From positions 1 to 54,341 of the forward strand of contig JADFXQ010000007.1 of assembly GCA_015233495.1 (NCBI GenBank): DNA of 54,341 nucleotides. Reading direction: 5' to 3'. The notes beneath the pieces were generated by a model. The model was given only the letters and a program-made list of their open reading frames with translations, was not told where the DNA came from and ran no database searches. The stretch's first letter is position 1; every line of letters starts with the position of its first letter. The stretch comes from Candidatus Omnitrophota bacterium (GTDB lineage Bacteria; Omnitrophota; Gorgyraeia; Zapsychrales; Zapsychraceae). Positions 1 to 54,341 of the stretch are shown here, one piece after another. The translations under genes and the position numbers were made by a program.

Positions 1-126
1 GTCTGCGTTTTTGGTTTTTTGTTTGGGATCAAGCAATTTATCAGCATCATGCAAATGCCGGTGCACCGGGCCATGAAGGAAATTTCCGAACTTATTTATG
101 AAACCTGCAAAACTTATCTTATTACT
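1..126 (+). pseudogene. hppA: Fragment of a membrane-bound H+/Na+-translocating pyrophosphatase gene, cut off at ~126
   Basis: Frame +1 reads VCVFGFLFGIKQFISIMQMPVHRAMKEISELIYETCKTYLIT, matching the remembered HppA motif PVHxxMxEISELIYETCKTYLITQGKF. After LIT it diverges (PAVYPWS) and stops at 148-150. Absent from the ORF track. Confidence 0.8.
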
Positions 127-3100
127 CCAGCGGTATATCCTTGGAGCTAATGCATTGCAAGGATGCCTGATCCGGACGCGATGTCGCGCTCCATAACGAC
201 GGAAGGTTCCCTTGATTCATGGACGCAAAACCAATCGACCCTCCTATAATCCCGCCAAGAAACATATCCGCATGACCTGTGGCGATCGAATATGCCCCTC
301 CTCCTATTAGAGAAACATTTTGAAACACATCTTTGGCAAAATTCGACCAACTGCTGCCTCCGACGCCCCCGGCTATACCTCCGAAAACTGCGCCCCACAT
401 AGCTCCTTGCAAGGCTCCTTGACCACCTCCCATTATGCCTCCGGTAATCGCCCCGCCAACCGCGCCTCCAAGTACTCCTCCCGCTACACCACCCCAAAAA
501 CTGCTTCCTAAAGCAGTCACGAAAAGCCCGCCCGCTCCCCCAGTGGCAATTGTGATTACTACTGCTACCACCGCCCCAATAACGCTCGCAAAAAAATTCT
601 TCCAACTCCACTTATGTCCATCCGCGTCTACTCTGTTGACCGGATTATTACCGCAATAAGAATATCGATTCAACGTTTGCGGATCATCTGGCGCTTGGAC
701 CATCTCATCCGCCTGAACAAACCTCCCAATCGCCGGATCATAATAACGCGATTCGAAATAATATAACCCCGACGTTGCGTCACTTTCCTTTCCGGTGAAG
801 TTGTATCTGGTCTGTTCTTCCGGGAATTGCGCCGCGTCGTGTCTGGCGGTTTTTCCGAAGGGTTCGTATTCGAATTTCTCTTTTACCACACCTTCGTAGT
901 CTGTGGTGACATTGGTGCCGCCTAAATGGTCGGTATGGTAAAAGAGCTGATTGCCGTTACGAACTGTGGCGATTCTGGTCGAGCCTAAGAAGATATGATC
1001 GGCTGTGCCAAAATTGTCTTCTTCGTAGAGCGACCCAACGTATTTGGTGAGCATACCGCCGGCCGCTACTTTTACCCGGCCGCCGTCACCGTCGTAGGTG
1101 AAGGTCTCGATGGTTGTGCCGTTTTTGCTGATCCCGGAAAGACGGTTTTCCGCGTCGTACACCAAATTCTGCGTATCGCCGCCTGCCACCTTCCTGGTCG
1201 TCATGTTACCGTTAGCGTCATAGCCAAACTGCGAATTGTCCGAAAGCGAAGTGACCGCGTGCGGTCCAGCGCCGTTTTCGCCATAGGTATAACTCCGGCC
1301 GTCCATAGTCTGGATGTTGCCGATTTCATTATACGTGTAAGCCTTAATGCCGTACGACCCGTTCGCCGTGGCTAAACGGTTTAAGTGATCATAGGTAAAA
1401 GTCTGGGTCGAGGTGTTGACATTATCGACTATCTTCAATATGTCGCCGATCGCGTCATAGGTATAATTCAAATTCTGCAGTTTCTGATTGGCTTTATTGA
1501 CCGTGACTTTTTGCGTTAATCTTAAGGTGGTCGGGTCAAAGGTGTTCGTGGTCACATCGCCATTGCCGTACTCGATTTTGGTGGTCTGTCCGTTGCTGTC
1601 ATATTCCACTGCTTTGACATAAAGAACCGATGATGAGCTGTACGGTTTCAAAACAGCTTCATTGGAAGGCGCACTTTCCTCTTCATCGCGCAGGGCGATG
1701 ACCACAATGTAATACGTTGTGCCGTTGGTTAAATTGCCCAACGTGTCAGCTGTGGCAGTGCCTTCATCTTTGATTTCGGAATAATTACCAGACGCTGTTC
1801 CGTATCTGACCTTATAGCCAGTCGCGCCCGTAACAGCTGTCCAACTCAATTTGACGTTTTGATCGCCCGGCAAAGCCGAATTCAAAACCGGCGCCGAAAG
1901 CGGATTTTTCGCGATCGCGGATAGCTCATTGGATTTCGCGCTTTCATAATGCGCGTTAGCCGCAGTTACGACAAAATAATAGGTTGTCCCTCCGGTCAAG
2001 CCTTTGACCGTATAGGTTCGTTCCTGGCCGGCGATATCCCCGGCAGCGTACTCCACAGTCGTCTGGGGTTTGCCATACGCTCCCGGAGCTGTGCCATAAT
2101 ATACGTTATACCCTGTAGCGCCTGCCACAGATCCCCATTTGAGCGTGACCTTTTGAGTAGCAGCTGTGGCTGTATTCAATTGCGGCGCTGATAGAATTAC
2201 GACTTCCGGCGACTTTTTGCCTTCACCGCTGGGATTGATCGCTGTAGCCGTTAAGTAATAGGTGGTTCCCGCGGTCAACCCCTTTAGGGTGTAATTAGTT
2301 GTATTCCCTAAGGAAACAGCGCTCCCGTACACTCCCGGGGTTGTACCGTAATAAATTTTATACCCGGTAGCGCTCTGGACCGGATCCCAATTTAAAGTGA
2401 TTTGATTCCCCGGACCGCCAAACCCGCTTAAATTCGGCGCTCCCGGCAAAGTCAAAACAGTCACTTCCGGAGATTTTTCGCTTTCCCCGCCGGTATAATT
2501 CACGGATGTCGCAGCTAAATAGTATAATGTCCCGTCCTCTAATTTTAGACTTTGGGTCGTGTATGTGGTAGAGCCCGCGTCTTCCGTACCAACATTATAA
2601 TCCCCGGATGTCTTGCCGCAATAAATCCGGTATTTTGTCGCGGACTGTATCCACTGCAAATTCATCGTGACTTTGTTCTGCTCGCCTCGCGCCCAAATAA
2701 TGGACGTGGCCGGAGGCAAAGTCATGGTCCACTGTTGATCGCTTTGATACCCTTCGCCGGAGGCGTTCCTCGCCGAGACACGGAAAAAATAGGATTTGCC
2801 GGGCAGTAAATCCGTTATCGTATAGCTCAACACATTGCCTACGGGTTGGGAGTTGGTGTAAACGCCTGACTCTGTCCCGTAATAAATAATATACCGGTCA
2901 GCGCCCTTAACTTCCGTCCAGTTTACCGCTATTGCTTTTTTGCCTCCAATCACGGAAATCGTGGCGGGATAGCCCGGAAGCGTCAACGCGCTGACTTCCG
3001 TAGACTTCGCGCTTTCCCCGCCTGGATCTACCGCGGTCACAGCCAGAAAATACCGTGTTCCGTTTTCCAGACCTTTGACAGTGTAGGTCGTTGAGTTCGC

Positions 3101-6100
3101 TGCCTGCACCTTTGCATTTGACTCGCCTTCTTTGCGATAATAAATGTTATAACTCGTCGCGCTTTGAACCCAGACGATATTCACTGTGATCTGGCCCATT
3201 TCACCTCTGGCCCAGCGCAGGGTTGTCGCGTCGGCCAATGTACAGGTCCATTTTTCGTCGGATTGCGTACCTTCCCCTGCCGCGTTCACCGCCGAGACCC
3301 GGAAAAAGTATTGCGTGCCGGAAGGCAGGTTTTGCAATGTATATTTAGTCACATTAGCAACCGGAACCGCAGTTAAATTCGATTCGCTGTTTTTACGGTA
3401 ATAAAGAATATAAGAATCCACGCCCGGCACCGCAGTCCAGTTGACCGTGATCGCGGTTGTTGCCGCAGACAATGAGATCGCCGGATATCCGGGTCCGGTC
3501 AACGCGATTTTTTCATTTGATTTCGCGCTTTCCCCGCTGACATTAACCGCCGCCACCGCGAAATAATATTTTGTCGCGTATGCTAAAGACAATGTCGTTG
3601 TTGTCACTTTTCCTAAAACTAAGTTTTTCGTATACGTTCCCGGACTTGTCCCGTAATAAATTTTATACGAGTCCGCGCCCGGCACCGAGTTCCAGGTCAA
3701 GGTGACTTTTTCCTTATTTACTGCTGGATCGTTTAAGACCGGCTGGTCCAACAAGGTCACAACACTTTTTTCCGTAGATTTGGCGCTTTCGCCGCTGGCG
3801 TTCAGCGTGGTCACGGAAATATAATACTTTGTCCCGGCATCCAAACCGGTTAAGGTGTATACCGATCCCGGGGCTCTTTTCGGTGATGTAGATTCATACA
3901 CGCCGGGCTGTTTTCCATAATAGATGTTGTACCCAGTCACATTTTTGACCCAATTATAACTGGCAGTGATTTGGTTAGTCCCGCCTTGCAGCGAGTTGAT
4001 TACCGTCGGAGCGGTGATGGTCGCAGTCCATTTTTGGTCGCTTTGATTGCTTTCACCGGCAGCGTTTTTCGCGGACACCCGGAAAAAATACGTAGTCCCG
4101 GCGTCTAAAGGATTCACGGTAAATGTTGTTACGTTTCCCACGTTCCGGGAATTGGGATATACACCCGAGGTTGATCCCCAATACAAGACGTACGAATCCG
4201 CGCCCGTGACTGCATCCCAATTGACCGTGATTTGATTTACCCCGCCAACTACCGAACTTATCGTCGGCGTTCCCGGAGCGGTTAACGCGCTTTTTTCCGT
4301 AGATTTTGGGCTTTCGCCTGCGACGTTGACTGCGGCGACCGTGAAATAATACTTTGTCGCATTGGCTAAATTCTGTACAGTATAGGAATTTTGATTATTT
4401 AAAAGAATCGACGCTCCATAGGAACCGGAGGTGGTGCCGTAATATATTTTGTAAGCTGTGGCGCCCGCTACCGACTGCCAAGTTAAAGTAACTTGACTGA
4501 TTCCACCTGTAATAACGCTGATTGTCGGCGTTGCTGGCACATCCGCGGCTTCGGCTTGACCTACTCCGAGGAGAGTTTCGAAGAATTGGGCAACCCCAGA
4601 AGCTAATTCGATGGTTTTAGTTTGTTTGACTTCACTTTTTTGAAACAAGGCCGGATCGTTAGCTACGCCTATAGGTTGGCCGATGGCGTTGTAACGATAA
4701 TAAATTTTCTCGCCGCTGGGATAAGTGATATCGCGGATATTCCCTAAATCGTCATAAGTCCGGCGCACCGTAAAGGATTTACCGTCAATAGTTTTGGTCG
4801 ATGTCACTTCCCGGCCCAGGTTATCGTAGGTAAACGTAGTGTTCCCGCCAGGGTAATCGACTTGCGTCAATCGCCCGATCGGATATGACACCTTCGGGTC
4901 GTCATAAGTGTATGCGACATTTATGTTGCCGTGATCGGTCTTGTTCAATAAACGATTCAAAGCGTCATAAGTAAATTCTAACTTTTGCCCTTTCGCGTCC
5001 GTCTGCGAAATCATGTTGCCTTCGATGTCATAAACATATTGCCACGCGCCCATGTCCGGGTCATTCATGCCGATCTTGCGGCCCAGAGTGTCATAAGTGA
5101 TGGTGACTTGATTGCCTTTGGCATCCGTGGTCTTGATCAGATGGCCGCGCACATCATAATCGTATTTTGTCGTCGCGTATAAAGTGAACGCTTGCGCCGG
5201 ATAAGCCGTGGACCGGCCGTCCGCGCCCGCGTATTCGCGTTTTTCAATCAGGTTACCGCGAGCATCAGTAACCGATTCTTGTTTATGCCCATTGGGATCG
5301 ATCGTCGTTGTTGTAAAATCATCATAAGAAATATTCGCGTATGTCCCATCCGGATTGGTCGACTTGATCGGCCGGCCCGCCGGATCATAATCCGTTTTAG
5401 TGCGCAGTCCAGTCGTATCAATCGCGTCCAGCTCGTCCTGATCAGTCTTTGACGAGAACGATAAATATTGATATTGCGGCAGTCCCCGTTGATCATATTC
5501 AGTGTGGCCGGACACCTGGAATGTGCCGTCCAGTCCCGTCGGGTTTTTCGCTTCAATCAGCCGTCCCAACCCGTCATAAAATTCCACGGTTTTGATCATA
5601 TCGCTTTTGCCGCTGATTATCCGTTTATAATTCGTTACCCGGGTATAATTGCTGAAATAATCAACCTGCGACGTGCGGGTAGGCATATCCAAAGAATCCA
5701 CCGGCGAAATATATTTAATTGTCCTGCCAAACAAATCATAAATGGATAAATCGCTCTGCCCATTGGAGTCGGTCACTGATTTAACCTGACCGCACAACCC
5801 ATTGTCCGCGTCAACTCCGTTTACCCCGTAATAAGCGGTTTTTGAAATGTGCCCCAAAGCGTTTTTCGTTTCGATCGGAAACACATGCAAATCCGGGTCA
5901 TAGGTAACGGTTGTGACTTTTCCAGACGGAGATGTGGTCTTGACCACATTGCCGTAAACGTCATATTCCAGGGTATTTTCCAGATACGGAGTATTGGGGC
6001 CGGTCCATTTTTGGGTTTTAGTCAATTGCCCCAGAACCGGGGTGTCTAAGTAATTCGCGGCCCCATCGTAAAGCAGTTTTACTTGTGCTAACAAATTATT

Positions 6101-8941
6101 GGATTTATCGTAAAGTTCTGTATATTGCGGCAGTCCCAACATTTGGGTCGTTGAGGTTCTCACATCATGGTATCGTGTTACCGTGATAAGGGCGTCATCC
6201 CCGATATCTTCCCCGGTGGTTAAATCAACTTCCCCTAAATTTATGGATTTAGTGACGTTGCCAAATTGCGGATCCTGCTCATAATAATTCAACACCGCGG
6301 TGCGTTTGCCGGTTGCGTTGCCGTCGAACACATATTGATCTGTCCGGCTTAATTTAATAAGTTTGACCAGCGGGTTGGAGTTATAAACCGTTTCCGTAGA
6401 ATAGGTATTCTCGGTTTTATTGAACAGTCTGCCGTCCGCGCTGTAAAACGCGGTGCTTAAGGGCAGACCTCTCCGGTAAATGTCGCTTTGATCGAAAGTA
6501 GTTTCCACCCGGTTGCCGTCAGCATCTTTCACTGTCACTTTGGCAAAACCCATGAATTCTTGATCCGCCGCGCTCCACAAACCACCGCTATAATCATAAT
6601 CCGTAACATAATTATGGCCTCGATTGTCCGAAACAGTGACCCGGTTCAATAAAGGCATGACATACGGCAAGTAAGTATTGTTCTTTTGCGTGGAAGGCAC
6701 ATATGAGACTTCGGTGGTCGCGCCAACCCCATTATCAAACTTAGTCAAGAGATCCGCTACCCCGCCGGTGCCATAGGCAAACTGTTGTTCTCCGTTGGTT
6801 GGATTATAAATATAAAAATCCATAACCCCGTCGCCGTTAAAATCGCCGGTTTGCACTTGCGAGCTCGCATTTCTTATGTCAAAAGTCACAGGAAACTTCT
6901 TGTTAACCCCATAGCCTCCTTCAATACCGGATAAACGATAATATAAACTGCCCGTGTTATACTCAAAATATCCGATATCCGTTAACCCGTCACCGTTAAA
7001 ATCCGCGGTGCATGGCGGATAAGACTGCCCGCCAAACCCAGTCACATAATGTTTTTCATCGTTACTATTATAAAATCCTTGCGACTCCCCTCCCTTATTA
7101 GTGTAAATCCGCCACGTTCCGATGGCTTTATCATAAGTAGCGAAATCCCCTAGCCCGTCCCCGTTAAAATCCCCGGGCACAAGAATCAATGAATCAGAAT
7201 ACGCGCCAAGGTCAAACGCTGTCAAAGCCGGCTCATGCGTGATATCAAAATGGTCATTCTTATTAAAGGCAATTTTCACGCCCATTTCTCCGGAAATAGA
7301 ATTCCCGGGAAACACCGCGTAAGCATCAGTTAACCGGTCGCCATTAAAATCTCCCGTTCTTATATCGCCCGAGGCCGGCCCCCAACTGGCGGCAAAAGAC
7401 ACCCAGTTAGCTAATTTGGAGCCATCGGAAAAAAGAGCGACGAACAAGTTGTTTGACGACCTATCAACAGAACCAAAATCCATTTTCCCATCCCGATTAA
7501 AATCTCCGAGCACAATCTGCGTATCCGGCCGAATATAATGCTCCGCTCCGGTTGACCAAATCTGTTTTGGCAGAAAACCCGTCCCATTGGAAAGCGCGAC
7601 TTGTATATTGCCATTTTGGGCGTCGGGAAAAACCGTGGCTATATCCGTAAAACCGTCGCCGTTAAAATCCGCCGCGTATTGCAGCTGGGATGCCCCGTCG
7701 ATAGTTATGGGTGACAACGTATATCCAGCCGACGGATCATCATTATACGTTATCGTGATCGGCGGCAGAGACGCAGTGTCATCCCGATCGCGCTGAGTAA
7801 TCTTGGTCAACAGCGACCGGCCGGTGCGCCGGCTGTTAGTGTATTCCAGAGAATAACGCCGCACAATTTTCCAACCCTGGCTCGCTTTATAAGCCACAGT
7901 GATTCCAGTGACCGGATTATCTGTTTTCATTGGAAACCCGGGCGAATAAGACACAATCTGTTCCGAACGGGTCTGCGCGTTAATTTCGAAATAAACATGT
8001 CCAAAAAATCCCTGATCAACATAATTAAATTTAATCTTATCAGTGCCGGGTGTTCCGCCAAACCACACATCGTATTCCGCGGCATTCGTGCGATGCCGGA
8101 CAATATAATAATTCCCGTTGATATCCTTCACCTCGCTCAATTTCCAGCGGTAAATTCTGGCGTTATTTTCCGGATCATATTCTCGAGAACTATCCAGCAG
8201 CAAATCATCTAAACCAAAATAGTAAGTATTTCCCGCCCGGTCATAAGCTGTCCAAATTTTCCCGTCAAAAACATATTTCGTAAAATCCCCCTGCACCTTG
8301 GCCCGGTATTCATTGCCGCTGACATTCACCAATTCTTGACTGCCGCCTCCTAATGAAGACACAAATGTATCTGCAGACGTGTAGGTAGGCACTCCGTTTT
8401 TCAAAGACCGCTCAATCGTCGGAAAAGCCATCTGCCAACCCACGCCAAACGGACCTTTGCCAGCCCGCGGTGAATACGTCAGAGCCAAAGACGGAGCCAT
8501 GCCTTTGCGGCCGGGTGGGATCGCGATCGGCAGCGTAAACACAGGAGCGCCGCTGGAGGAGTCAAAGGAAAAATTTTGCACCAGATGTTCCGGAGTAGGC
8601 GCGGCCGAGGGCGAACTCGAGGCGGTGGAAAATTGTGTTCCCGAGGTCTTTTTTCCCGCCGCAATGGAAGCCGTTTTTTCCTTTGTCTCCGAAGCAGCCG
8701 GATTAATTTTGGCAGTCGATTTATCAGCGCTAACTGGAGCGGATCCGGAAGCTGTCCCGGGCGCGGCAGTCGCCGCCGATGCTGTGGAAGAAGAAACTGT
8801 CGCAGAAGAAGCCTTCGCAGAAGAAGCGGTTTGCGCGGCTTTCGCCAGAGCTAACGAAGGATAGAAAGTTTGGTACAAAAAGCAGATGCAAACAAAAACA
8901 TTAAGCAACTTCCAAACCCTGCCCGCGAAAAAATTTTTCAT
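122..8941 (-). CDS. Giant YD-repeat/Rhs protein: signal peptide, Ala/Ser/Thr linker, SpvB/TcB-like domain, FG-GAP/VCBS repeats, YD repeats, 11 FN3 domains, Rhs core, Gly-rich hydrophobic C-terminus
   Basis: SpvB-like PIAIPPGRKGMAPSLALTYS...GVGW; several DFNGDGxxD repeats; YD repeats; Rhs core FTGKESD...YYFESRYYDPAIGRF...NNPVNRVDADG; N-terminal hydrophobic segment ending ALA-KA. Confidence 0.9.
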   Translation of the reverse strand: MKNFFAGRVWKLLNVFVCICFLYQTFYPSLALAKAAQTASSAKASSATVSSSTASAATAAPGTASGSAPVSADKSTAKINPAASETKEKTASIAAGKKTSGTQFSTASSSPSAAPTPEHLVQNFSFDSSSGAPVFTLPIAIPPGRKGMAPSLALTYSPRAGKGPFGVGWQMAFPTIERSLKNGVPTYTSADTFVSSLGGGSQELVNVSGNEYRAKVQGDFTKYVFDGKIWTAYDRAGNTYYFGLDDLLLDSSREYDPENNARIYRWKLSEVKDINGNYYIVRHRTNAAEYDVWFGGTPGTDKIKFNYVDQGFFGHVYFEINAQTRSEQIVSYSPGFPMKTDNPVTGITVAYKASQGWKIVRRYSLEYTNSRRTGRSLLTKITQRDRDDTASLPPITITYNDDPSAGYTLSPITIDGASQLQYAADFNGDGFTDIATVFPDAQNGNIQVALSNGTGFLPKQIWSTGAEHYIRPDTQIVLGDFNRDGKMDFGSVDRSSNNLFVALFSDGSKLANWVSFAASWGPASGDIRTGDFNGDRLTDAYAVFPGNSISGEMGVKIAFNKNDHFDITHEPALTAFDLGAYSDSLILVPGDFNGDGLGDFATYDKAIGTWRIYTNKGGESQGFYNSNDEKHYVTGFGGQSYPPCTADFNGDGLTDIGYFEYNTGSLYYRLSGIEGGYGVNKKFPVTFDIRNASSQVQTGDFNGDGVMDFYIYNPTNGEQQFAYGTGGVADLLTKFDNGVGATTEVSYVPSTQKNNTYLPYVMPLLNRVTVSDNRGHNYVTDYDYSGGLWSAADQEFMGFAKVTVKDADGNRVETTFDQSDIYRRGLPLSTAFYSADGRLFNKTENTYSTETVYNSNPLVKLIKLSRTDQYVFDGNATGKRTAVLNYYEQDPQFGNVTKSINLGEVDLTTGEDIGDDALITVTRYHDVRTSTTQMLGLPQYTELYDKSNNLLAQVKLLYDGAANYLDTPVLGQLTKTQKWTGPNTPYLENTLEYDVYGNVVKTTSPSGKVTTVTYDPDLHVFPIETKNALGHISKTAYYGVNGVDADNGLCGQVKSVTDSNGQSDLSIYDLFGRTIKYISPVDSLDMPTRTSQVDYFSNYTRVTNYKRIISGKSDMIKTVEFYDGLGRLIEAKNPTGLDGTFQVSGHTEYDQRGLPQYQYLSFSSKTDQDELDAIDTTGLRTKTDYDPAGRPIKSTNPDGTYANISYDDFTTTTIDPNGHKQESVTDARGNLIEKREYAGADGRSTAYPAQAFTLYATTKYDYDVRGHLIKTTDAKGNQVTITYDTLGRKIGMNDPDMGAWQYVYDIEGNMISQTDAKGQKLEFTYDALNRLLNKTDHGNINVAYTYDDPKVSYPIGRLTQVDYPGGNTTFTYDNLGREVTSTKTIDGKSFTVRRTYDDLGNIRDITYPSGEKIYYRYNAIGQPIGVANDPALFQKSEVKQTKTIELASGVAQFFETLLGVGQAEAADVPATPTISVITGGISQVTLTWQSVAGATAYKIYYGTTSGSYGASILLNNQNSYTVQNLANATKYYFTVAAVNVAGESPKSTEKSALTAPGTPTISSVVGGVNQITVNWDAVTGADSYVLYWGSTSGVYPNSRNVGNVTTFTVNPLDAGTTYFFRVSAKNAAGESNQSDQKWTATITAPTVINSLQGGTNQITASYNWVKNVTGYNIYYGKQPGVYESTSPKRAPGSVYTLTGLDAGTKYYISVTTLNASGESAKSTEKSVVTLLDQPVLNDPAVNKEKVTLTWNSVPGADSYKIYYGTSPGTYTKNLVLGKVTTTTLSLAYATKYYFAVAAVNVSGESAKSNEKIALTGPGYPAISLSAATTAITVNWTAVPGVDSYILYYRKNSESNLTAVPVANVTKYTLQNLPSGTQYFFRVSAVNAAGEGTQSDEKWTCTLADATTLRWARGEMGQITVNIVWVQSATSYNIYYRKEGESNAKVQAANSTTYTVKGLENGTRYFLAVTAVDPGGESAKSTEVSALTLPGYPATISVIGGKKAIAVNWTEVKGADRYIIYYGTESGVYTNSQPVGNVLSYTITDLLPGKSYFFRVSARNASGEGYQSDQQWTMTLPPATSIIWARGEQNKVTMNLQWIQSATKYRIYCGKTSGDYNVGTEDAGSTTYTTQSLKLEDGTLYYLAATSVNYTGGESEKSPEVTVLTLPGAPNLSGFGGPGNQITLNWDPVQSATGYKIYYGTTPGVYGSAVSLGNTTNYTLKGLTAGTTYYLTATAINPSGEGKKSPEVVILSAPQLNTATAATQKVTLKWGSVAGATGYNVYYGTAPGAYGKPQTTVEYAAGDIAGQERTYTVKGLTGGTTYYFVVTAANAHYESAKSNELSAIAKNPLSAPVLNSALPGDQNVKLSWTAVTGATGYKVRYGTASGNYSEIKDEGTATADTLGNLTNGTTYYIVVIALRDEEESAPSNEAVLKPYSSSSVLYVKAVEYDSNGQTTKIEYGNGDVTTNTFDPTTLRLTQKVTVNKANQKLQNLNYTYDAIGDILKIVDNVNTSTQTFTYDHLNRLATANGSYGIKAYTYNEIGNIQTMDGRSYTYGENGAGPHAVTSLSDNSQFGYDANGNMTTRKVAGGDTQNLVYDAENRLSGISKNGTTIETFTYDGDGGRVKVAAGGMLTKYVGSLYEEDNFGTADHIFLGSTRIATVRNGNQLFYHTDHLGGTNVTTDYEGVVKEKFEYEPFGKTARHDAAQFPEEQTRYNFTGKESDATSGLYYFESRYYDPAIGRFVQADEMVQAPDDPQTLNRYSYCGNNPVNRVDADGHKWSWKNFFASVIGAVVAVVITIATGGAGGLFVTALGSSFWGGVAGGVLGGAVGGAITGGIMGGGQGALQGAMWGAVFGGIAGGVGGSSWSNFAKDVFQNVSLIGGGAYSIATGHADMFLGGIIGGSIGFASMNQGNLPSLWSATSRPDQASLQCISSKDIPLE
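1640..4543 (-). repeat. Tandem array of 11 fibronectin type III domains inside the Rhs protein
   Basis: Eleven ~85-95 aa units with W..V.GA..Y.IYYG and Y(Y/F)..V.A.N..GES..S, counted by eye from DVPATP to AVLKPY. Confidence 0.9.
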
Positions 8942-9043
8942 GACCGCCGCCTCCGTTGAAGTTAGAAAATACCTTAAGTTGCAACGCCGCCTTTTTGCGC
9001 GACAAATCGGGCAGCGCGGAATAAGTGCCGCGAAAACAAAATA

Positions 9044-9073
9044 AGGATATCACTGCTTTTGCGCAAATGTCAA
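9044..9073 (-). promoter_or_regulatory. Putative sigma70 promoter of the Rhs gene
   Basis: Minus strand TTGACA-18 nt-TATCCT with TG extended -10, ~100 nt upstream of the ATG; GGAGG RBS present. Confidence 0.5.
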
Positions 9074-9167
9074 TAAAAATTTTTTCATCCAACAAACAAG
9101 CCTAAAATCCCGACGGTATCAACGCATTTCCAAATCGCCGCAATTCCTGTTTCCTCGGTCCAAAGCC

Positions 9168-9210
9168 AAAAACAAAAAACCTGTCCCGCAAACCAGCGAC
9201 AGGTTTCTTG
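9168..9210 (-). terminator. Rho-independent terminator after secA
   Basis: Minus strand AAACCTGTC-loop-GACAGGTTT followed by TTTGTTTTT. Confidence 0.7.
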
Positions 9211-9260
9211 CATAAAAAATCAGTTTATTTTTCACTCCGCCCCAAACGCGGATAGTCCGG

Positions 9261-12242
9261 CTATCGGCCGCAGCATTTTTTATATTTTTTCCCGCTGCCG
9301 CACGGGCATTGGTCATTGCGGCCGACTTTGGGTCCTTCATGGCGAAACGGTTGCGGCGCGGTTTCTGCTTCCGGAGCGGCTGAACCGTCTGGGTTAACCG
9401 GGGCGGATTGACGGGCGACTTCCGACATACCGCCGATTTCATTGTGAATGGTTTGTTGGGGGATCCCGGAAAACACACTGCGCATCTGCGCCGGGGCTCC
9501 TTCGCGGCGGGGTTGGAGTTTAAACATAACTTCCGCGACTTCTTCTTTAAGGGAACCGTGCATATCCTGAAACATCGCAAACCCTTCTTTCTTGAATTCG
9601 ATCAAAGGGTCGCGCTGAGCAAAAGAGCGCAAACCAATCCCTTCCTTTAATTGGTCCATGGCATACAAATGATCTTTCCATTTGGAATCAATCGTATGCA
9701 AAAACACCATGCGTTCCAAATGCCGTAAAGGAACCGGATCAATTTCTTTTTCTTTCGCCTCATACATCATTGTCAAATGATTGAAAATTTTTTCCTTAAG
9801 ATCCTCCGCAGACATAGCCCGGATCTGCTCTTTCACATCCTCAATGCTATATCCGAATTTGCCGCGCAAATAAATATCCAGCCCGTCTACGTCCCAGCCG
9901 CCTGCCTGACCTTCCGCTTGGGTGTATTGCGCTAAAGCCAAACTAACGGTTTCCGTTACCGCGTCCATGACCAAAGGTTTGACATTCTCTTGTTCGAGTA
10001 TGGAACGGCGCATATCATAGACCACTTCCCTTTGCCGGTTCATGACATCGTCATATTCCAACAAATGTTTACGGATCTCAAAGTTATGCGACTCCACCCG
10101 TTTTTGCGCGGTTTCAATCGCGCCGGAGAGCCAGGGATGTTCCAAAACCTGGCCTTCTTCCATGCCCAACTTGTCCATGAGCCCAATGATTTTGTCCGAC
10201 GCAAACAAGCGCATCAAATCATCTTCCAAAGACACATAAAATTTCGACGCGCCCGGGTCGCCTTGCCGGCCTTGCCGGCCGCGCAGCTGATTGTCAATGC
10301 GCCGCGATTCATGGCGTTCCGTGCCGATGACATATAACCCGCCGCGCTCTAAAACCTTTTTCTGTTCCTCTTTGCACTTGACGCGGAACTCTTCTAAAAA
10401 TTGAGTCACGACCGCGGCCTGTTCTTCCGCAGTCTGTTTCTCCGTAAATTTCTGGGCCGCGAGATTTTTGGCCAAATAATCCGGGTTGCCGCCCAGCACA
10501 ATGTCCGTGCCGCGGCCCGCCATATTGGTCGCGATCGTGACCCCGGCGAACCGGCCGGCCTGGGCAATGATGTTCGCTTCCTGTTCGTGAAATTTCGCGT
10601 TCAAAACCTGATGCGGAATGCCGCGCTGTTTGAGCAGATTTGCCACCCGCTCCGATTTCTCGATTGAGATCGTGCCGACGAGAACCGGCTGGCCGTTTTT
10701 ATGGCAGGCGGCAATTTCTTCCACCACCGCGTTAAATTTCTCCCGCTGGCTGCGGTAGATCGCGTCCGGCAGATTTTTGCGCAGCAAAGGCTTGTTCGTC
10801 GGAATCGTGATAACGTCTAAGCCGTAAATGGATTTGAATTCCGTGGCCTCAGTGTACGCGGTGCCGGTCATGCCTGCCAATTTTTCATAAAGCCGAAAAT
10901 AATTCTGGAGCGTGATCGTCGCCAAAGTCTGGTTTTCGCGCTCGATTTTGATCCCTTCCTTGGCCTCCACCGCCTGATGCAACCCATCCGACCAGCGGCG
11001 GCCCGGCATCAAACGTCCGGTGAATTCATCGACAATGATCACCTCGCCCTCCCGCGCCACATAATCCACATCAATATGAAAAAATTCCCGCGCCCGCACT
11101 GCCTGCAAAATATGATGGCGGTATTCAATCGTTTCCATGTCATGCAAATTGTCCACGCCAAACAGCTTGGCGGCTTTTTGTTCGCCGACTTCCGTCAGAG
11201 AAATGGACTTGGATTTTTCATCCGCCATATAATCAAACCCGGCGGCTAAATCAATGTTTTTATACTTCGCGTCCACTTCCTCTTTTTCCGTGATCCGCCG
11301 GCCTTTTAACTTTTTTGCAATCTCATTGGCGCGATAATATTTGTCGGTCGATTCCTCAGCCGGCCCGGAAATAATCAGCGGGGTACGCGCCTCATCCACC
11401 AAAATACTGTCAACCTCGTCAACAATCGCGAAATGATGCCGCCTTTGCACCATGTCTTCGCGGTAGGTCACCATGTTGTCGCGCAGATAATCAAACCCAA
11501 ACTCATTGTTCGTGCCGTAAGTGATGTCGCAGCCATACGCCGCCTGCCGTTCGGCAGGCATCAAATCATGCTGAATAACGCCGACCCGCAAGCCCAAAAA
11601 TTCAAAAATCGGCCCCATCCATTCCCGGTCACGCTTGGCCAAATAATCATTTACCGTGACCACATGCACGCCTTCGCCGGTCATCCCGTTTAAATACGCC
11701 GGCAAAGTCGCGACCAAAGTTTTCCCTTCCCCCGTCGTCATTTCCGAAATGCAACCCTGATGCAAAGCCATGCCTCCGATCATCTGCACGTCGAAATGGC
11801 GCAGGCCGATCACCCGCTTGCTCGCCTCCCGCACCACCGCAAAGGCGGCGGGCAAAATTTCGCTCAGCGTTTCGGTTTTAACGCGTTTAAATTCCTCATA
11901 CACCGCGGTCAACTGCGTATTGATCGCCTCTTTTTCGGCATCGGCAAGCGCGGCGCGCAGTTGGGTTTCCAACTGATCCATTTGCGTCTTATGCTGCCCT
12001 ACCGCCGCGTCATAAGCAGCCCGAAATTCCTTGGTCTTTGCCGCGAGCTGTTCATCCGTCAACGCGCTGATCTCCGCTTCCAGAGCGCTGATCTTCGCCA
12101 CTACCGGCGCCATCTTCTTCAGCGCCCGCATCGAAGGCAAAGGCAGGTCGACTGGGACATGGATATTCACCTTCGGCTCCAACCCGTCGATAAATTTTTG
12201 AACATTTTTTAAATAATACTTCTGTAAAAAGAATTTAAACAT
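9261..12242 (-). CDS. secA: Preprotein translocase ATPase SecA
   Basis: MTTGEGKT Walker [32 protein letters not shown], and C-terminal SEC-C motif [18 protein letters not shown]. Confidence 0.98.
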
Positions 12243-12287
12243 ATCCCATCCGTTCGTTAAATTGTAAAAAATACGAAAAATTGACCA

Positions 12288-13049
12288 TTATCTTTGTGTC
12301 CCTAAAATATCCTTACCTTTTTTTGTTAAACGATATTTCTGCAAACGACTATTAGGCTTATCAACAATAGTTCTTTTAATCAACGCTTGTTGAAGCAATC
12401 TCACGATGGCTTTCTTAAAATTACCCGTAGGCTGTGAACAGCCAAGAACGCGAAGCAATTCATTCCGAGCCAAATCCTGATTTTGCAATGATACGATGAT
12501 TTTCTTTTCTGTTTCGGCAAGCACGACTGGGGCCTCCACTGGGGCCTCTGGGGCCTCGACTTGAGTTGTCGACCGGATTGGCGTTCCGGAGCGTCTTGCG
12601 GTTTTACAACGGATAGTCAGCACAAACTGCCCGTCGCGCTGTTCAAACTCCGGTTCGGGAATGCCTGCCTTGCGGCATGAGGCGATCATATCCAGCGTTC
12701 CGGTCCCCGCGCGCTCGATATAAAGCGCCCAGAACAACGGCTCGCTGATAAGCGGATTATGCGGCAATGAAGAATGCGCTGTGCGCAATGATTTCAGCGT
12801 CATCCCGGATGGCAACGCGCCCGCGGCCCCATACTCATGGCCCAACAAACATACATACACGTCGCATTTTTTAACTTCTTCCAAAAACACGGAATCCGGG
12901 CCGCGATCACGGGCGGTAACATCTTCAAACAGAAAAACATCAAAATAACGGCGGCATAAAGGATCGCGCGTCATAAAATCCCTCAACGCGACACGCTCTT
13001 CCTTAAACTCTTTCTGAACACTGCTGATGAATATTTTATGCTTTTCCAT
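12288..13049 (-). pseudogene. DUF4062-type N-terminus fused to a RecG-like/HATPase_c_4 C-terminal part and wHTH; apparently internally deleted in frame
   Basis: IFISSVQKEF...YVCLLGHEYG jumps straight to GALPSGMTLKSL...HNPLISEPL...IERAGTG and ends DKPNSRLQKYRLT. The middle region I expect in this family is missing. Confidence 0.6.
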
Positions 13050-13189
13050 GACTATGATTTAAGCCCGTTCTCTTCTATAAGTTTTTTGACCTCTGCGGCC
13101 CTATAACAATATGATGGTTTTCTTTGGTGATCCAATGGCCTGCGGCGCAACGCGCCTTTGGTTTAAAATCATTTTTATCTTTGGCCGTC

Positions 13190-13498
13190 TTAGCCGCCGA
13201 TGACGCCGGAAATGTCCCGCGCGGTATGGAGCAGGCGGACAATTTCGATTCTGATTTTCTGTGGAAAATAAAAAACCAAATATTTTTTAAAGCCGATCAC
13301 CGGGAAAAACCGGATACCAAGAAGTTTTTTGTTCGAAACCGGATATTTTGGTCCGATGTGGGGATTGCGTTCCAAAAACTCGAATGTCTTGCGGCAGGCA
13401 TCATAAAAATTCGCCGCACTGTTTGGACTCTCTTCCCAAATATAAGAAACCGACCTCTCCATATCGAGGACAGCTAAAGGCCGAATAAAAACTTTCAT
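13190..13498 (-). CDS. parE: RelE/ParE family type II toxin
   Basis: IRPLAVLDM...YIWEESPNSAANF...NPHIG...YLVFY...IEIVRLLHTARDI; overlaps the antitoxin by 4 bp. Confidence 0.85.
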   Translation of the reverse strand: MKVFIRPLAVLDMERSVSYIWEESPNSAANFYDACRKTFEFLERNPHIGPKYPVSNKKLLGIRFFPVIGFKKYLVFYFPQKIRIEIVRLLHTARDISGVIGG

Positions 13499-13740
13499 GC
13501 CTTGCCGGCCTTCTTTCTGATTCCCGTTTTTAAATTCTGCCAGAATGCCTCGTTGACTTCCGCGGCCGGGCCGCTGTTCAGCCCATCCAGCAGTTTATCT
13601 TCGAGCGTCATCTGCCGGCGCTGATCCAACCGTACCAGCTCGCGCATATAATCGCTCACGCTCGTGTAATCGCCCGTCTCAACCCGGCTATTAATCCATT
13701 CCCGAAGATTGACTGGTATAGATATGTTCAGTGTTGCCAT
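13495..13740 (-). CDS. parD: ParD family RHH antitoxin (start revised to ATG 13740)
   Basis: MATLNISIP..LREWINSRVETGDYTSVSDYMRELVRLDQ...LLDGLNSG; GGAGGAG RBS before ATG 13740. Confidence 0.85.
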   Translation of the reverse strand: MATLNISIPVNLREWINSRVETGDYTSVSDYMRELVRLDQRRQMTLEDKLLDGLNSGPAAEVNEAFWQNLKTGIRKKAGKA

Positions 13741-13759
13741 CGAATGCTCCTCCCCATTC

Positions 13760-13789
13760 AATATGGCATATATTGCCAATAATTGTCAA
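13760..13789 (-). promoter_or_regulatory. parDE promoter with probable autoregulatory operator
   Basis: TTGACA (13789-13784), 18 nt, CATATT; palindrome TGGCA-TATAT-TGCCA at 13764-13778 overlaps the spacer and -10. Confidence 0.6.
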
Positions 13790-13795
13790 GAAATA

Positions 13796-14885
13796 TTACG
13801 GCTTCATTTTCAAATACGCCTCAATGAACATATCCAAATCCCCGTCCATGACTTTTTGCACATTGCCGGTCTCAACTTCGGTGCGGTGGTCTTTCACCAT
13901 GGAATAGGGGTGCATGACATAGGAACGAATCTGACTGCCCCATTCGATTTTTTGTTTTTGGCCGTATTCCTTGGCCATTTTTTCGTCATGTTCTTTGCGC
14001 TTCAAGGCGTATAGCCTGGCGCGCAGAATTTTCATGGCTGTGGCTTTATTGTGCAGTTGCGACCGCTCATTTTGGCACTGCGCTACTAATCCCGTCGGTA
14101 AATGCGTGATGCGCACCGCGGAATCGGTCGTGTTCACGCTCTGGCCGCCCGGGCCGGACGAGCGGTAAATATCAATCCGCAATTCATCCGGGTTGAGTTC
14201 TACGTCCGGGGCATCTTCCACTTCCGGGATCACATCCACCGACGCGAACGAGGTGTGCCGGCGTTTGTTCGCGTCAAACGGCGAAATGCGCACCAAACGG
14301 TGCACGCCGCGCTCCGCCTTCAAATACCCATACGCCATATCGCCGTCCACCGCGACCGTGACATTCTTGATCCCCGCCTCTTCACCGGCTAGGATATCGA
14401 TCACCTTGGCCGACGCGCCATGTTCATCCGCCCAGCGCAAATACATCCGCAGCAGCATATTCGCCCAATCGCACGACTCCGTGCCGCCGGCGCCGGCATT
14501 AATACTCAAAATCGCGTTATTGCGGTCAAATTCGCCGGACAACAGCGTCTTGATTTCCAAAGCGTCAATTTCCTTGGCCAACGACGCCAACTCGGTCTGA
14601 ATCTGTTCCAGCATAGCCGGATCATCCATAGACAACGCCGCCAACTCCTCGCAATCCGCCAATTTTTTCGTTCCGGTTTCAAACGGCTCAACCAAACCCT
14701 TGAGATATTTCAGTTCCCGCATGGTTTTATTCGCGAGCTCCTGATTATCCCAAAAATTCGGCCCGGACATATCCTCTTGAATCGCTTTTATCTTTTGTTC
14801 CTTGGACGGCAGGTCAAAGAAACCCCCGAAGTAGGGCCAGTTTTTCCTGAAGCGCGGCGATCATGTTCGTTATTTCATGCGACAT
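13796..14885 (-). CDS. prfB: Peptide chain release factor 2, expressed by programmed +1 frameshift
   Basis: SPF and GGQ motifs. Upstream 23-codon ORF MSHEITNMIAALQEKLALLRGFL (ATG 14885) ends in CTT TGA C and joins the main frame. Confidence 0.97.
14813..14828 (-). promoter_or_regulatory. RF2 autoregulatory +1 frameshift site
   Basis: GGGGG TTT CTT TGA C: internal SD-like sequence followed by the canonical CTT-TGA-C site. Confidence 0.95.
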
Positions 14886-15033
14886 ATTTATATCCAATTT
14901 TCAATATTTTCGTCTTAAATTCTATAAACAGAGGGTATCACAAGTATAACACTGCGACAATATCTTTATTGGTCGAATTTTCCTTGCTACATAACAATCC
15001 AATGCTATACTTATCTTAGAAAAAGAGGCCATT

Positions 15034-15297
15034 ATGGTTATTGCCGAATCACAAATCACGGCTAAACGCCAAATCACCATCCCCATGACTATCATGAAGA
15101 AACTTCATCTTCATCCCGGGGACGGACTGTCTTTTGACGAAAAAGACGGCCAAATTCACGTCGTCCCCAAAAAGTCATCCAACATCAATGATCTTTTTTT
15201 ACGCTTCTCCCCCAAAACAAAAATCCGTTTAACCGAAGAACAGTTGCGCAAAGCACGTCAGGAAATCTGGGGAGAACGCTATGAAACTCGCCGTTGA
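15034..15297 (+). CDS. AbrB/MazE/VapB-type antitoxin
   Basis: SQITAKRQITIP..IMKKLHLHPGDGLSF; overlaps the downstream PIN gene. Confidence 0.85.
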   Translation: MVIAESQITAKRQITIPMTIMKKLHLHPGDGLSFDEKDGQIHVVPKKSSNINDLFLRFSPKTKIRLTEEQLRKARQEIWGERYETRR

Positions 15298-15676
15298 TAC
15301 GAACGTTGTGTTAAGAGCCGTTCTGAATGATATCCCCGCGATGGGAGAAGCCGCCCGTGACACACTCTCGGCTTATACGAATAAAGACGTTTTTTTATCC
15401 TGTGTTGTCCTTATCGAAATTTTTTATGTCGTTCATAAATATTATAAGCTCCCTGAAAAAGATACGCTGGACCTCATTCACGGATTACTTAATGACTCCG
15501 CTTTCCAAGTGGAACACGAGGTCGCGGTCCGCTTGGCATTGGCAAAAACCCAAAAAGGTCTTCCCTTCATAGACACCCTGATCGGTGAAATCGGAGCTTT
15601 GCGCAATCTGCACACCCTGACATTCGACGCCAAATTGTTGGAAAAAGATAAAAATTTTGTTCCGGTAAAAAAATAA
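15281..15676 (+). CDS. vapC: VapC family PIN-domain toxin
   Basis: AVDTNVVLR, VLIE, FIDTLI and TLTFD carry the PIN acidic residues. Confidence 0.85.
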   Translation: MKLAVDTNVVLRAVLNDIPAMGEAARDTLSAYTNKDVFLSCVVLIEIFYVVHKYYKLPEKDTLDLIHGLLNDSAFQVEHEVAVRLALAKTQKGLPFIDTLIGEIGALRNLHTLTFDAKLLEKDKNFVPVKK

Positions 15677-15690
15677 CGTCCCGTTTATGT

Positions 15691-16005
15691 TCAATGATGG
15701 GACCGCATTTGCCCCGCGATTTTTTGTTCAATCGCCAACAGGGCGAGTTTACGTTTGGGCGAGCCGCCTTCATATCCGCCCGGGGTACCGTCGGATTTGA
15801 CCACGCGGTGACAGGGGATGATGCCGGGATAGGGATTGCGGCGCAGGGCCTGGCCGACCGCGCGGCTGGCGCCCGGCGAACCGGCTTGCTTGGCGACCCA
15901 CTGATAGGTGCGCGTTTCACCGAACGGAATGGTGAGGGCGATCTTCAGCACTTTCCACTGAAAAGCTGTGAGACGCGCCGTGTGTTCGTGAATGGTGATC
16001 TGCAT
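15691..16005 (-). CDS. ogt: O6-alkylguanine DNA alkyltransferase (MGMT family), C-terminal domain only
   Basis: TAFQWKV...IPFGETRTY...RAVGQAL..NP...IIPCHRVV with the active Cys; ATG 16005 has a GGAGAGGAG RBS. Confidence 0.85.
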   Translation of the reverse strand: MQITIHEHTARLTAFQWKVLKIALTIPFGETRTYQWVAKQAGSPGASRAVGQALRRNPYPGIIPCHRVVKSDGTPGGYEGGSPKRKLALLAIEQKIAGQMRSHH

Positions 16006-16039
16006 AAGCTCCTCTCCGGACAAATATGCTTTAATTGGC

Positions 16040-16052
16040 GGGGCGCTCCTAC
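16040..16052 (-). repeat. REP remnant providing the uvrC TAG stop
   Basis: Minus strand GTAGGAGCGCCCC, one mismatch from the GTAGGGGCGCCCC end of the REP at 28909. Confidence 0.6.
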
Positions 16053-17284
16053 GATTTGAAGCCTTTTCCTCTTAACAACCGATGATAATTGACCGCAAAC
16101 CGGTGCGCCTCGTCGCGGCAGCGCTGTAATAAATGCAGGCCGAGGGAATCTTTGGGCAAACGGACCGGACTGCGGCGTTCAGGCGTAAAAATTTCTTCGT
16201 CTTGTTTGGCCAAGGAGATCAGCGGAATATCGACCTCTAATTTTTTCAACTCATCCGCCGCGGCGGACAACTGGCCTTTGCCGCCGTCAATCACCACCAA
16301 GTCCGGGAACAGCGCCCGTTCGGTTTTAAGCCGCGTGTACCGCCGCCGGACCACTTCGGCAATCATTTTAAAATCATCGATCCCCGTCACTGTCTTGATG
16401 CGGAACCGCCGATAATTCGCCTTATCCGGCATCCCGTTTAAAAACGCGACCATGGACCCAACGGAAAATATGCCCATGATATTGGAAATATCAAATGTTT
16501 CGATCCGCAAAGGCGGCTTGGGCAGATTCAAGGCCCGCTGTAACTGCTCCGCTTCCTTATAATAATTCACATCCCGCGTCCCGGAATACAAAGCTCCGAT
16601 CGCCCGGATCTGGTCCCGGACCACCGCCGCCTTTTCAAATCGCTTGGCTTGCGACAATCGTTCCATGTCCTTGGATAAAGACCGGAACAGTTCGTTTTTC
16701 TTGCCTTCAAGGATCAACCGGATTTTTTTAATGTTCCTTAAATAATCAACGCGGGAAATTTTTCCGGCACACGGGCCGGTGCATAAACCGATATGATAAT
16801 CCAAACACAATTTGGTTGTGCCCGGCGAACAGACACAAAACGGAAAAATCTTGCGGATGATATTGAGCGCCTCGCGGACCAAATGGGCGCCGACATAAGG
16901 GCCATAATAAATTGAGGTCGGATTCCTTTCCCGCGGCCGCCGGATAAAAATCCGGGGAAATTCGTCCCCGGTAATTTCAATCAAGGGATAAGACTTATCG
17001 TCACGCAGATCGATATTGTATTTGGGGTGATACTGTTTGATCAGACTGGCTTCGAGGATCAGGGCCTCCGCCTCGCTCTGCGTCTCCATCACGTCGATCG
17101 AGGCGATATGCGTAACCAGCTGTTCCGTTTTCGCATCCGCCACCCGGCCCCGGAAATACGACTGCACCCGCTTGCGCAAAGACACAGCCTTGCCGACATA
17201 AATCACAACGCCGGAGGCGTCCTTCATCAAATAGACGCCGCTGGTCAGCGGCAACAATTTTATTCTTTCACTGGAATTAAGCAT
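16049..17284 (-). CDS. uvrC: Excinuclease ABC subunit C, compact form without the C-terminal HhH
   Basis: GIY-YIG GVYLM..IYVGKAVSLRKRV, UVR domain, RNase H-like IETFDIS...PDLVVIDGGKGQL...RDEAHRFA, then an early stop. Confidence 0.92.
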   Translation of the reverse strand: MLNSSERIKLLPLTSGVYLMKDASGVVIYVGKAVSLRKRVQSYFRGRVADAKTEQLVTHIASIDVMETQSEAEALILEASLIKQYHPKYNIDLRDDKSYPLIEITGDEFPRIFIRRPRERNPTSIYYGPYVGAHLVREALNIIRKIFPFCVCSPGTTKLCLDYHIGLCTGPCAGKISRVDYLRNIKKIRLILEGKKNELFRSLSKDMERLSQAKRFEKAAVVRDQIRAIGALYSGTRDVNYYKEAEQLQRALNLPKPPLRIETFDISNIMGIFSVGSMVAFLNGMPDKANYRRFRIKTVTGIDDFKMIAEVVRRRYTRLKTERALFPDLVVIDGGKGQLSAAADELKKLEVDIPLISLAKQDEEIFTPERRSPVRLPKDSLGLHLLQRCRDEAHRFAVNYHRLLRGKGFKS

Positions 17285-17289
17285 TTTTT

Positions 17290-17370
17290 GCAGGGGCGCC
17301 CCCATACGTGTCAAGTTAAGACGTCATTTCGACAATGATTATCGATGGTGTAGTTAAGGGGCACCCCTAC
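17290..17370. repeat. Degenerate REPIN between uvrC and murJ
   Basis: GCAGGGGCGCCCC at 17290 and AGGGGCACCCCTAC ending at 17370, inverted and spanning 81 bp (intact copy is 74 bp). Confidence 0.6.
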
Positions 17371-17381
17371 GACATACATCA

Positions 17382-19052
17382 TTATCTGTGCCGCATGATC
17401 ACTTGCCACGCCTTACGCGCCTGATCAATGTTCAACAAATAACAAGCTCCCCAATAAACCACTACGCACAACAGCATTGCCGTTGTCAATTTTTCCCATT
17501 CATGGGCCAAACCCAACTTGGCATAGACAAATTGTCCGACGCCAAACATCAAGATTCCGGCCAATGTGATCCGCCGGGCGTAGTCCCACAACCCCGGTCC
17601 CATGCCTTGGATTCGGCGATTCAAAACCATATAGAGCAAAACCGCGTTGATCGTTCCGGTGACCGCGCTGGACAAGGCAATACCGCTGATGCCAAAGGGA
17701 ACAATCAACAGCGCGTTCAATGCCGCGCTCAACAGCAAACACAGCCCGGCAATTTTCACCGGCGTCTTGGTGTCTTGCAGGGAATAAAACGCCGAAACGA
17801 GGATCTTAACCGTGCCGAATCCAAACAGACCCAAAGAATAAAACGCCAACGCCGACGCGGTGATCGCCGTGGAATACGTATCAAACGCGCCCCGCTGAAA
17901 CATCAAACGGATCATGGGGCCGGCAAACAACAAAAACAAAACCATCATCGGACACATTACAAAAAAAATGTTTTCTAAAGCAAAGACCAATGTACGTTTG
18001 AATCCGGTCATATCTTTTTGCGCGGCCAAGGCGGAAAATGACGGCAATACCGCGGAAGCTAAAGACACGCCGAACAATCCCATCGGCAATTGCAAAAGCC
18101 GATTCGCGAAATAAATCGCGGAAATGCCGCCCGGCCCGACAATCGACGCCAACGACGCGCAAAACGTGTCCACAAACACGGACAATTGATACACGCCGTT
18201 GCCCAACATCCGCGGCATGATCAATCGGCTGATTTTCGTCATGCCCGGATGCGCAAATTTTCTCGGCCATTCATGACGGATGCCGCAGCGTTTTAGCGCC
18301 GCGGTCTGCCACGCCAATTGCATAAACCCGCCGAGCAAAATGCCGAATGCCAGCCAATAAACGCCTTGTTCCCGCGGCCACCAAAACGCGATCACGGTTG
18401 TGATGATCAAAGCGATGTTGAACAAGCAAGGAGAATACGCGGGCGCGGCAAACGAACGGAAAGTATATAACACGCCCATGGAATAGGCGGTTAACCCGAT
18501 CAAAACCAAATAGGGGAAAATGACCCGCGTCAACGAAACCGTCATCGCGTATTGCGCCGGGGCCGCGTAAAAACCCGGAGCCATAATTCGCACCACCCAA
18601 GGCGCCATGATGATACCGGCTACCGCGATCAATCCCAAACAAACCGTCCCAAAAAACAAAATCAAATTAACCAAGCGGTTCAGTTCCTCCCGGTCTTTGG
18701 TTTCTTTATATTCCGCCAGGACCGGAACAATCGCCGCATTGCTCGCGCCTTCGCCCACCATGTCCCGCAGAAGATTCGGTATTTTCTGCGCGACAAAAAA
18801 CGCGTCCGCGACCCAACCCGTTCCGAGCAAACGGGCAAGGATCACATCCCGAACAAATCCCAAAACCCGCGACGCCAAAGTCCCGGAAAACAAAACCGAG
18901 GTCGATTTCACAATCGCCCGCTTAGAATCTACTCCCGCCGCTCTTCTCTCCCCGGCGGTGTCGGTGGGAGAAAGCCGGTCTTCCACAGCCCCGCCAGCGA
19001 AATCTTGTGTCTTGTGTCGTGTGTCCTGTGTCTTGCCCCCTCTAAAATCCAT
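17382..19052 (-). CDS. murJ: Lipid II flippase MurJ (start uncertain)
   Basis: SRVLGFVRD, ADAFFVAQKIPNLLR...GEGA, YFANRLLQLP, FYSLQDTKTPV. Confidence 0.95.
   Translation of the reverse strand: MDFRGGKTQDTRHKTQDFAGGAVEDRLSPTDTAGERRAAGVDSKRAIVKSTSVLFSGTLASRVLGFVRDVILARLLGTGWVADAFFVAQKIPNLLRDMVGEGASNAAIVPVLAEYKETKDREELNRLVNLILFFGTVCLGLIAVAGIIMAPWVVRIMAPGFYAAPAQYAMTVSLTRVIFPYLVLIGLTAYSMGVLYTFRSFAAPAYSPCLFNIALIITTVIAFWWPREQGVYWLAFGILLGGFMQLAWQTAALKRCGIRHEWPRKFAHPGMTKISRLIMPRMLGNGVYQLSVFVDTFCASLASIVGPGGISAIYFANRLLQLPMGLFGVSLASAVLPSFSALAAQKDMTGFKRTLVFALENIFFVMCPMMVLFLLFAGPMIRLMFQRGAFDTYSTAITASALAFYSLGLFGFGTVKILVSAFYSLQDTKTPVKIAGLCLLLSAALNALLIVPFGISGIALSSAVTGTINAVLLYMVLNRRIQGMGPGLWDYARRITLAGILMFGVGQFVYAKLGLAHEWEKLTTAMLLCVVVYWGACYLLNIDQARKAWQVIMRHR
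19003..19035. repeat. Heptamer tandem repeat (TCTTGTG)n
   Basis: tcttgtg tcttgtg tcgtgtg tcctgtg tcttg; reads KTQDTRHKTQD in the extended MurJ N-terminus; same unit as at 52477-52631. Confidence 0.8.
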
Positions 19053-19081
19053 TTGACACTCTTTGGCTTTTTTGCTACATT
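19053..19081 (+). promoter_or_regulatory. Sigma70 promoter of rpsT
   Basis: TTGACA-17 nt-TACATT with TG extended -10; AAGGA RBS downstream. Confidence 0.75.
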
Positions 19082-19108
19082 ATTGCCTCAAAAACGAAAG
19101 GAATACTC

Positions 19109-19393
19109 ATGCCACAACGTAAATGCGCCGTGAAAGAACTTAAGAAGAACCATGCCCGGCATATGCACAACATGGATCTCAAAACCGATTTGAAAAAAAC
19201 GATCAAACGTTATGTAGCCGCGGTCAAGGACAACAAGACCGAAGAAGCCAAAACTAATTTATCTCTCGTCTATAAAAAATTGGATAAGGCCGCAAAAGTC
19301 GACTTGATCAAAGCCAACGCCGCATCCCGGAAGAAATCCCGCCTCAGCCGTTTGTTATTAACGCCTACGGCAGAAGCGCAAAAAGCTTCATAA
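19109..19393 (+). CDS. rpsT: 30S ribosomal protein S20
   Basis: MPQRKCAVKELKKN...KKLDKAAKVDLIKANAASRKKSRL. Confidence 0.95.
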   Translation: MPQRKCAVKELKKNHARHMHNMDLKTDLKKTIKRYVAAVKDNKTEEAKTNLSLVYKKLDKAAKVDLIKANAASRKKSRLSRLLLTPTAEAQKAS

Positions 19394-20018
19394 CCGCAAT
19401 TTCCATAGTGTGCCGGGCGGGTAACCGGCTGCGCTTGATATTCAAATCGGCCTCTTGGAGAACCAAGAGGCCTTTTTTGTATACATCCTCGGCAACCCGG
19501 CCGCGTTTCTTGCCCCAAAACCAAACCAGACCCGGAACCATTTGCAGCGGATGAACGCCTTCGTTGAGCAAATCATCCAGAATTTTCAAGGCCGCCGCCG
19601 GCTGACGCCGGTCCAGCGCCAGAGTGACCTGAAAAATATTTTTGATCTCCGGCTTGTCAAACCGCAGAGTCCGGACCACAGCCGCGAAATCCGCGTCCTT
19701 GAAGAAATTTTTTTTGCCGGTTGTTTGCGCGTCCAAAATCACCGAGAGATGCGCCGGTTGCGACAGCAAATGTTCGCGCAAAACCTGCTGGCCGGCTTCA
19801 TTCAATTTTTCGGCTTCATAGATTACGACTAATCGCTGCGCCGCGACCGCGGGCAAAGCGATCAGGGCTTTTTTCAACGTGTCCCCGTCGCATTGCGTCC
19901 CGTAAAGCGTCTCCAAATCAAATTCCTGACTCTCTTTCATCGGCAGGAGTTCTTGTTTCAAGCGGGCAATCTGTTGATCTTTCGCGGCGCGGTCTTCGCC
20001 TAAGAGGAGGGTAAACAT
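19365..20018 (-). CDS. holA: DNA polymerase III delta subunit, shortened (217 aa)
   Basis: LLLGED N-terminus, RLVVIYEAEKL, LQEADLNIK C-terminus; follows lptE as in leuS-lptE-holA clusters. Confidence 0.75.
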   Translation of the reverse strand: MFTLLLGEDRAAKDQQIARLKQELLPMKESQEFDLETLYGTQCDGDTLKKALIALPAVAAQRLVVIYEAEKLNEAGQQVLREHLLSQPAHLSVILDAQTTGKKNFFKDADFAAVVRTLRFDKPEIKNIFQVTLALDRRQPAAALKILDDLLNEGVHPLQMVPGLVWFWGKKRGRVAEDVYKKGLLVLQEADLNIKRSRLPARHTMEIAVMKLFALLP

Positions 20019-20019
20019 A

Positions 20020-20541
20020 TCACCAATTTTCAATCGTCCGTTCCACAGTGCGCCGGGCCAGATCGGTGAGCGCGTCTTCCACGGCCGCGTCTTCGGACTT
20101 CGCTTGCGGTCCGGTTAAAAAATATGTTGCCTCGCCGGCAAAACCTTTTTCCGCCCACACTGCAGTTTCGGTTTTCGGATCGATCAACTCCAAATCTACG
20201 ACAACGCGCACCCGGTATTCCTGCACGTCGTTGTTGTCGGTGTAACGCAAAGCGTCCCGCTGATAGTCTACGAGCTTGCCTTTCAACATCAACTCCGCCT
20301 TCTCCGACTTAACCGGCCGCAGATTGCCGTCGAGCAAAAACCGGTCGTTGACCGCCTTACGGACGCGGACTTCCAGCAGCGGCAAATAAAGACGCTGGCT
20401 CCCTTCCGTGGAAAAACCCACGCCGTTTTCAAACGGCGCGATATAAATCGTCCGCTCTTTCATGGTAGTGGCGCGGGTGGAATATCCGCAGCCCGCGGCC
20501 AAAATAACCCCAGCGAATAAAAATAAAATAACTCGTTTCAT
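20020..20541 (-). CDS. lptE: LptE family lipoprotein
   Basis: Lipobox LAAGC-GY, IYIAPFEN, terminal LARRTVERTIENW. Confidence 0.8.
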   Translation of the reverse strand: MKRVILFLFAGVILAAGCGYSTRATTMKERTIYIAPFENGVGFSTEGSQRLYLPLLEVRVRKAVNDRFLLDGNLRPVKSEKAELMLKGKLVDYQRDALRYTDNNDVQEYRVRVVVDLELIDPKTETAVWAEKGFAGEATYFLTGPQAKSEDAAVEDALTDLARRTVERTIENW

Positions 20542-21491
20542 TTGTTGGCGATCTCTTTTAAACGCTGGGCAGCTTTCTTCATCCAGCTTGTCGTTCCGTA
20601 GTCATTCAAGACATTATTGTAATATATCCTCGCTGCCGTGAAATTTTTCTGCTTCACATAAAATTCAGCGATCACGAACTGGTTTTGCGCCTCTTTTTCC
20701 CGCAAATTGCCGATCTCTTGTTTGGCCGTGTCCGTCAACTCGGCATCCGGATGGTCGGTCACGAATTTTTTCAACTCGTCAACCGCGGTCTGCGTCACTT
20801 TCTGATCATATTGCGCGGCCGTTGACCGTTTGGCGTCCGACATCGCGATCTGATATTTCGCAGCCTTAGCCCATTCGTTGTTCGGATAATCATTGGTCAC
20901 CTTCTCAAATTCGTCACGCGCTTCCTGATACAGCTTTTTTTCCTGCAAATAGAGCCCGATCTTATACCGCGACGGCGGCGCCAATTCGCCATAGGGCGCG
21001 TTTTTAATGACCTTCTTAAACACCTCGATCACATCGTCTTCTTTGCCGGTCAACGCGTCCATCAACTGCGAACGGTTCGCCTTGCCTTCCAATATCCGCT
21101 CGCCGATCGCGTATTGGCGTTTCACCACCTCAGCCGACCGCTCGCTGAACGGATATTTGTCCACCACAATTTGATATTCATTCACCGCCTGATACAACTT
21201 TCCCTGGTCTTCATAACATTGGCCGATATAAAACTGCGCCTCCGGGGCCTGGCGAGCCAAAGGATAATGCTTGATCAATTTATGAAACTCATTGATCGCT
21301 TCCTTATATTTCTTATCACTGAAAAAACCCAATCCATATTTAAGCTGAGCGTCCGGAGTTTCCTTCACGTCATATTTGGGGTTAATCCACTTGTTCGTCT
21401 CCGGAGTCCACACCCAAAAGGCGAACGCGGCAGACGAAATACCAAGTAAATAGATTGTAGAAATTATTATAAGCAGAAAAGACTTTTTCAT
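20538..21491 (-). CDS. bamD: Outer membrane assembly factor BamD-like TPR protein
   Basis: Repeated TPR units (A..EF.K....YP), REKEAQNQFVIAEFYVKQKNFTAARIYY. Confidence 0.8.
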   Translation of the reverse strand: MKKSFLLIIISTIYLLGISSAAFAFWVWTPETNKWINPKYDVKETPDAQLKYGLGFFSDKKYKEAINEFHKLIKHYPLARQAPEAQFYIGQCYEDQGKLYQAVNEYQIVVDKYPFSERSAEVVKRQYAIGERILEGKANRSQLMDALTGKEDDVIEVFKKVIKNAPYGELAPPSRYKIGLYLQEKKLYQEARDEFEKVTNDYPNNEWAKAAKYQIAMSDAKRSTAAQYDQKVTQTAVDELKKFVTDHPDAELTDTAKQEIGNLREKEAQNQFVIAEFYVKQKNFTAARIYYNNVLNDYGTTSWMKKAAQRLKEIANK

Positions 21492-21563
21492 AGCGAATGA
21501 ATCTATCACAGCGCCAAAGGTTTGTCAATCAACCGGAATATTGTTTACGTCGTAAGGGCGGCC

Positions 21564-23072
21564 CTATGACTTTGAAATGAGCTTGACTAAACGCGTTACG
21601 GTAAAATAACAAAGGAGCAAAAATATATAATAAAATAGCACCTGCCATAAGTTGATCATTGGCAGGGAAATACAGCCCAGCGGAATTTTGTCGCACAATG
21701 TGCTGGCCGCGGCCATGAGGCTCAAGACTGCCAGAAGGCATGTGGAAAAAATAAAAACGGCCGGCGGAAGACAAAGTCCGAACAGAATGACCGCGAACCC
21801 GAGCCATACGGCCAAGGTGGTGAGCGGAATGATGAGGAGATTGGTCAACAGCGCGACCGGCGAGAACATTTGAAAATACCAGGCCACCAGACCAGCGGTG
21901 CCGATGGTCACGGCGAACGAGACTAAAATCACGTCAACCACCCGGCGCCGCCAACCGCGGTAAAAATTCGGTTGGGTTTGTTTAAGCCGGCCGCTCAACA
22001 ACGGGAAAAAAATAAAAATCGAAGCCACACACGCAAAAGACAATTGAAACCCGATGTCGAACAACGCGGCAGGATCAAACAGCAAGATACAGAACGCGGC
22101 CACGCCCAGACTGTTAGCCGCGTCATTGTCGCGCTCAATCACCCGGCCGAACGCGAATACCGCGAACATTTCCACGGCCCGCACCACCGGCGGCTGGGCA
22201 TCGACCATGACCGCGTAGACCGCCAATACAATAATCATCGCGGCCCAATGGATACGGCTCGAAAAACACAACACGCCCAGGATAATCCAGAGCAGACACG
22301 CCATCATCCCAATATGCTCGCCGCCGATCGAGAGAATATGCACCGTGCCGGTGCGGCTCAAGACCGCCCGGAAGTTCGACACCAAAGGCGAACGTTCGCC
22401 TAAGAGCATTTCCCTCATAAACCCGGCGGAGACCGGCGGCAACGAACTGTGCAATACGGCCGCCCAATTGCGTCGGATCTGAAAAATGTGTTTGTGAAAA
22501 AAAGCTCCCTGTCCGTCGATCAACCGTTTCGGCTGGTCCCGGCCAACGCTGAACACTTCCGTCACATCGTGTTTCTTAAGATAATCCGCGTAAGAAAACC
22601 GGCCATGTTGAAAATCATAAGGTTTATGCAAACGGCCGCTGATTTGCCATTTTTCGCCGTAAGAACCGTCCAATGTTCCGAAGACTTGAACAAAAATCTT
22701 GCTCCGGGTTTTTAAAACCACATCCGGTTTGCGAACTTCCTCTGCCTCAAAATAAAATGTCGTTCGCTTCGCGCGCGCCTGCGGATCGGAAATAATCGTC
22801 CCGGTCACTGTGATATCTTCGCCGGAAAACAGCGACTCATAATGGGACAGCTGATTAGCGGGGACCATGCGTTGGGTCTGACTGACAAACATTCCCAGTA
22901 AAAGAAAAGCCAGACAGAACACAAAAAATCGCTGAGTGGAAGGAAAAATGAACAACAGCGCGATCAAACTGATCACGCCAGTCCCGATCATCCAAGCCGG
23001 AATCCCCAGGCCATAATCCACCCCAATGCCGAGCATAAACGCCAGCGAAAGCCAGACAAACGGCCGAGTCAT
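21564..23072 (-). CDS. comEC: ComEC/Rec2 competence protein (OB and competence domains, no MBL domain); start revised to ATG 23072
   Basis: TGTVHILSIGGEHIG, PPVVRA, DIGFQLSF. The upstream in-frame extension in the ORF track does not look coding. Confidence 0.88.
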   Translation of the reverse strand: MTRPFVWLSLAFMLGIGVDYGLGIPAWMIGTGVISLIALLFIFPSTQRFFVFCLAFLLLGMFVSQTQRMVPANQLSHYESLFSGEDITVTGTIISDPQARAKRTTFYFEAEEVRKPDVVLKTRSKIFVQVFGTLDGSYGEKWQISGRLHKPYDFQHGRFSYADYLKKHDVTEVFSVGRDQPKRLIDGQGAFFHKHIFQIRRNWAAVLHSSLPPVSAGFMREMLLGERSPLVSNFRAVLSRTGTVHILSIGGEHIGMMACLLWIILGVLCFSSRIHWAAMIIVLAVYAVMVDAQPPVVRAVEMFAVFAFGRVIERDNDAANSLGVAAFCILLFDPAALFDIGFQLSFACVASIFIFFPLLSGRLKQTQPNFYRGWRRRVVDVILVSFAVTIGTAGLVAWYFQMFSPVALLTNLLIIPLTTLAVWLGFAVILFGLCLPPAVFIFSTCLLAVLSLMAAASTLCDKIPLGCISLPMINLWQVLFYYIFLLLCYFTVTRLVKLISKS

Positions 23073-23245
23073 GGTTGCCCTTTCGTGCTTTTTTGACCCT
23101 TGTCCCGCCCCGTTTCCGTCGTTTCCACAAACAACAAGGCATTTTTGACAACCGGGTATTTCCGGCTCAAAGCGCTCAGGCACGTCCCGACAAAAATAAC
23201 CACCACCAGCCCCAAAAGCGCGAGGCGCTCCTGACGGGTTAACAT
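23069..23245 (-). CDS. 58-aa single-TM protein resembling the ComEA N-terminal anchor, without the HhH domain
   Basis: MLTRQERLALLGLVVVIFVGTCLSALSRKYP...GQP*; ATGA overlap with comEC; sits where comEA is expected. Confidence 0.55.
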   Translation of the reverse strand: MLTRQERLALLGLVVVIFVGTCLSALSRKYPVVKNALLFVETTETGRDKGQKSTKGQP

Positions 23246-23331
23246 AGAGAATCCAATCTACGGGAGAAAAATTATTGGGGGAAACGTTAGGGACTATATG
23301 ATTGAAAAACCTACACTGCTCAATGATCGTC

Positions 23332-23541
23332 AAACCGCAACCACGAACGCTCCGCGGTGTGTGCGTCGATACCAAAACCGCGCGCCCAAAAGTTGGTGAG
23401 GAAGGGTTTCGGCTGCGTTCTGAGGCCGTTCTTAATTCTTTTTCCAGAAATAGGCCGAAGGCAGCGGCCGAAACCCTTCCTCACCAACCCCGCGCGCCTT
23501 TATCGAAACGCGATACCGCGCGAACGAACGCTTCACGGTTT
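23332..23541. repeat. ~210-bp long imperfect hairpin (MITE-like element or structured RNA)
   Basis: Core GTTGGTGAGGAAGGGTTTCGGC / GCCGAAACCCTTCCTCACCAAC perfect inverted repeat, extended by GCGCG, CGATA/TATCG, CGCGGT/ACCGCG and AAACCG/CGGTTT pairings. Confidence 0.75.
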
Positions 23542-23552
23542 GCCCATCGACT

Positions 23553-23595
23553 ACGGGCGATCACAAGCCTGCCGTAGGCAGGGGGGCGCCCCTAC
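23553..23595 (-). repeat. REP copy interrupted by palindrome CCTGCCGTAGGCAGG; provides the leuS TAG stop
   Basis: acgggcgatcacaag[cctgccgtaggcagg]ggggcgcccctac versus intact arm acgggcgcccacgaggggcgcccctac. Confidence 0.75.
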
Positions 23596-26072
23596 GATAC
23601 AACGATGTTCACTAGCTTATTCGGCACAAACACAAATTTCTTGATCTCTTTGCCTTCGACAAACACCTTGACCCGCTCATCCGCCAGGGCCATTTGCTTA
23701 AGTGTCGCCTCACCGGCATCCGCGGCGGCGGTGAACTGACCGCGCAGTTTGCCGTTGACCTGGACGACAATCTTGACCTGATCGCGCTTGAGCATCGCTT
23801 CCTCAAACTTCGGCCAGGCGGCCCGGCTGATCGTGTCTTCCTGGCCGGCAATCTTCTGCCACAACTCCTCGCACAGATGCGGCGCAATCGGCGCCAACAA
23901 CAACAAAACCGTGCGGCAGGCCCGGTTCAACACCGCCTGATCCGCCGGATTCTGCGCCGTGAATTTATCAATCTGATTCAACAACACCATGAGCGAGCTA
24001 ATCGCGGTGTTGAATTTATACAACTCAAAATCCTCGCTCACATTTTTAATTGCCTCATGCCGGGCCCGTTCCATATCCCGCGCCGGGCCGGTAATCTCCG
24101 CGTCCTTTAACCGATCATCCGCCGGTTGATACCGGTCATAAATCAAAGACCAAACCCGGGTCAAAAATTTCCACGACCCGCCGACCCCATTGTCATCCCA
24201 TTCCAACTGATCCTCGGGCGGCGCCGCGAACAAAATAAACACGCGCAAAGTATCCGCGCCAAACTTTTCAATAATCGCGTCCGGGTCCACCACATTGCCC
24301 TTGGACTTCGACATAACCTCGCCGTTGAGCAACACCATGCCTTGCGTCAACAACCGCTTAAACGGCTCGTCGAACTTCACCAAACCGAGGTCGCGCAAAA
24401 ATTTTGTGAAAAACCGGGAATACAACAAATGCAAAATCGCGTGCTCAATCCCGCCGATATATTGATCCACTGGCATCCAATAATTCGTGATATCGGGATG
24501 GAACGGCCGGTCTTTGTTCAAATCCGTATACCGCATATAATACCAACTGCTGTCGAAAAACGTGTCCATCGTGTCCGTTTCCCGGCGGTATTTTTTTCCG
24601 GTCGTTTTGTCGACATAATAGCGAAAACTCCCCGACGTAGCTAAGGGATTGCCCCGGCCGAACTCCACGTCTTCCGGCAAACGCACCGGCAAATCATCCT
24701 CGGGGATCGGCTGCGGATTGCCGTCATCATCATAAAAAATCGGGATCGGCGTGCCCCAATAGCGTTGACGGGATATCAGCCAATCCTTGAGCCGGAACGT
24801 CACAGTTCGTTCGCCAAAACCCTGACTTTCCATCCACTGCGAAATCGCGGCCATGGCGTCCGGGCTGCTCATGCCGTCGAATTGTTGCGAATTGACCATG
24901 ATCCCGGCGTCCACAAACGCGGCGGTCATATCCGCGGCGTTCAGAATCGCGTGATCAACCGGTCGAATCACCACTGACACCGGCAATCCATATTTTTTCG
25001 CGAATGTAAAATCCCGCTGATCATGCGCCGGCACAGCCATGACCGCGCCCGTGCCATAATCCATAATCACATAATCCGCGACCCACAAAGGCACGCGCCG
25101 GCCATTCACCGGATTGATCACATATACGCCCAGCGGCTTGCCGTTTTTATCCGAACTCTCGCCGAGCCGGTCAATCAATGAACGTTTCGTCACTTCCTTA
25201 ATAAACGACGCGATTTCCGATTCGTTCGCCTTGCCGATAGTCCACTCTTTGCACTTAGGATGTTCCGCGGCCAAAACCACATATTCAATCCCAAACACCG
25301 TATCCGGCCGGGTCGTAAAAGTTTTCAACTCGTCGATCTTCTTGCCCTGCGCGTCCACCACATCGAATTTGATCGTCGTGCCATAACTCTTGCCGATCCA
25401 ATTCCTCTGCATGGTCTTGACCCGTTCCGGCCAATTCTCCAGCTTGTCCAAATCCCGCAGTAAGGACTCGGCATAATCCGTAATCCGGATAAACCACTGT
25501 TCAATCTCGCGTTTCTCCACCACCGCGCCGCTGCGCCAGCCTTTCCCGTCAATCACCTGCTCATTTGCCAGCACGGTCTGATCCGCCGGGTCCCAATTCA
25601 CCAATGACTTTTTCTTATACGCCAGCCCGCGTTTAAACATCTGAATAAAAATCCACTGGTTCCAGCGATAATATTCTTCGCTGTGGCTGTACAAAAACCG
25701 CGACCAGTCATAACTCAGGCCCATGGCCTTCATCTGGGCCACCATGTCCTGCATCCGGTTGTCGGTCCAAACCCGCGGGCTGGTCTTATTTTTGATCGCC
25801 GCGTTCTCCGCCGGCAAACCAAAACTGTCAAACCCCATCGGGTAAAGCACGTTAAACCCCTGCATCCGGCGGTACCGCGCCATCACATCGCCGATCGTGT
25901 AATTCCGCACATGCCCCATGTGCAATTTTCCCGAAGGATACGGATACATTTCCAAGACATAATATTTCGGCCGGTCAGAGCGCGCCTCGGCCTTAAATAC
26001 CTTGTTCTCGTCCCAAAACATCTGCCACTTGGCTTCAATCCGCTTGATTTCATTGCTGTTATAAGTCGTCAT
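23592..26072 (-). CDS. leuS: Leucyl-tRNA synthetase
   Basis: [20 protein letters not shown] editing domain, [17 protein letters not shown]. Confidence 0.98.
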
Positions 26073-26161
26073 AAGAATATTTCTTTCATCAACATAAAAA
26101 ACCGGCCAATAAAATAAAAGCTACTATAACAAAAAATATCAAAAAAAACCACAAAACCTTG

Positions 26162-26431
26162 TCAACGGAATAAATCCGAATGAGTTCCCGTGCGCTCAAA
26201 AATGACCAAATCGCCCGAAATTTTATAAATCACCAACCAATCCGATTCGATATGACACTCTATACGGCCCACGTAATCTCCGGCCAACTTATGATCACGA
26301 TGGATAGGATCCAAAGACTGTCCGGCGACGATCGTCTCAATAATTAGCTTTAATTTCGGGAAACTTTTGCCCCGGCGCTTTGCTAAATGGATATCTTTTT
26401 CAAACTGTTTTGTATAAGAAGGTTGGAACAT
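26162..26431 (-). CDS. yafQ: YafQ family mRNA interferase toxin
   Basis: RDHKLAGDY..RIECHIESDWLVIY...RTGTHSDLF. Confidence 0.92.
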   Translation of the reverse strand: MFQPSYTKQFEKDIHLAKRRGKSFPKLKLIIETIVAGQSLDPIHRDHKLAGDYVGRIECHIESDWLVIYKISGDLVIFERTGTHSDLFR

Positions 26432-26691
26432 TAAATCCCCAGCTTAGCGTAAAGTTCCTTAACATCAGCGCAAATCACGACATCCCTCCCCGCGTCCGTG
26501 TCACGAAAAGTTTGCGCCGTGGCCTCATTCGGGACAACCACGTCAAACGGCAAACCCCGGCGCATTTCCACCTGCTTATAAAAAATTGTCAGGGCTTCCG
26601 TAGCTGATAACCCAATGCTCCGAAAGACACGTTCGGCTTTAGTTTTTAAACCCGGCTCAATCCGCGCCCGGATCATCGCTGTTTTGCTCAT
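26431..26691 (-). CDS. dinJ: RelB/DinJ family antitoxin
   Basis: IRARIEPGLKTKAERVF..IGLSATEA...GLPFDV..PNEAT. Confidence 0.9.
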   Translation of the reverse strand: MSKTAMIRARIEPGLKTKAERVFRSIGLSATEALTIFYKQVEMRRGLPFDVVVPNEATAQTFRDTDAGRDVVICADVKELYAKLGI

Positions 26692-26740
26692 ATCGTCTCC
26701 TCATAAATTCTGTCAACCTGCGTTTATCCTAGACAATATA

Positions 26741-26770
26741 AATGTATCACAATTGAGATACATAATCAAG
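26741..26770 (-). promoter_or_regulatory. dinJ-yafQ promoter with 20-bp operator palindrome
   Basis: TGTATCACAATTGAGATACA (26743-26762) is a near-perfect palindrome within TTGATT-18 nt-TACATT. Confidence 0.7.
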
Positions 26771-26979
26771 TTTTGATTTTCTATGACATTCGTAATCAAG
26801 ATAACGGGGGCATTAGGGGAGATTCGACAAATCCAATGCCTTTCGCAGCTTTGGCCTGGGAGAACTTTGAATGATTTTACAATGATCCAAGACTTGTATT
26901 TGTTTTACCTTTTCCATATTGATTACTATAAAATATTACTCCAACCCCGCCGCAGTTCAAATTTTTTTATTCGCGCTAT

Positions 26980-29652
26980 TTAATTGGCCTGTCCATACTG
27001 ATTCGCCGCCGAAGCTGATTTGAATCCCAACAACAGCGGGAGGTTTTTGACCGGGGCAATCTCTTGGATAACGGGAACAAGCCCGTTGATGTCCACGCTG
27101 ACATTCGGGACATCCTGAAACTTCAGCGGCAAAGCCGCGCCGCTCCTGTCACGCTTGACGCGCAGATTTTGAAAAGCCGAAATCAAATCAATCCCGCCGT
27201 TGGTACGGTTTCGGGTCCCCCAATCAAACCGCGTTGCCGACGGAGAGCTTGCCGGTTTTTTCAGCAAATCGCCCCGGCCAAAATAGACCGGTTGACCGGG
27301 GCCGCTGTATCCAAATTTCTCCTCGCCTTCCCAACGATATTGAGAAGGCGTCGATTCCCAAAAAGTCGGCATTGATCCGGGGGCATCTTCTTCCGTCTCA
27401 ATATCGCTTAACACAGTCACATCCGGTCTTGCCGCCGGAAAAATCGTGATTTCATAAATCATTCTGGCTGTCGTTTCATTAAATCCCACGCTGAGTCCCA
27501 AGGTAACCGTTTCCCATAAATTTTGCGCGGCTTTGATCAGCAGATGCTGAAATGACAAATGACTGATAAATTGATGATATCGCAAACGGGCCTGATAAGT
27601 CGCTTTTAAATCAGCATACTCTTTTTCAGTCCCACCATGCGTAATAAAATCAGACGAATCATCTAATATTTTCGGTAAAACAACCCCTTCCGGGTCAATA
27701 TATCCGTCGTCGATCAACACATTACTTCGAGCCAGAAAAACCACGGGGTTTTTCATGTCATGATTTACAAATTGGCCATGAAACGCGTCATTACGAATAT
27801 ACCAAAACCTCTTTGTGATCCGCTCCCCATTTTCATTAAGGACTTTAAATTCTATGACAGCATGATCTTCCCGATCGTTTTCATTTTTAACAAACACAAT
27901 TTCGCCGTCATCATTGAGACGAAAAAAATGAACGGCCGATACTTCCCCGCGCAACAAAGATATAATCCTCCCCAAAACCAATCCGCCGACTCCATTATAA
28001 TCTTCCGATGTCCCACTCAGTTGTCTTGCGTAGTCGTTGGCTAAAAAACGTCCGCCGGCTTTATTTTGAGGATCCGCGTACTTACAAAAAGCGATTAAAT
28101 CCTTAAACGAGCCGAACGGCAAATCGTTCATCACCACGACATCCGTCGCCTGTGTGTCCAAAGCAAACGGCGTGTACACATCCACTCCACCTAAAGGGTA
28201 ATAAATGACCGATCCGTTAAAGCCGGCCAGGCCGCCCAAATGCCTCAAAAAAACAGTCTGGGATGCTATTTCTTCGCGAATCCGGAGAACCTCTGTTTTC
28301 CGTCCCAAATCGCTGGCCAGCGCAGCTACGGCCGCTCTAAAATCCTTCTGTTCCAAAAAATTGTATCCGCTTAATTGCGGCAAGCTCCTATCCGCCACGA
28401 TGGGTGAACTTCCGGGCGAACTTCCAGCCGGATGAACATTGACTGTAACTTCCTCAAGCGGCGATGCAGTCCGGACTGCTTTTTGAGCCGCCAGCGGACT
28501 CGCGGAACTCAACGGCTGTTGGCCTGCGAACCCGCCGGAAAAATACTGCCGGGTCACGGTTTCCTCGGTCAGCGGATCCACGTCTTCCTTGACGTAATTC
28601 ATCACGCCCGTCTTGAACGCTGCGACATATCGGTCATAAATTTTTTGATTGTTCTTCACATCCGCCTGGTTCACGCCTGCGGTTTTACCTTTATCAACGT
28701 AATGCTTGCCGAGAAAACTCTCCTTGAGCGCTTTTTTATACCAGGCCGCAAGAATAAGCGAATGGTTGATCTGACGGAGCAAGGCGAAATTTTTCCCTTC
28801 ATTCACTTCTTTCTCGATCGCCGGGATGATGATTTCGCGCATGATTTGGGAAGCAAGGGCACGGGTTGTTTCCTCGCGGGCACTCACACCGACTATTCCG
28901 CTTCGCGTGTAGGGGCGCCCCTCGTGGGCGCCCGTTACTCGGTCGCGCCAGGACGACGGGCGCCCACGAGGGGCGCCCCTACGCTCTGCCAAATAATCCT
29001 CCTCCAGCATCACATTCAAATGGCTATCAACTATAAAAACCGTGTTGCCCTGTTCATACACCTCCGCCTTGTCCGGCATGATCCAGACTTTGTTGAATGT
29101 ATCCACCGGAATATCGTCTGTCCCGAATTTGGCTTTCGCTTCCTTATATATCCTGTCCCAAAACGCTTTCCCTATATCCTTTTGCGGATCAAGCAAAGAC
29201 GCGGTGAGCTGTTTTAAAATATAATCCTGAGCCAAAAGGTCCCGGCCCATTTCGGTTTTACCGAGATCGTCGGGGATAATCCGATTTTTTTCGTAGGGCG
29301 ACAAATTCACCCAAATATTTTTCTCCGGCACAGTCAATGCGGCAAGAAAATATTTGATGAGTTTCTGGTATTCTTTTACTTTTGCGTCTTTAGGCTGGCG
29401 CGAATAGTCGACATCGCCGGGCGAGATTAAAAAATCGAACTTCAGCGGATTGTCCGAATGAACAATTAAACCCTTCATAACCGCCGGATTATACGTCGAA
29501 GATAAATTGACCATCGCCCCAGGCACAGGCAATGTACCAACAAACTGCGCCGGAGCGGATCCCGGCAAAGCCAATATAAACATCACGAGCAAAATTCCGC
29601 GAAACAGCCGGAAAATGACACAGTCATTGATTTTAATCAGGCATCCGGTCAT
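26980..29652 (-). CDS. Secreted hypothetical protein with family-type N domain, central cargo and GGIDL C-terminal module (likely start ATG 29652)
   Basis: Long ORF with signal peptide ending APA-Q; LIKYFLAALTVPEKNIWVNLSPYEK...GRDLLAQDYILKQLTASL...FNKVWI...YFSGG; C-terminal GGIDL...KRD...PL...GLVPVI...LPLLLG. I recall this pattern from Omnitrophota hypothetical proteins. Confidence 0.75.
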   Translation of the reverse strand: MTGCLIKINDCVIFRLFRGILLVMFILALPGSAPAQFVGTLPVPGAMVNLSSTYNPAVMKGLIVHSDNPLKFDFLISPGDVDYSRQPKDAKVKEYQKLIKYFLAALTVPEKNIWVNLSPYEKNRIIPDDLGKTEMGRDLLAQDYILKQLTASLLDPQKDIGKAFWDRIYKEAKAKFGTDDIPVDTFNKVWIMPDKAEVYEQGNTVFIVDSHLNVMLEEDYLAERRGAPRGRPSSWRDRVTGAHEGRPYTRSGIVGVSAREETTRALASQIMREIIIPAIEKEVNEGKNFALLRQINHSLILAAWYKKALKESFLGKHYVDKGKTAGVNQADVKNNQKIYDRYVAAFKTGVMNYVKEDVDPLTEETVTRQYFSGGFAGQQPLSSASPLAAQKAVRTASPLEEVTVNVHPAGSSPGSSPIVADRSLPQLSGYNFLEQKDFRAAVAALASDLGRKTEVLRIREEIASQTVFLRHLGGLAGFNGSVIYYPLGGVDVYTPFALDTQATDVVVMNDLPFGSFKDLIAFCKYADPQNKAGGRFLANDYARQLSGTSEDYNGVGGLVLGRIISLLRGEVSAVHFFRLNDDGEIVFVKNENDREDHAVIEFKVLNENGERITKRFWYIRNDAFHGQFVNHDMKNPVVFLARSNVLIDDGYIDPEGVVLPKILDDSSDFITHGGTEKEYADLKATYQARLRYHQFISHLSFQHLLIKAAQNLWETVTLGLSVGFNETTARMIYEITIFPAARPDVTVLSDIETEEDAPGSMPTFWESTPSQYRWEGEEKFGYSGPGQPVYFGRGDLLKKPASSPSATRFDWGTRNRTNGGIDLISAFQNLRVKRDRSGAALPLKFQDVPNVSVDINGLVPVIQEIAPVKNLPLLLGFKSASAANQYGQAN
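28909..28982. mobile_element. Intact 74-bp GTAG-type REPIN inside a coding sequence
   Basis: Perfect 27-bp inverted arms GTAGGGGCGCCCCTCGTGGGCGCCCGT (28909-28935) and its reverse complement (28956-28982), 20-bp spacer; each arm is itself a small hairpin. Confidence 0.88.
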
Positions 29653-29701
29653 AAAGAAAGTATACCCGATCACGACTGAAACGGCCAATCCGGCTTTAAA
29701 A

Positions 29702-29766
29702 GGTGACGGACACTTTTTCTGGTGTTGAAAAGCTCAAAAGCATTGCCAAAAAAAGTGTCCGTCACC
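29702..29766. repeat. Inverted-repeat element GGTGACGGACACTTTTT...AAAAAGTGTCCGTCACC
   Basis: 17-bp perfect inverted arms in a divergent intergenic region. Confidence 0.8.
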
Positions 29767-29773
29767 ATTATGA

Positions 29774-29802
29774 TTGCATTCCCCGCTCTTGTGCTTTAAG
29801 AT
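29774..29802 (+). promoter_or_regulatory. Putative thi operon promoter, near-leaderless
   Basis: TTGCAT-17 nt-TAAGAT ending 8 nt before the thiS ATG; no SD sequence. Confidence 0.55.
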
Positions 29803-29810
29803 ATCTTTCT

Positions 29811-30011
29811 ATGCGTATTACACTCAACGGAAAAGCAACCGCTTTCGAAAATGATCTGCTTTTGCGACAGCTGGTTCAAAACTTCTGCCGTCAGCCGGAG
29901 CACGTCATCGCCGAAGTGAACGGCGAGATCGTGAAAACCGATCATTGGGATCAGACGGTTCTGAAAGAAGGCGACGTCATTGAATTGGTCGGTTTTGTCG
30001 GAGGCGGATAA
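29811..30011 (+). CDS. thiS: Sulfur carrier protein ThiS (start revised)
   Basis: MRITLNG...AEVNGEIV...LKEGDVIELVGFVGGG with C-terminal GG. Confidence 0.93.
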   Translation: MRITLNGKATAFENDLLLRQLVQNFCRQPEHVIAEVNGEIVKTDHWDQTVLKEGDVIELVGFVGGG

Positions 30012-30788
30012 ATGAATCGCGATGTTCTGACAATTGCTGGAATAAATTTCCAAAGCCGTTTTTTGCTCGGCACGGGGAAATTCTCGTCAAAAGCCGTCAT
30101 GCGCGAGACGATTGTGGCGTCCGGAAGCCAGATCGTGACTGTGGCTTTGCGCCGGATCGATGTGGAGCACAGTGAAGAAAACATTCTGGAATTTATTCCT
30201 GCCGGCACAACACTTTTAGTCAATACTTCCGGAGCCCGCAACGCCAAGGAAGCGGTGCGAATTGCGCGTTTAGCCAAGGAAGCCGGTTATGGAAACTGGA
30301 TAAAAATCGAAGTCATCAATGATTCAAAATATCTTCTGCCGGATAATGCGGAAACTATCCGCGCCACAGAACAGTTAACTGCGGAAGATTTCGTAGTTCT
30401 GCCCTACATGGCGCCTGACCTGTACGTGGCCCGCGCCTTAGTCAAGGCCGGTGCCGCGGCAGTCATGCCCTTAGGATCACTCATCGGCAGCCATCAGGGC
30501 CTGAAAACCCAAGATATGATTCAAATTTTAATTGATGAAATCGATCTGCCGGTCATTGTGGACGCCGGTTTGGGGATGCCGTCGCATGCCGCACAGGCCA
30601 TGGAAATGGGCGCCGCCGCGGCGTTGGTGAACACGGCGGTCGCTACGGCGCAAGACCCGGTCCGGGCCGGACGCGCCTTTGCGCTCGCGGTGGAAGCCGG
30701 CCGAATGGCCTATTTGAGCCGATTATCCGGCCCGCGTACGAATGCCGAAGCTTCATCGCCGTTAACCGGATTGCTGGAAAATAAATAA
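30012..30788 (+). CDS. thiG: Thiazole synthase
   Basis: [46 protein letters not shown]. Confidence 0.96.
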
Positions 30789-30807
30789 GGTCATCCAGTT
30801 GTATATA

Positions 30808-30850
30808 AGGGGCGCCCGTTGTCCAATCGCGCCAGAACAACAGTCGTGCT
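30808..30850. repeat. Degenerate REPIN fragment between thiG and thiH
   Basis: gggcgcccgttgtccaatcgcgccagaacaac is colinear with gggcgcccgttactcggtcgcgccaggacgac of the 28909 element, spacer included. Confidence 0.65.
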
Positions 30851-30889
30851 GAATGGGCACGACAACGGCCAAAAATCCACAAGCCTATT

Positions 30890-31903
30890 ATGATCAACAG
30901 TGAAGAAATAAATAAAATCCTTTCCGACTCTTCGCCCCAATTGACCGAAGACCTCGCCCGGCAAGCCGCTGCCCTTACCCAGCAATATTTCGGGCGGACG
31001 ATCAGTCTCTACGCGCCGCTTTATCTGTCTAATTACTGCACCGGCGGATGTTTGTATTGCGGGTTCAATCAAAACCACTCCGTCCAAAGAATCAAACTCA
31101 ATCCCGAACAAATCGAAGCTGAAATGCTGACACTCGCGGCCATGGGCATCAAAAATATTTTATTGCTTACCGGAGAATCCTATGACCTTACGCCCGTAGA
31201 ATATCTTTGCAAAGCCGTCTGTCTGGGCCGGAAATATTTTTCTCAAGTCGGCTTAGAAATTCATCCTTTGGAAACTTCCGAATACAGCGCGCTTTATCTC
31301 GCCGGAGCCGACAGCCTCACTGTTTATCAGGAGACCTATGACCGGACCCGTTACGCCGAAGTCCATTTGCACGGACGCAAACGCGATTACGATTTTCGTT
31401 ACGGCGCGGCAGGCCGCGCCAGCGCGGCGCATTTCCGTCAAATTTCGCTGGGCATTCTGCTGGGACTAAGTAAAGTAGCCAACGACCTTGCGTCGTTGTA
31501 TAATCATTTACGGTATATGGAACGCCAATATCCGGGAGTGGAATACAGCCTTTCCTTTCCGCGCTTGCGCCGGATCAAAGGCGAAAATTTTATTCCCGAT
31601 GTGATTAATGATCAGACATTTATGCGGATCATCGCTTTATCCCGCATTTTATTTCCCCGCGTCGGGATCAATTTATCGACGCGAGAACAGCCGGATCTGC
31701 GCGACCGGTTATTGGGAATCGGAGTGACGAAAATATCGGCAGGGTCCAAGACCACCGTCGGCGGCTATCACGCCCCGGCAGAACAACGGGATCCTCAATT
31801 CGACGTCCAGGACAGCCGTTCCGTCGAAGCAGTAATCCGCCGGGTAAAAAAATTAGGCTTCGATCCGGTCATAACGGACTGGCGGGCCATCACAAATGAA
31901 TAG
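30890..31903 (+). CDS. thiH: 2-iminoacetate synthase (radical SAM)
   Basis: YAPLYLSNYCTGGCLYCGF (CxxxCxxC), YQETY, LSTRE, SAGSKTTVGGY, QFDVQDSRS. Confidence 0.93.
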   Translation: MINSEEINKILSDSSPQLTEDLARQAAALTQQYFGRTISLYAPLYLSNYCTGGCLYCGFNQNHSVQRIKLNPEQIEAEMLTLAAMGIKNILLLTGESYDLTPVEYLCKAVCLGRKYFSQVGLEIHPLETSEYSALYLAGADSLTVYQETYDRTRYAEVHLHGRKRDYDFRYGAAGRASAAHFRQISLGILLGLSKVANDLASLYNHLRYMERQYPGVEYSLSFPRLRRIKGENFIPDVINDQTFMRIIALSRILFPRVGINLSTREQPDLRDRLLGIGVTKISAGSKTTVGGYHAPAEQRDPQFDVQDSRSVEAVIRRVKKLGFDPVITDWRAITNE

Positions 31904-31921
31904 CATACTAAGGAGTCACCC

Positions 31922-32311
31922 ATGCAAAAGCCACTGAATCTGGTTCTCAAAAACTACGAAGACCGCGGCGGCATTGTCGCAGCCGTAGTGCAGGAGAAAA
32001 TTGCCAAAATTGAAAAAATTTGTCCCAAGCTGATCAGTTGTCACGTCTTAATCGAAAAATTAACCAACCTCAAACATCACAACCATTCTTATCATATTCG
32101 AATCGAATTGCAGGTCCCCGGTCACCCGGAAGTGGTGATTATCCGCGAGCCGAAAAAAGGCGAAATCCAATCCGAACTGCTGACCACCCAGGTTCGCGAA
32201 GCTTTTATCGCCGGTCGTCGGCAAATCGAAGAAATCATTGACCGTCAGCAAGGCCATGTCAAATCACACGCGGTGAAACAAGTCGAGGAAGTCGAAGAAG
32301 AAGAAATTTAA
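31922..32311 (+). CDS. HPF/RaiA family ribosome-associated protein
   Basis: EKIAKIEK...ISCHVLIE...YHIRIELQVPG...VREAF..GRRQI...GHVKSH. Confidence 0.75.
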   Translation: MQKPLNLVLKNYEDRGGIVAAVVQEKIAKIEKICPKLISCHVLIEKLTNLKHHNHSYHIRIELQVPGHPEVVIIREPKKGEIQSELLTTQVREAFIAGRRQIEEIIDRQQGHVKSHAVKQVEEVEEEEI

Positions 32312-32326
32312 CCAGCCACGGGATAA

Positions 32327-32410
32327 AAATGACAAATGACAAAATTCAAAGCACAAAACCACTAATCCCCAATTTAAGTTTTAAAATTTGAATTTTGTCT
32401 TTTGTCATTT
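32327..32410. repeat. Inverted heptamer (AAATGAC-type) array
   Basis: aaatgacaaatgacaaaattcaaa ... tttgaattttgtcttttgtcattt, 23/24 complementary. Confidence 0.8.
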
Positions 32411-32419
32411 GTGATTATT

Positions 32420-33019
32420 ATGAACCTCTTTCACACCGGTTTACTCCGTTATCTCAAACCTGAACAACTCGACCGCCTGCGCCAAACCCGCGTTGGGATT
32501 GCGGGATGCGGCGGTTTAGGCTCAAATATCGCGGTTTTGCTTACCCGCTCGGGTTTAGAAAATTTTATTCTCCTCGATCGCGACACCGTTGAGGCATCGA
32601 ATTTGAACCGGCAGTTTTTTTTCTTAAGCGATATCGGCCGTCCGAAGACGGGCGCTTTAACGCAATATTTACGCGGCATTAACCCGGAAGTGAAAACCGT
32701 ATTATTTCAAGAAACCTGGTCTCCCCAGAATCCGGACCGGTTTGCCGGATGCGATATTGTGGTGGAAGCGTTCGACCGAGCCGGATTTAAAAAATCGTTT
32801 GTGGAATTCTATCAAAGCCGGGCAAAATATGTGATCAGCGGCAACGGCATGGCAGGGTATCAACGGCCGCAACCCCTCGCGGTCCGGCAAATAAAAAATA
32901 TTTTTATTGTGGGCGATGCCACAACCGACATCACGAACGGCTTCGCCCCCTTTGCCCCGCGGGTCACTGCCTGCGCCGGATTGATGGCGGATATCGCGCT
33001 CTCCCTTGTCCTTAATTAG
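32420..33019 (+). CDS. thiF: ThiS adenylyltransferase ThiF
   Basis: VGIAGCGGLGSN, LDRDTVEASNLNRQ, IVVEAFD, APRV. Confidence 0.92.
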   Translation: MNLFHTGLLRYLKPEQLDRLRQTRVGIAGCGGLGSNIAVLLTRSGLENFILLDRDTVEASNLNRQFFFLSDIGRPKTGALTQYLRGINPEVKTVLFQETWSPQNPDRFAGCDIVVEAFDRAGFKKSFVEFYQSRAKYVISGNGMAGYQRPQPLAVRQIKNIFIVGDATTDITNGFAPFAPRVTACAGLMADIALSLVLN

Positions 33020-33028
33020 CCTGCTTCT

Positions 33029-34909
33029 CTATCCTTTTCCGCTTTTTGCCGCCCAATATTTTTTTAAATACACCATCAAAATCGATATGGCCGCCGGAGT
33101 CACGCCGGAAATACGATTGGCCTGCCCCAATGTCAGCGGGTTAAATAGCGTCAACTTCTGCCGAATCTCTTTCGACAATCCGCTCACCTGATTGTAATCC
33201 AAATCCGCCGGAATTTTAATATTTTCAATGTGTTGAAACCGTTCGACATTTTTATTTTGCTGGGCGATAAAACCCGCGTATTTAACTTCATATTCTATTT
33301 GTCCGGCAATTTTTGTTTCCCATGCCGCGAACTGAGGGTCCTGTTGGCATAAAAAATCAAAATCAATTTCCGGCCGCTTTAATAAATCAGCCCAAGTGGC
33401 GTCCGTACGCGCCGCCGCGCTTCCGCGGCCAGCCAGCGCCTCATCCAATGACTGACCCAATGACGGACGGGTCGCGCGCAAAGTTTCAATCCCTTGCCGC
33501 ACGGCAGCATATTTCTGGTTGATCTGATCATATTGGGTTTGGTTCATCAACCCAAAATCATAAGCGTATTTTGCCAAACGGATATCCGTGTTATCTTCGC
33601 GAACAAGTAAACGATATTCGACCCGCGAAGTAAACATCCGATACGGTTCTTCCGTGCCTTTGGTCACCAAATCATCGATCAGCACGCCGACATAAGCCTC
33701 GTGCCGGCCTAAGACAAACGGCTCCCGACCTTGCACCGCTAACCCCGCGTTGATCCCCGCGATTATCCCCTGGGCCGCCGCCTCTTCATACCCGGTTGTC
33801 CCGTTGACCTGACCGCAAAAAAACAATCCCGGGATCCGCTTTGACTCCAACCACGGCCGCAGTTCCGTCGAACGGATCACCGCGTGTTCAATGGAATAGC
33901 CATAACGCAAAAATCGCGCCCGTTCCAATCCCGGAATCGAATGGACTAATTGTTCTTGAACTTCCGCCGGTAATCCCGTGGAAATCCCGTTGGGATAATA
34001 CACCGACGCGTCTTGGCCTTCCGGCTCCAAAAAAACATGATGACTTTTGCGGTCCGGAAATTTTTTGAGTTTATCTTCGATCGACGGGCAATAACGCACG
34101 CCAGTAGCGTTGATCTGGCCGGAATACATCGGCGACAAATGCATATTGCGCATGATCAAATCATGCGTCGCGTCCGTCGTGTGGGTAATATAACAGGGTA
34201 AGAGCAATTGGCCGGCGGGAATGGCGGGTGTCCGGAAAGAAAAAGGGGCCGGCGGTTCATCCGAATCCTGCCGGATCATCGCCGAAAAATCCAAAGTTGA
34301 TCCGTCGAGACGCGGCGGCGTGCCCGTCTTAAACATCATCAGCTCAAACCCCAACCGCTCCAAACTTTCGGCCAGCGGCAGCGAAGCCGGCTCACCCAAC
34401 CGTCCACCCGCGGTGATGATTGTCCCCTGATGCATACGGCCGCGAAGAAAAGTCCCTGCCGCAACAATAAGCGCGCGGCAGGAAAACCGCTGTCCTTTTT
34501 CCGTGGTGACACCTACTACCCGCTGCTGCGCGACCTCAATCGCCGCAATAAAATCTTCACAAACTTCCAGATGAACTTGCTGCCGCGCCACCCCTTGCAT
34601 ATAGGCGGCATAACGCGCCCGGTCCGACTGACAACGCGAAGAACGGACTGCCGGCCCCTTAGACGCGTTCAAAATACGAAACTGCAACCCGGTGCGGTCG
34701 GCAGCCAAACCCATTTCCCCGCCGAGAACATCAACCTCTTTCACCAACTGGCCTTTGCCCACGCCGCCGATCGCCGGATTACAACTCATCTGGCCAATCG
34801 TTTCCCAAGCCGCGGTCACGAGCAAAGTCCGGCATCCCATCCGCGCCGGCGCCAAAGCCGCCTCAATTCCCGCATGCCCTCCCCCAATCACAATCACGTC
34901 AAAATCCAT
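33029..34909 (-). CDS. mnmG: tRNA uridine 5-carboxymethylaminomethyl modification enzyme MnmG/GidA
   Basis: DVIVIGGGHAGIEAA, MSCNPAIGG, KTGTPPR, RYCPSIEDK, GQVNGTTGYEEAAAQG. Confidence 0.97.
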   Translation of the reverse strand: MDFDVIVIGGGHAGIEAALAPARMGCRTLLVTAAWETIGQMSCNPAIGGVGKGQLVKEVDVLGGEMGLAADRTGLQFRILNASKGPAVRSSRCQSDRARYAAYMQGVARQQVHLEVCEDFIAAIEVAQQRVVGVTTEKGQRFSCRALIVAAGTFLRGRMHQGTIITAGGRLGEPASLPLAESLERLGFELMMFKTGTPPRLDGSTLDFSAMIRQDSDEPPAPFSFRTPAIPAGQLLLPCYITHTTDATHDLIMRNMHLSPMYSGQINATGVRYCPSIEDKLKKFPDRKSHHVFLEPEGQDASVYYPNGISTGLPAEVQEQLVHSIPGLERARFLRYGYSIEHAVIRSTELRPWLESKRIPGLFFCGQVNGTTGYEEAAAQGIIAGINAGLAVQGREPFVLGRHEAYVGVLIDDLVTKGTEEPYRMFTSRVEYRLLVREDNTDIRLAKYAYDFGLMNQTQYDQINQKYAAVRQGIETLRATRPSLGQSLDEALAGRGSAAARTDATWADLLKRPEIDFDFLCQQDPQFAAWETKIAGQIEYEVKYAGFIAQQNKNVERFQHIENIKIPADLDYNQVSGLSKEIRQKLTLFNPLTLGQANRISGVTPAAISILMVYLKKYWAAKSGKG

Positions 34910-34934
34910 AAAAAATCCCTGAAAATCTTTCCCA

Positions 34935-35202
34935 GGGCTCACTATGACCGGTGTACGCTATCAGGGTTTTACCGCTGTGAGCGAAAGCTTTTTTACGCGG
35001 AATCAGCGGAAAAATTTCCACTCGCGCCGCTGTTTGAGTGCCGCAGGGAGACCTCGGCACTTCCCGGAAGTGCCGAGGTCTCCTTGCGGTGCGAGTTTAG
35101 CGCGACCGCTGATTCCGCGTAAAAAAGCGTCCCCTGCCGTAAGGCAGGGGTGAAGCTCAGTGCGGTAAAACCCTGATAACGTACACCGGTTATAGCGAGC
35201 CC
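34935..35202. mobile_element. 268-bp nested palindromic element (MITE-like)
   Basis: Outer arms 38/41 complementary, inner arms 23/23 (34987-35009 / 35106-35128), central arms 23/24 (35041-35089), side hairpin CCCCTGCCGTAAGGCAGGGG. Confidence 0.8.
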
Positions 35203-35250
35203 CTCCCTACGCCTTTAAACCCGGTTTTAGCAATAAAAAATAATTAAGTA

Positions 35251-36192
35251 TTATACCCCTAAAAGAGCGCGGAGAGTTGTGCGGGCCGTTTCCATAATAC
35301 CCTTGGATTTCGTGTAGAGTTTGTCATACTCATTGCTGAATACAGTATATTTCTCTTCAAATTTTTTATCACTTTCTCCATTCTTCTTTTTTGGCTCCTT
35401 AATCTCCCGCCACAACAAAGAAAGCATTCTTTCAATGCGCTCGATCTGATCAACGCAAGCCCGATAATCCCGGAAAGATTTATTGTCCGACAAACTGCCC
35501 AAAGGATAGGTGGTGATGCGGTATTTCCATTTGACTTCCTCAAAATTCCAAGACTTGATCAAAAAATTGAGAGTCTGTTCATAAGCAAAATTTCGGTTAT
35601 TGATTAAAAGCTCGCGTAAAACCGCTGTTTTAATATTTAAAAACTCGGATCGCGGCCGGTGCAGAGGCAAAGACCTTATGCTTTTGGATACCTCCGGGAA
35701 CCAGTTGGCCAAAAGCGAATACGAACCATAGGTATCGACGAGACTTTTCGCGCTGAATTTATCTCCCGTCCCAAAATCTCCAATACCAATATCCGGATCG
35801 GTTATTTTAATAAAATCCCGGAGATTATCATAAAATTCAGAAGCTTTATTAACATATTCCAGATCGCCGGGTATTTGGACGATTCTCTCAACTTGCGGAT
35901 AATGATCCAGAACATAACCCCAACCCGCCAGCCATGTCTGACAGGTATCCACCGACCAAGTTTGCACCACTTCTAAAGATTGATATCTTTCATCATTGAT
36001 GAAAGATGCGGCATCTTGCCGGATGACCGTAGACCGGGGTAACACCACAATCGGCCGCGGATCAATTTCCTTGCACCGGTCAATCGTCCACCAGAAATAC
36101 CATTCGCACTTTTTATTGTTCTCATATCCCCAATACGGAAAAATGATAATCGGTTTGGAATGCAAAATTTTATTAGCTGGTTGTTCCGTCAT
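35251..36192 (-). CDS. Hypothetical protein, possibly a divergent GT-A fold glycosyltransferase
   Basis: 313-aa ORF at the end of the glycan cluster; IIIFP, IVQIPGDL, DIGIGDF and LLANWFPEV...RPRSEFL occur in GT-A-like order. Confidence 0.55.
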   Translation of the reverse strand: MTEQPANKILHSKPIIIFPYWGYENNKKCEWYFWWTIDRCKEIDPRPIVVLPRSTVIRQDAASFINDERYQSLEVVQTWSVDTCQTWLAGWGYVLDHYPQVERIVQIPGDLEYVNKASEFYDNLRDFIKITDPDIGIGDFGTGDKFSAKSLVDTYGSYSLLANWFPEVSKSIRSLPLHRPRSEFLNIKTAVLRELLINNRNFAYEQTLNFLIKSWNFEEVKWKYRITTYPLGSLSDNKSFRDYRACVDQIERIERMLSLLWREIKEPKKKNGESDKKFEEKYTVFSNEYDKLYTKSKGIMETARTTLRALLGV

Positions 36193-36240
36193 ATTCTCGC
36201 CCTATCGTCCGTCCCGAGCCGATGCAAATGCGCCCGGCGA

Positions 36241-37758
36241 TTACGCTTTACCTCTTCGGGCTTCTAATTGTTTCCGGATCTCGTACGCTTTGTCTTCGGA
36301 GACTTCAAAAGTCATAATAATAAAAATAGCGATTACCGTTGTCCCGATCGGAATGCCGACATCGCAAAGCCGCATATATAACAGAGTATGCGTTGACTGG
36401 CCGAGACCCAAAGCGATATTGAACCCGATCCAATTGAGAAGATATCCGCCGAGCACCGATGCCCCGGCCATGCCTAATTTTTGAATCCACCAATAAATGC
36501 CGCTGAACATGCCTTCCCGGCGGGCGCCGTTTTGCAATTCGTCATAATCACAAACATCCGCGACCATGGACGGAACTATGGTGAACAACGCGCCTAAGTG
36601 AAACGCTAAAAACGGCGCGGCGATCAGAATCAGATAGGGATGCTGGGGATTGTACCCGACCCATTTCAGGGCATAGCCCAAGGTAGCCAGCGACATGGTG
36701 ATCAAAAACGCTTTTTTCTTGCCGATCTTTGACGATATCCACGCGGTCAAGGAAATGGCTCCGAGCGTGCAAATCGAACTGATCATGCCAAACATACCTA
36801 ATAAAACCCCGCCGCTGTGCCACATATTATCCATGGCCGATAAACCGTTGGCAGCCTGCGATCCGCCGTAAACATAGAAAAAAAAGACATACGCCGTAAA
36901 AGCGGAAGCCAGCATGAACCCATTGAAAATCAAAAAAGTCACAGCGCAGAGTTTGACAAAAGGCAAACATTGAAAAGACAACACGCAATTGCGCATGAGA
37001 TCTTTAATGACATTCGCGGCGCCTTTCTTTTTTTCCGGCGGCGGCAAATTGACGAAATGTTCTTTGTTGAAGATCGCCGGAAGGATACCGCCGATCAAGA
37101 TAAATCCGCCGACAATGATGGCTAAGACCCGCGCCCCATGCACAATGTCCGTAAATCCGGGCAGAGTGGCGAGCGTATATTTCCCGATTTTCAATTCCAA
37201 AACTTTGGAGCTCATGATCGAAAAAAACCAGGGCGCGATCATCCAAACCGGCTGAGAAAACACGTTCGCGAAAGCCTGTAACCTCGTCCGCTCATGGTAA
37301 TCCGGAGTCATTTCATAACCCAGCGCTATCCAGGGAATAGAATAACAGGCAAAGGCAATGACAAAAAGAATTTGGATCGACAGCACGTACCAGAAATAAA
37401 AATTTTCACTGCGGCCTTTATAGAGTTGAAACATCAAGGCCAGCAAAATCCCGGAAGCGATCGCGCCAAAAAATATCCACGGACGGCGGCGGCCATAACG
37501 CGAGCGCGTGTTATCGGAACTGTAACCGATCAACGGATCGGAAAAAGCGTCGATAAAACGCGGAACCGCTCCGATCCAGCCGACTAAAGCGGGATTCACG
37601 CCTAATCCCAGGTTCAAAACCGCGATCAACTGGCCGACCGCAGCCGCTTGAAATTGATTCACGAACGAGCCTATGCCATAGACGATTTTCTGAAAAACCG
37701 GAATGCGGTCTTTGCGGTCGGTCACATGGTGAATTGACTGCGCCTTGGTTTCTGCCAT
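36241..37758 (-). CDS. GPH family (MelB-like) MFS sugar:cation symporter
   Basis: DAFSDPLIGYSSDNTRSRYGRRRPW, ALGYEMTPDYHERTRL, SMVADVCDYDEL..GARREG. Confidence 0.92.
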   Translation of the reverse strand: MAETKAQSIHHVTDRKDRIPVFQKIVYGIGSFVNQFQAAAVGQLIAVLNLGLGVNPALVGWIGAVPRFIDAFSDPLIGYSSDNTRSRYGRRRPWIFFGAIASGILLALMFQLYKGRSENFYFWYVLSIQILFVIAFACYSIPWIALGYEMTPDYHERTRLQAFANVFSQPVWMIAPWFFSIMSSKVLELKIGKYTLATLPGFTDIVHGARVLAIIVGGFILIGGILPAIFNKEHFVNLPPPEKKKGAANVIKDLMRNCVLSFQCLPFVKLCAVTFLIFNGFMLASAFTAYVFFFYVYGGSQAANGLSAMDNMWHSGGVLLGMFGMISSICTLGAISLTAWISSKIGKKKAFLITMSLATLGYALKWVGYNPQHPYLILIAAPFLAFHLGALFTIVPSMVADVCDYDELQNGARREGMFSGIYWWIQKLGMAGASVLGGYLLNWIGFNIALGLGQSTHTLLYMRLCDVGIPIGTTVIAIFIIMTFEVSEDKAYEIRKQLEARRGKA

Positions 37759-37833
37759 GAGCTGCCTCCATTTGAATTTATCATTAAAAAAGGAAGTTTC
37801 GCATTATAACAAACAAATCCGAGCCGCACAATA

Positions 37834-38871
37834 TTATTTATGTCCCTCTTTTGAATTTTGAATCGGCACATAAGGCGCGGTTGATTCGCGGACTATCAGA
37901 GAAGGGGCAATCATTTTGCGGACGATTTTTTTGGTTTTGCCCTGCATGATGGAATGCAAAAGCCGAACCGCTTCCTCGGCCATGCGAAAAAGCGGCTGAT
38001 GCAGCGTAGTCAACGCTACCGGGGCGTTCAAACAAGCCGGATTATCGTCAAAACCGATCAGCGAAATATCCCGCGGGGCTTTCAACCCGTTTTCGGCCAG
38101 GACCGCGAGCGCTTCCAAAGCCATGTCATCACTGGCCGCGAAAATCGCAGTCGGCCGTTCCGGCAATTTTAAAAATTGTTCCATGGCCCGTCGGGCGCTC
38201 TGCCGGGAATAATCTCCCGGATAAATATATTGTTCCGGCAAAGGAATATTTTTGGATTTCAAATATTTCGCAAAACCCTCCAGCCGTTCCGCGCCGGCCT
38301 GGGTTTTGACATTTCCCGTAATGGTCGCGATCCGGCGATGCCGCAGCCCCGTTAGATATTCCGCGGCCATCCTGCCCCCCAGCAGGTTATCCAAAGCGAT
38401 ATAATGCGTTTCCACATCCTTCAGATGATTATTCACAATGACACAGGGCAGACCCGCCTCTAAAGCGGCGTCAACTTGATTGCGGTTTTCAATAACATCC
38501 GCAAAAACAATGCCTCCGACACTGTTCGATTTTAACGGGTTTGAACCGTTCGTGATATGAAAAACCATGTCCAATTGCAGCGATTCGCAGCCATGTCCTA
38601 CGCCGCGCATCAACTCCACGGCATAAAACGAATAAAAAATGCCGGGATATCCCGGCATAACCAAACCGATAGCCTTAGTCACGCCGCTGGCTAACCGTTG
38701 GGCGCTGACATTCGGTTTATAATGGAGCGCGGCAATCGCTTCCTCGACGCGTTCAATATTTTTCGGATGCACTGTCGGTACATGATTGATCACCCGGGAA
38801 ACCGTAGTGATCGAGACATGGGCCCGTCGGGCCACATCTTCTATGCCAACGGGTTTTGAGGAGTTTCGCAT
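37834..38871 (-). CDS. LacI family transcriptional regulator
   Basis: IEDVARRAHVSITTVSRVIN, YKPNVSAQRL, PTAIFAASD, ISLIGFDD. Confidence 0.95.
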   Translation of the reverse strand: MRNSSKPVGIEDVARRAHVSITTVSRVINHVPTVHPKNIERVEEAIAALHYKPNVSAQRLASGVTKAIGLVMPGYPGIFYSFYAVELMRGVGHGCESLQLDMVFHITNGSNPLKSNSVGGIVFADVIENRNQVDAALEAGLPCVIVNNHLKDVETHYIALDNLLGGRMAAEYLTGLRHRRIATITGNVKTQAGAERLEGFAKYLKSKNIPLPEQYIYPGDYSRQSARRAMEQFLKLPERPTAIFAASDDMALEALAVLAENGLKAPRDISLIGFDDNPACLNAPVALTTLHQPLFRMAEEAVRLLHSIMQGKTKKIVRKMIAPSLIVRESTAPYVPIQNSKEGHK

Positions 38872-38919
38872 GCGGAAGATAATTCGGCTAAAAATTCATT
38901 GCTCAAAATGACGGCAGAT

Positions 38920-40221
38920 TTAACGGATCGCATCGCCCGCCTGGATCGGCGTCCACTGATCTTTGATATCGGCGGCGCTGATATCTTTGCGGACTTGGAT
39001 CACTTCGAGCCGAGCGATATACTGCTGATCGCGGTAAACGCTTAAGCTGTCTCCGGTTTTGATCCCGGCACTCTCGCCAATATCGACAATAACGAAATTA
39101 TTTTCTTTATTGATGCTGACCACCTTGCCGTTGAAACCGGGCTTAGTCACTCCGGGGTTAAAACTCGGCGCCTGACTATTTCCCGTCACGACAATCGGCG
39201 GCAATTCCACGGGCTTTGCCGTGGCGTTCTGGGCGGCCTTGCTCGATTGAAATGCCGTATCTAAACTTTCTTTGATCGCCCAAATTTCATCAATTTTACT
39301 TTGCACCAAAGCATCGGTCTGTCCCAACTTATGTTCCACGTCGGACTTGTCTTTCGATAATTTCACTATCGTCTTTTCCAAAGCGCCTTTTGTCCCCACC
39401 AAGGCCTGTAATTGATTACGGAGCTCCCCATTTTCCTTATTCACTTTATCAAAATTATCTATGACGAATTTTCTCTCGTTTTTAGTGCGCGCCAATTCTA
39501 AGGCTAAATTATTGATCGTTTCGGTTTTATAGATCAATTCGCGTTCCACGTCTTTTTTGGCATTCGCGAACTGGTCGATCTTGACTTTATACTCATCTCC
39601 CAAACGCCGCAACTCCACGATATCGATTTGATTCTGCGATAGCTGACCTTTCAAATTCTGTAATTCCACTTCCAATGCCGCTTTATCGCGTAAAACCGTT
39701 GCCCAATATTCTTCATTATTCACGTTCATCCCACCGGTGAGCGCCGCGGCCGGAGCAGGAGTTGCTCCCGCAGCCGAGGAAGCCGCGGCTGTCTGCGCCT
39801 CTTGAATTTTTTCTTTATAAACAACCATCGGGTTGTCTTTGGCCTCTTTCAATTCCTTGACCAAACGATCGCGTTCTTTGCGTAAATTATCAATCTGAGA
39901 TTGAACGCGCTCTTTGTCCTTAGTGATGGTTTCCGCTTTAGCTAAAGCGTCGCGTTTATCCGCTTCCAAAGCGTTTAATTTTTTATCGTAATCGCTTTGG
40001 GCCTCATTAAATTGTTGTTCTTGATCGTCTTTTTGCTTGCGAATTTCTCCCGCTTCTCTTTGCGCGACCGTCGCGGTATTTTCCGCTTTTTCCAGCTTGC
40101 GGGATAAAAGCGCGTTTTTTTCTTCGAGCTTGCCTTTTTCCAGCGTCAGCCAACCCACGCCGCCGACGGCGAAAAAGAGCAGCGCCGCCAAAAATGCCAA
40201 ACCCATTTTTACTTTAGACAT
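38920..40221 (-). CDS. Membrane-anchored long coiled-coil protein with C-terminal beta-barrel (FlgT C-like)
   Basis: N-terminal TM helix, ~280 aa of heptad-rich sequence, C-terminal GKVVSINKENNFVIVDIG..AGIKTGD.LSVYR. Confidence 0.7.
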   Translation of the reverse strand: MSKVKMGLAFLAALLFFAVGGVGWLTLEKGKLEEKNALLSRKLEKAENTATVAQREAGEIRKQKDDQEQQFNEAQSDYDKKLNALEADKRDALAKAETITKDKERVQSQIDNLRKERDRLVKELKEAKDNPMVVYKEKIQEAQTAAASSAAGATPAPAAALTGGMNVNNEEYWATVLRDKAALEVELQNLKGQLSQNQIDIVELRRLGDEYKVKIDQFANAKKDVERELIYKTETINNLALELARTKNERKFVIDNFDKVNKENGELRNQLQALVGTKGALEKTIVKLSKDKSDVEHKLGQTDALVQSKIDEIWAIKESLDTAFQSSKAAQNATAKPVELPPIVVTGNSQAPSFNPGVTKPGFNGKVVSINKENNFVIVDIGESAGIKTGDSLSVYRDQQYIARLEVIQVRKDISAADIKDQWTPIQAGDAIR

Positions 40222-40252
40222 TGATGCTCCTTGTTAACGTCTGAATGCTTCC

Positions 40253-40281
40253 AATATAACAAACGTTTTTCCAACACTCAA
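40253..40281 (-). promoter_or_regulatory. Putative promoter with LacI-type operator core
   Basis: TTGAGT-17 nt-TATATT with palindrome AAACGTTT in the spacer. Confidence 0.4.
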
Positions 40282-40434
40282 GAAGAAAGCGAATTATTTT
40301 TTGATATTTTTCCCGACGATAAACGAAAAAAAACAAAATAATTGCAGCCGGCGCGTTTAATTCAAAAAAAATTACGCTTAAATCGCCCGGCGCAACAATT
40401 TAAGATGCTGGGACTGCCGCCAAATGCCAACCTA

Positions 40435-41133
40435 TTATTCAAATCGGATGTCGTCTAAATAAAAAATGCAGGATTCAGGATTGGCGGTCACGTTTGCCGT
40501 CCAGGCAAAACCGCCGCTGATGTAGGACAAATCTTTACCGCGTAAATCAATCGTGTATTGCCGCCATTCGGATGAAAGAATCACCGGGCCGATGCTGGCC
40601 AAATCCGTGTCGGGATATTCGTTGGCAATCCCGCCAACACTGAACTCGCTGATTTGCTCGCCGCCGCTTTCGCCCTTGGCCCAAAAGGTCAACTTTTGCG
40701 CGCCGGTTAAATTGAATCCTCCTTTACGATGACCCCAATTATTCGCCGGATTTAACCAATACACGCCGGCCCACTGCTGATCTTCCCGCGAACATTGTAC
40801 CCCATAAACAACGCGAATGCAGGTTTTCCCGCTATGGCATCCTTCTTGCCAAGTCTCATTTAAAGTCACGCACTTTCCGTCCGGCATAAAACCAGAAGGC
40901 ACATAATGATTTAATATCGATCCTTTATCCGTGTAAATATCAAAGGGCTTGAATGCCGGGTCAACCACCGAAGCGGTGGTCGTTTCATTGGAAACATTAG
41001 CGCCGCCATCAGCCACCGCATCGCTGGAAGATGAAGTCGGGACAACCGACTTATCGCTATTATCCGCGTTACCGCAAGCTAACACTAACGTCGCAAAGAC
41101 GGCAAATATCCATATTTGTTTGTTCATAACCAT
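40435..41133 (-). CDS. Lipoprotein with galactose-binding-like (CBM/CIA30-type) domain
   Basis: Lipobox VLAC-G, Ser/Thr linker, NLTGAQKLTFWAKGE.GGE...LSSEWRQYTIDL...FYLDDIRFE. Confidence 0.75.
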   Translation of the reverse strand: MVMNKQIWIFAVFATLVLACGNADNSDKSVVPTSSSSDAVADGGANVSNETTTASVVDPAFKPFDIYTDKGSILNHYVPSGFMPDGKCVTLNETWQEGCHSGKTCIRVVYGVQCSREDQQWAGVYWLNPANNWGHRKGGFNLTGAQKLTFWAKGESGGEQISEFSVGGIANEYPDTDLASIGPVILSSEWRQYTIDLRGKDLSYISGGFAWTANVTANPESCIFYLDDIRFE

Positions 41134-41146
41134 AAACAGAATAAAA

Positions 41147-41194
41147 GGGACACACACTAAACTCATCTTGCTTGTTGAATTAAGTGTGTGTCCC
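41147..41194. repeat. Inverted-repeat element GGGACACACACT...AGTGTGTGTCCC
   Basis: 17/19 complementary arms; resembles the elements at 51004 and 29702. Confidence 0.7.
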
Positions 41195-41200
41195 CGAAAA

Positions 41201-42052
41201 TTAGACTTTACCTAATTCCGCTAAGGCCTGCTGCGCGGGTTCTGCCGGTTTCCAGAACCAACCTTGCGGATCCCAGCATTGCGCATAAGAAAATTCATTC
41301 ACTAAACGTTCATAAGCTTGCTTGGCTTCTTTTAACTGTCCCGCTTTGCGAAACGCTTCCCCGCGAATATAAAGGGCAGTCCCCACATCGTTTAACGCCC
41401 AATATTTAAAAATTTCCTCGCGGGATTGCCACGGATATTCTTTCAAAGAACCTTGCATTTCTTTCGCTTTGTCTGCGTAAAGCTCTAAGACTTTATCCGT
41501 ATAGGCGACCACCGCCGCGGTTTCATTTTTATCCAGAGCTTTCCACGCTTGACCTGCCAGGAAAGAAGACGTATGATCGCCGAAATCCAAAGTATTGCCG
41601 GAATCGATCATCGCTAATTTTTCCTTCGCGGCTTCCGCTGGTTTCCAAAACCAACCATTCGGATCCCAGGCTTGGCCATAGGTGAATTCTTCCATAACTT
41701 TCTTGAACGCCGCTTTTGCCTGATCTTTCATATCGGCCCGGCGATACGCTTCCCCTTGAATAAAATAACAAGTTGCCACATCATTCAAAGCCCAAAACCC
41801 AAAAATTTCTTCTTTGGGGCCGTTCGGATACGCTTGCAATCCGCTCTGCATTTTTTTCGCTTGCGCCGCGTATAACTCCGCGCATTTATTTGTGTAGGCC
41901 AAAACCGCTTCTACATCTCCCTGCTTCAACGCATCCCACGCCTTGGTCGCTAATGTCGATGATTTATAATCGCCGAAATTATAAGTAGCCGCGGAAGCAA
42001 ACGTGGTTAAGCCAAAAACAAACCCTACTACCATAACCAAAAACTTTTTCAT
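41201..42052 (-). CDS. Secreted protein made of two copies of a TPR-like helical domain
   Basis: Signal peptide, then 2x (FGD..SS.LA..AW.AL...WALNDV.T...I.GEA...WDP.GWFWKPAE). Confidence 0.8.
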   Translation of the reverse strand: MKKFLVMVVGFVFGLTTFASAATYNFGDYKSSTLATKAWDALKQGDVEAVLAYTNKCAELYAAQAKKMQSGLQAYPNGPKEEIFGFWALNDVATCYFIQGEAYRRADMKDQAKAAFKKVMEEFTYGQAWDPNGWFWKPAEAAKEKLAMIDSGNTLDFGDHTSSFLAGQAWKALDKNETAAVVAYTDKVLELYADKAKEMQGSLKEYPWQSREEIFKYWALNDVGTALYIRGEAFRKAGQLKEAKQAYERLVNEFSYAQCWDPQGWFWKPAEPAQQALAELGKV

Positions 42053-42293
42053 ACCTTCCTTCTCCTTTCTTGCTCCAGCCTCAAGTTGAGATTAAGGGAC
42101 TCTCACAAAAGTCCCATTACTGGAATCCGGCAGCCGGATAGAATTGATAAAAAACCCACAACTAATTATACCTGATGCCGACGGAAAATGCCACTTTTTA
42201 TTCGCGGCATAACTGTTTATATGCCAATATGTTGCGTCTTTAGCAAAAAAAAAATTGTCCCGACTTAAATTATTTAGGTAAATTATTTTCAAT

Positions 42294-44645
42294 TTAGAAA
42301 AATTTTTTATTCCAAACTCCTGCATAATAAAAATAAACTTTGCGCAGTTGGCGCTCAAAAGGGCTGTGCTGGCCTTTGCCCTGGGACGTCATACCAAACC
42401 ATTCTTCATAATACAGCCCTCCCGGAAACGGACCAATCGCGTTCGACTTCCGGTCATGTCTAAACGGCTCATAATTCTTCCACCATTCATCCGTCCACTC
42501 AAACGCGACACCGCCCAAAGCGTTGCCCACGCCGCGAGACCGGCCTGCCAAATTCTCTTCAATATCCATCCAATTCCCCTGATGATAATTCATCTGCGCG
42601 GTTTCGGCCTCGTCCATATTCAAATTCGCCGCGAACGCCGGACAGCCATATTCCGTGATCATCGCCGGCCGGCCGGTAGCGTCAAACACCTGCTCCCAAA
42701 AAGCCCCAAATCCATAATCCCCCCGATAAACATTAGCGCCGAAGATATCGACGTTCGGACTGTATTTCGCGAATATATCCAGAAACAAGGTGTCTCCATT
42801 GGCGATGGCAACCGGATGATTCGAATCCAGTGACTTGATCATTTGCGCGACTTCATCCACAAATTTGAAATACGCCTCCGGCTTTTTATCCGCGTTACAC
42901 GCCACACCGTAATTATTCTCATTGCCTAAAAGCCACAACAAGACATAGGGCTCGTCTTTATGTTCCAAAACCATGTCCCGCACCGAGGCCATCATTTTCT
43001 TTTTCTGCTCCGGGTCTTCATAATCCGTGCCCTTCGACCAAGAAGCCCCGGAACCAAAAGTATATTTTCCCAGGAAATCGCCGATAATAATTCGAATGCC
43101 ATAGCGTTTAAATAGATCGCGTAACACCGCCTTATTTAAAGGAAACGGCTGGTGATACATCCGCAGCGTGTTGACGCCCATCTCTTTCATCAACTGAAAA
43201 TCGCCAACTGACTTTTCATTCGGATCTTGAATATCATTATGATTTTTATCAACCCACGCCTCGTAGGGGCCGTCCAACAAGCCGTCATTGTTGCTGTCAA
43301 ATGTCATCCAGTCGGCTAAGGTGCCTTTGTCCGGACTCTGGCCGACTTTGGTCGGCGCATATGTCATGCCTTTAATCACATAGGGTTGATCATGGACCAT
43401 CAGCTGCCAATGCATATTCTCATATTGCACCAGCCGCACTTCACCTTCGCCCAAGCGTTTGATCACTTTCCCTAAAGAACAACGCTCCTCGGGATTTAAG
43501 GTGTCTTTCACCTTGCCCAACATCCCTTTTTTAAAAATCTTCCCCGGGTAAGTAATAAAAACATCATTCTTCGTGTCATTATCAAAACCATTCAAAACTT
43601 TCACGTTCATCCATTTATAATCCAACCCCAATTCCGGATGGACGCGGATAATGTGCCGGATCTTGGCCACCGCCGCTTGAGCCGGATACCAGGGCGTTTG
43701 CCAATAGGTCATGGAAACCGTGTTGGGCAGATGCACAACCAAGGCGTGATAAGCTTTGAGCGCCTCATAATACATCTCGGCTTTTTCGAAAATCATGCCT
43801 AAATAAAAAAGCCGCACGCCCCACGGTTCCGGCGCGGTCACCCATTTGAAATACGCGGCCTCCAAATCATCCGTGTTCACATAATCCCAATGCCGGCCTT
43901 TAAGTTTGCCCTCGCGCAAATACTGACGGTAGCGCGGATTTTTATAAATGCCATTCTCGTTAGGATAAATGCCTTCCCCCGCCGCGTTCGCCAATCCCAC
44001 CAAATCCGCGATGGAATATTTATAATGATCCGTACCCACGTCGATAAACTGCCCGTATTTGGTGTAATCAATAATTTTATCCGTGCCCGGCGTGGCAAGA
44101 TAGGGTCTGGTCCGCGGAGTTTTTTTGAAATGTTTCGCGTCTTCTTCTTCCGATTTTCCGGAACAGACGTCGACACTGTCCTGACTTTTTTCCGCGATCG
44201 ACCAAAACGAACCGCGGCTGGGATCCCAGGCCTGAGCCCAGGAATAATTTTTTATCACGCGTAAAAAAGCCTTGCTGGCATCATCGCAGCGGCCGTCATT
44301 CATTATCGCTTCCGCTTGGACGAACAAAAGCGTGCCCACGTCATTGAGCGCCGCGTACGCGCTTTCTTCGCCGCGCAGGGGAAAATTTTTAAGTATTTTT
44401 TGTTCCCGGTCCGCCTCCGCTCCATAATGCTCAAGCCCATCCCGCACCAGCTGATCCAAACGCTTAAAATCCCTTTTGCTCGACGCCTCCCAAGCCTGGG
44501 TGACTAATTCGGAAGACGACGTCAACGCCGCGGCGCCGGACGGCGCATTGGACCCGGAACGCGTGTCCTGGGCCGCGGCCCAGAGCGGACCAACGGCAAG
44601 CAACATCATTAAAAACGAAATCAAAAATAAAAGTTTTGTTTTCAT
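42294..44645 (-). CDS. Secreted clan GH-A (GH2-like TIM barrel) glycoside hydrolase with N-terminal TPR-like domain
   Basis: MKEMGVNTLRMY, WLLGNE (acid/base), ITEYG (nucleophile), FEWTDEWWK; N-terminal ALNDVG...AWDP domain. Confidence 0.8.
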   Translation of the reverse strand: MKTKLLFLISFLMMLLAVGPLWAAAQDTRSGSNAPSGAAALTSSSELVTQAWEASSKRDFKRLDQLVRDGLEHYGAEADREQKILKNFPLRGEESAYAALNDVGTLLFVQAEAIMNDGRCDDASKAFLRVIKNYSWAQAWDPSRGSFWSIAEKSQDSVDVCSGKSEEEDAKHFKKTPRTRPYLATPGTDKIIDYTKYGQFIDVGTDHYKYSIADLVGLANAAGEGIYPNENGIYKNPRYRQYLREGKLKGRHWDYVNTDDLEAAYFKWVTAPEPWGVRLFYLGMIFEKAEMYYEALKAYHALVVHLPNTVSMTYWQTPWYPAQAAVAKIRHIIRVHPELGLDYKWMNVKVLNGFDNDTKNDVFITYPGKIFKKGMLGKVKDTLNPEERCSLGKVIKRLGEGEVRLVQYENMHWQLMVHDQPYVIKGMTYAPTKVGQSPDKGTLADWMTFDSNNDGLLDGPYEAWVDKNHNDIQDPNEKSVGDFQLMKEMGVNTLRMYHQPFPLNKAVLRDLFKRYGIRIIIGDFLGKYTFGSGASWSKGTDYEDPEQKKKMMASVRDMVLEHKDEPYVLLWLLGNENNYGVACNADKKPEAYFKFVDEVAQMIKSLDSNHPVAIANGDTLFLDIFAKYSPNVDIFGANVYRGDYGFGAFWEQVFDATGRPAMITEYGCPAFAANLNMDEAETAQMNYHQGNWMDIEENLAGRSRGVGNALGGVAFEWTDEWWKNYEPFRHDRKSNAIGPFPGGLYYEEWFGMTSQGKGQHSPFERQLRKVYFYYAGVWNKKFF

Positions 44646-45502
44646 CCGACGATAGCTCCTGAAGAAAGGCCTTTAACAATATGTTTTTGCATCAGCAAAT
44701 AAACCAAAAGGATCGGGATCACCGAGATCGTCAAACCCGCCATCAGCACGGGATAATTGACGCTGTAAACCCCTTGAAACAACATGATCCCCCGCTGCAA
44801 CGGCATTAATGACGGATCGTTCAACAAAAGCTGCGCGAGAATGTATTCGTTCCAGACATTGAGCGCGTTGAAAATCACAATGACCGCGATGGCCGGACGC
44901 GCCAAAGGCAAGGCCACATACCACCATATACCGAGCCGCCCGCATCCGTCGAGACGCGCCGCGTCTTCCAGATCCGGCAGCATTTTATCAAAAAACGTCT
45001 TGAGCAATAAAATGCTCATCGACAACCCCAGATTGATCATACACAATATATAACCAAACCGCGTGTTAACCAAACCCAATTTATTCATCATCACATAAAG
45101 CGGCACAAAACTACCGGGGAGCGGGATCATCATCGCCAAGACAAATACATAAAAAAAGAAATTTCTTCCCGGAAAACGCAACCGCGAAAACGCGTAAGCC
45201 GCCAAGGAGGCGATGAAAACAATCCCGGAGACCACACTCGCGGTGTAGATAACGCTATTGATAAAATAAATCCCAAAATGACCGTCCACCCAGGCCTGAA
45301 CATAATTCGCAAAATGCAACCGCGCCGGAATTAGAGCGGTATCCGCAAAAATAGTATCCATCGACATCAAAGACGACCGGACCATCCAGAACAAAGGAAA
45401 AAGACAGGTTAAAGCGACGATGAGAAGAAAAGAATGGATTCCGAATCCTTTCCCGCAATCCGCCCATTGATAATAATTCCAGTTACCGTTGAGCTTCGCC
45501 AT
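44642..45502 (-). CDS. Carbohydrate ABC transporter permease (MalG-like)
   Basis: LAAYAFSRLRFPGR, EAA loop LEDAARLDG, WNEY. Confidence 0.92.
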   Translation of the reverse strand: MAKLNGNWNYYQWADCGKGFGIHSFLLIVALTCLFPLFWMVRSSLMSMDTIFADTALIPARLHFANYVQAWVDGHFGIYFINSVIYTASVVSGIVFIASLAAYAFSRLRFPGRNFFFYVFVLAMMIPLPGSFVPLYVMMNKLGLVNTRFGYILCMINLGLSMSILLLKTFFDKMLPDLEDAARLDGCGRLGIWWYVALPLARPAIAVIVIFNALNVWNEYILAQLLLNDPSLMPLQRGIMLFQGVYSVNYPVLMAGLTISVIPILLVYLLMQKHIVKGLSSGAIVG

Positions 45503-45544
45503 GGTTAAATCCCGTCCCCGGGAGCCTCTGACTCTCCCCCGCCA

Positions 45545-46495
45545 TTATGCCGGTTTCATCTTGCCCGCCAGCGCTCTAAACGCCACCGAAACGCCGACCA
45601 AAATCGCGCCGAACGTGACCCCCATCGCGCAGGCATAACCAAAACGATTCGTCCCGGTCATCGCCGATAGAATCCGCGTCACCGGAACTTCCGTGTGATA
45701 AACCAACCCTTGTCCGACCATAGACAAAATCAAAACAAAAACCTGCATCGAGCCTAACACGGTGAGAATCATCACCACCCAGATCACCGGCATCATCAGC
45801 GGAAGGGTAATATTTTTAAAAGCGCTCCAACTCCCCGCTCCGTCGACGCGAGCCGCCTCATACAGCTGTTTATCGACCGTTTGCAAACCCGCCAAAAGCA
45901 TCAAAAAACCCCAGCCAAACCCTTTCCAACTATGGACCAGGGCAATACAGATCAAAGCGGAATCCGGATTGGACAACCAATTATGCGCTAAATTTTGAAA
46001 ACCCAGCTTACTCAAGGCGTAATTTAATAGCCCATAATATTCGCCGTTCTGTGACCCGGCGTTCAAAATCCACCGCCAAATAAAACCAACCACCACTTCG
46101 GATAAAATCGGCGGAATAAAAAACACGACGCGGTAAAAATTTTTCGCCCGAATATCCCGGTCACAGGCTAAAGCCAAAGCCAAGGCCAGCATATTCTGCA
46201 GGGTCAAAGCGATGAATGTGATAAACCCGGCGTTGAGCAGGGATTGTCCCCAGATTCTGTCGTGAAATAATTCCCGAAAATTATCGAACCCGACATAGGT
46301 TTTATGCAAATCAATGCCGTTCCAATCCCGGAGCGATAAATTAAAAATTTCAAAAAACGGATAAATATAAAAAATCCCGAAAATCACTACCGCGGGAATG
46401 ATAAACGCGTAACAGCGCAATGCCTCCATGCCGCTGGAATAAGGAAAAGCCCCGATTTTCGCTTTCATATTCTTTGACGCTTGGCCTTTTGTCAT
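45545..46495 (-). CDS. Carbohydrate ABC transporter permease (MalF-like)
   Basis: YVGFDNF, LAGLQ...LYEAARVDGA...ITLP. Confidence 0.92.
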   Translation of the reverse strand: MTKGQASKNMKAKIGAFPYSSGMEALRCYAFIIPAVVIFGIFYIYPFFEIFNLSLRDWNGIDLHKTYVGFDNFRELFHDRIWGQSLLNAGFITFIALTLQNMLALALALACDRDIRAKNFYRVVFFIPPILSEVVVGFIWRWILNAGSQNGEYYGLLNYALSKLGFQNLAHNWLSNPDSALICIALVHSWKGFGWGFLMLLAGLQTVDKQLYEAARVDGAGSWSAFKNITLPLMMPVIWVVMILTVLGSMQVFVLILSMVGQGLVYHTEVPVTRILSAMTGTNRFGYACAMGVTFGAILVGVSVAFRALAGKMKPA

Positions 46496-46498
46496 TTG

Positions 46499-47776
46499 TC
46501 ATTTTTTTTTCGCCATCACCCGGACCTTCACCGCCTGAACTTCTTGGGCCACCTGTTGGGGAGTTTTCTCGCCGATCACAATCGATTGCAGGCCGCGATC
46601 CAGCGCCTCGGTAACCAAAGGATGCTCATTATACGGCCAGATCGTCGGATGCGTGGTCTGGTCCATGACCTTGGCAAAATCCGCCAACACCGGCGGGATA
46701 TCCGATAAAGCCGCCCGATTCGCCGGCAGGTTAAGCGTGGCTTGCGATAAAAATGTCTGCTGCTCTTTCGCGGTCAACCATTTTAAAAAAGCGACGGCTT
46801 GTTCTTTGTTCGGAGAATGATTATTCACCACAAACGATGACCCGGCGCCTCCCCATATCTTCATGGGCCGTTCGGAATTGATCACCGGAGGCATCATTAC
46901 CCCGTATGCTAATTTGGGATTCATCTGATTGTAAACATTGACGCACCAATACCCGTTGAAAGCAAAGGCGGCACGCTCCAAAGCGAAAGCCTGCTCAGCG
47001 TCTTTGTTAGTTTTCGTCACAATTCCTTCGGCTAACACGCCGGGCGCGGCCATGGTTTGAAACACCCGGAGCACCTTTAGCCATTCCCCAGAGGTATAAG
47101 CTAATTCACCGCGAAAAGTGGCCATGACTTTTTCTTCGCCCATAATGTTAAAAGCGTAATTAGAGGCAAAACAATCCACCATCCACATCTCCCCCCAACC
47201 GGAAACAAATCCGGTTACACCCACGCGGTGGAGAGCGGCGACATCGGCCATAAACTCATCAAACGTCAGGGGTGGACGCGCAATTCCCGCCTTTTTGAGT
47301 AAATTTTTATTGTAGAGCATCTGGATATTGGTGACGTCGATCGGCACGCCATAAATACCCGGGGGGATTTTGTAAATATTGCCTTGCGGAAAACGATTCA
47401 CATCTAAAGCTTGAGCGAAAAAACTTTTCTCCCAGGCGCCGTTATCTTTTTTAAAATACGGGCTGAGGTCAGCGACAAAACCATTGTCAATGAACGAGGC
47501 GAAAATTTCTTTTTTATCGAGGATCCCGTAAATATCCGGCAACACGCGCGCTTGCGCTGCCGCAATGATCCGTTGGGTGTAAGTGTCCGACGGGGCGTAA
47601 AGTTCCACCTGCACTTTGACGCCGGTTTGCTTCGCATACCGCCGCGCCAATTCCTGCAAAGCCGGGTCGCGATCCGTCATCCAATGCCATAAGGTAATCG
47701 TGTTCAGGGGCTCCCGGGGTTTTCCGCAGCCGCAAAAAATCAACACGCCCAATAAAATTATGACAATTTTTTTCAT
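46499..47776 (-). CDS. Carbohydrate ABC transporter substrate-binding lipoprotein
   Basis: Lipobox FCGC, ITLWHW, YGVP...LYNKNLLKKAGI..PP.TFDEF. Confidence 0.9.
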   Translation of the reverse strand: MKKIVIILLGVLIFCGCGKPREPLNTITLWHWMTDRDPALQELARRYAKQTGVKVQVELYAPSDTYTQRIIAAAQARVLPDIYGILDKKEIFASFIDNGFVADLSPYFKKDNGAWEKSFFAQALDVNRFPQGNIYKIPPGIYGVPIDVTNIQMLYNKNLLKKAGIARPPLTFDEFMADVAALHRVGVTGFVSGWGEMWMVDCFASNYAFNIMGEEKVMATFRGELAYTSGEWLKVLRVFQTMAAPGVLAEGIVTKTNKDAEQAFALERAAFAFNGYWCVNVYNQMNPKLAYGVMMPPVINSERPMKIWGGAGSSFVVNNHSPNKEQAVAFLKWLTAKEQQTFLSQATLNLPANRAALSDIPPVLADFAKVMDQTTHPTIWPYNEHPLVTEALDRGLQSIVIGEKTPQQVAQEVQAVKVRVMAKKK

Positions 47777-47930
47777 TTGTCCAAAAATTGAGAAAGACGG
47801 TCACGCCCCTTGAACCGCTGCCGCTAAAAAACCGCTCATTTTGAGATCCGCTAAAAATGAAGGGGTACTATATCACTCCAAAAAACAAATGTCAAAAAAG
47901 AGTTTTACGTAACAGGTTATGCAGCGTTAA

Positions 47931-48296
47931 CTAATTCGCGGGCAAATCATGGGGAGAGGGATGGGTCACTTCAAACAGACGGGACAGCCGCGTCAGCTGC
48001 GGTTCCGGAAACTGCATACCAACGTCCCAATTTTTCTCATTCAGCGAATGTTTCCACACCACCCTGCCGCGCAACACTAAAGACGGTTTTCCATCAGGCA
48101 ATTCCACTTCTACGATCACGTGATCATCTAAAAATAATGTTTCCGTGGTAGACAAACGCGCCCCCTGGGCTGAGGCGTCGCGCAAAACAACCTCCTCGCC
48201 AAAATCGCTACGGCTGTCTTTGAATTTCGCCGGAAAACGCGCGATAAAACGTTGAAATAGACGCCGCTCGTCTACAGAAGCAAATCTCGGCTGCAT
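47931..48296 (-). CDS. PilZ domain protein
   Basis: ERRLFQR (RxxxR), DASAQG (DxSxxG), LRGRVVW, VGMQF. Confidence 0.85.
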   Translation of the reverse strand: MQPRFASVDERRLFQRFIARFPAKFKDSRSDFGEEVVLRDASAQGARLSTTETLFLDDHVIVEVELPDGKPSLVLRGRVVWKHSLNEKNWDVGMQFPEPQLTRLSRLFEVTHPSPHDLPAN

Positions 48297-48297
48297 A

Positions 48298-48618
48298 TTA
48301 TACCCTATCGCGAAAATACTGATCGATCCGGGATTTGGAACCGCGTAAAATGCTTTCGAATTCCATGCCAACGCGATAACCGCCCACCGGTTCCGGTCGC
48401 ACCCATTTTACCCGTCCGATGACAAAAACCGGATTTCCCTGTTCTTCCAAATCCAATTCCACCGCGATTTTGTGATTCAGCGGAATCGGCTGCTGCGAAA
48501 CAAACCCTAAGCCTCCCCGACTAAAATCAACGGTTTGGGTCTGATCAAAAACCCCGGCGGCCTGACCTTCTACCGGAACAGCGCAAACCAGCCGCGGACA
48601 TTTTCTCTGATTCTTCAT
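48298..48618 (-). CDS. PilZ domain protein
   Basis: QRKCPR, DFSRGG, GRVKW, VGMEF. Confidence 0.88.
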   Translation of the reverse strand: MKNQRKCPRLVCAVPVEGQAAGVFDQTQTVDFSRGGLGFVSQQPIPLNHKIAVELDLEEQGNPVFVIGRVKWVRPEPVGGYRVGMEFESILRGSKSRIDQYFRDRV

Positions 48619-48881
48619 AAGTTGAGCGCTTTCTCTTAGATGAAATCTTTATTATGATAATACCACTTGGGGATTGATTTTCAATCGGAACACTCAAAGA
48701 AAACGTTTTCCCGGTTGAAATATAATCTATTTTCAGCGAAAATGCAAATTGATAACGATAATATTTTTTTCCTGGAGTTGTTCCGGCGGTATCCCGACGC
48801 GCCAAAACGCCGCGATACCTAGGGGCAGACCTAAGAAAAAGTTCATTTGAATTTTGAATGGGTAAGTAAGGCTAAAAAGGA

Positions 48882-49589
48882 ATGTTTATGTGGGTCGTTG
48901 ACATTGTTGTCTTATGCAGCCTCGGGTATTTTTTTTATCAAGGTTATACGCAAGGCATTTTGCGCGTGCTGATCCAGCCGCTTGCCTTAATCTGCGGTCT
49001 GGCGTTTGGCTGGTATTCGTACGCGATCAATCATAATATTCTGCGCGCCCTGCTTTATTGCTTCAGCGTCACAATCCTATTGCGCTGGATAGCCTCGCTT
49101 ATCCTCAAAATCCTGAATGACCACCCGCAAGCCCCCAAACCCTCCGCGTTCAGCGCGGGGAGCGCCGCTGCCGTCAGTGTGCTTTGGGGGGCATTTCTCG
49201 TCGGACAATGTGTGGTGTTATTAGGAATTTTCCCGCTGAAAATCGGCCCGCTCAAAACAATATCCGAAAACGCGCGCTCCTCGATAACCTTCCGCGCGCT
49301 CAGCCGGCTGATCCCCGGTATCGACCTGCTTAAAAACGTGAATTCCGAAAAAACGCAATCCACTTTGCGCGACCCCGCGCCCAACGCGGCGTTTAAAAAA
49401 TGGCCGGAATATCAAAACCTGATCGAAGACGAAGCCTTACAAAAAATATTTTCGGACGAGGAGTTTAACCGTTTGCTGCAGGAAAAGAATATCCCGGCTT
49501 TGTTGAACCACCCCAAATTTCAGGAGCTGCTGCAAAATAAAGCTTTGCTGGAAAAATTTTTCAAATTTCAAAAGCGGATGAACGAATAA
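48882..49589 (+). CDS. cvpA: CvpA family membrane protein
   Basis: VDIVV....FYQGYTQGILR, four TM segments, soluble C-terminal tail. Confidence 0.65.
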   Translation: MFMWVVDIVVLCSLGYFFYQGYTQGILRVLIQPLALICGLAFGWYSYAINHNILRALLYCFSVTILLRWIASLILKILNDHPQAPKPSAFSAGSAAAVSVLWGAFLVGQCVVLLGIFPLKIGPLKTISENARSSITFRALSRLIPGIDLLKNVNSEKTQSTLRDPAPNAAFKKWPEYQNLIEDEALQKIFSDEEFNRLLQEKNIPALLNHPKFQELLQNKALLEKFFKFQKRMNE

Positions 49590-49590
49590 T

Positions 49591-50985
49591 TTACTTGCCG
49601 ACGCAAAATTTTGTGAAAATCGCTTCCACCAGATCCGCGTCTACGCTGCGTCCCGTGACATTGTCTAACGCGTTAACCGCGGTTTTAATCTGTTCCGCGA
49701 CGAATTCCGGCGATAAATTTTGCTGGACCGCCTCCAAGGCCTCCTGGGCTTGACGCAACGACGCGACGTGTCGTAAGTTGGTAACCAGAACCTCGCCCGC
49801 CGCGAGCGGCGTACCCTGATCAACTAATCCCAATATGCGCTGTTCCAGATTTTCTAGGCCCTCGCCAGTAAGCGCGGAGATTTGAACTGCCGGCTTTCCC
49901 GCGGCGCGCTGTGTCATTTGCCGAATAGTCTCCGGACGGCCGCGGTCGCATTTATTCAACACCACCAAACCCGGCCGCGCCCCCGCCGCAGCATACAATT
50001 CAAAATCTTCCGGAGTCAAAGGTTCGCTTGCGTCGATTAAAAACAAAATCAGATCCGCGGCCGCTATAGCCGCGCGGCTGCGGCGCACCGCCTCTTCCTC
50101 AATAGAGTCGCGGCCTGCCAAAAGGCCCGCGGTGTCAATCAACCGAAACAAAACGCCGTCGATCTGGATCGATTCTTCAATCGTGTCCCGGGTCGTGCCC
50201 GCGACGTGAGAAACAATCGCCCGGTCTTGACGCAGCAGCAGGTTCAACAAAGAAGATTTGCCGACATTCGGCCGGCCGCATAAAACCGCGGTCACGCCGT
50301 CGCGCCATAATTTTCCCTGGTCCGCCGAGGCCAAAAGTTTAGCGATGGCTGCCCGCGCCTGATCAAGGCGCGGCCATCCCGGGTCAGCGGTGGCCGCTGG
50401 CGGATCATCATCGGGAAAATTCAAACGCGCTTCCAGTTCAACATAAACCGCCATCAGACATTCGCGAATATTTTCCAGCTCGACGGACAAATCGCCTTTG
50501 AGCTGATTCTGGCTGACCCTTAAAAAATTATCCGAGCGCGAATGAATTATATCCAACACCGCTTCCGCTTGCGCCAAATCAATCCGGCCGTTTAAAAAAG
50601 CGCGCTTGGTGAATTCTCCCGGTTCCGCCAGACGAGCCCCGTTACTCACCGCTAAATCCAGGACCGCGCGCAAAACCATAGTCCCGCCGTGACAACTGAT
50701 CTCGACGACATCTTCCCGGGTATAACTTTTCGGGCCGGCCATCACCACGCACAAAGCCTCATCCACGGTTGCAATATTTCCCGCGTTATCCTGACGAAAA
50801 ACCTGGCCATAATGCGCGGTAAACGGCGCGAAAGACGATGGCTTGCCGCCGTGCTTACCCGCGAAAATCCGGTCAGCAACTGCGAAGGCCCGCGGCCCGC
50901 TCAGCCGCACTATCCCCAAACCGCCCACCCCCGCCGGCGTGGCGATTGCCGCAATCGTGTCTTCCCTTGCATTATATTGCCCCAT
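49591..50985 (-). CDS. mnmE: tRNA modification GTPase MnmE/TrmE
   Basis: DTIAAIATP, GEFTKRAFLNGR, GRPNVGKSSL, GTTRD, DTAG, FCVGK. Confidence 0.97.
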   Translation of the reverse strand: MGQYNAREDTIAAIATPAGVGGLGIVRLSGPRAFAVADRIFAGKHGGKPSSFAPFTAHYGQVFRQDNAGNIATVDEALCVVMAGPKSYTREDVVEISCHGGTMVLRAVLDLAVSNGARLAEPGEFTKRAFLNGRIDLAQAEAVLDIIHSRSDNFLRVSQNQLKGDLSVELENIRECLMAVYVELEARLNFPDDDPPAATADPGWPRLDQARAAIAKLLASADQGKLWRDGVTAVLCGRPNVGKSSLLNLLLRQDRAIVSHVAGTTRDTIEESIQIDGVLFRLIDTAGLLAGRDSIEEEAVRRSRAAIAAADLILFLIDASEPLTPEDFELYAAAGARPGLVVLNKCDRGRPETIRQMTQRAAGKPAVQISALTGEGLENLEQRILGLVDQGTPLAAGEVLVTNLRHVASLRQAQEALEAVQQNLSPEFVAEQIKTAVNALDNVTGRSVDADLVEAIFTKFCVGK

Positions 50986-51003
50986 GATTAATCCTCGAAT
51001 TAC

Positions 51004-51076
51004 GGGGACACGCGCTTAATTCGGCGATATCCATATTGAAATATCGCGTCTTTTCGCCGAATTAAATGCCTGCCCC
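51004..51076. repeat. Inverted-repeat element GGGGACAC..CTTAATTCGGCGA; contains the folC stop
   Basis: 12-bp perfect core TTAATTCGGCGA / TCGCCGAATTAA with GGGG/CCCC ends. Confidence 0.7.
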
Positions 51077-52474
51077 CAACCCGCTTGCTCTGGCTTCCGC
51101 CACCACAAACACCGAACCGGTTACCAAAATATACTTCGGGCTGTCGCGCCGCGCCTCATCCAGAGCGTCGGCTACGCCGGCGGTCAAAATAACCGGCCGG
51201 TCGCTGAAATAGCTTGCTAATGCCGGCAGGTTGAAGGCGCGCGCCCGGGGGTGCCTTGACTTGGTCGCGACAATTTTTTCCGCGATGGGATCCATGACCC
51301 GGCAAAACGCGGCGCTATCTTTATCCGCGGATAATCCGATGACCAGCGTGGCTTTTGCTCCCGGAAAAAGCGCCGAAAAAGTTTCCGCCAAAACCCGCGC
51401 GGAATCCGCGTTATGCGCGGCATCCAAAATCACATAAGGGTCCCGGCTGAATATTTCAAAACGGCCCGGCCATTTGGTCTTAAGCAAACCCGACCGGATA
51501 TGCTCCGGAGCAACGGAAAAACCCTGACGGTTTAAAGCCTCAACCGCGCCAATGGCAGCAGCCGCATTGTCCATTTGATGTTTTCCGATCAAGGATAATT
51601 CCAGCGCCTCGTAAAAAGCATCCGCGCTGCGCAAACTAAACCGCGTCACCTCCGTCGACAAATCCAAAAGCTGCCGTTGAAACAAGGCAGTGTCAACCCA
51701 CTTTTTTCCCCAGCGGAGGCAGCGCTCAATCAAAACTTCCCGCGCCGCGTCCGGCTGAGAGCCGATGACAACTTCACCGGCGCCTGGCTTAATGATCCCC
51801 GCTTTTTCCCCCGCGATCGCCGCAACTGTTTCCCCCAAAATAGCCGTATGTTCCAAACTAATTGGCGTTACCACGCTTACCAAAGCGTCCGCCGCATTCG
51901 TCGCGTCCAAACGCCCGCCCAAACCCGTTTCCAAAACTACCAGATCGACTTGCTGCTGCACAAAATAAACAAACGCCGCGGCTGTCATTACTTCAAAAAA
52001 AGTAAAACTTAATCCTTTTTTTGCCAAACCGTCCCCGGCGGATTTTACCAAAGTCATCACCCGGGCAAAATCCTCACGCCGGATCATATCCGGAAACAAA
52101 TCCGCGGCGTAGACTCCGTGGCCTGACACAGCCGTTGTAAGGGCTTCCCTCATGGGCGCCGGTTGCTCTAAAGCGGCCGCATAACGGGCGCCCACAAGCC
52201 TGATTCTCTCCCTCACATCAAACATATGCGGCGACGTATACAGCCCCACGCGATACCCCGCAGCGCCGCCGATAGCGGCGAGCATCGCGCAAACCGATCC
52301 TTTGCCTTTTGACCCGGCGACATGAACACAGCGTAACGTTTTTTGCGGATCGCCAAGAGCTGACAACAAACGCTCTACCCGGGACAAATCAAAATCGTTC
52401 ACGCGTACCTGATGTAAAAATTTTTCGAAATTGGCTAGGGAATCAATATAGGATACGGTTTCAGGAAAGGTCAT
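51062..52474 (-). CDS. folC: Folylpolyglutamate/dihydrofolate synthase (start revised to ATG 52474)
   Basis: HVAGSKGKGS, GLYTSPH, LETGLGGRLDATN, WPGRFE, LDAAHN, TGS. Confidence 0.95.
   Translation of the reverse strand: MTFPETVSYIDSLANFEKFLHQVRVNDFDLSRVERLLSALGDPQKTLRCVHVAGSKGKGSVCAMLAAIGGAAGYRVGLYTSPHMFDVRERIRLVGARYAAALEQPAPMREALTTAVSGHGVYAADLFPDMIRREDFARVMTLVKSAGDGLAKKGLSFTFFEVMTAAAFVYFVQQQVDLVVLETGLGGRLDATNAADALVSVVTPISLEHTAILGETVAAIAGEKAGIIKPGAGEVVIGSQPDAAREVLIERCLRWGKKWVDTALFQRQLLDLSTEVTRFSLRSADAFYEALELSLIGKHQMDNAAAAIGAVEALNRQGFSVAPEHIRSGLLKTKWPGRFEIFSRDPYVILDAAHNADSARVLAETFSALFPGAKATLVIGLSADKDSAAFCRVMDPIAEKIVATKSRHPRARAFNLPALASYFSDRPVILTAGVADALDEARRDSPKYILVTGSVFVVAEARASGLGAGI
52137..52198. 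repeat. Degenerate REPIN within the folC coding sequence
   Basis: 62 nt align without gaps to 28909-28970 (46/62 by hand count). Confidence 0.8.
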
Positions 52475-52476
52475 AT

Positions 52477-52631
52477 AGGACACCAGGACACCAAACACAA
52501 GACACAAGTATTCTGTTTGAACGCTGTATTTGAAAATGAAAAATCAGGCAAACATTACAAAATGTTTCAAATACCTAAACGACATGACTTGTGTCCTGTG
52601 TCTTGTGTCTTGTGTCCGTATCTTGTGTCTT
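52477..52631. repeat. Inverted heptamer array (AAGACAC)n...(GTGTCTT)n between folC and purH
   Basis: About four units on the left, six complementary units on the right, and an internal GTATTTGAAA / TTTCAAATAC pairing. Confidence 0.8.
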
Positions 52632-54188
52632 TCAATGCTTAAAATGTCGAACGCCCGTCATCACCATCACCAGCCCCGCCTTGTCCGCCGCCTTAATAAC
52701 ATTCTCGTCTTCAATGGATCCGCCGGTTTGAATCACGGCTTTGATCCCGGCTTTCACGGCTAAGGTGATATTATCGATCTTGGGTATAAAGGCGTCGGAA
52801 ACCAACACCGCTCCGCGGGCGGATTTGCCAGCCTTCTCAATCGCGATTTTTACGCTTTCCACCCGGCTGGTTTGCCCGCATCCGATGCCGATGGTTTGCG
52901 TGCCTTTTACCAAAACTATCGCGTTAGATTTAACGTGTTTTACCAGGGACCAGCCAAACAGCATGGCCTTGATCTGGAATTCAGTCGGCTTTTTTTTCGA
53001 CACGACCTGCAGTTCGTTTTCCGATAAAACCCGTTCATCCCGCTCCTGCAAAAGCAATCCGCCGTGTACCCGTTTAAAATCATATCCGCCTTGTTTGACC
53101 AAGGCTAAATCCAATTCCAGTAAACGGATATTTTTTTTCTGAGTTAAAATCTCCAGACCCCGCGGATCATATCCCGGCGCGATCACGCATTCCACGAAAC
53201 CGGCTTTACTAATGCCCTGGGCGGTTGCCTCGTCTACCACGCGGTTAAGCCCGATAATTCCGCCAAACGCTGAAATCGGATCCGCTTTCCAAGCCGCTTT
53301 AAACGCCTTGCACAAGAAGGAATCCATCGCGACGCCCGTCGGATTATTATGTTTGATCACGACAGCCGCCGGTTGCGGCAAACCGCTGAGAAAATCCACG
53401 GCCGCGTTCAGATCAAGAATATTGTTAAAGGAAAGCTCTTTACCGTGCAATTGGCGCATCCGCGCCAACCCGGTTTCATCACCGGCCTCGCGGAAAAACG
53501 CGGCTTTTTGATGCGGATTCTCGCCGTATCGCAAGTCCTGCAGCTTGGTGTATTGCGGCAGATAATCGCGCGGCAAGCCCATCAGATCATCCGCCTGCAA
53601 TTTCCGGCTGAGATATTCCGCGATAATCGAATCATAGCGCGCGGTATGCCGAAACGCTTCGACACTCAACCCGAACAAAACCCGGTCCGGTAAAATCCCG
53701 GTGTTTTGTTTCAGCTCGCCAAGAATTTCGTCATACCGCGCTGGATTGCACAGCACTGCCACACTGCGATAATTTTTCGCGGCGGAACGCAGCATCGACG
53801 GCCCGCCGATATCGATATTTTCAATTGCCTCATTCAGAGTGACATTTTTCTTTTTCGTCACGCTCTCAAACGGATAAAGATTCACCACGACCATATCAAT
53901 CAGCCCAATGCCGTGTTTGGCAATCTGGGCCATATGCTCTTCTTTATCGCGCAAAGCCAACAGTCCGCCATGAATCTTCGGGTGCAAGGTTTTCACGCGG
54001 CCATCGAGCATCTCCGGAAAACCGGTGTAATCACCGACCTCAATTACGGACAGTCCGGATTCCCGCAATTGCTGAGCCGTCCCGCCGGTCGATACGATCT
54101 CCACGCCCAAAGCATTCAATCCCTGCGCAAAGGCAACAATGCCTTTTTTATCGGAAACGCTGATGAGGACTCTTTTGACTTTAATCAT
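52632..54188 (-). CDS. purH: Bifunctional AICAR transformylase/IMP cyclohydrolase
   Basis: LISVSDK, GRVKTLHP, ENIDIGGP, LRYGENPHQ, KHNNP, GVRHFKH. Confidence 0.98.
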   Translation of the reverse strand: MIKVKRVLISVSDKKGIVAFAQGLNALGVEIVSTGGTAQQLRESGLSVIEVGDYTGFPEMLDGRVKTLHPKIHGGLLALRDKEEHMAQIAKHGIGLIDMVVVNLYPFESVTKKKNVTLNEAIENIDIGGPSMLRSAAKNYRSVAVLCNPARYDEILGELKQNTGILPDRVLFGLSVEAFRHTARYDSIIAEYLSRKLQADDLMGLPRDYLPQYTKLQDLRYGENPHQKAAFFREAGDETGLARMRQLHGKELSFNNILDLNAAVDFLSGLPQPAAVVIKHNNPTGVAMDSFLCKAFKAAWKADPISAFGGIIGLNRVVDEATAQGISKAGFVECVIAPGYDPRGLEILTQKKNIRLLELDLALVKQGGYDFKRVHGGLLLQERDERVLSENELQVVSKKKPTEFQIKAMLFGWSLVKHVKSNAIVLVKGTQTIGIGCGQTSRVESVKIAIEKAGKSARGAVLVSDAFIPKIDNITLAVKAGIKAVIQTGGSIEDENVIKAADKAGLVMVMTGVRHFKH

Positions 54189-54341
54189 TAAAATACCTTC
54201 TTCATCTTATGCCGCTTGCGTTCCGACGGCTTGGCGTGAAAACGACGCTCTTTCAGCTCCATCATAAACCCGTCTTTTTGACAGGCTTTTTTAAACAGAC
54301 GCATCGCCTTTTCAAAATTCATGGTGTCCGACACCTTAACT
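54188..54341 (-). CDS. rpsU: 30S ribosomal protein S21, 5'-partial at the window edge
   Basis: VKVSDTMNFEKAMRLFKKACQKDG...ELKERRFHAKPSERKR; stop overlaps the purH ATG (TAATG). Absent from the ORF track. Confidence 0.9.
   Translation of the reverse strand, partial: VKVSDTMNFEKAMRLFKKACQKDGFMMELKERRFHAKPSERKRHKMKKVF

Follow-up and report, generated by a model that had tools for sequence, protein, structure and literature searches.

A large modular protein family of Omnitrophota with paired end modules, exchangeable cargo and short junction tags

The gene under study, located in the window (the whole 54,341-nt stretch of contig JADFXQ010000007.1 that was analyzed), belongs to a large family found only in Omnitrophota-type records. 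Its conserved N and C modules occur as a pair and enclose exchangeable cargo that is, for the most part, unrelated from one member to the next. At both junctions lies a short tag (polar-x-small-hydrophobic) under selection at the protein level; its form is SSP[AVIL] in this genome, and most relatives have [D/N/S]-x-A-M. With a probability of about 0.5, this would be an Omnitrophota-restricted, Sec-exported modular family in which the N and C modules act as a shared handle, the tags are likely protease sites, and the cargo is probably meant for another cell. Omnitrophota are widespread, mostly uncultured, host-dependent nanobacteria. The family makes up a sizeable share of some genomes and so provides a ready list of likely exported cargoes.

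Parts of the gene and its cargo domain

Coordinates are given in Table 1. The signal peptide, YFSGG, the S/A-S-P cluster, ASSP and the GGIDL tail, all described in an earlier sequence-only reading of this DNA, were present as described, on the minus strand. An alternative TTG start at 29688 would give an ORF of 902 aa (26980..29688; P0001), with the in-frame ATG at 29652. Residues 1-35 comprise a basic, K/R-bearing n-region, a 10-aa hydrophobic core and APA followed by Q, and Sec export with cleavage before Gln36 is predicted for the gene product. The N module ends in YFSGG (residues 370-374), and its loop holding the palindromic element was modeled at pLDDT ~50; the ~75-bp element gave 74 blastn-short matches in the genome, on both strands. 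Tags sit in low-confidence linkers of the N and middle models: linker 1 was disordered (model residues 342-365, pLDDT < 50), and linker 2 had pLDDT < 50 at the end of the middle-domain model. The C module runs, in order, through an invariant GG, I-D-L, KRD, PLP, G-L-V-P-V-I and LPLLLGF, and has no transmembrane helix. No family was matched by Pfam (E <= 1) and NCBIfam searches of the whole gene. A YafQ/RelB pair lies downstream of the gene.

Table 1. Parts of the gene and their positions in the window.
Feature	Position	Strand	Description
Whole gene	26980..29652	minus	890 aa from ATG at 29652; stop codon 26980-26982
Signal-peptide-like N-terminus	29548..29652	minus	residues 1-35; by a crude hydrophobicity rule
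N module	28531..29547	minus	residues 36-374 (~340 aa); starts LPxPGxM, ends R-x-Y-F-S-G-G
Palindromic repeat element, ~75 bp	28908..28983	.	in-frame insert in the N-module variable loop, residues 224-249
Linker 1	28348..28530	minus	residues 375-435; tags ASP 384, ASP 396, SSP 411, SSP 415
Middle cargo domain	27253..28347	minus	residues 436-800; globular model, methyltransferase-like Rossmann fold
Linker 2	27199..27252	minus	residues 801-818; tag ASSP 801-804, 15 residues before GG
C module (~64 aa)	26983..27198	minus	residues 819-890; GGIDL at 819, LPLLLGF, short polar tail

The middle domain was modeled as globular (pLDDT 89.7, pTM 0.90). All 50 structural matches listed were methyltransferase-type folds with middling scores (Z 8.8-6.9; 147-186 residues aligned, rmsd 3.3-5.8), Foldseek returned nothing at E <= 0.001, and no Pfam or NCBIfam methyltransferase model and no PDB sequence was matched. 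ESM Atlas hits (best score 0.85) were all annotated 'hypothetical protein'. The model suggests a divergent methyltransferase-like domain of the Rossmann-like class I type. The domain is single-copy in the genome (self match only). A word-indexed search found only the gene itself, and an exhaustive search of 1.84 billion representatives was needed to recover its 74 relatives. It recurs, with a conserved Y-P-F/L-G-G-x-D stretch, in proteins of 178-7806 aa, both stand-alone and giant, with the N module in 18/73. Some stand-alone relatives start signal-peptide-like when read by eye, so this cargo need not act in a cytoplasm.

A multi-copy family with paired end modules and exchangeable cargo

The N module was detected in 32 ORFs (~27 genes, 404-4224 aa) of the same 2.1-Mb genome, so the gene is not single-copy, and homologues covered only 38-54% of the query rather than its whole length. 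The statement in the sequence-only reading that these termini turn up in Omnitrophota proteins of widely differing length was borne out by the genome and database searches, and its cassette architecture held: this gene is one of many with conserved termini around non-homologous, tag-delimited middles. The functional part of that reading, in which the termini would be export or anchoring signals and SSP a cleavage site, is compatible with the data. Up to 81 first-look family candidates were counted in a 2.6-Mb relative genome. The C module occurs at 24 places in this genome, in N-module genes (18), contig-start fragments (4) and ORFs that immediately follow a split N gene (2), and every one is attributable to an N-module gene. 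All 119 database homologues carried N, and 117 carried C. When 301 genomes sampled from the phylum were searched, the C profile matched 30, all of them also N-positive, and within the window's own order N and C were both found in the same 27/29 genomes. No C-profile match was obtained in 40/70 N-positive genomes, mainly of family f18. Database proteins with a C module had no N module in 7/22 cases; three of these seven (P0200, P0208, P0210) have no start codon at their beginning, and P0195 takes up almost all of a short contig. On the N tree, C subtypes co-vary with N subfamilies, with two clades (support 100/100) and 9 label changes vs. a shuffled mean of 13.5 (9 reached in 0/200 shuffles). 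Such co-variation could also stem from shared descent.

A signal-peptide-like start was scored as K/R followed by a 10-aa window with a Kyte-Doolittle mean >= 1.8; by this crude rule it was present in 24/25 members with an intact start, and an [AG]-Q end of this region was seen in the family. Six secretin matches were obtained in the genome. Family genes are dispersed, with no mobile-element context. Among 133 ORFs flanking them, no recurrent neighbor gene or machinery locus was detected, bar one pair upstream. No candidate protease was detected in the genome (91% complete), apart from the borderline match described below.

Middles of the family in this genome are mostly unrelated, including HEAT, AAA+/VWA/transglutaminase, histidine phosphatase and the methyltransferase-like fold of this gene. 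Pfam named different families in different members (AAA_5, VWA + transglutaminase; HEAT; His_Phos_1), together with a below-cut-off HATPase-type match, and middle length ranged from ~250 to ~3800 aa. When every middle was compared with every other by BLAST, homology extending across most of the cargo was limited to a single pair. The paralogues C41 and C47 were compared module by module. Their N modules share 82-97% amino acid identity (83-93% nucleotide) and their C modules 72-79%, while the middles fall to 17-36% where alignable, with one gap-dominated window at 2%; nucleotide identity rises from ~40-57% to 83-93% at the module borders. Close paralogues are mosaics. Further cargoes include accessions with receiver domains, NUDIX, phosphoglycerate kinase (PGK) or radical SAM; these four, like the AAA+ and kinase-type ATPases, are of kinds that ordinarily depend on cytoplasmic cofactors. 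Repeat- or binding-type cargoes (HEAT, VWA, TPR, beta-propeller, LysM) are common in the family. Peptidase families were detected neither in the gene (Pfam, E <= 1) nor in 26 paralogues (E <= 0.01).

The N module has 19 invariant columns in 121 sequences and was modeled as a mixed alpha/beta domain (pLDDT 81.3, pTM 0.80). Foldseek comparison of the model with PDB and BFVD gave best E values of 0.14 and 0.016, the best VIA-align Z was 4.0, and neither a structural match nor a known envelope-binding fold was obtained. Lacking any structural match, the N model represents a candidate new fold. A short motif stands ahead of the C module, itself a small strand-type domain. Pfam and NCBIfam searches of 25 N modules and 17 C modules named no family (C modules at E <= 1 gave chance single hits only), sequence profiles of N, C and middle found no match in PDB, and no repeat families were found in the N or C modules of paralogues. 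ESM Atlas hits of the N module (best score 0.87) were all 'hypothetical protein'. The termini thus matched no characterized family in these searches, and by sequence the framing modules appear to be new protein space, covered by neither Pfam nor NCBIfam models and without a relative in PDB.

Junction tags and the giant proteins

SSP density was 1.91 per 1000 aa in the family vs. 0.29 in the rest of the proteome, and SSP[AVIL] was enriched 6.5-fold. The residue order is fixed (SSP 60 vs. permutations SPS 7 and PSS 4). SSP was found within 100 aa after the N module in 21/27 genes (chance ~2.8% each; absent there in 6/27) and within 30 aa before GGxDL in 14/22 (chance ~0.8% each; absent there in 8/22), at a tag-to-GGxDL distance of 5-18 residues. 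The sequence-only reading had taken SSP as a feature of the whole family, but it is only this genome's form of the tag. At the two junctions D.A[MQ] reached 9.5 and 9.9 per 1000 aa, compared with 0.57 in the N module and 0.33 expected, and [DNS].AM occurred 76 times, its reverse only twice. Within a genome the tag type stays consistent; it switches between genomes of one taxonomic family.

A role of SSP as a DNA-level recombination site was rejected, since AGY and TCN serine codons are both used, in many combinations, at 137 SSP sites. Glycosylation, suggested earlier for the SSP sites, fits poorly and was set aside as the tag's general meaning, because frequent variants (DAAM, DKAM, NAAVL) contain no Ser or Thr. 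With regard to processing enzymes, the genome (91% complete) gave no match to Peptidase_C39, which double-glycine cleavage at the invariant GG would call for, and a search of the same assembly for a post-proline peptidase gave just one borderline S9-type match, in a 277-aa frame.

The SSP[AVIL] tag was also counted in giant proteins of this genome, with 26 occurrences in a 10223-aa ORF and 25 in a 13134-aa ORF. The residue following SSP is A, V, I or L at 49/59 family sites and 69/75 giant-protein sites. Omnitrophota giants (archaeovorin-type, dockerin-type) are described as exported and as carrying cytoplasm-type enzyme and repeat domains (10.1101/2023.11.21.568195; 10.64898/2026.06.07.730766). 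The family resembles them in phylum, in export (predicted for the family), in these domain types and, in this genome, in the tag; unlike the family, the giants of this genome contain neither the N nor the C module. In the sections consulted of the same two reports the N and C modules and the tag are undescribed, although the supplementary domain catalogues may list these proteins, and the first states that it had no information on cleavage points in the giants (10.1101/2023.11.21.568195). Titles and abstract openings of the literature on Omnitrophota and on GGIDL, GGIDF and YFSGG likewise yielded no description of the family, which is very large and, as far as these sources go, previously undescribed. 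A tag at module borders and throughout the giants makes the question of giant-protein cleavage testable, as existing metaproteomes can be searched for peptide ends between SSP and [AVIL] or between A and M.

Interpretation and comparison with known systems

In the proposed explanation, each protein would consist, in order, of a signal peptide, the N module, a tag, the cargo, a second tag and the C module. N and C would form a common handle that lets a machinery for export, delivery or attachment deal with every member in the same way, regardless of its cargo. The tags would be recognition sites, most likely of a protease that frees the cargo from the handle, and the same tag would divide the giant proteins of the organism. 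The destination would most likely be another cell (host or prey), as for MARTX-type effector carriers, because many cargoes normally need cytoplasmic cofactors. A more specific form is tentative and, on balance, doubtful: N and C may be the address label of an Omnitrophota-specific export or host-delivery route, possibly via a secretin, with the tags as cutting sites of a protease whose specificity would drift between genomes and the giants as polyproteins cut by the same protease. If the delivery and protease reading is true, the tags would provide a first testable cleavage map for the giants and the family an inventory of the cargo that these nanobacteria deliver to their hosts. Should the tag not be cleaved, a motif that varies between genomes yet stays fixed in place would still point to a co-evolving recognition partner.

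Surface display is rather unlikely as an alternative. The N module would then anchor the protein in the outer membrane, in peptidoglycan or in a surface layer, with the C module as a sorting domain and the tags as hinges or attachment sites, and the cargo would act at the cell surface, e.g., in host contact, being neither released nor injected. Signal-peptide-like starts and the frequency of HEAT, VWA, TPR, beta-propeller and LysM cargoes agree with this, as does the published view that Omnitrophota giants attach to the host or prey surface (10.1101/2023.11.21.568195), and the small, strand-type C module with a short motif before it recalls T9SS cargo, as described in the reports cited below, with the CTD swapped for a surface anchor. 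Many cargoes, however, need ATP, SAM or a reducing cytoplasm (AAA_5, the below-cut-off HATPase-type match, receiver, NUDIX, PGK, radical SAM), the C module has no hydrophobic anchor and matched no sorting-signal model, and the N model resembles none of the known envelope-binding folds searched.

It is less probable that the tags are left unprocessed and that N and C jointly form a clasp or cap, either intramolecularly or head-to-tail between molecules, with the tags as a favored make-up of flexible joints and possibly as modification sites. The position of tags in disordered linkers, the similarity that N and C retain while the cargo diverges, and the failure to find a protease candidate in the genome would all suit such a clasp; so would the co-variation of N subfamily and C subtype, although shared descent can give this too. 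Linker composition fails to explain the fixed residue order of either tag form (SSP over SPS and PSS; [DNS].AM over its reverse), and both the hydrophobic residue fixed after the tag and the switch of tag type within a taxonomic family are left unexplained. Ordinary paralogue expansion, that is, one ancestral gene with a fast-evolving middle and neither cassette exchange nor shared handling, appears very improbable. The C41 and C47 middles do align over their whole length at 36% identity, and the dispersed genes without mobile-element context are compatible with it, but the breadth of middle lengths, with unrelated Pfam families and a methyltransferase-like fold among them, the presence of the same middle domain outside the family, alone and in giant proteins, and the step in nucleotide identity at module borders all speak against it.

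Among known systems, T9SS cargo of Bacteroidota has its variable functional part between a Sec signal peptide and a small, conserved CTD, which serves as outer-membrane export signal and is cut off just upstream, with many cargo genes per genome (PMC8545088, PMC12618676, PMC4804311). The family shares the Sec signal peptide (by the crude rule), the variable part, the small conserved C-terminal domain and the many genes per genome. T9SS cargo, however, has a Por_Secre_tail-type CTD (type A or B), whereas the family C module matched neither this nor NCBIfam sorting models, and T9SS cargo has no 340-aa N module in common. Cleavage by PorU is described as sequence-independent (PMC4804311), in contrast to the defined tag at both family junctions. 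Searches for SprA_N and Por_Secre_tail were silent in this genome and equally silent in control genomes. C-terminal sorting signals (LPXTG, PEP-CTERM, GlyGly-CTERM) combine a motif, a transmembrane helix and a basic tail, whereas the family C module has a polar tail, no hydrophobic helix and no NCBIfam sorting model.

Polymorphic toxins form multi-copy families whose domains are joined by recombination, with a variable C-terminal toxin and an immunity gene. They combine a conserved trafficking-type N-terminal domain with exchangeable domains (PMC3482391), and in these respects, as in copy number, the family is similar. The variable part of the family is internal and its C-terminus conserved, whereas polymorphic toxins vary at the C-terminus; they have an immunity gene directly downstream, whereas no recurrent downstream gene was seen among the flanking ORFs of the family; and they carry toxin domains, whereas family cargoes are mostly not toxin-type.

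MARTX effectors are released by cleavage at short sites within the linkers between domains. In MARTX toxins (Vibrio and relatives), conserved N and C regions flank an exchangeable effector array, and the released effectors act in the cytoplasm of another cell (PMC4453568, PMC5218395, PMC2900308). Exchangeable central domains between conserved flanks are common to both, without any relation in sequence or fold. MARTX toxins have RTX-type repeats and an autoprocessing cysteine protease domain, neither of which was found in the family (Pfam), and use type I secretion without a Sec signal peptide, whereas the crude rule scored a Sec-type start in nearly all family members. Their flanks are kilobase repeat regions, those of the family single domains of 340 and 64 aa. 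MARTX toxins are encoded by one gene per genome, whereas the family has tens per genome, with a tag that changes between genomes.

Parts of the gene and its surroundings

The open reading frame (table) begins at a TTG, and an in-frame ATG at 29652 gives a protein of 890 aa (P0001), from which residues are numbered. A signal-peptide-like start, an N module ending in YFSGG, SP-containing tags, a middle and a GGIDL C module had been described by the sequence-only reading, and each was found at its place. The protein matched no Pfam family at E ≤ 1, and its sole NCBIfam match was at chance level (E 0.17). Downstream lie leuS and a YafQ/RelB toxin-antitoxin pair, for which no connection to the family defined by the N and C modules was seen; upstream lie thiS and more ORFs judged by eye to belong to thiamine synthesis. 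Housekeeping or unrelated genes make up the neighbourhood.

Features of the gene, its product and the window
Feature	Position	Strand	Remarks
Open reading frame	window 29688-26980	minus	TTG start
Signal-peptide-like start	residues 1-35	minus	basic stretch, 10-residue hydrophobic core, APA/Q
N module	residues 36-374	minus	C-terminal end YFSGG
Linker 1	residues 375-435	minus	carries ASP, ASP, SSP, SSP
Middle domain	residues 436-800	minus
Linker 2	residues 801-818	minus	begins ASSP
C module	residues 819-890	minus	begins GGIDL
YafQ-type toxin (89 aa, E 2e-28) and RelB antitoxin (86 aa, E 1.7e-12)	window 26162-26691	minus	directly downstream, same strand as the gene
Palindromic repeat element, ~75 bp	window 28908-28983 (residues 224-249)		in frame in the N module variable loop; two 27-nt inverted arms, spacer of ~21 nt between
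2939-aa ORF	window 122-8941	minus	signal-peptide-like start, then Ser/Ala/Thr-rich stretch

The N module model (121 sequences; mean pLDDT 81.3, pTM 0.80) starts with two short strands, then has long helices and, at model residues 154-181, a long beta-hairpin; a poorly defined loop comes next, before two very long helices and the closing hairpin, whose end is YFSGG. No match was obtained against the PDB with Foldseek (best E 0.14), against 48,161 chains with VIA-align (best Z 4.0) or against BFVD (best E 0.016, TM about 0.09). As modelled, the N module reads as a domain for which no known fold was found, which falls short of proving a new fold. Both linkers were of low confidence in the models. 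A search of 1.84 billion representatives with the middle domain gave 74 relatives (E ≤ 0.001), in proteins ranging from 178 to 7806 aa, one giant having eight such stretches; the N module was present in 18 of the 73 others, and many were stand-alone proteins of 300-450 aa. In the 28 relatives scanned, no Pfam family lay over the domain. Its model (40 sequences; pLDDT 89.7, pTM 0.90) gave nothing at E ≤ 0.001 with Foldseek, and every one of the 50 matches listed by VIA-align was a Rossmann fold of the class I methyltransferase type (Z 8.8-6.9, rmsd 3.3-5.8 over 147-186 aligned residues). There is moderate support, from the model, for a methyltransferase-like middle domain.

The palindromic element had 74 matches across the genome (blastn-short). 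It was also present in the same N module loop of paralogues on contigs C44, C93 and C40, and within a 10223-aa giant ORF on C16, and is similar to the in-frame palindromic elements of Rickettsia. By eye, the 2939-aa ORF and a 2023-aa ORF with 5 SSP (contig C24, 23750-29819) are closely alike in their first ~40 residues; the two are probably another exported paralogue pair.

A paired N and C frame around exchangeable middles

The window is contig C89 of an assembly of 2.10 Mb (111 contigs, 91% complete), against which the protein gave 73 matches; most covered residues ~10-420, and the open frames concerned measured 422 to 4261 aa. Using iterated profiles across all ORFs of this genome, the N module was detected in 32 ORFs and the first C profile in 12. 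A broader C profile (A4), made from 17 C modules, identified 24 places: 18 in ORFs with an N module, 4 in ORFs truncated where a contig begins, and 2 in ORFs that immediately follow an N-only ORF and thus represent split genes. Every C module in the genome is therefore assignable to an N-module gene. Members often lie at contig ends, as expected if repeated modules break assembly. In the split genes at C67:41141-43238 and C23:122686-125516 the N-bearing ORF overlaps or adjoins the C-bearing one, the cause being frameshift, pseudogenisation or misassembly. No recurrent neighbour gene of the family was seen in this genome besides one ORF pair (C23:46456-47490, 344 aa; C83:5234-6331, 365 aa; 46% identity over 337 aa), each adjoining a family gene.

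The C module takes three forms, all beginning GG[IVL]x[LF]: that of the gene under study (IKRD..PLP..G.xPVI..LP..LG), a second with KEG.GIEFK...SVLPILGL, and a longer third with an extra ~110 aa, helical-looking by eye. Six paralogues (L033, L036, L040, L041, L047, L054) carry an extra tail motif, [LS]P-x-GKE-[LP]-E, beyond the C module, and KEG-form members end in PADVKK[FL]; the gene under study has neither.

Between the conserved, paired N and C modules the cargo is exchangeable. In an all-against-all BLAST of N-to-C regions, homology over most of the cargo was found in one pair, on contigs C41 and C47 (36% identity); beyond that, the middles matched one another just through C-terminal forms in common and brief linker segments. 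Of 26 paralogues run against Pfam, 17 were without any family at E ≤ 0.01 and 5 had families above the curated cut-off. Matches were to AAA_5, VWA, AAA and transglutaminase core in a 4224-aa member, HEAT repeats in three members and His_Phos_1 in one. The C41/C47 pair is mosaic, with identities of 82-97% (aa) and 83-93% (nt) in the N module, 17-36% (aa, in alignable stretches; 2% in one window dominated by gaps) and 38-57% (nt) in the middle, and 72-79% (aa) in the C module. For the gene under study and its nearest paralogue, on C14, the ranges were 40-90%, 5-27% and 32-47%, respectively.

A maximum-likelihood tree of 25 N modules contained two clades at 100/100 support, one of four long-C-form members and a truncated gene, the other of three KEG-form members, a split gene and a contig-cut gene. 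C-type labels required 9 changes on this tree (shuffled mean 13.5), a number as low being reached in 0/200 shuffles. N and C remain paired as the cargo between them changes; as kin share labels, this co-variation alone is no proof of physical interaction. The paired frame, the middles mostly unrelated by BLAST and Pfam, the mosaic pairs and the tags at both junctions support the cassette architecture that the sequence-only reading had proposed. Where it had allowed for a single-copy gene, whole-length homologues or termini from a characterised family, the gene is multi-copy, query coverage was 38-54% in the best 120 database matches (the gene itself excepted), and the termini matched nothing in Pfam, NCBIfam or PDB.

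Junction tags and distribution

The module junctions carry a positional four-residue peptide tag, which differs between genomes. The family's 31,400 residues contained 60 SSP (1.91 per 1000), the 618,888 residues of the rest of the approximate proteome 181 (0.29 per 1000), and permutations of SSP were rare in the family (SPS 7, PSS 4). At 49 of the 59 family sites A, V, I or L came next. In the 100 aa that follow the N module, SSP was present in 21/27 genes (chance ~2.8% per gene) and [SAGT]SP in 24/27; in the 30 aa ahead of GGxDL, most often at a distance of 5-18 residues, the counts were 14/22 (chance ~0.8% per gene) and 17/22. The 4224-aa member has three SSP only, two after N and one 10 residues ahead of GGIDL. 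Both serine codon families were in free use at 137 SSP sites, indicating that the motif is kept as peptide and not as DNA. Beyond the family, SSP was concentrated in giant and very long ORFs: SSP[AVIL] occurred 26 times in the 10223-aa ORF (C16:6855-37526) and 25 times in a 13134-aa ORF (C15:1-39402, open), and across seven such ORFs A, V, I or L followed at 69/75 sites. The tag may mark domain borders in giants. Several giant-ORF tags stand directly after repeated domain ends, e.g. ...IIQLPRA-SSP and ...DIVLA-SSP.

In relatives the same junctions carry another tag. Among 117 database homologues with both modules, 81 had at least two D.A[MQ], 10 were of SSP type and 26 had neither. D.A[MQ] density per 1000 aa was 9.5 in the 100 aa after N and 9.9 in the 40 aa before C, vs. 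2.1 in middles, 0.57 in the N module and 0.33 expected from composition. AM reached 12.4 per 1000 (3.2 expected) in the 75 tails after N that came from named MAG records. The position two before the A of AM was D, N or S in 76/89 after-N cases; [DNS].AM was counted 76 times and the reversed pattern twice, and 18 of 71 tails of at least 60 aa had neither tag type. Comparing 39 genes from 29 relatives' genomes, tag type was common within a genome and differed between genomes even inside one taxonomic family: f1 included both SSP and D.AM genomes, f4 was D.AM throughout, and some f5 genomes had NAAVL or VSSA[IL]. The common denominator is polar (D/N/S) - x - small (A/P) - hydrophobic.

A word-indexed search with the gene (8000 candidates scored, lengths 489-1558 aa only) returned at least 3903 cluster representatives at E ≤ 0.001, named 'hypothetical protein' of Candidatus Omnitrophica/Omnitrophota or metagenome records. 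At least 600 relatives came from a profile search with one genome per species; for the top 80 the record titles name Omnitrophota/Omnitrophica, bins of 'uncultured Planctomycetales', Candidatus Aceula lacicola or just 'bacterium'. The recurrence of both modules in Omnitrophota, in proteins of widely varying length, as stated in the sequence-only reading, was borne out. The N profile was found in 70/301 sampled genomes of the phylum, including 27/29 of its own order and 29/41 of family f18, and in none of several other families (0/15 in f7, 0/17 in f8), with up to 81 first-look candidates per genome. The C profile was found in 30/301, all N-positive, including the same 27/29 and 1/41 of f18. 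This distribution makes N with this C a format typical of one order, and the N module extends beyond that order with other or undetected ends. The C profile yielded 22 further database proteins, 15 with and 7 without an N module. Three of the latter (P0200, P0208, P0210) lack a start codon at their beginning and are thus gene calls truncated at the N-terminus; P0195 nearly fills a 2.7-kb contig, and the other three have a Met start and longer contigs.

Proposed working and nearest known designs

An export and cleavage reading is plausible, in four steps of decreasing support. The proteins would exit the cytoplasm through Sec, as suggested by a basic stretch, hydrophobic core and [AG]-Q end in 24 of 25 members with intact start (crude rule). 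N and C would then form a common handle for machinery treating all members alike, being the sole parts common to all and kept similar while cargo drifts or is replaced. The tags may be recognition sites, most simply read by a protease: each has four residues in a fixed order, both sides of the cargo carry them in disordered joints whatever the cargo size, and they recur at domain-scale spacing in giants and vary between genomes as a site co-evolving with its enzyme would. No protease candidate for the tags emerged from the genome (2.10 Mb, 91% complete). The destination would probably be another cell, since many cargoes are domains needing ATP, SAM or a reducing cytoplasm and the phylum is described as host-dependent in part of a preprint (10.64898/2026.06.07.730766). 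Cargo domains named were AAA_5, HEAT, His_Phos_1, OmpR-family and CheY-like receivers, RNA polymerase alpha CTD and NUDIX. Further cargo accessions we take to be HATPase_c, DnaJ, cNMP-binding, PP2C, PGK, radical SAM and phosphoglucomutase. Six secretin (PF00263) matches on C28, C50, C59, C56, C31 and C23, five in frames of 495-622 aa, make a secretin-based outer-membrane step possible; no tie between these matches and the family was seen.

The design is nearest to MARTX toxins and close also to type IX secretion cargo, and is a member of neither. In MARTX toxins, cleavage sites in the linkers serve effector release. The likeness lies in such linker sites, conserved flanks and central exchangeable effectors, the latter two as described in the MARTX sources consulted in part (PMC4453568, PMC5218395, PMC2900308); however, the family has no RTX repeats, protease domain or type I signal. 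Type IX cargo, in the portions of the sources used, likewise has a Sec signal and a small C-terminal export domain, cut just upstream (PMC8545088, PMC12618676, PMC4804311), but no Por_Secre_tail match was found in the family. Unlike polymorphic toxin systems, the variable part is internal and there is no downstream partner gene. No description of the N module, C module or tag was found in Pfam, NCBIfam, PDB or the literature (supplements of two giant-protein preprints apart), nor in the parts seen of those preprints (10.1101/2023.11.21.568195, 10.64898/2026.06.07.730766). Conserved trafficking parts around swappable domains are a known idea; all components here are new. The tag and odd cargo types are common to the family and the Omnitrophota giants.
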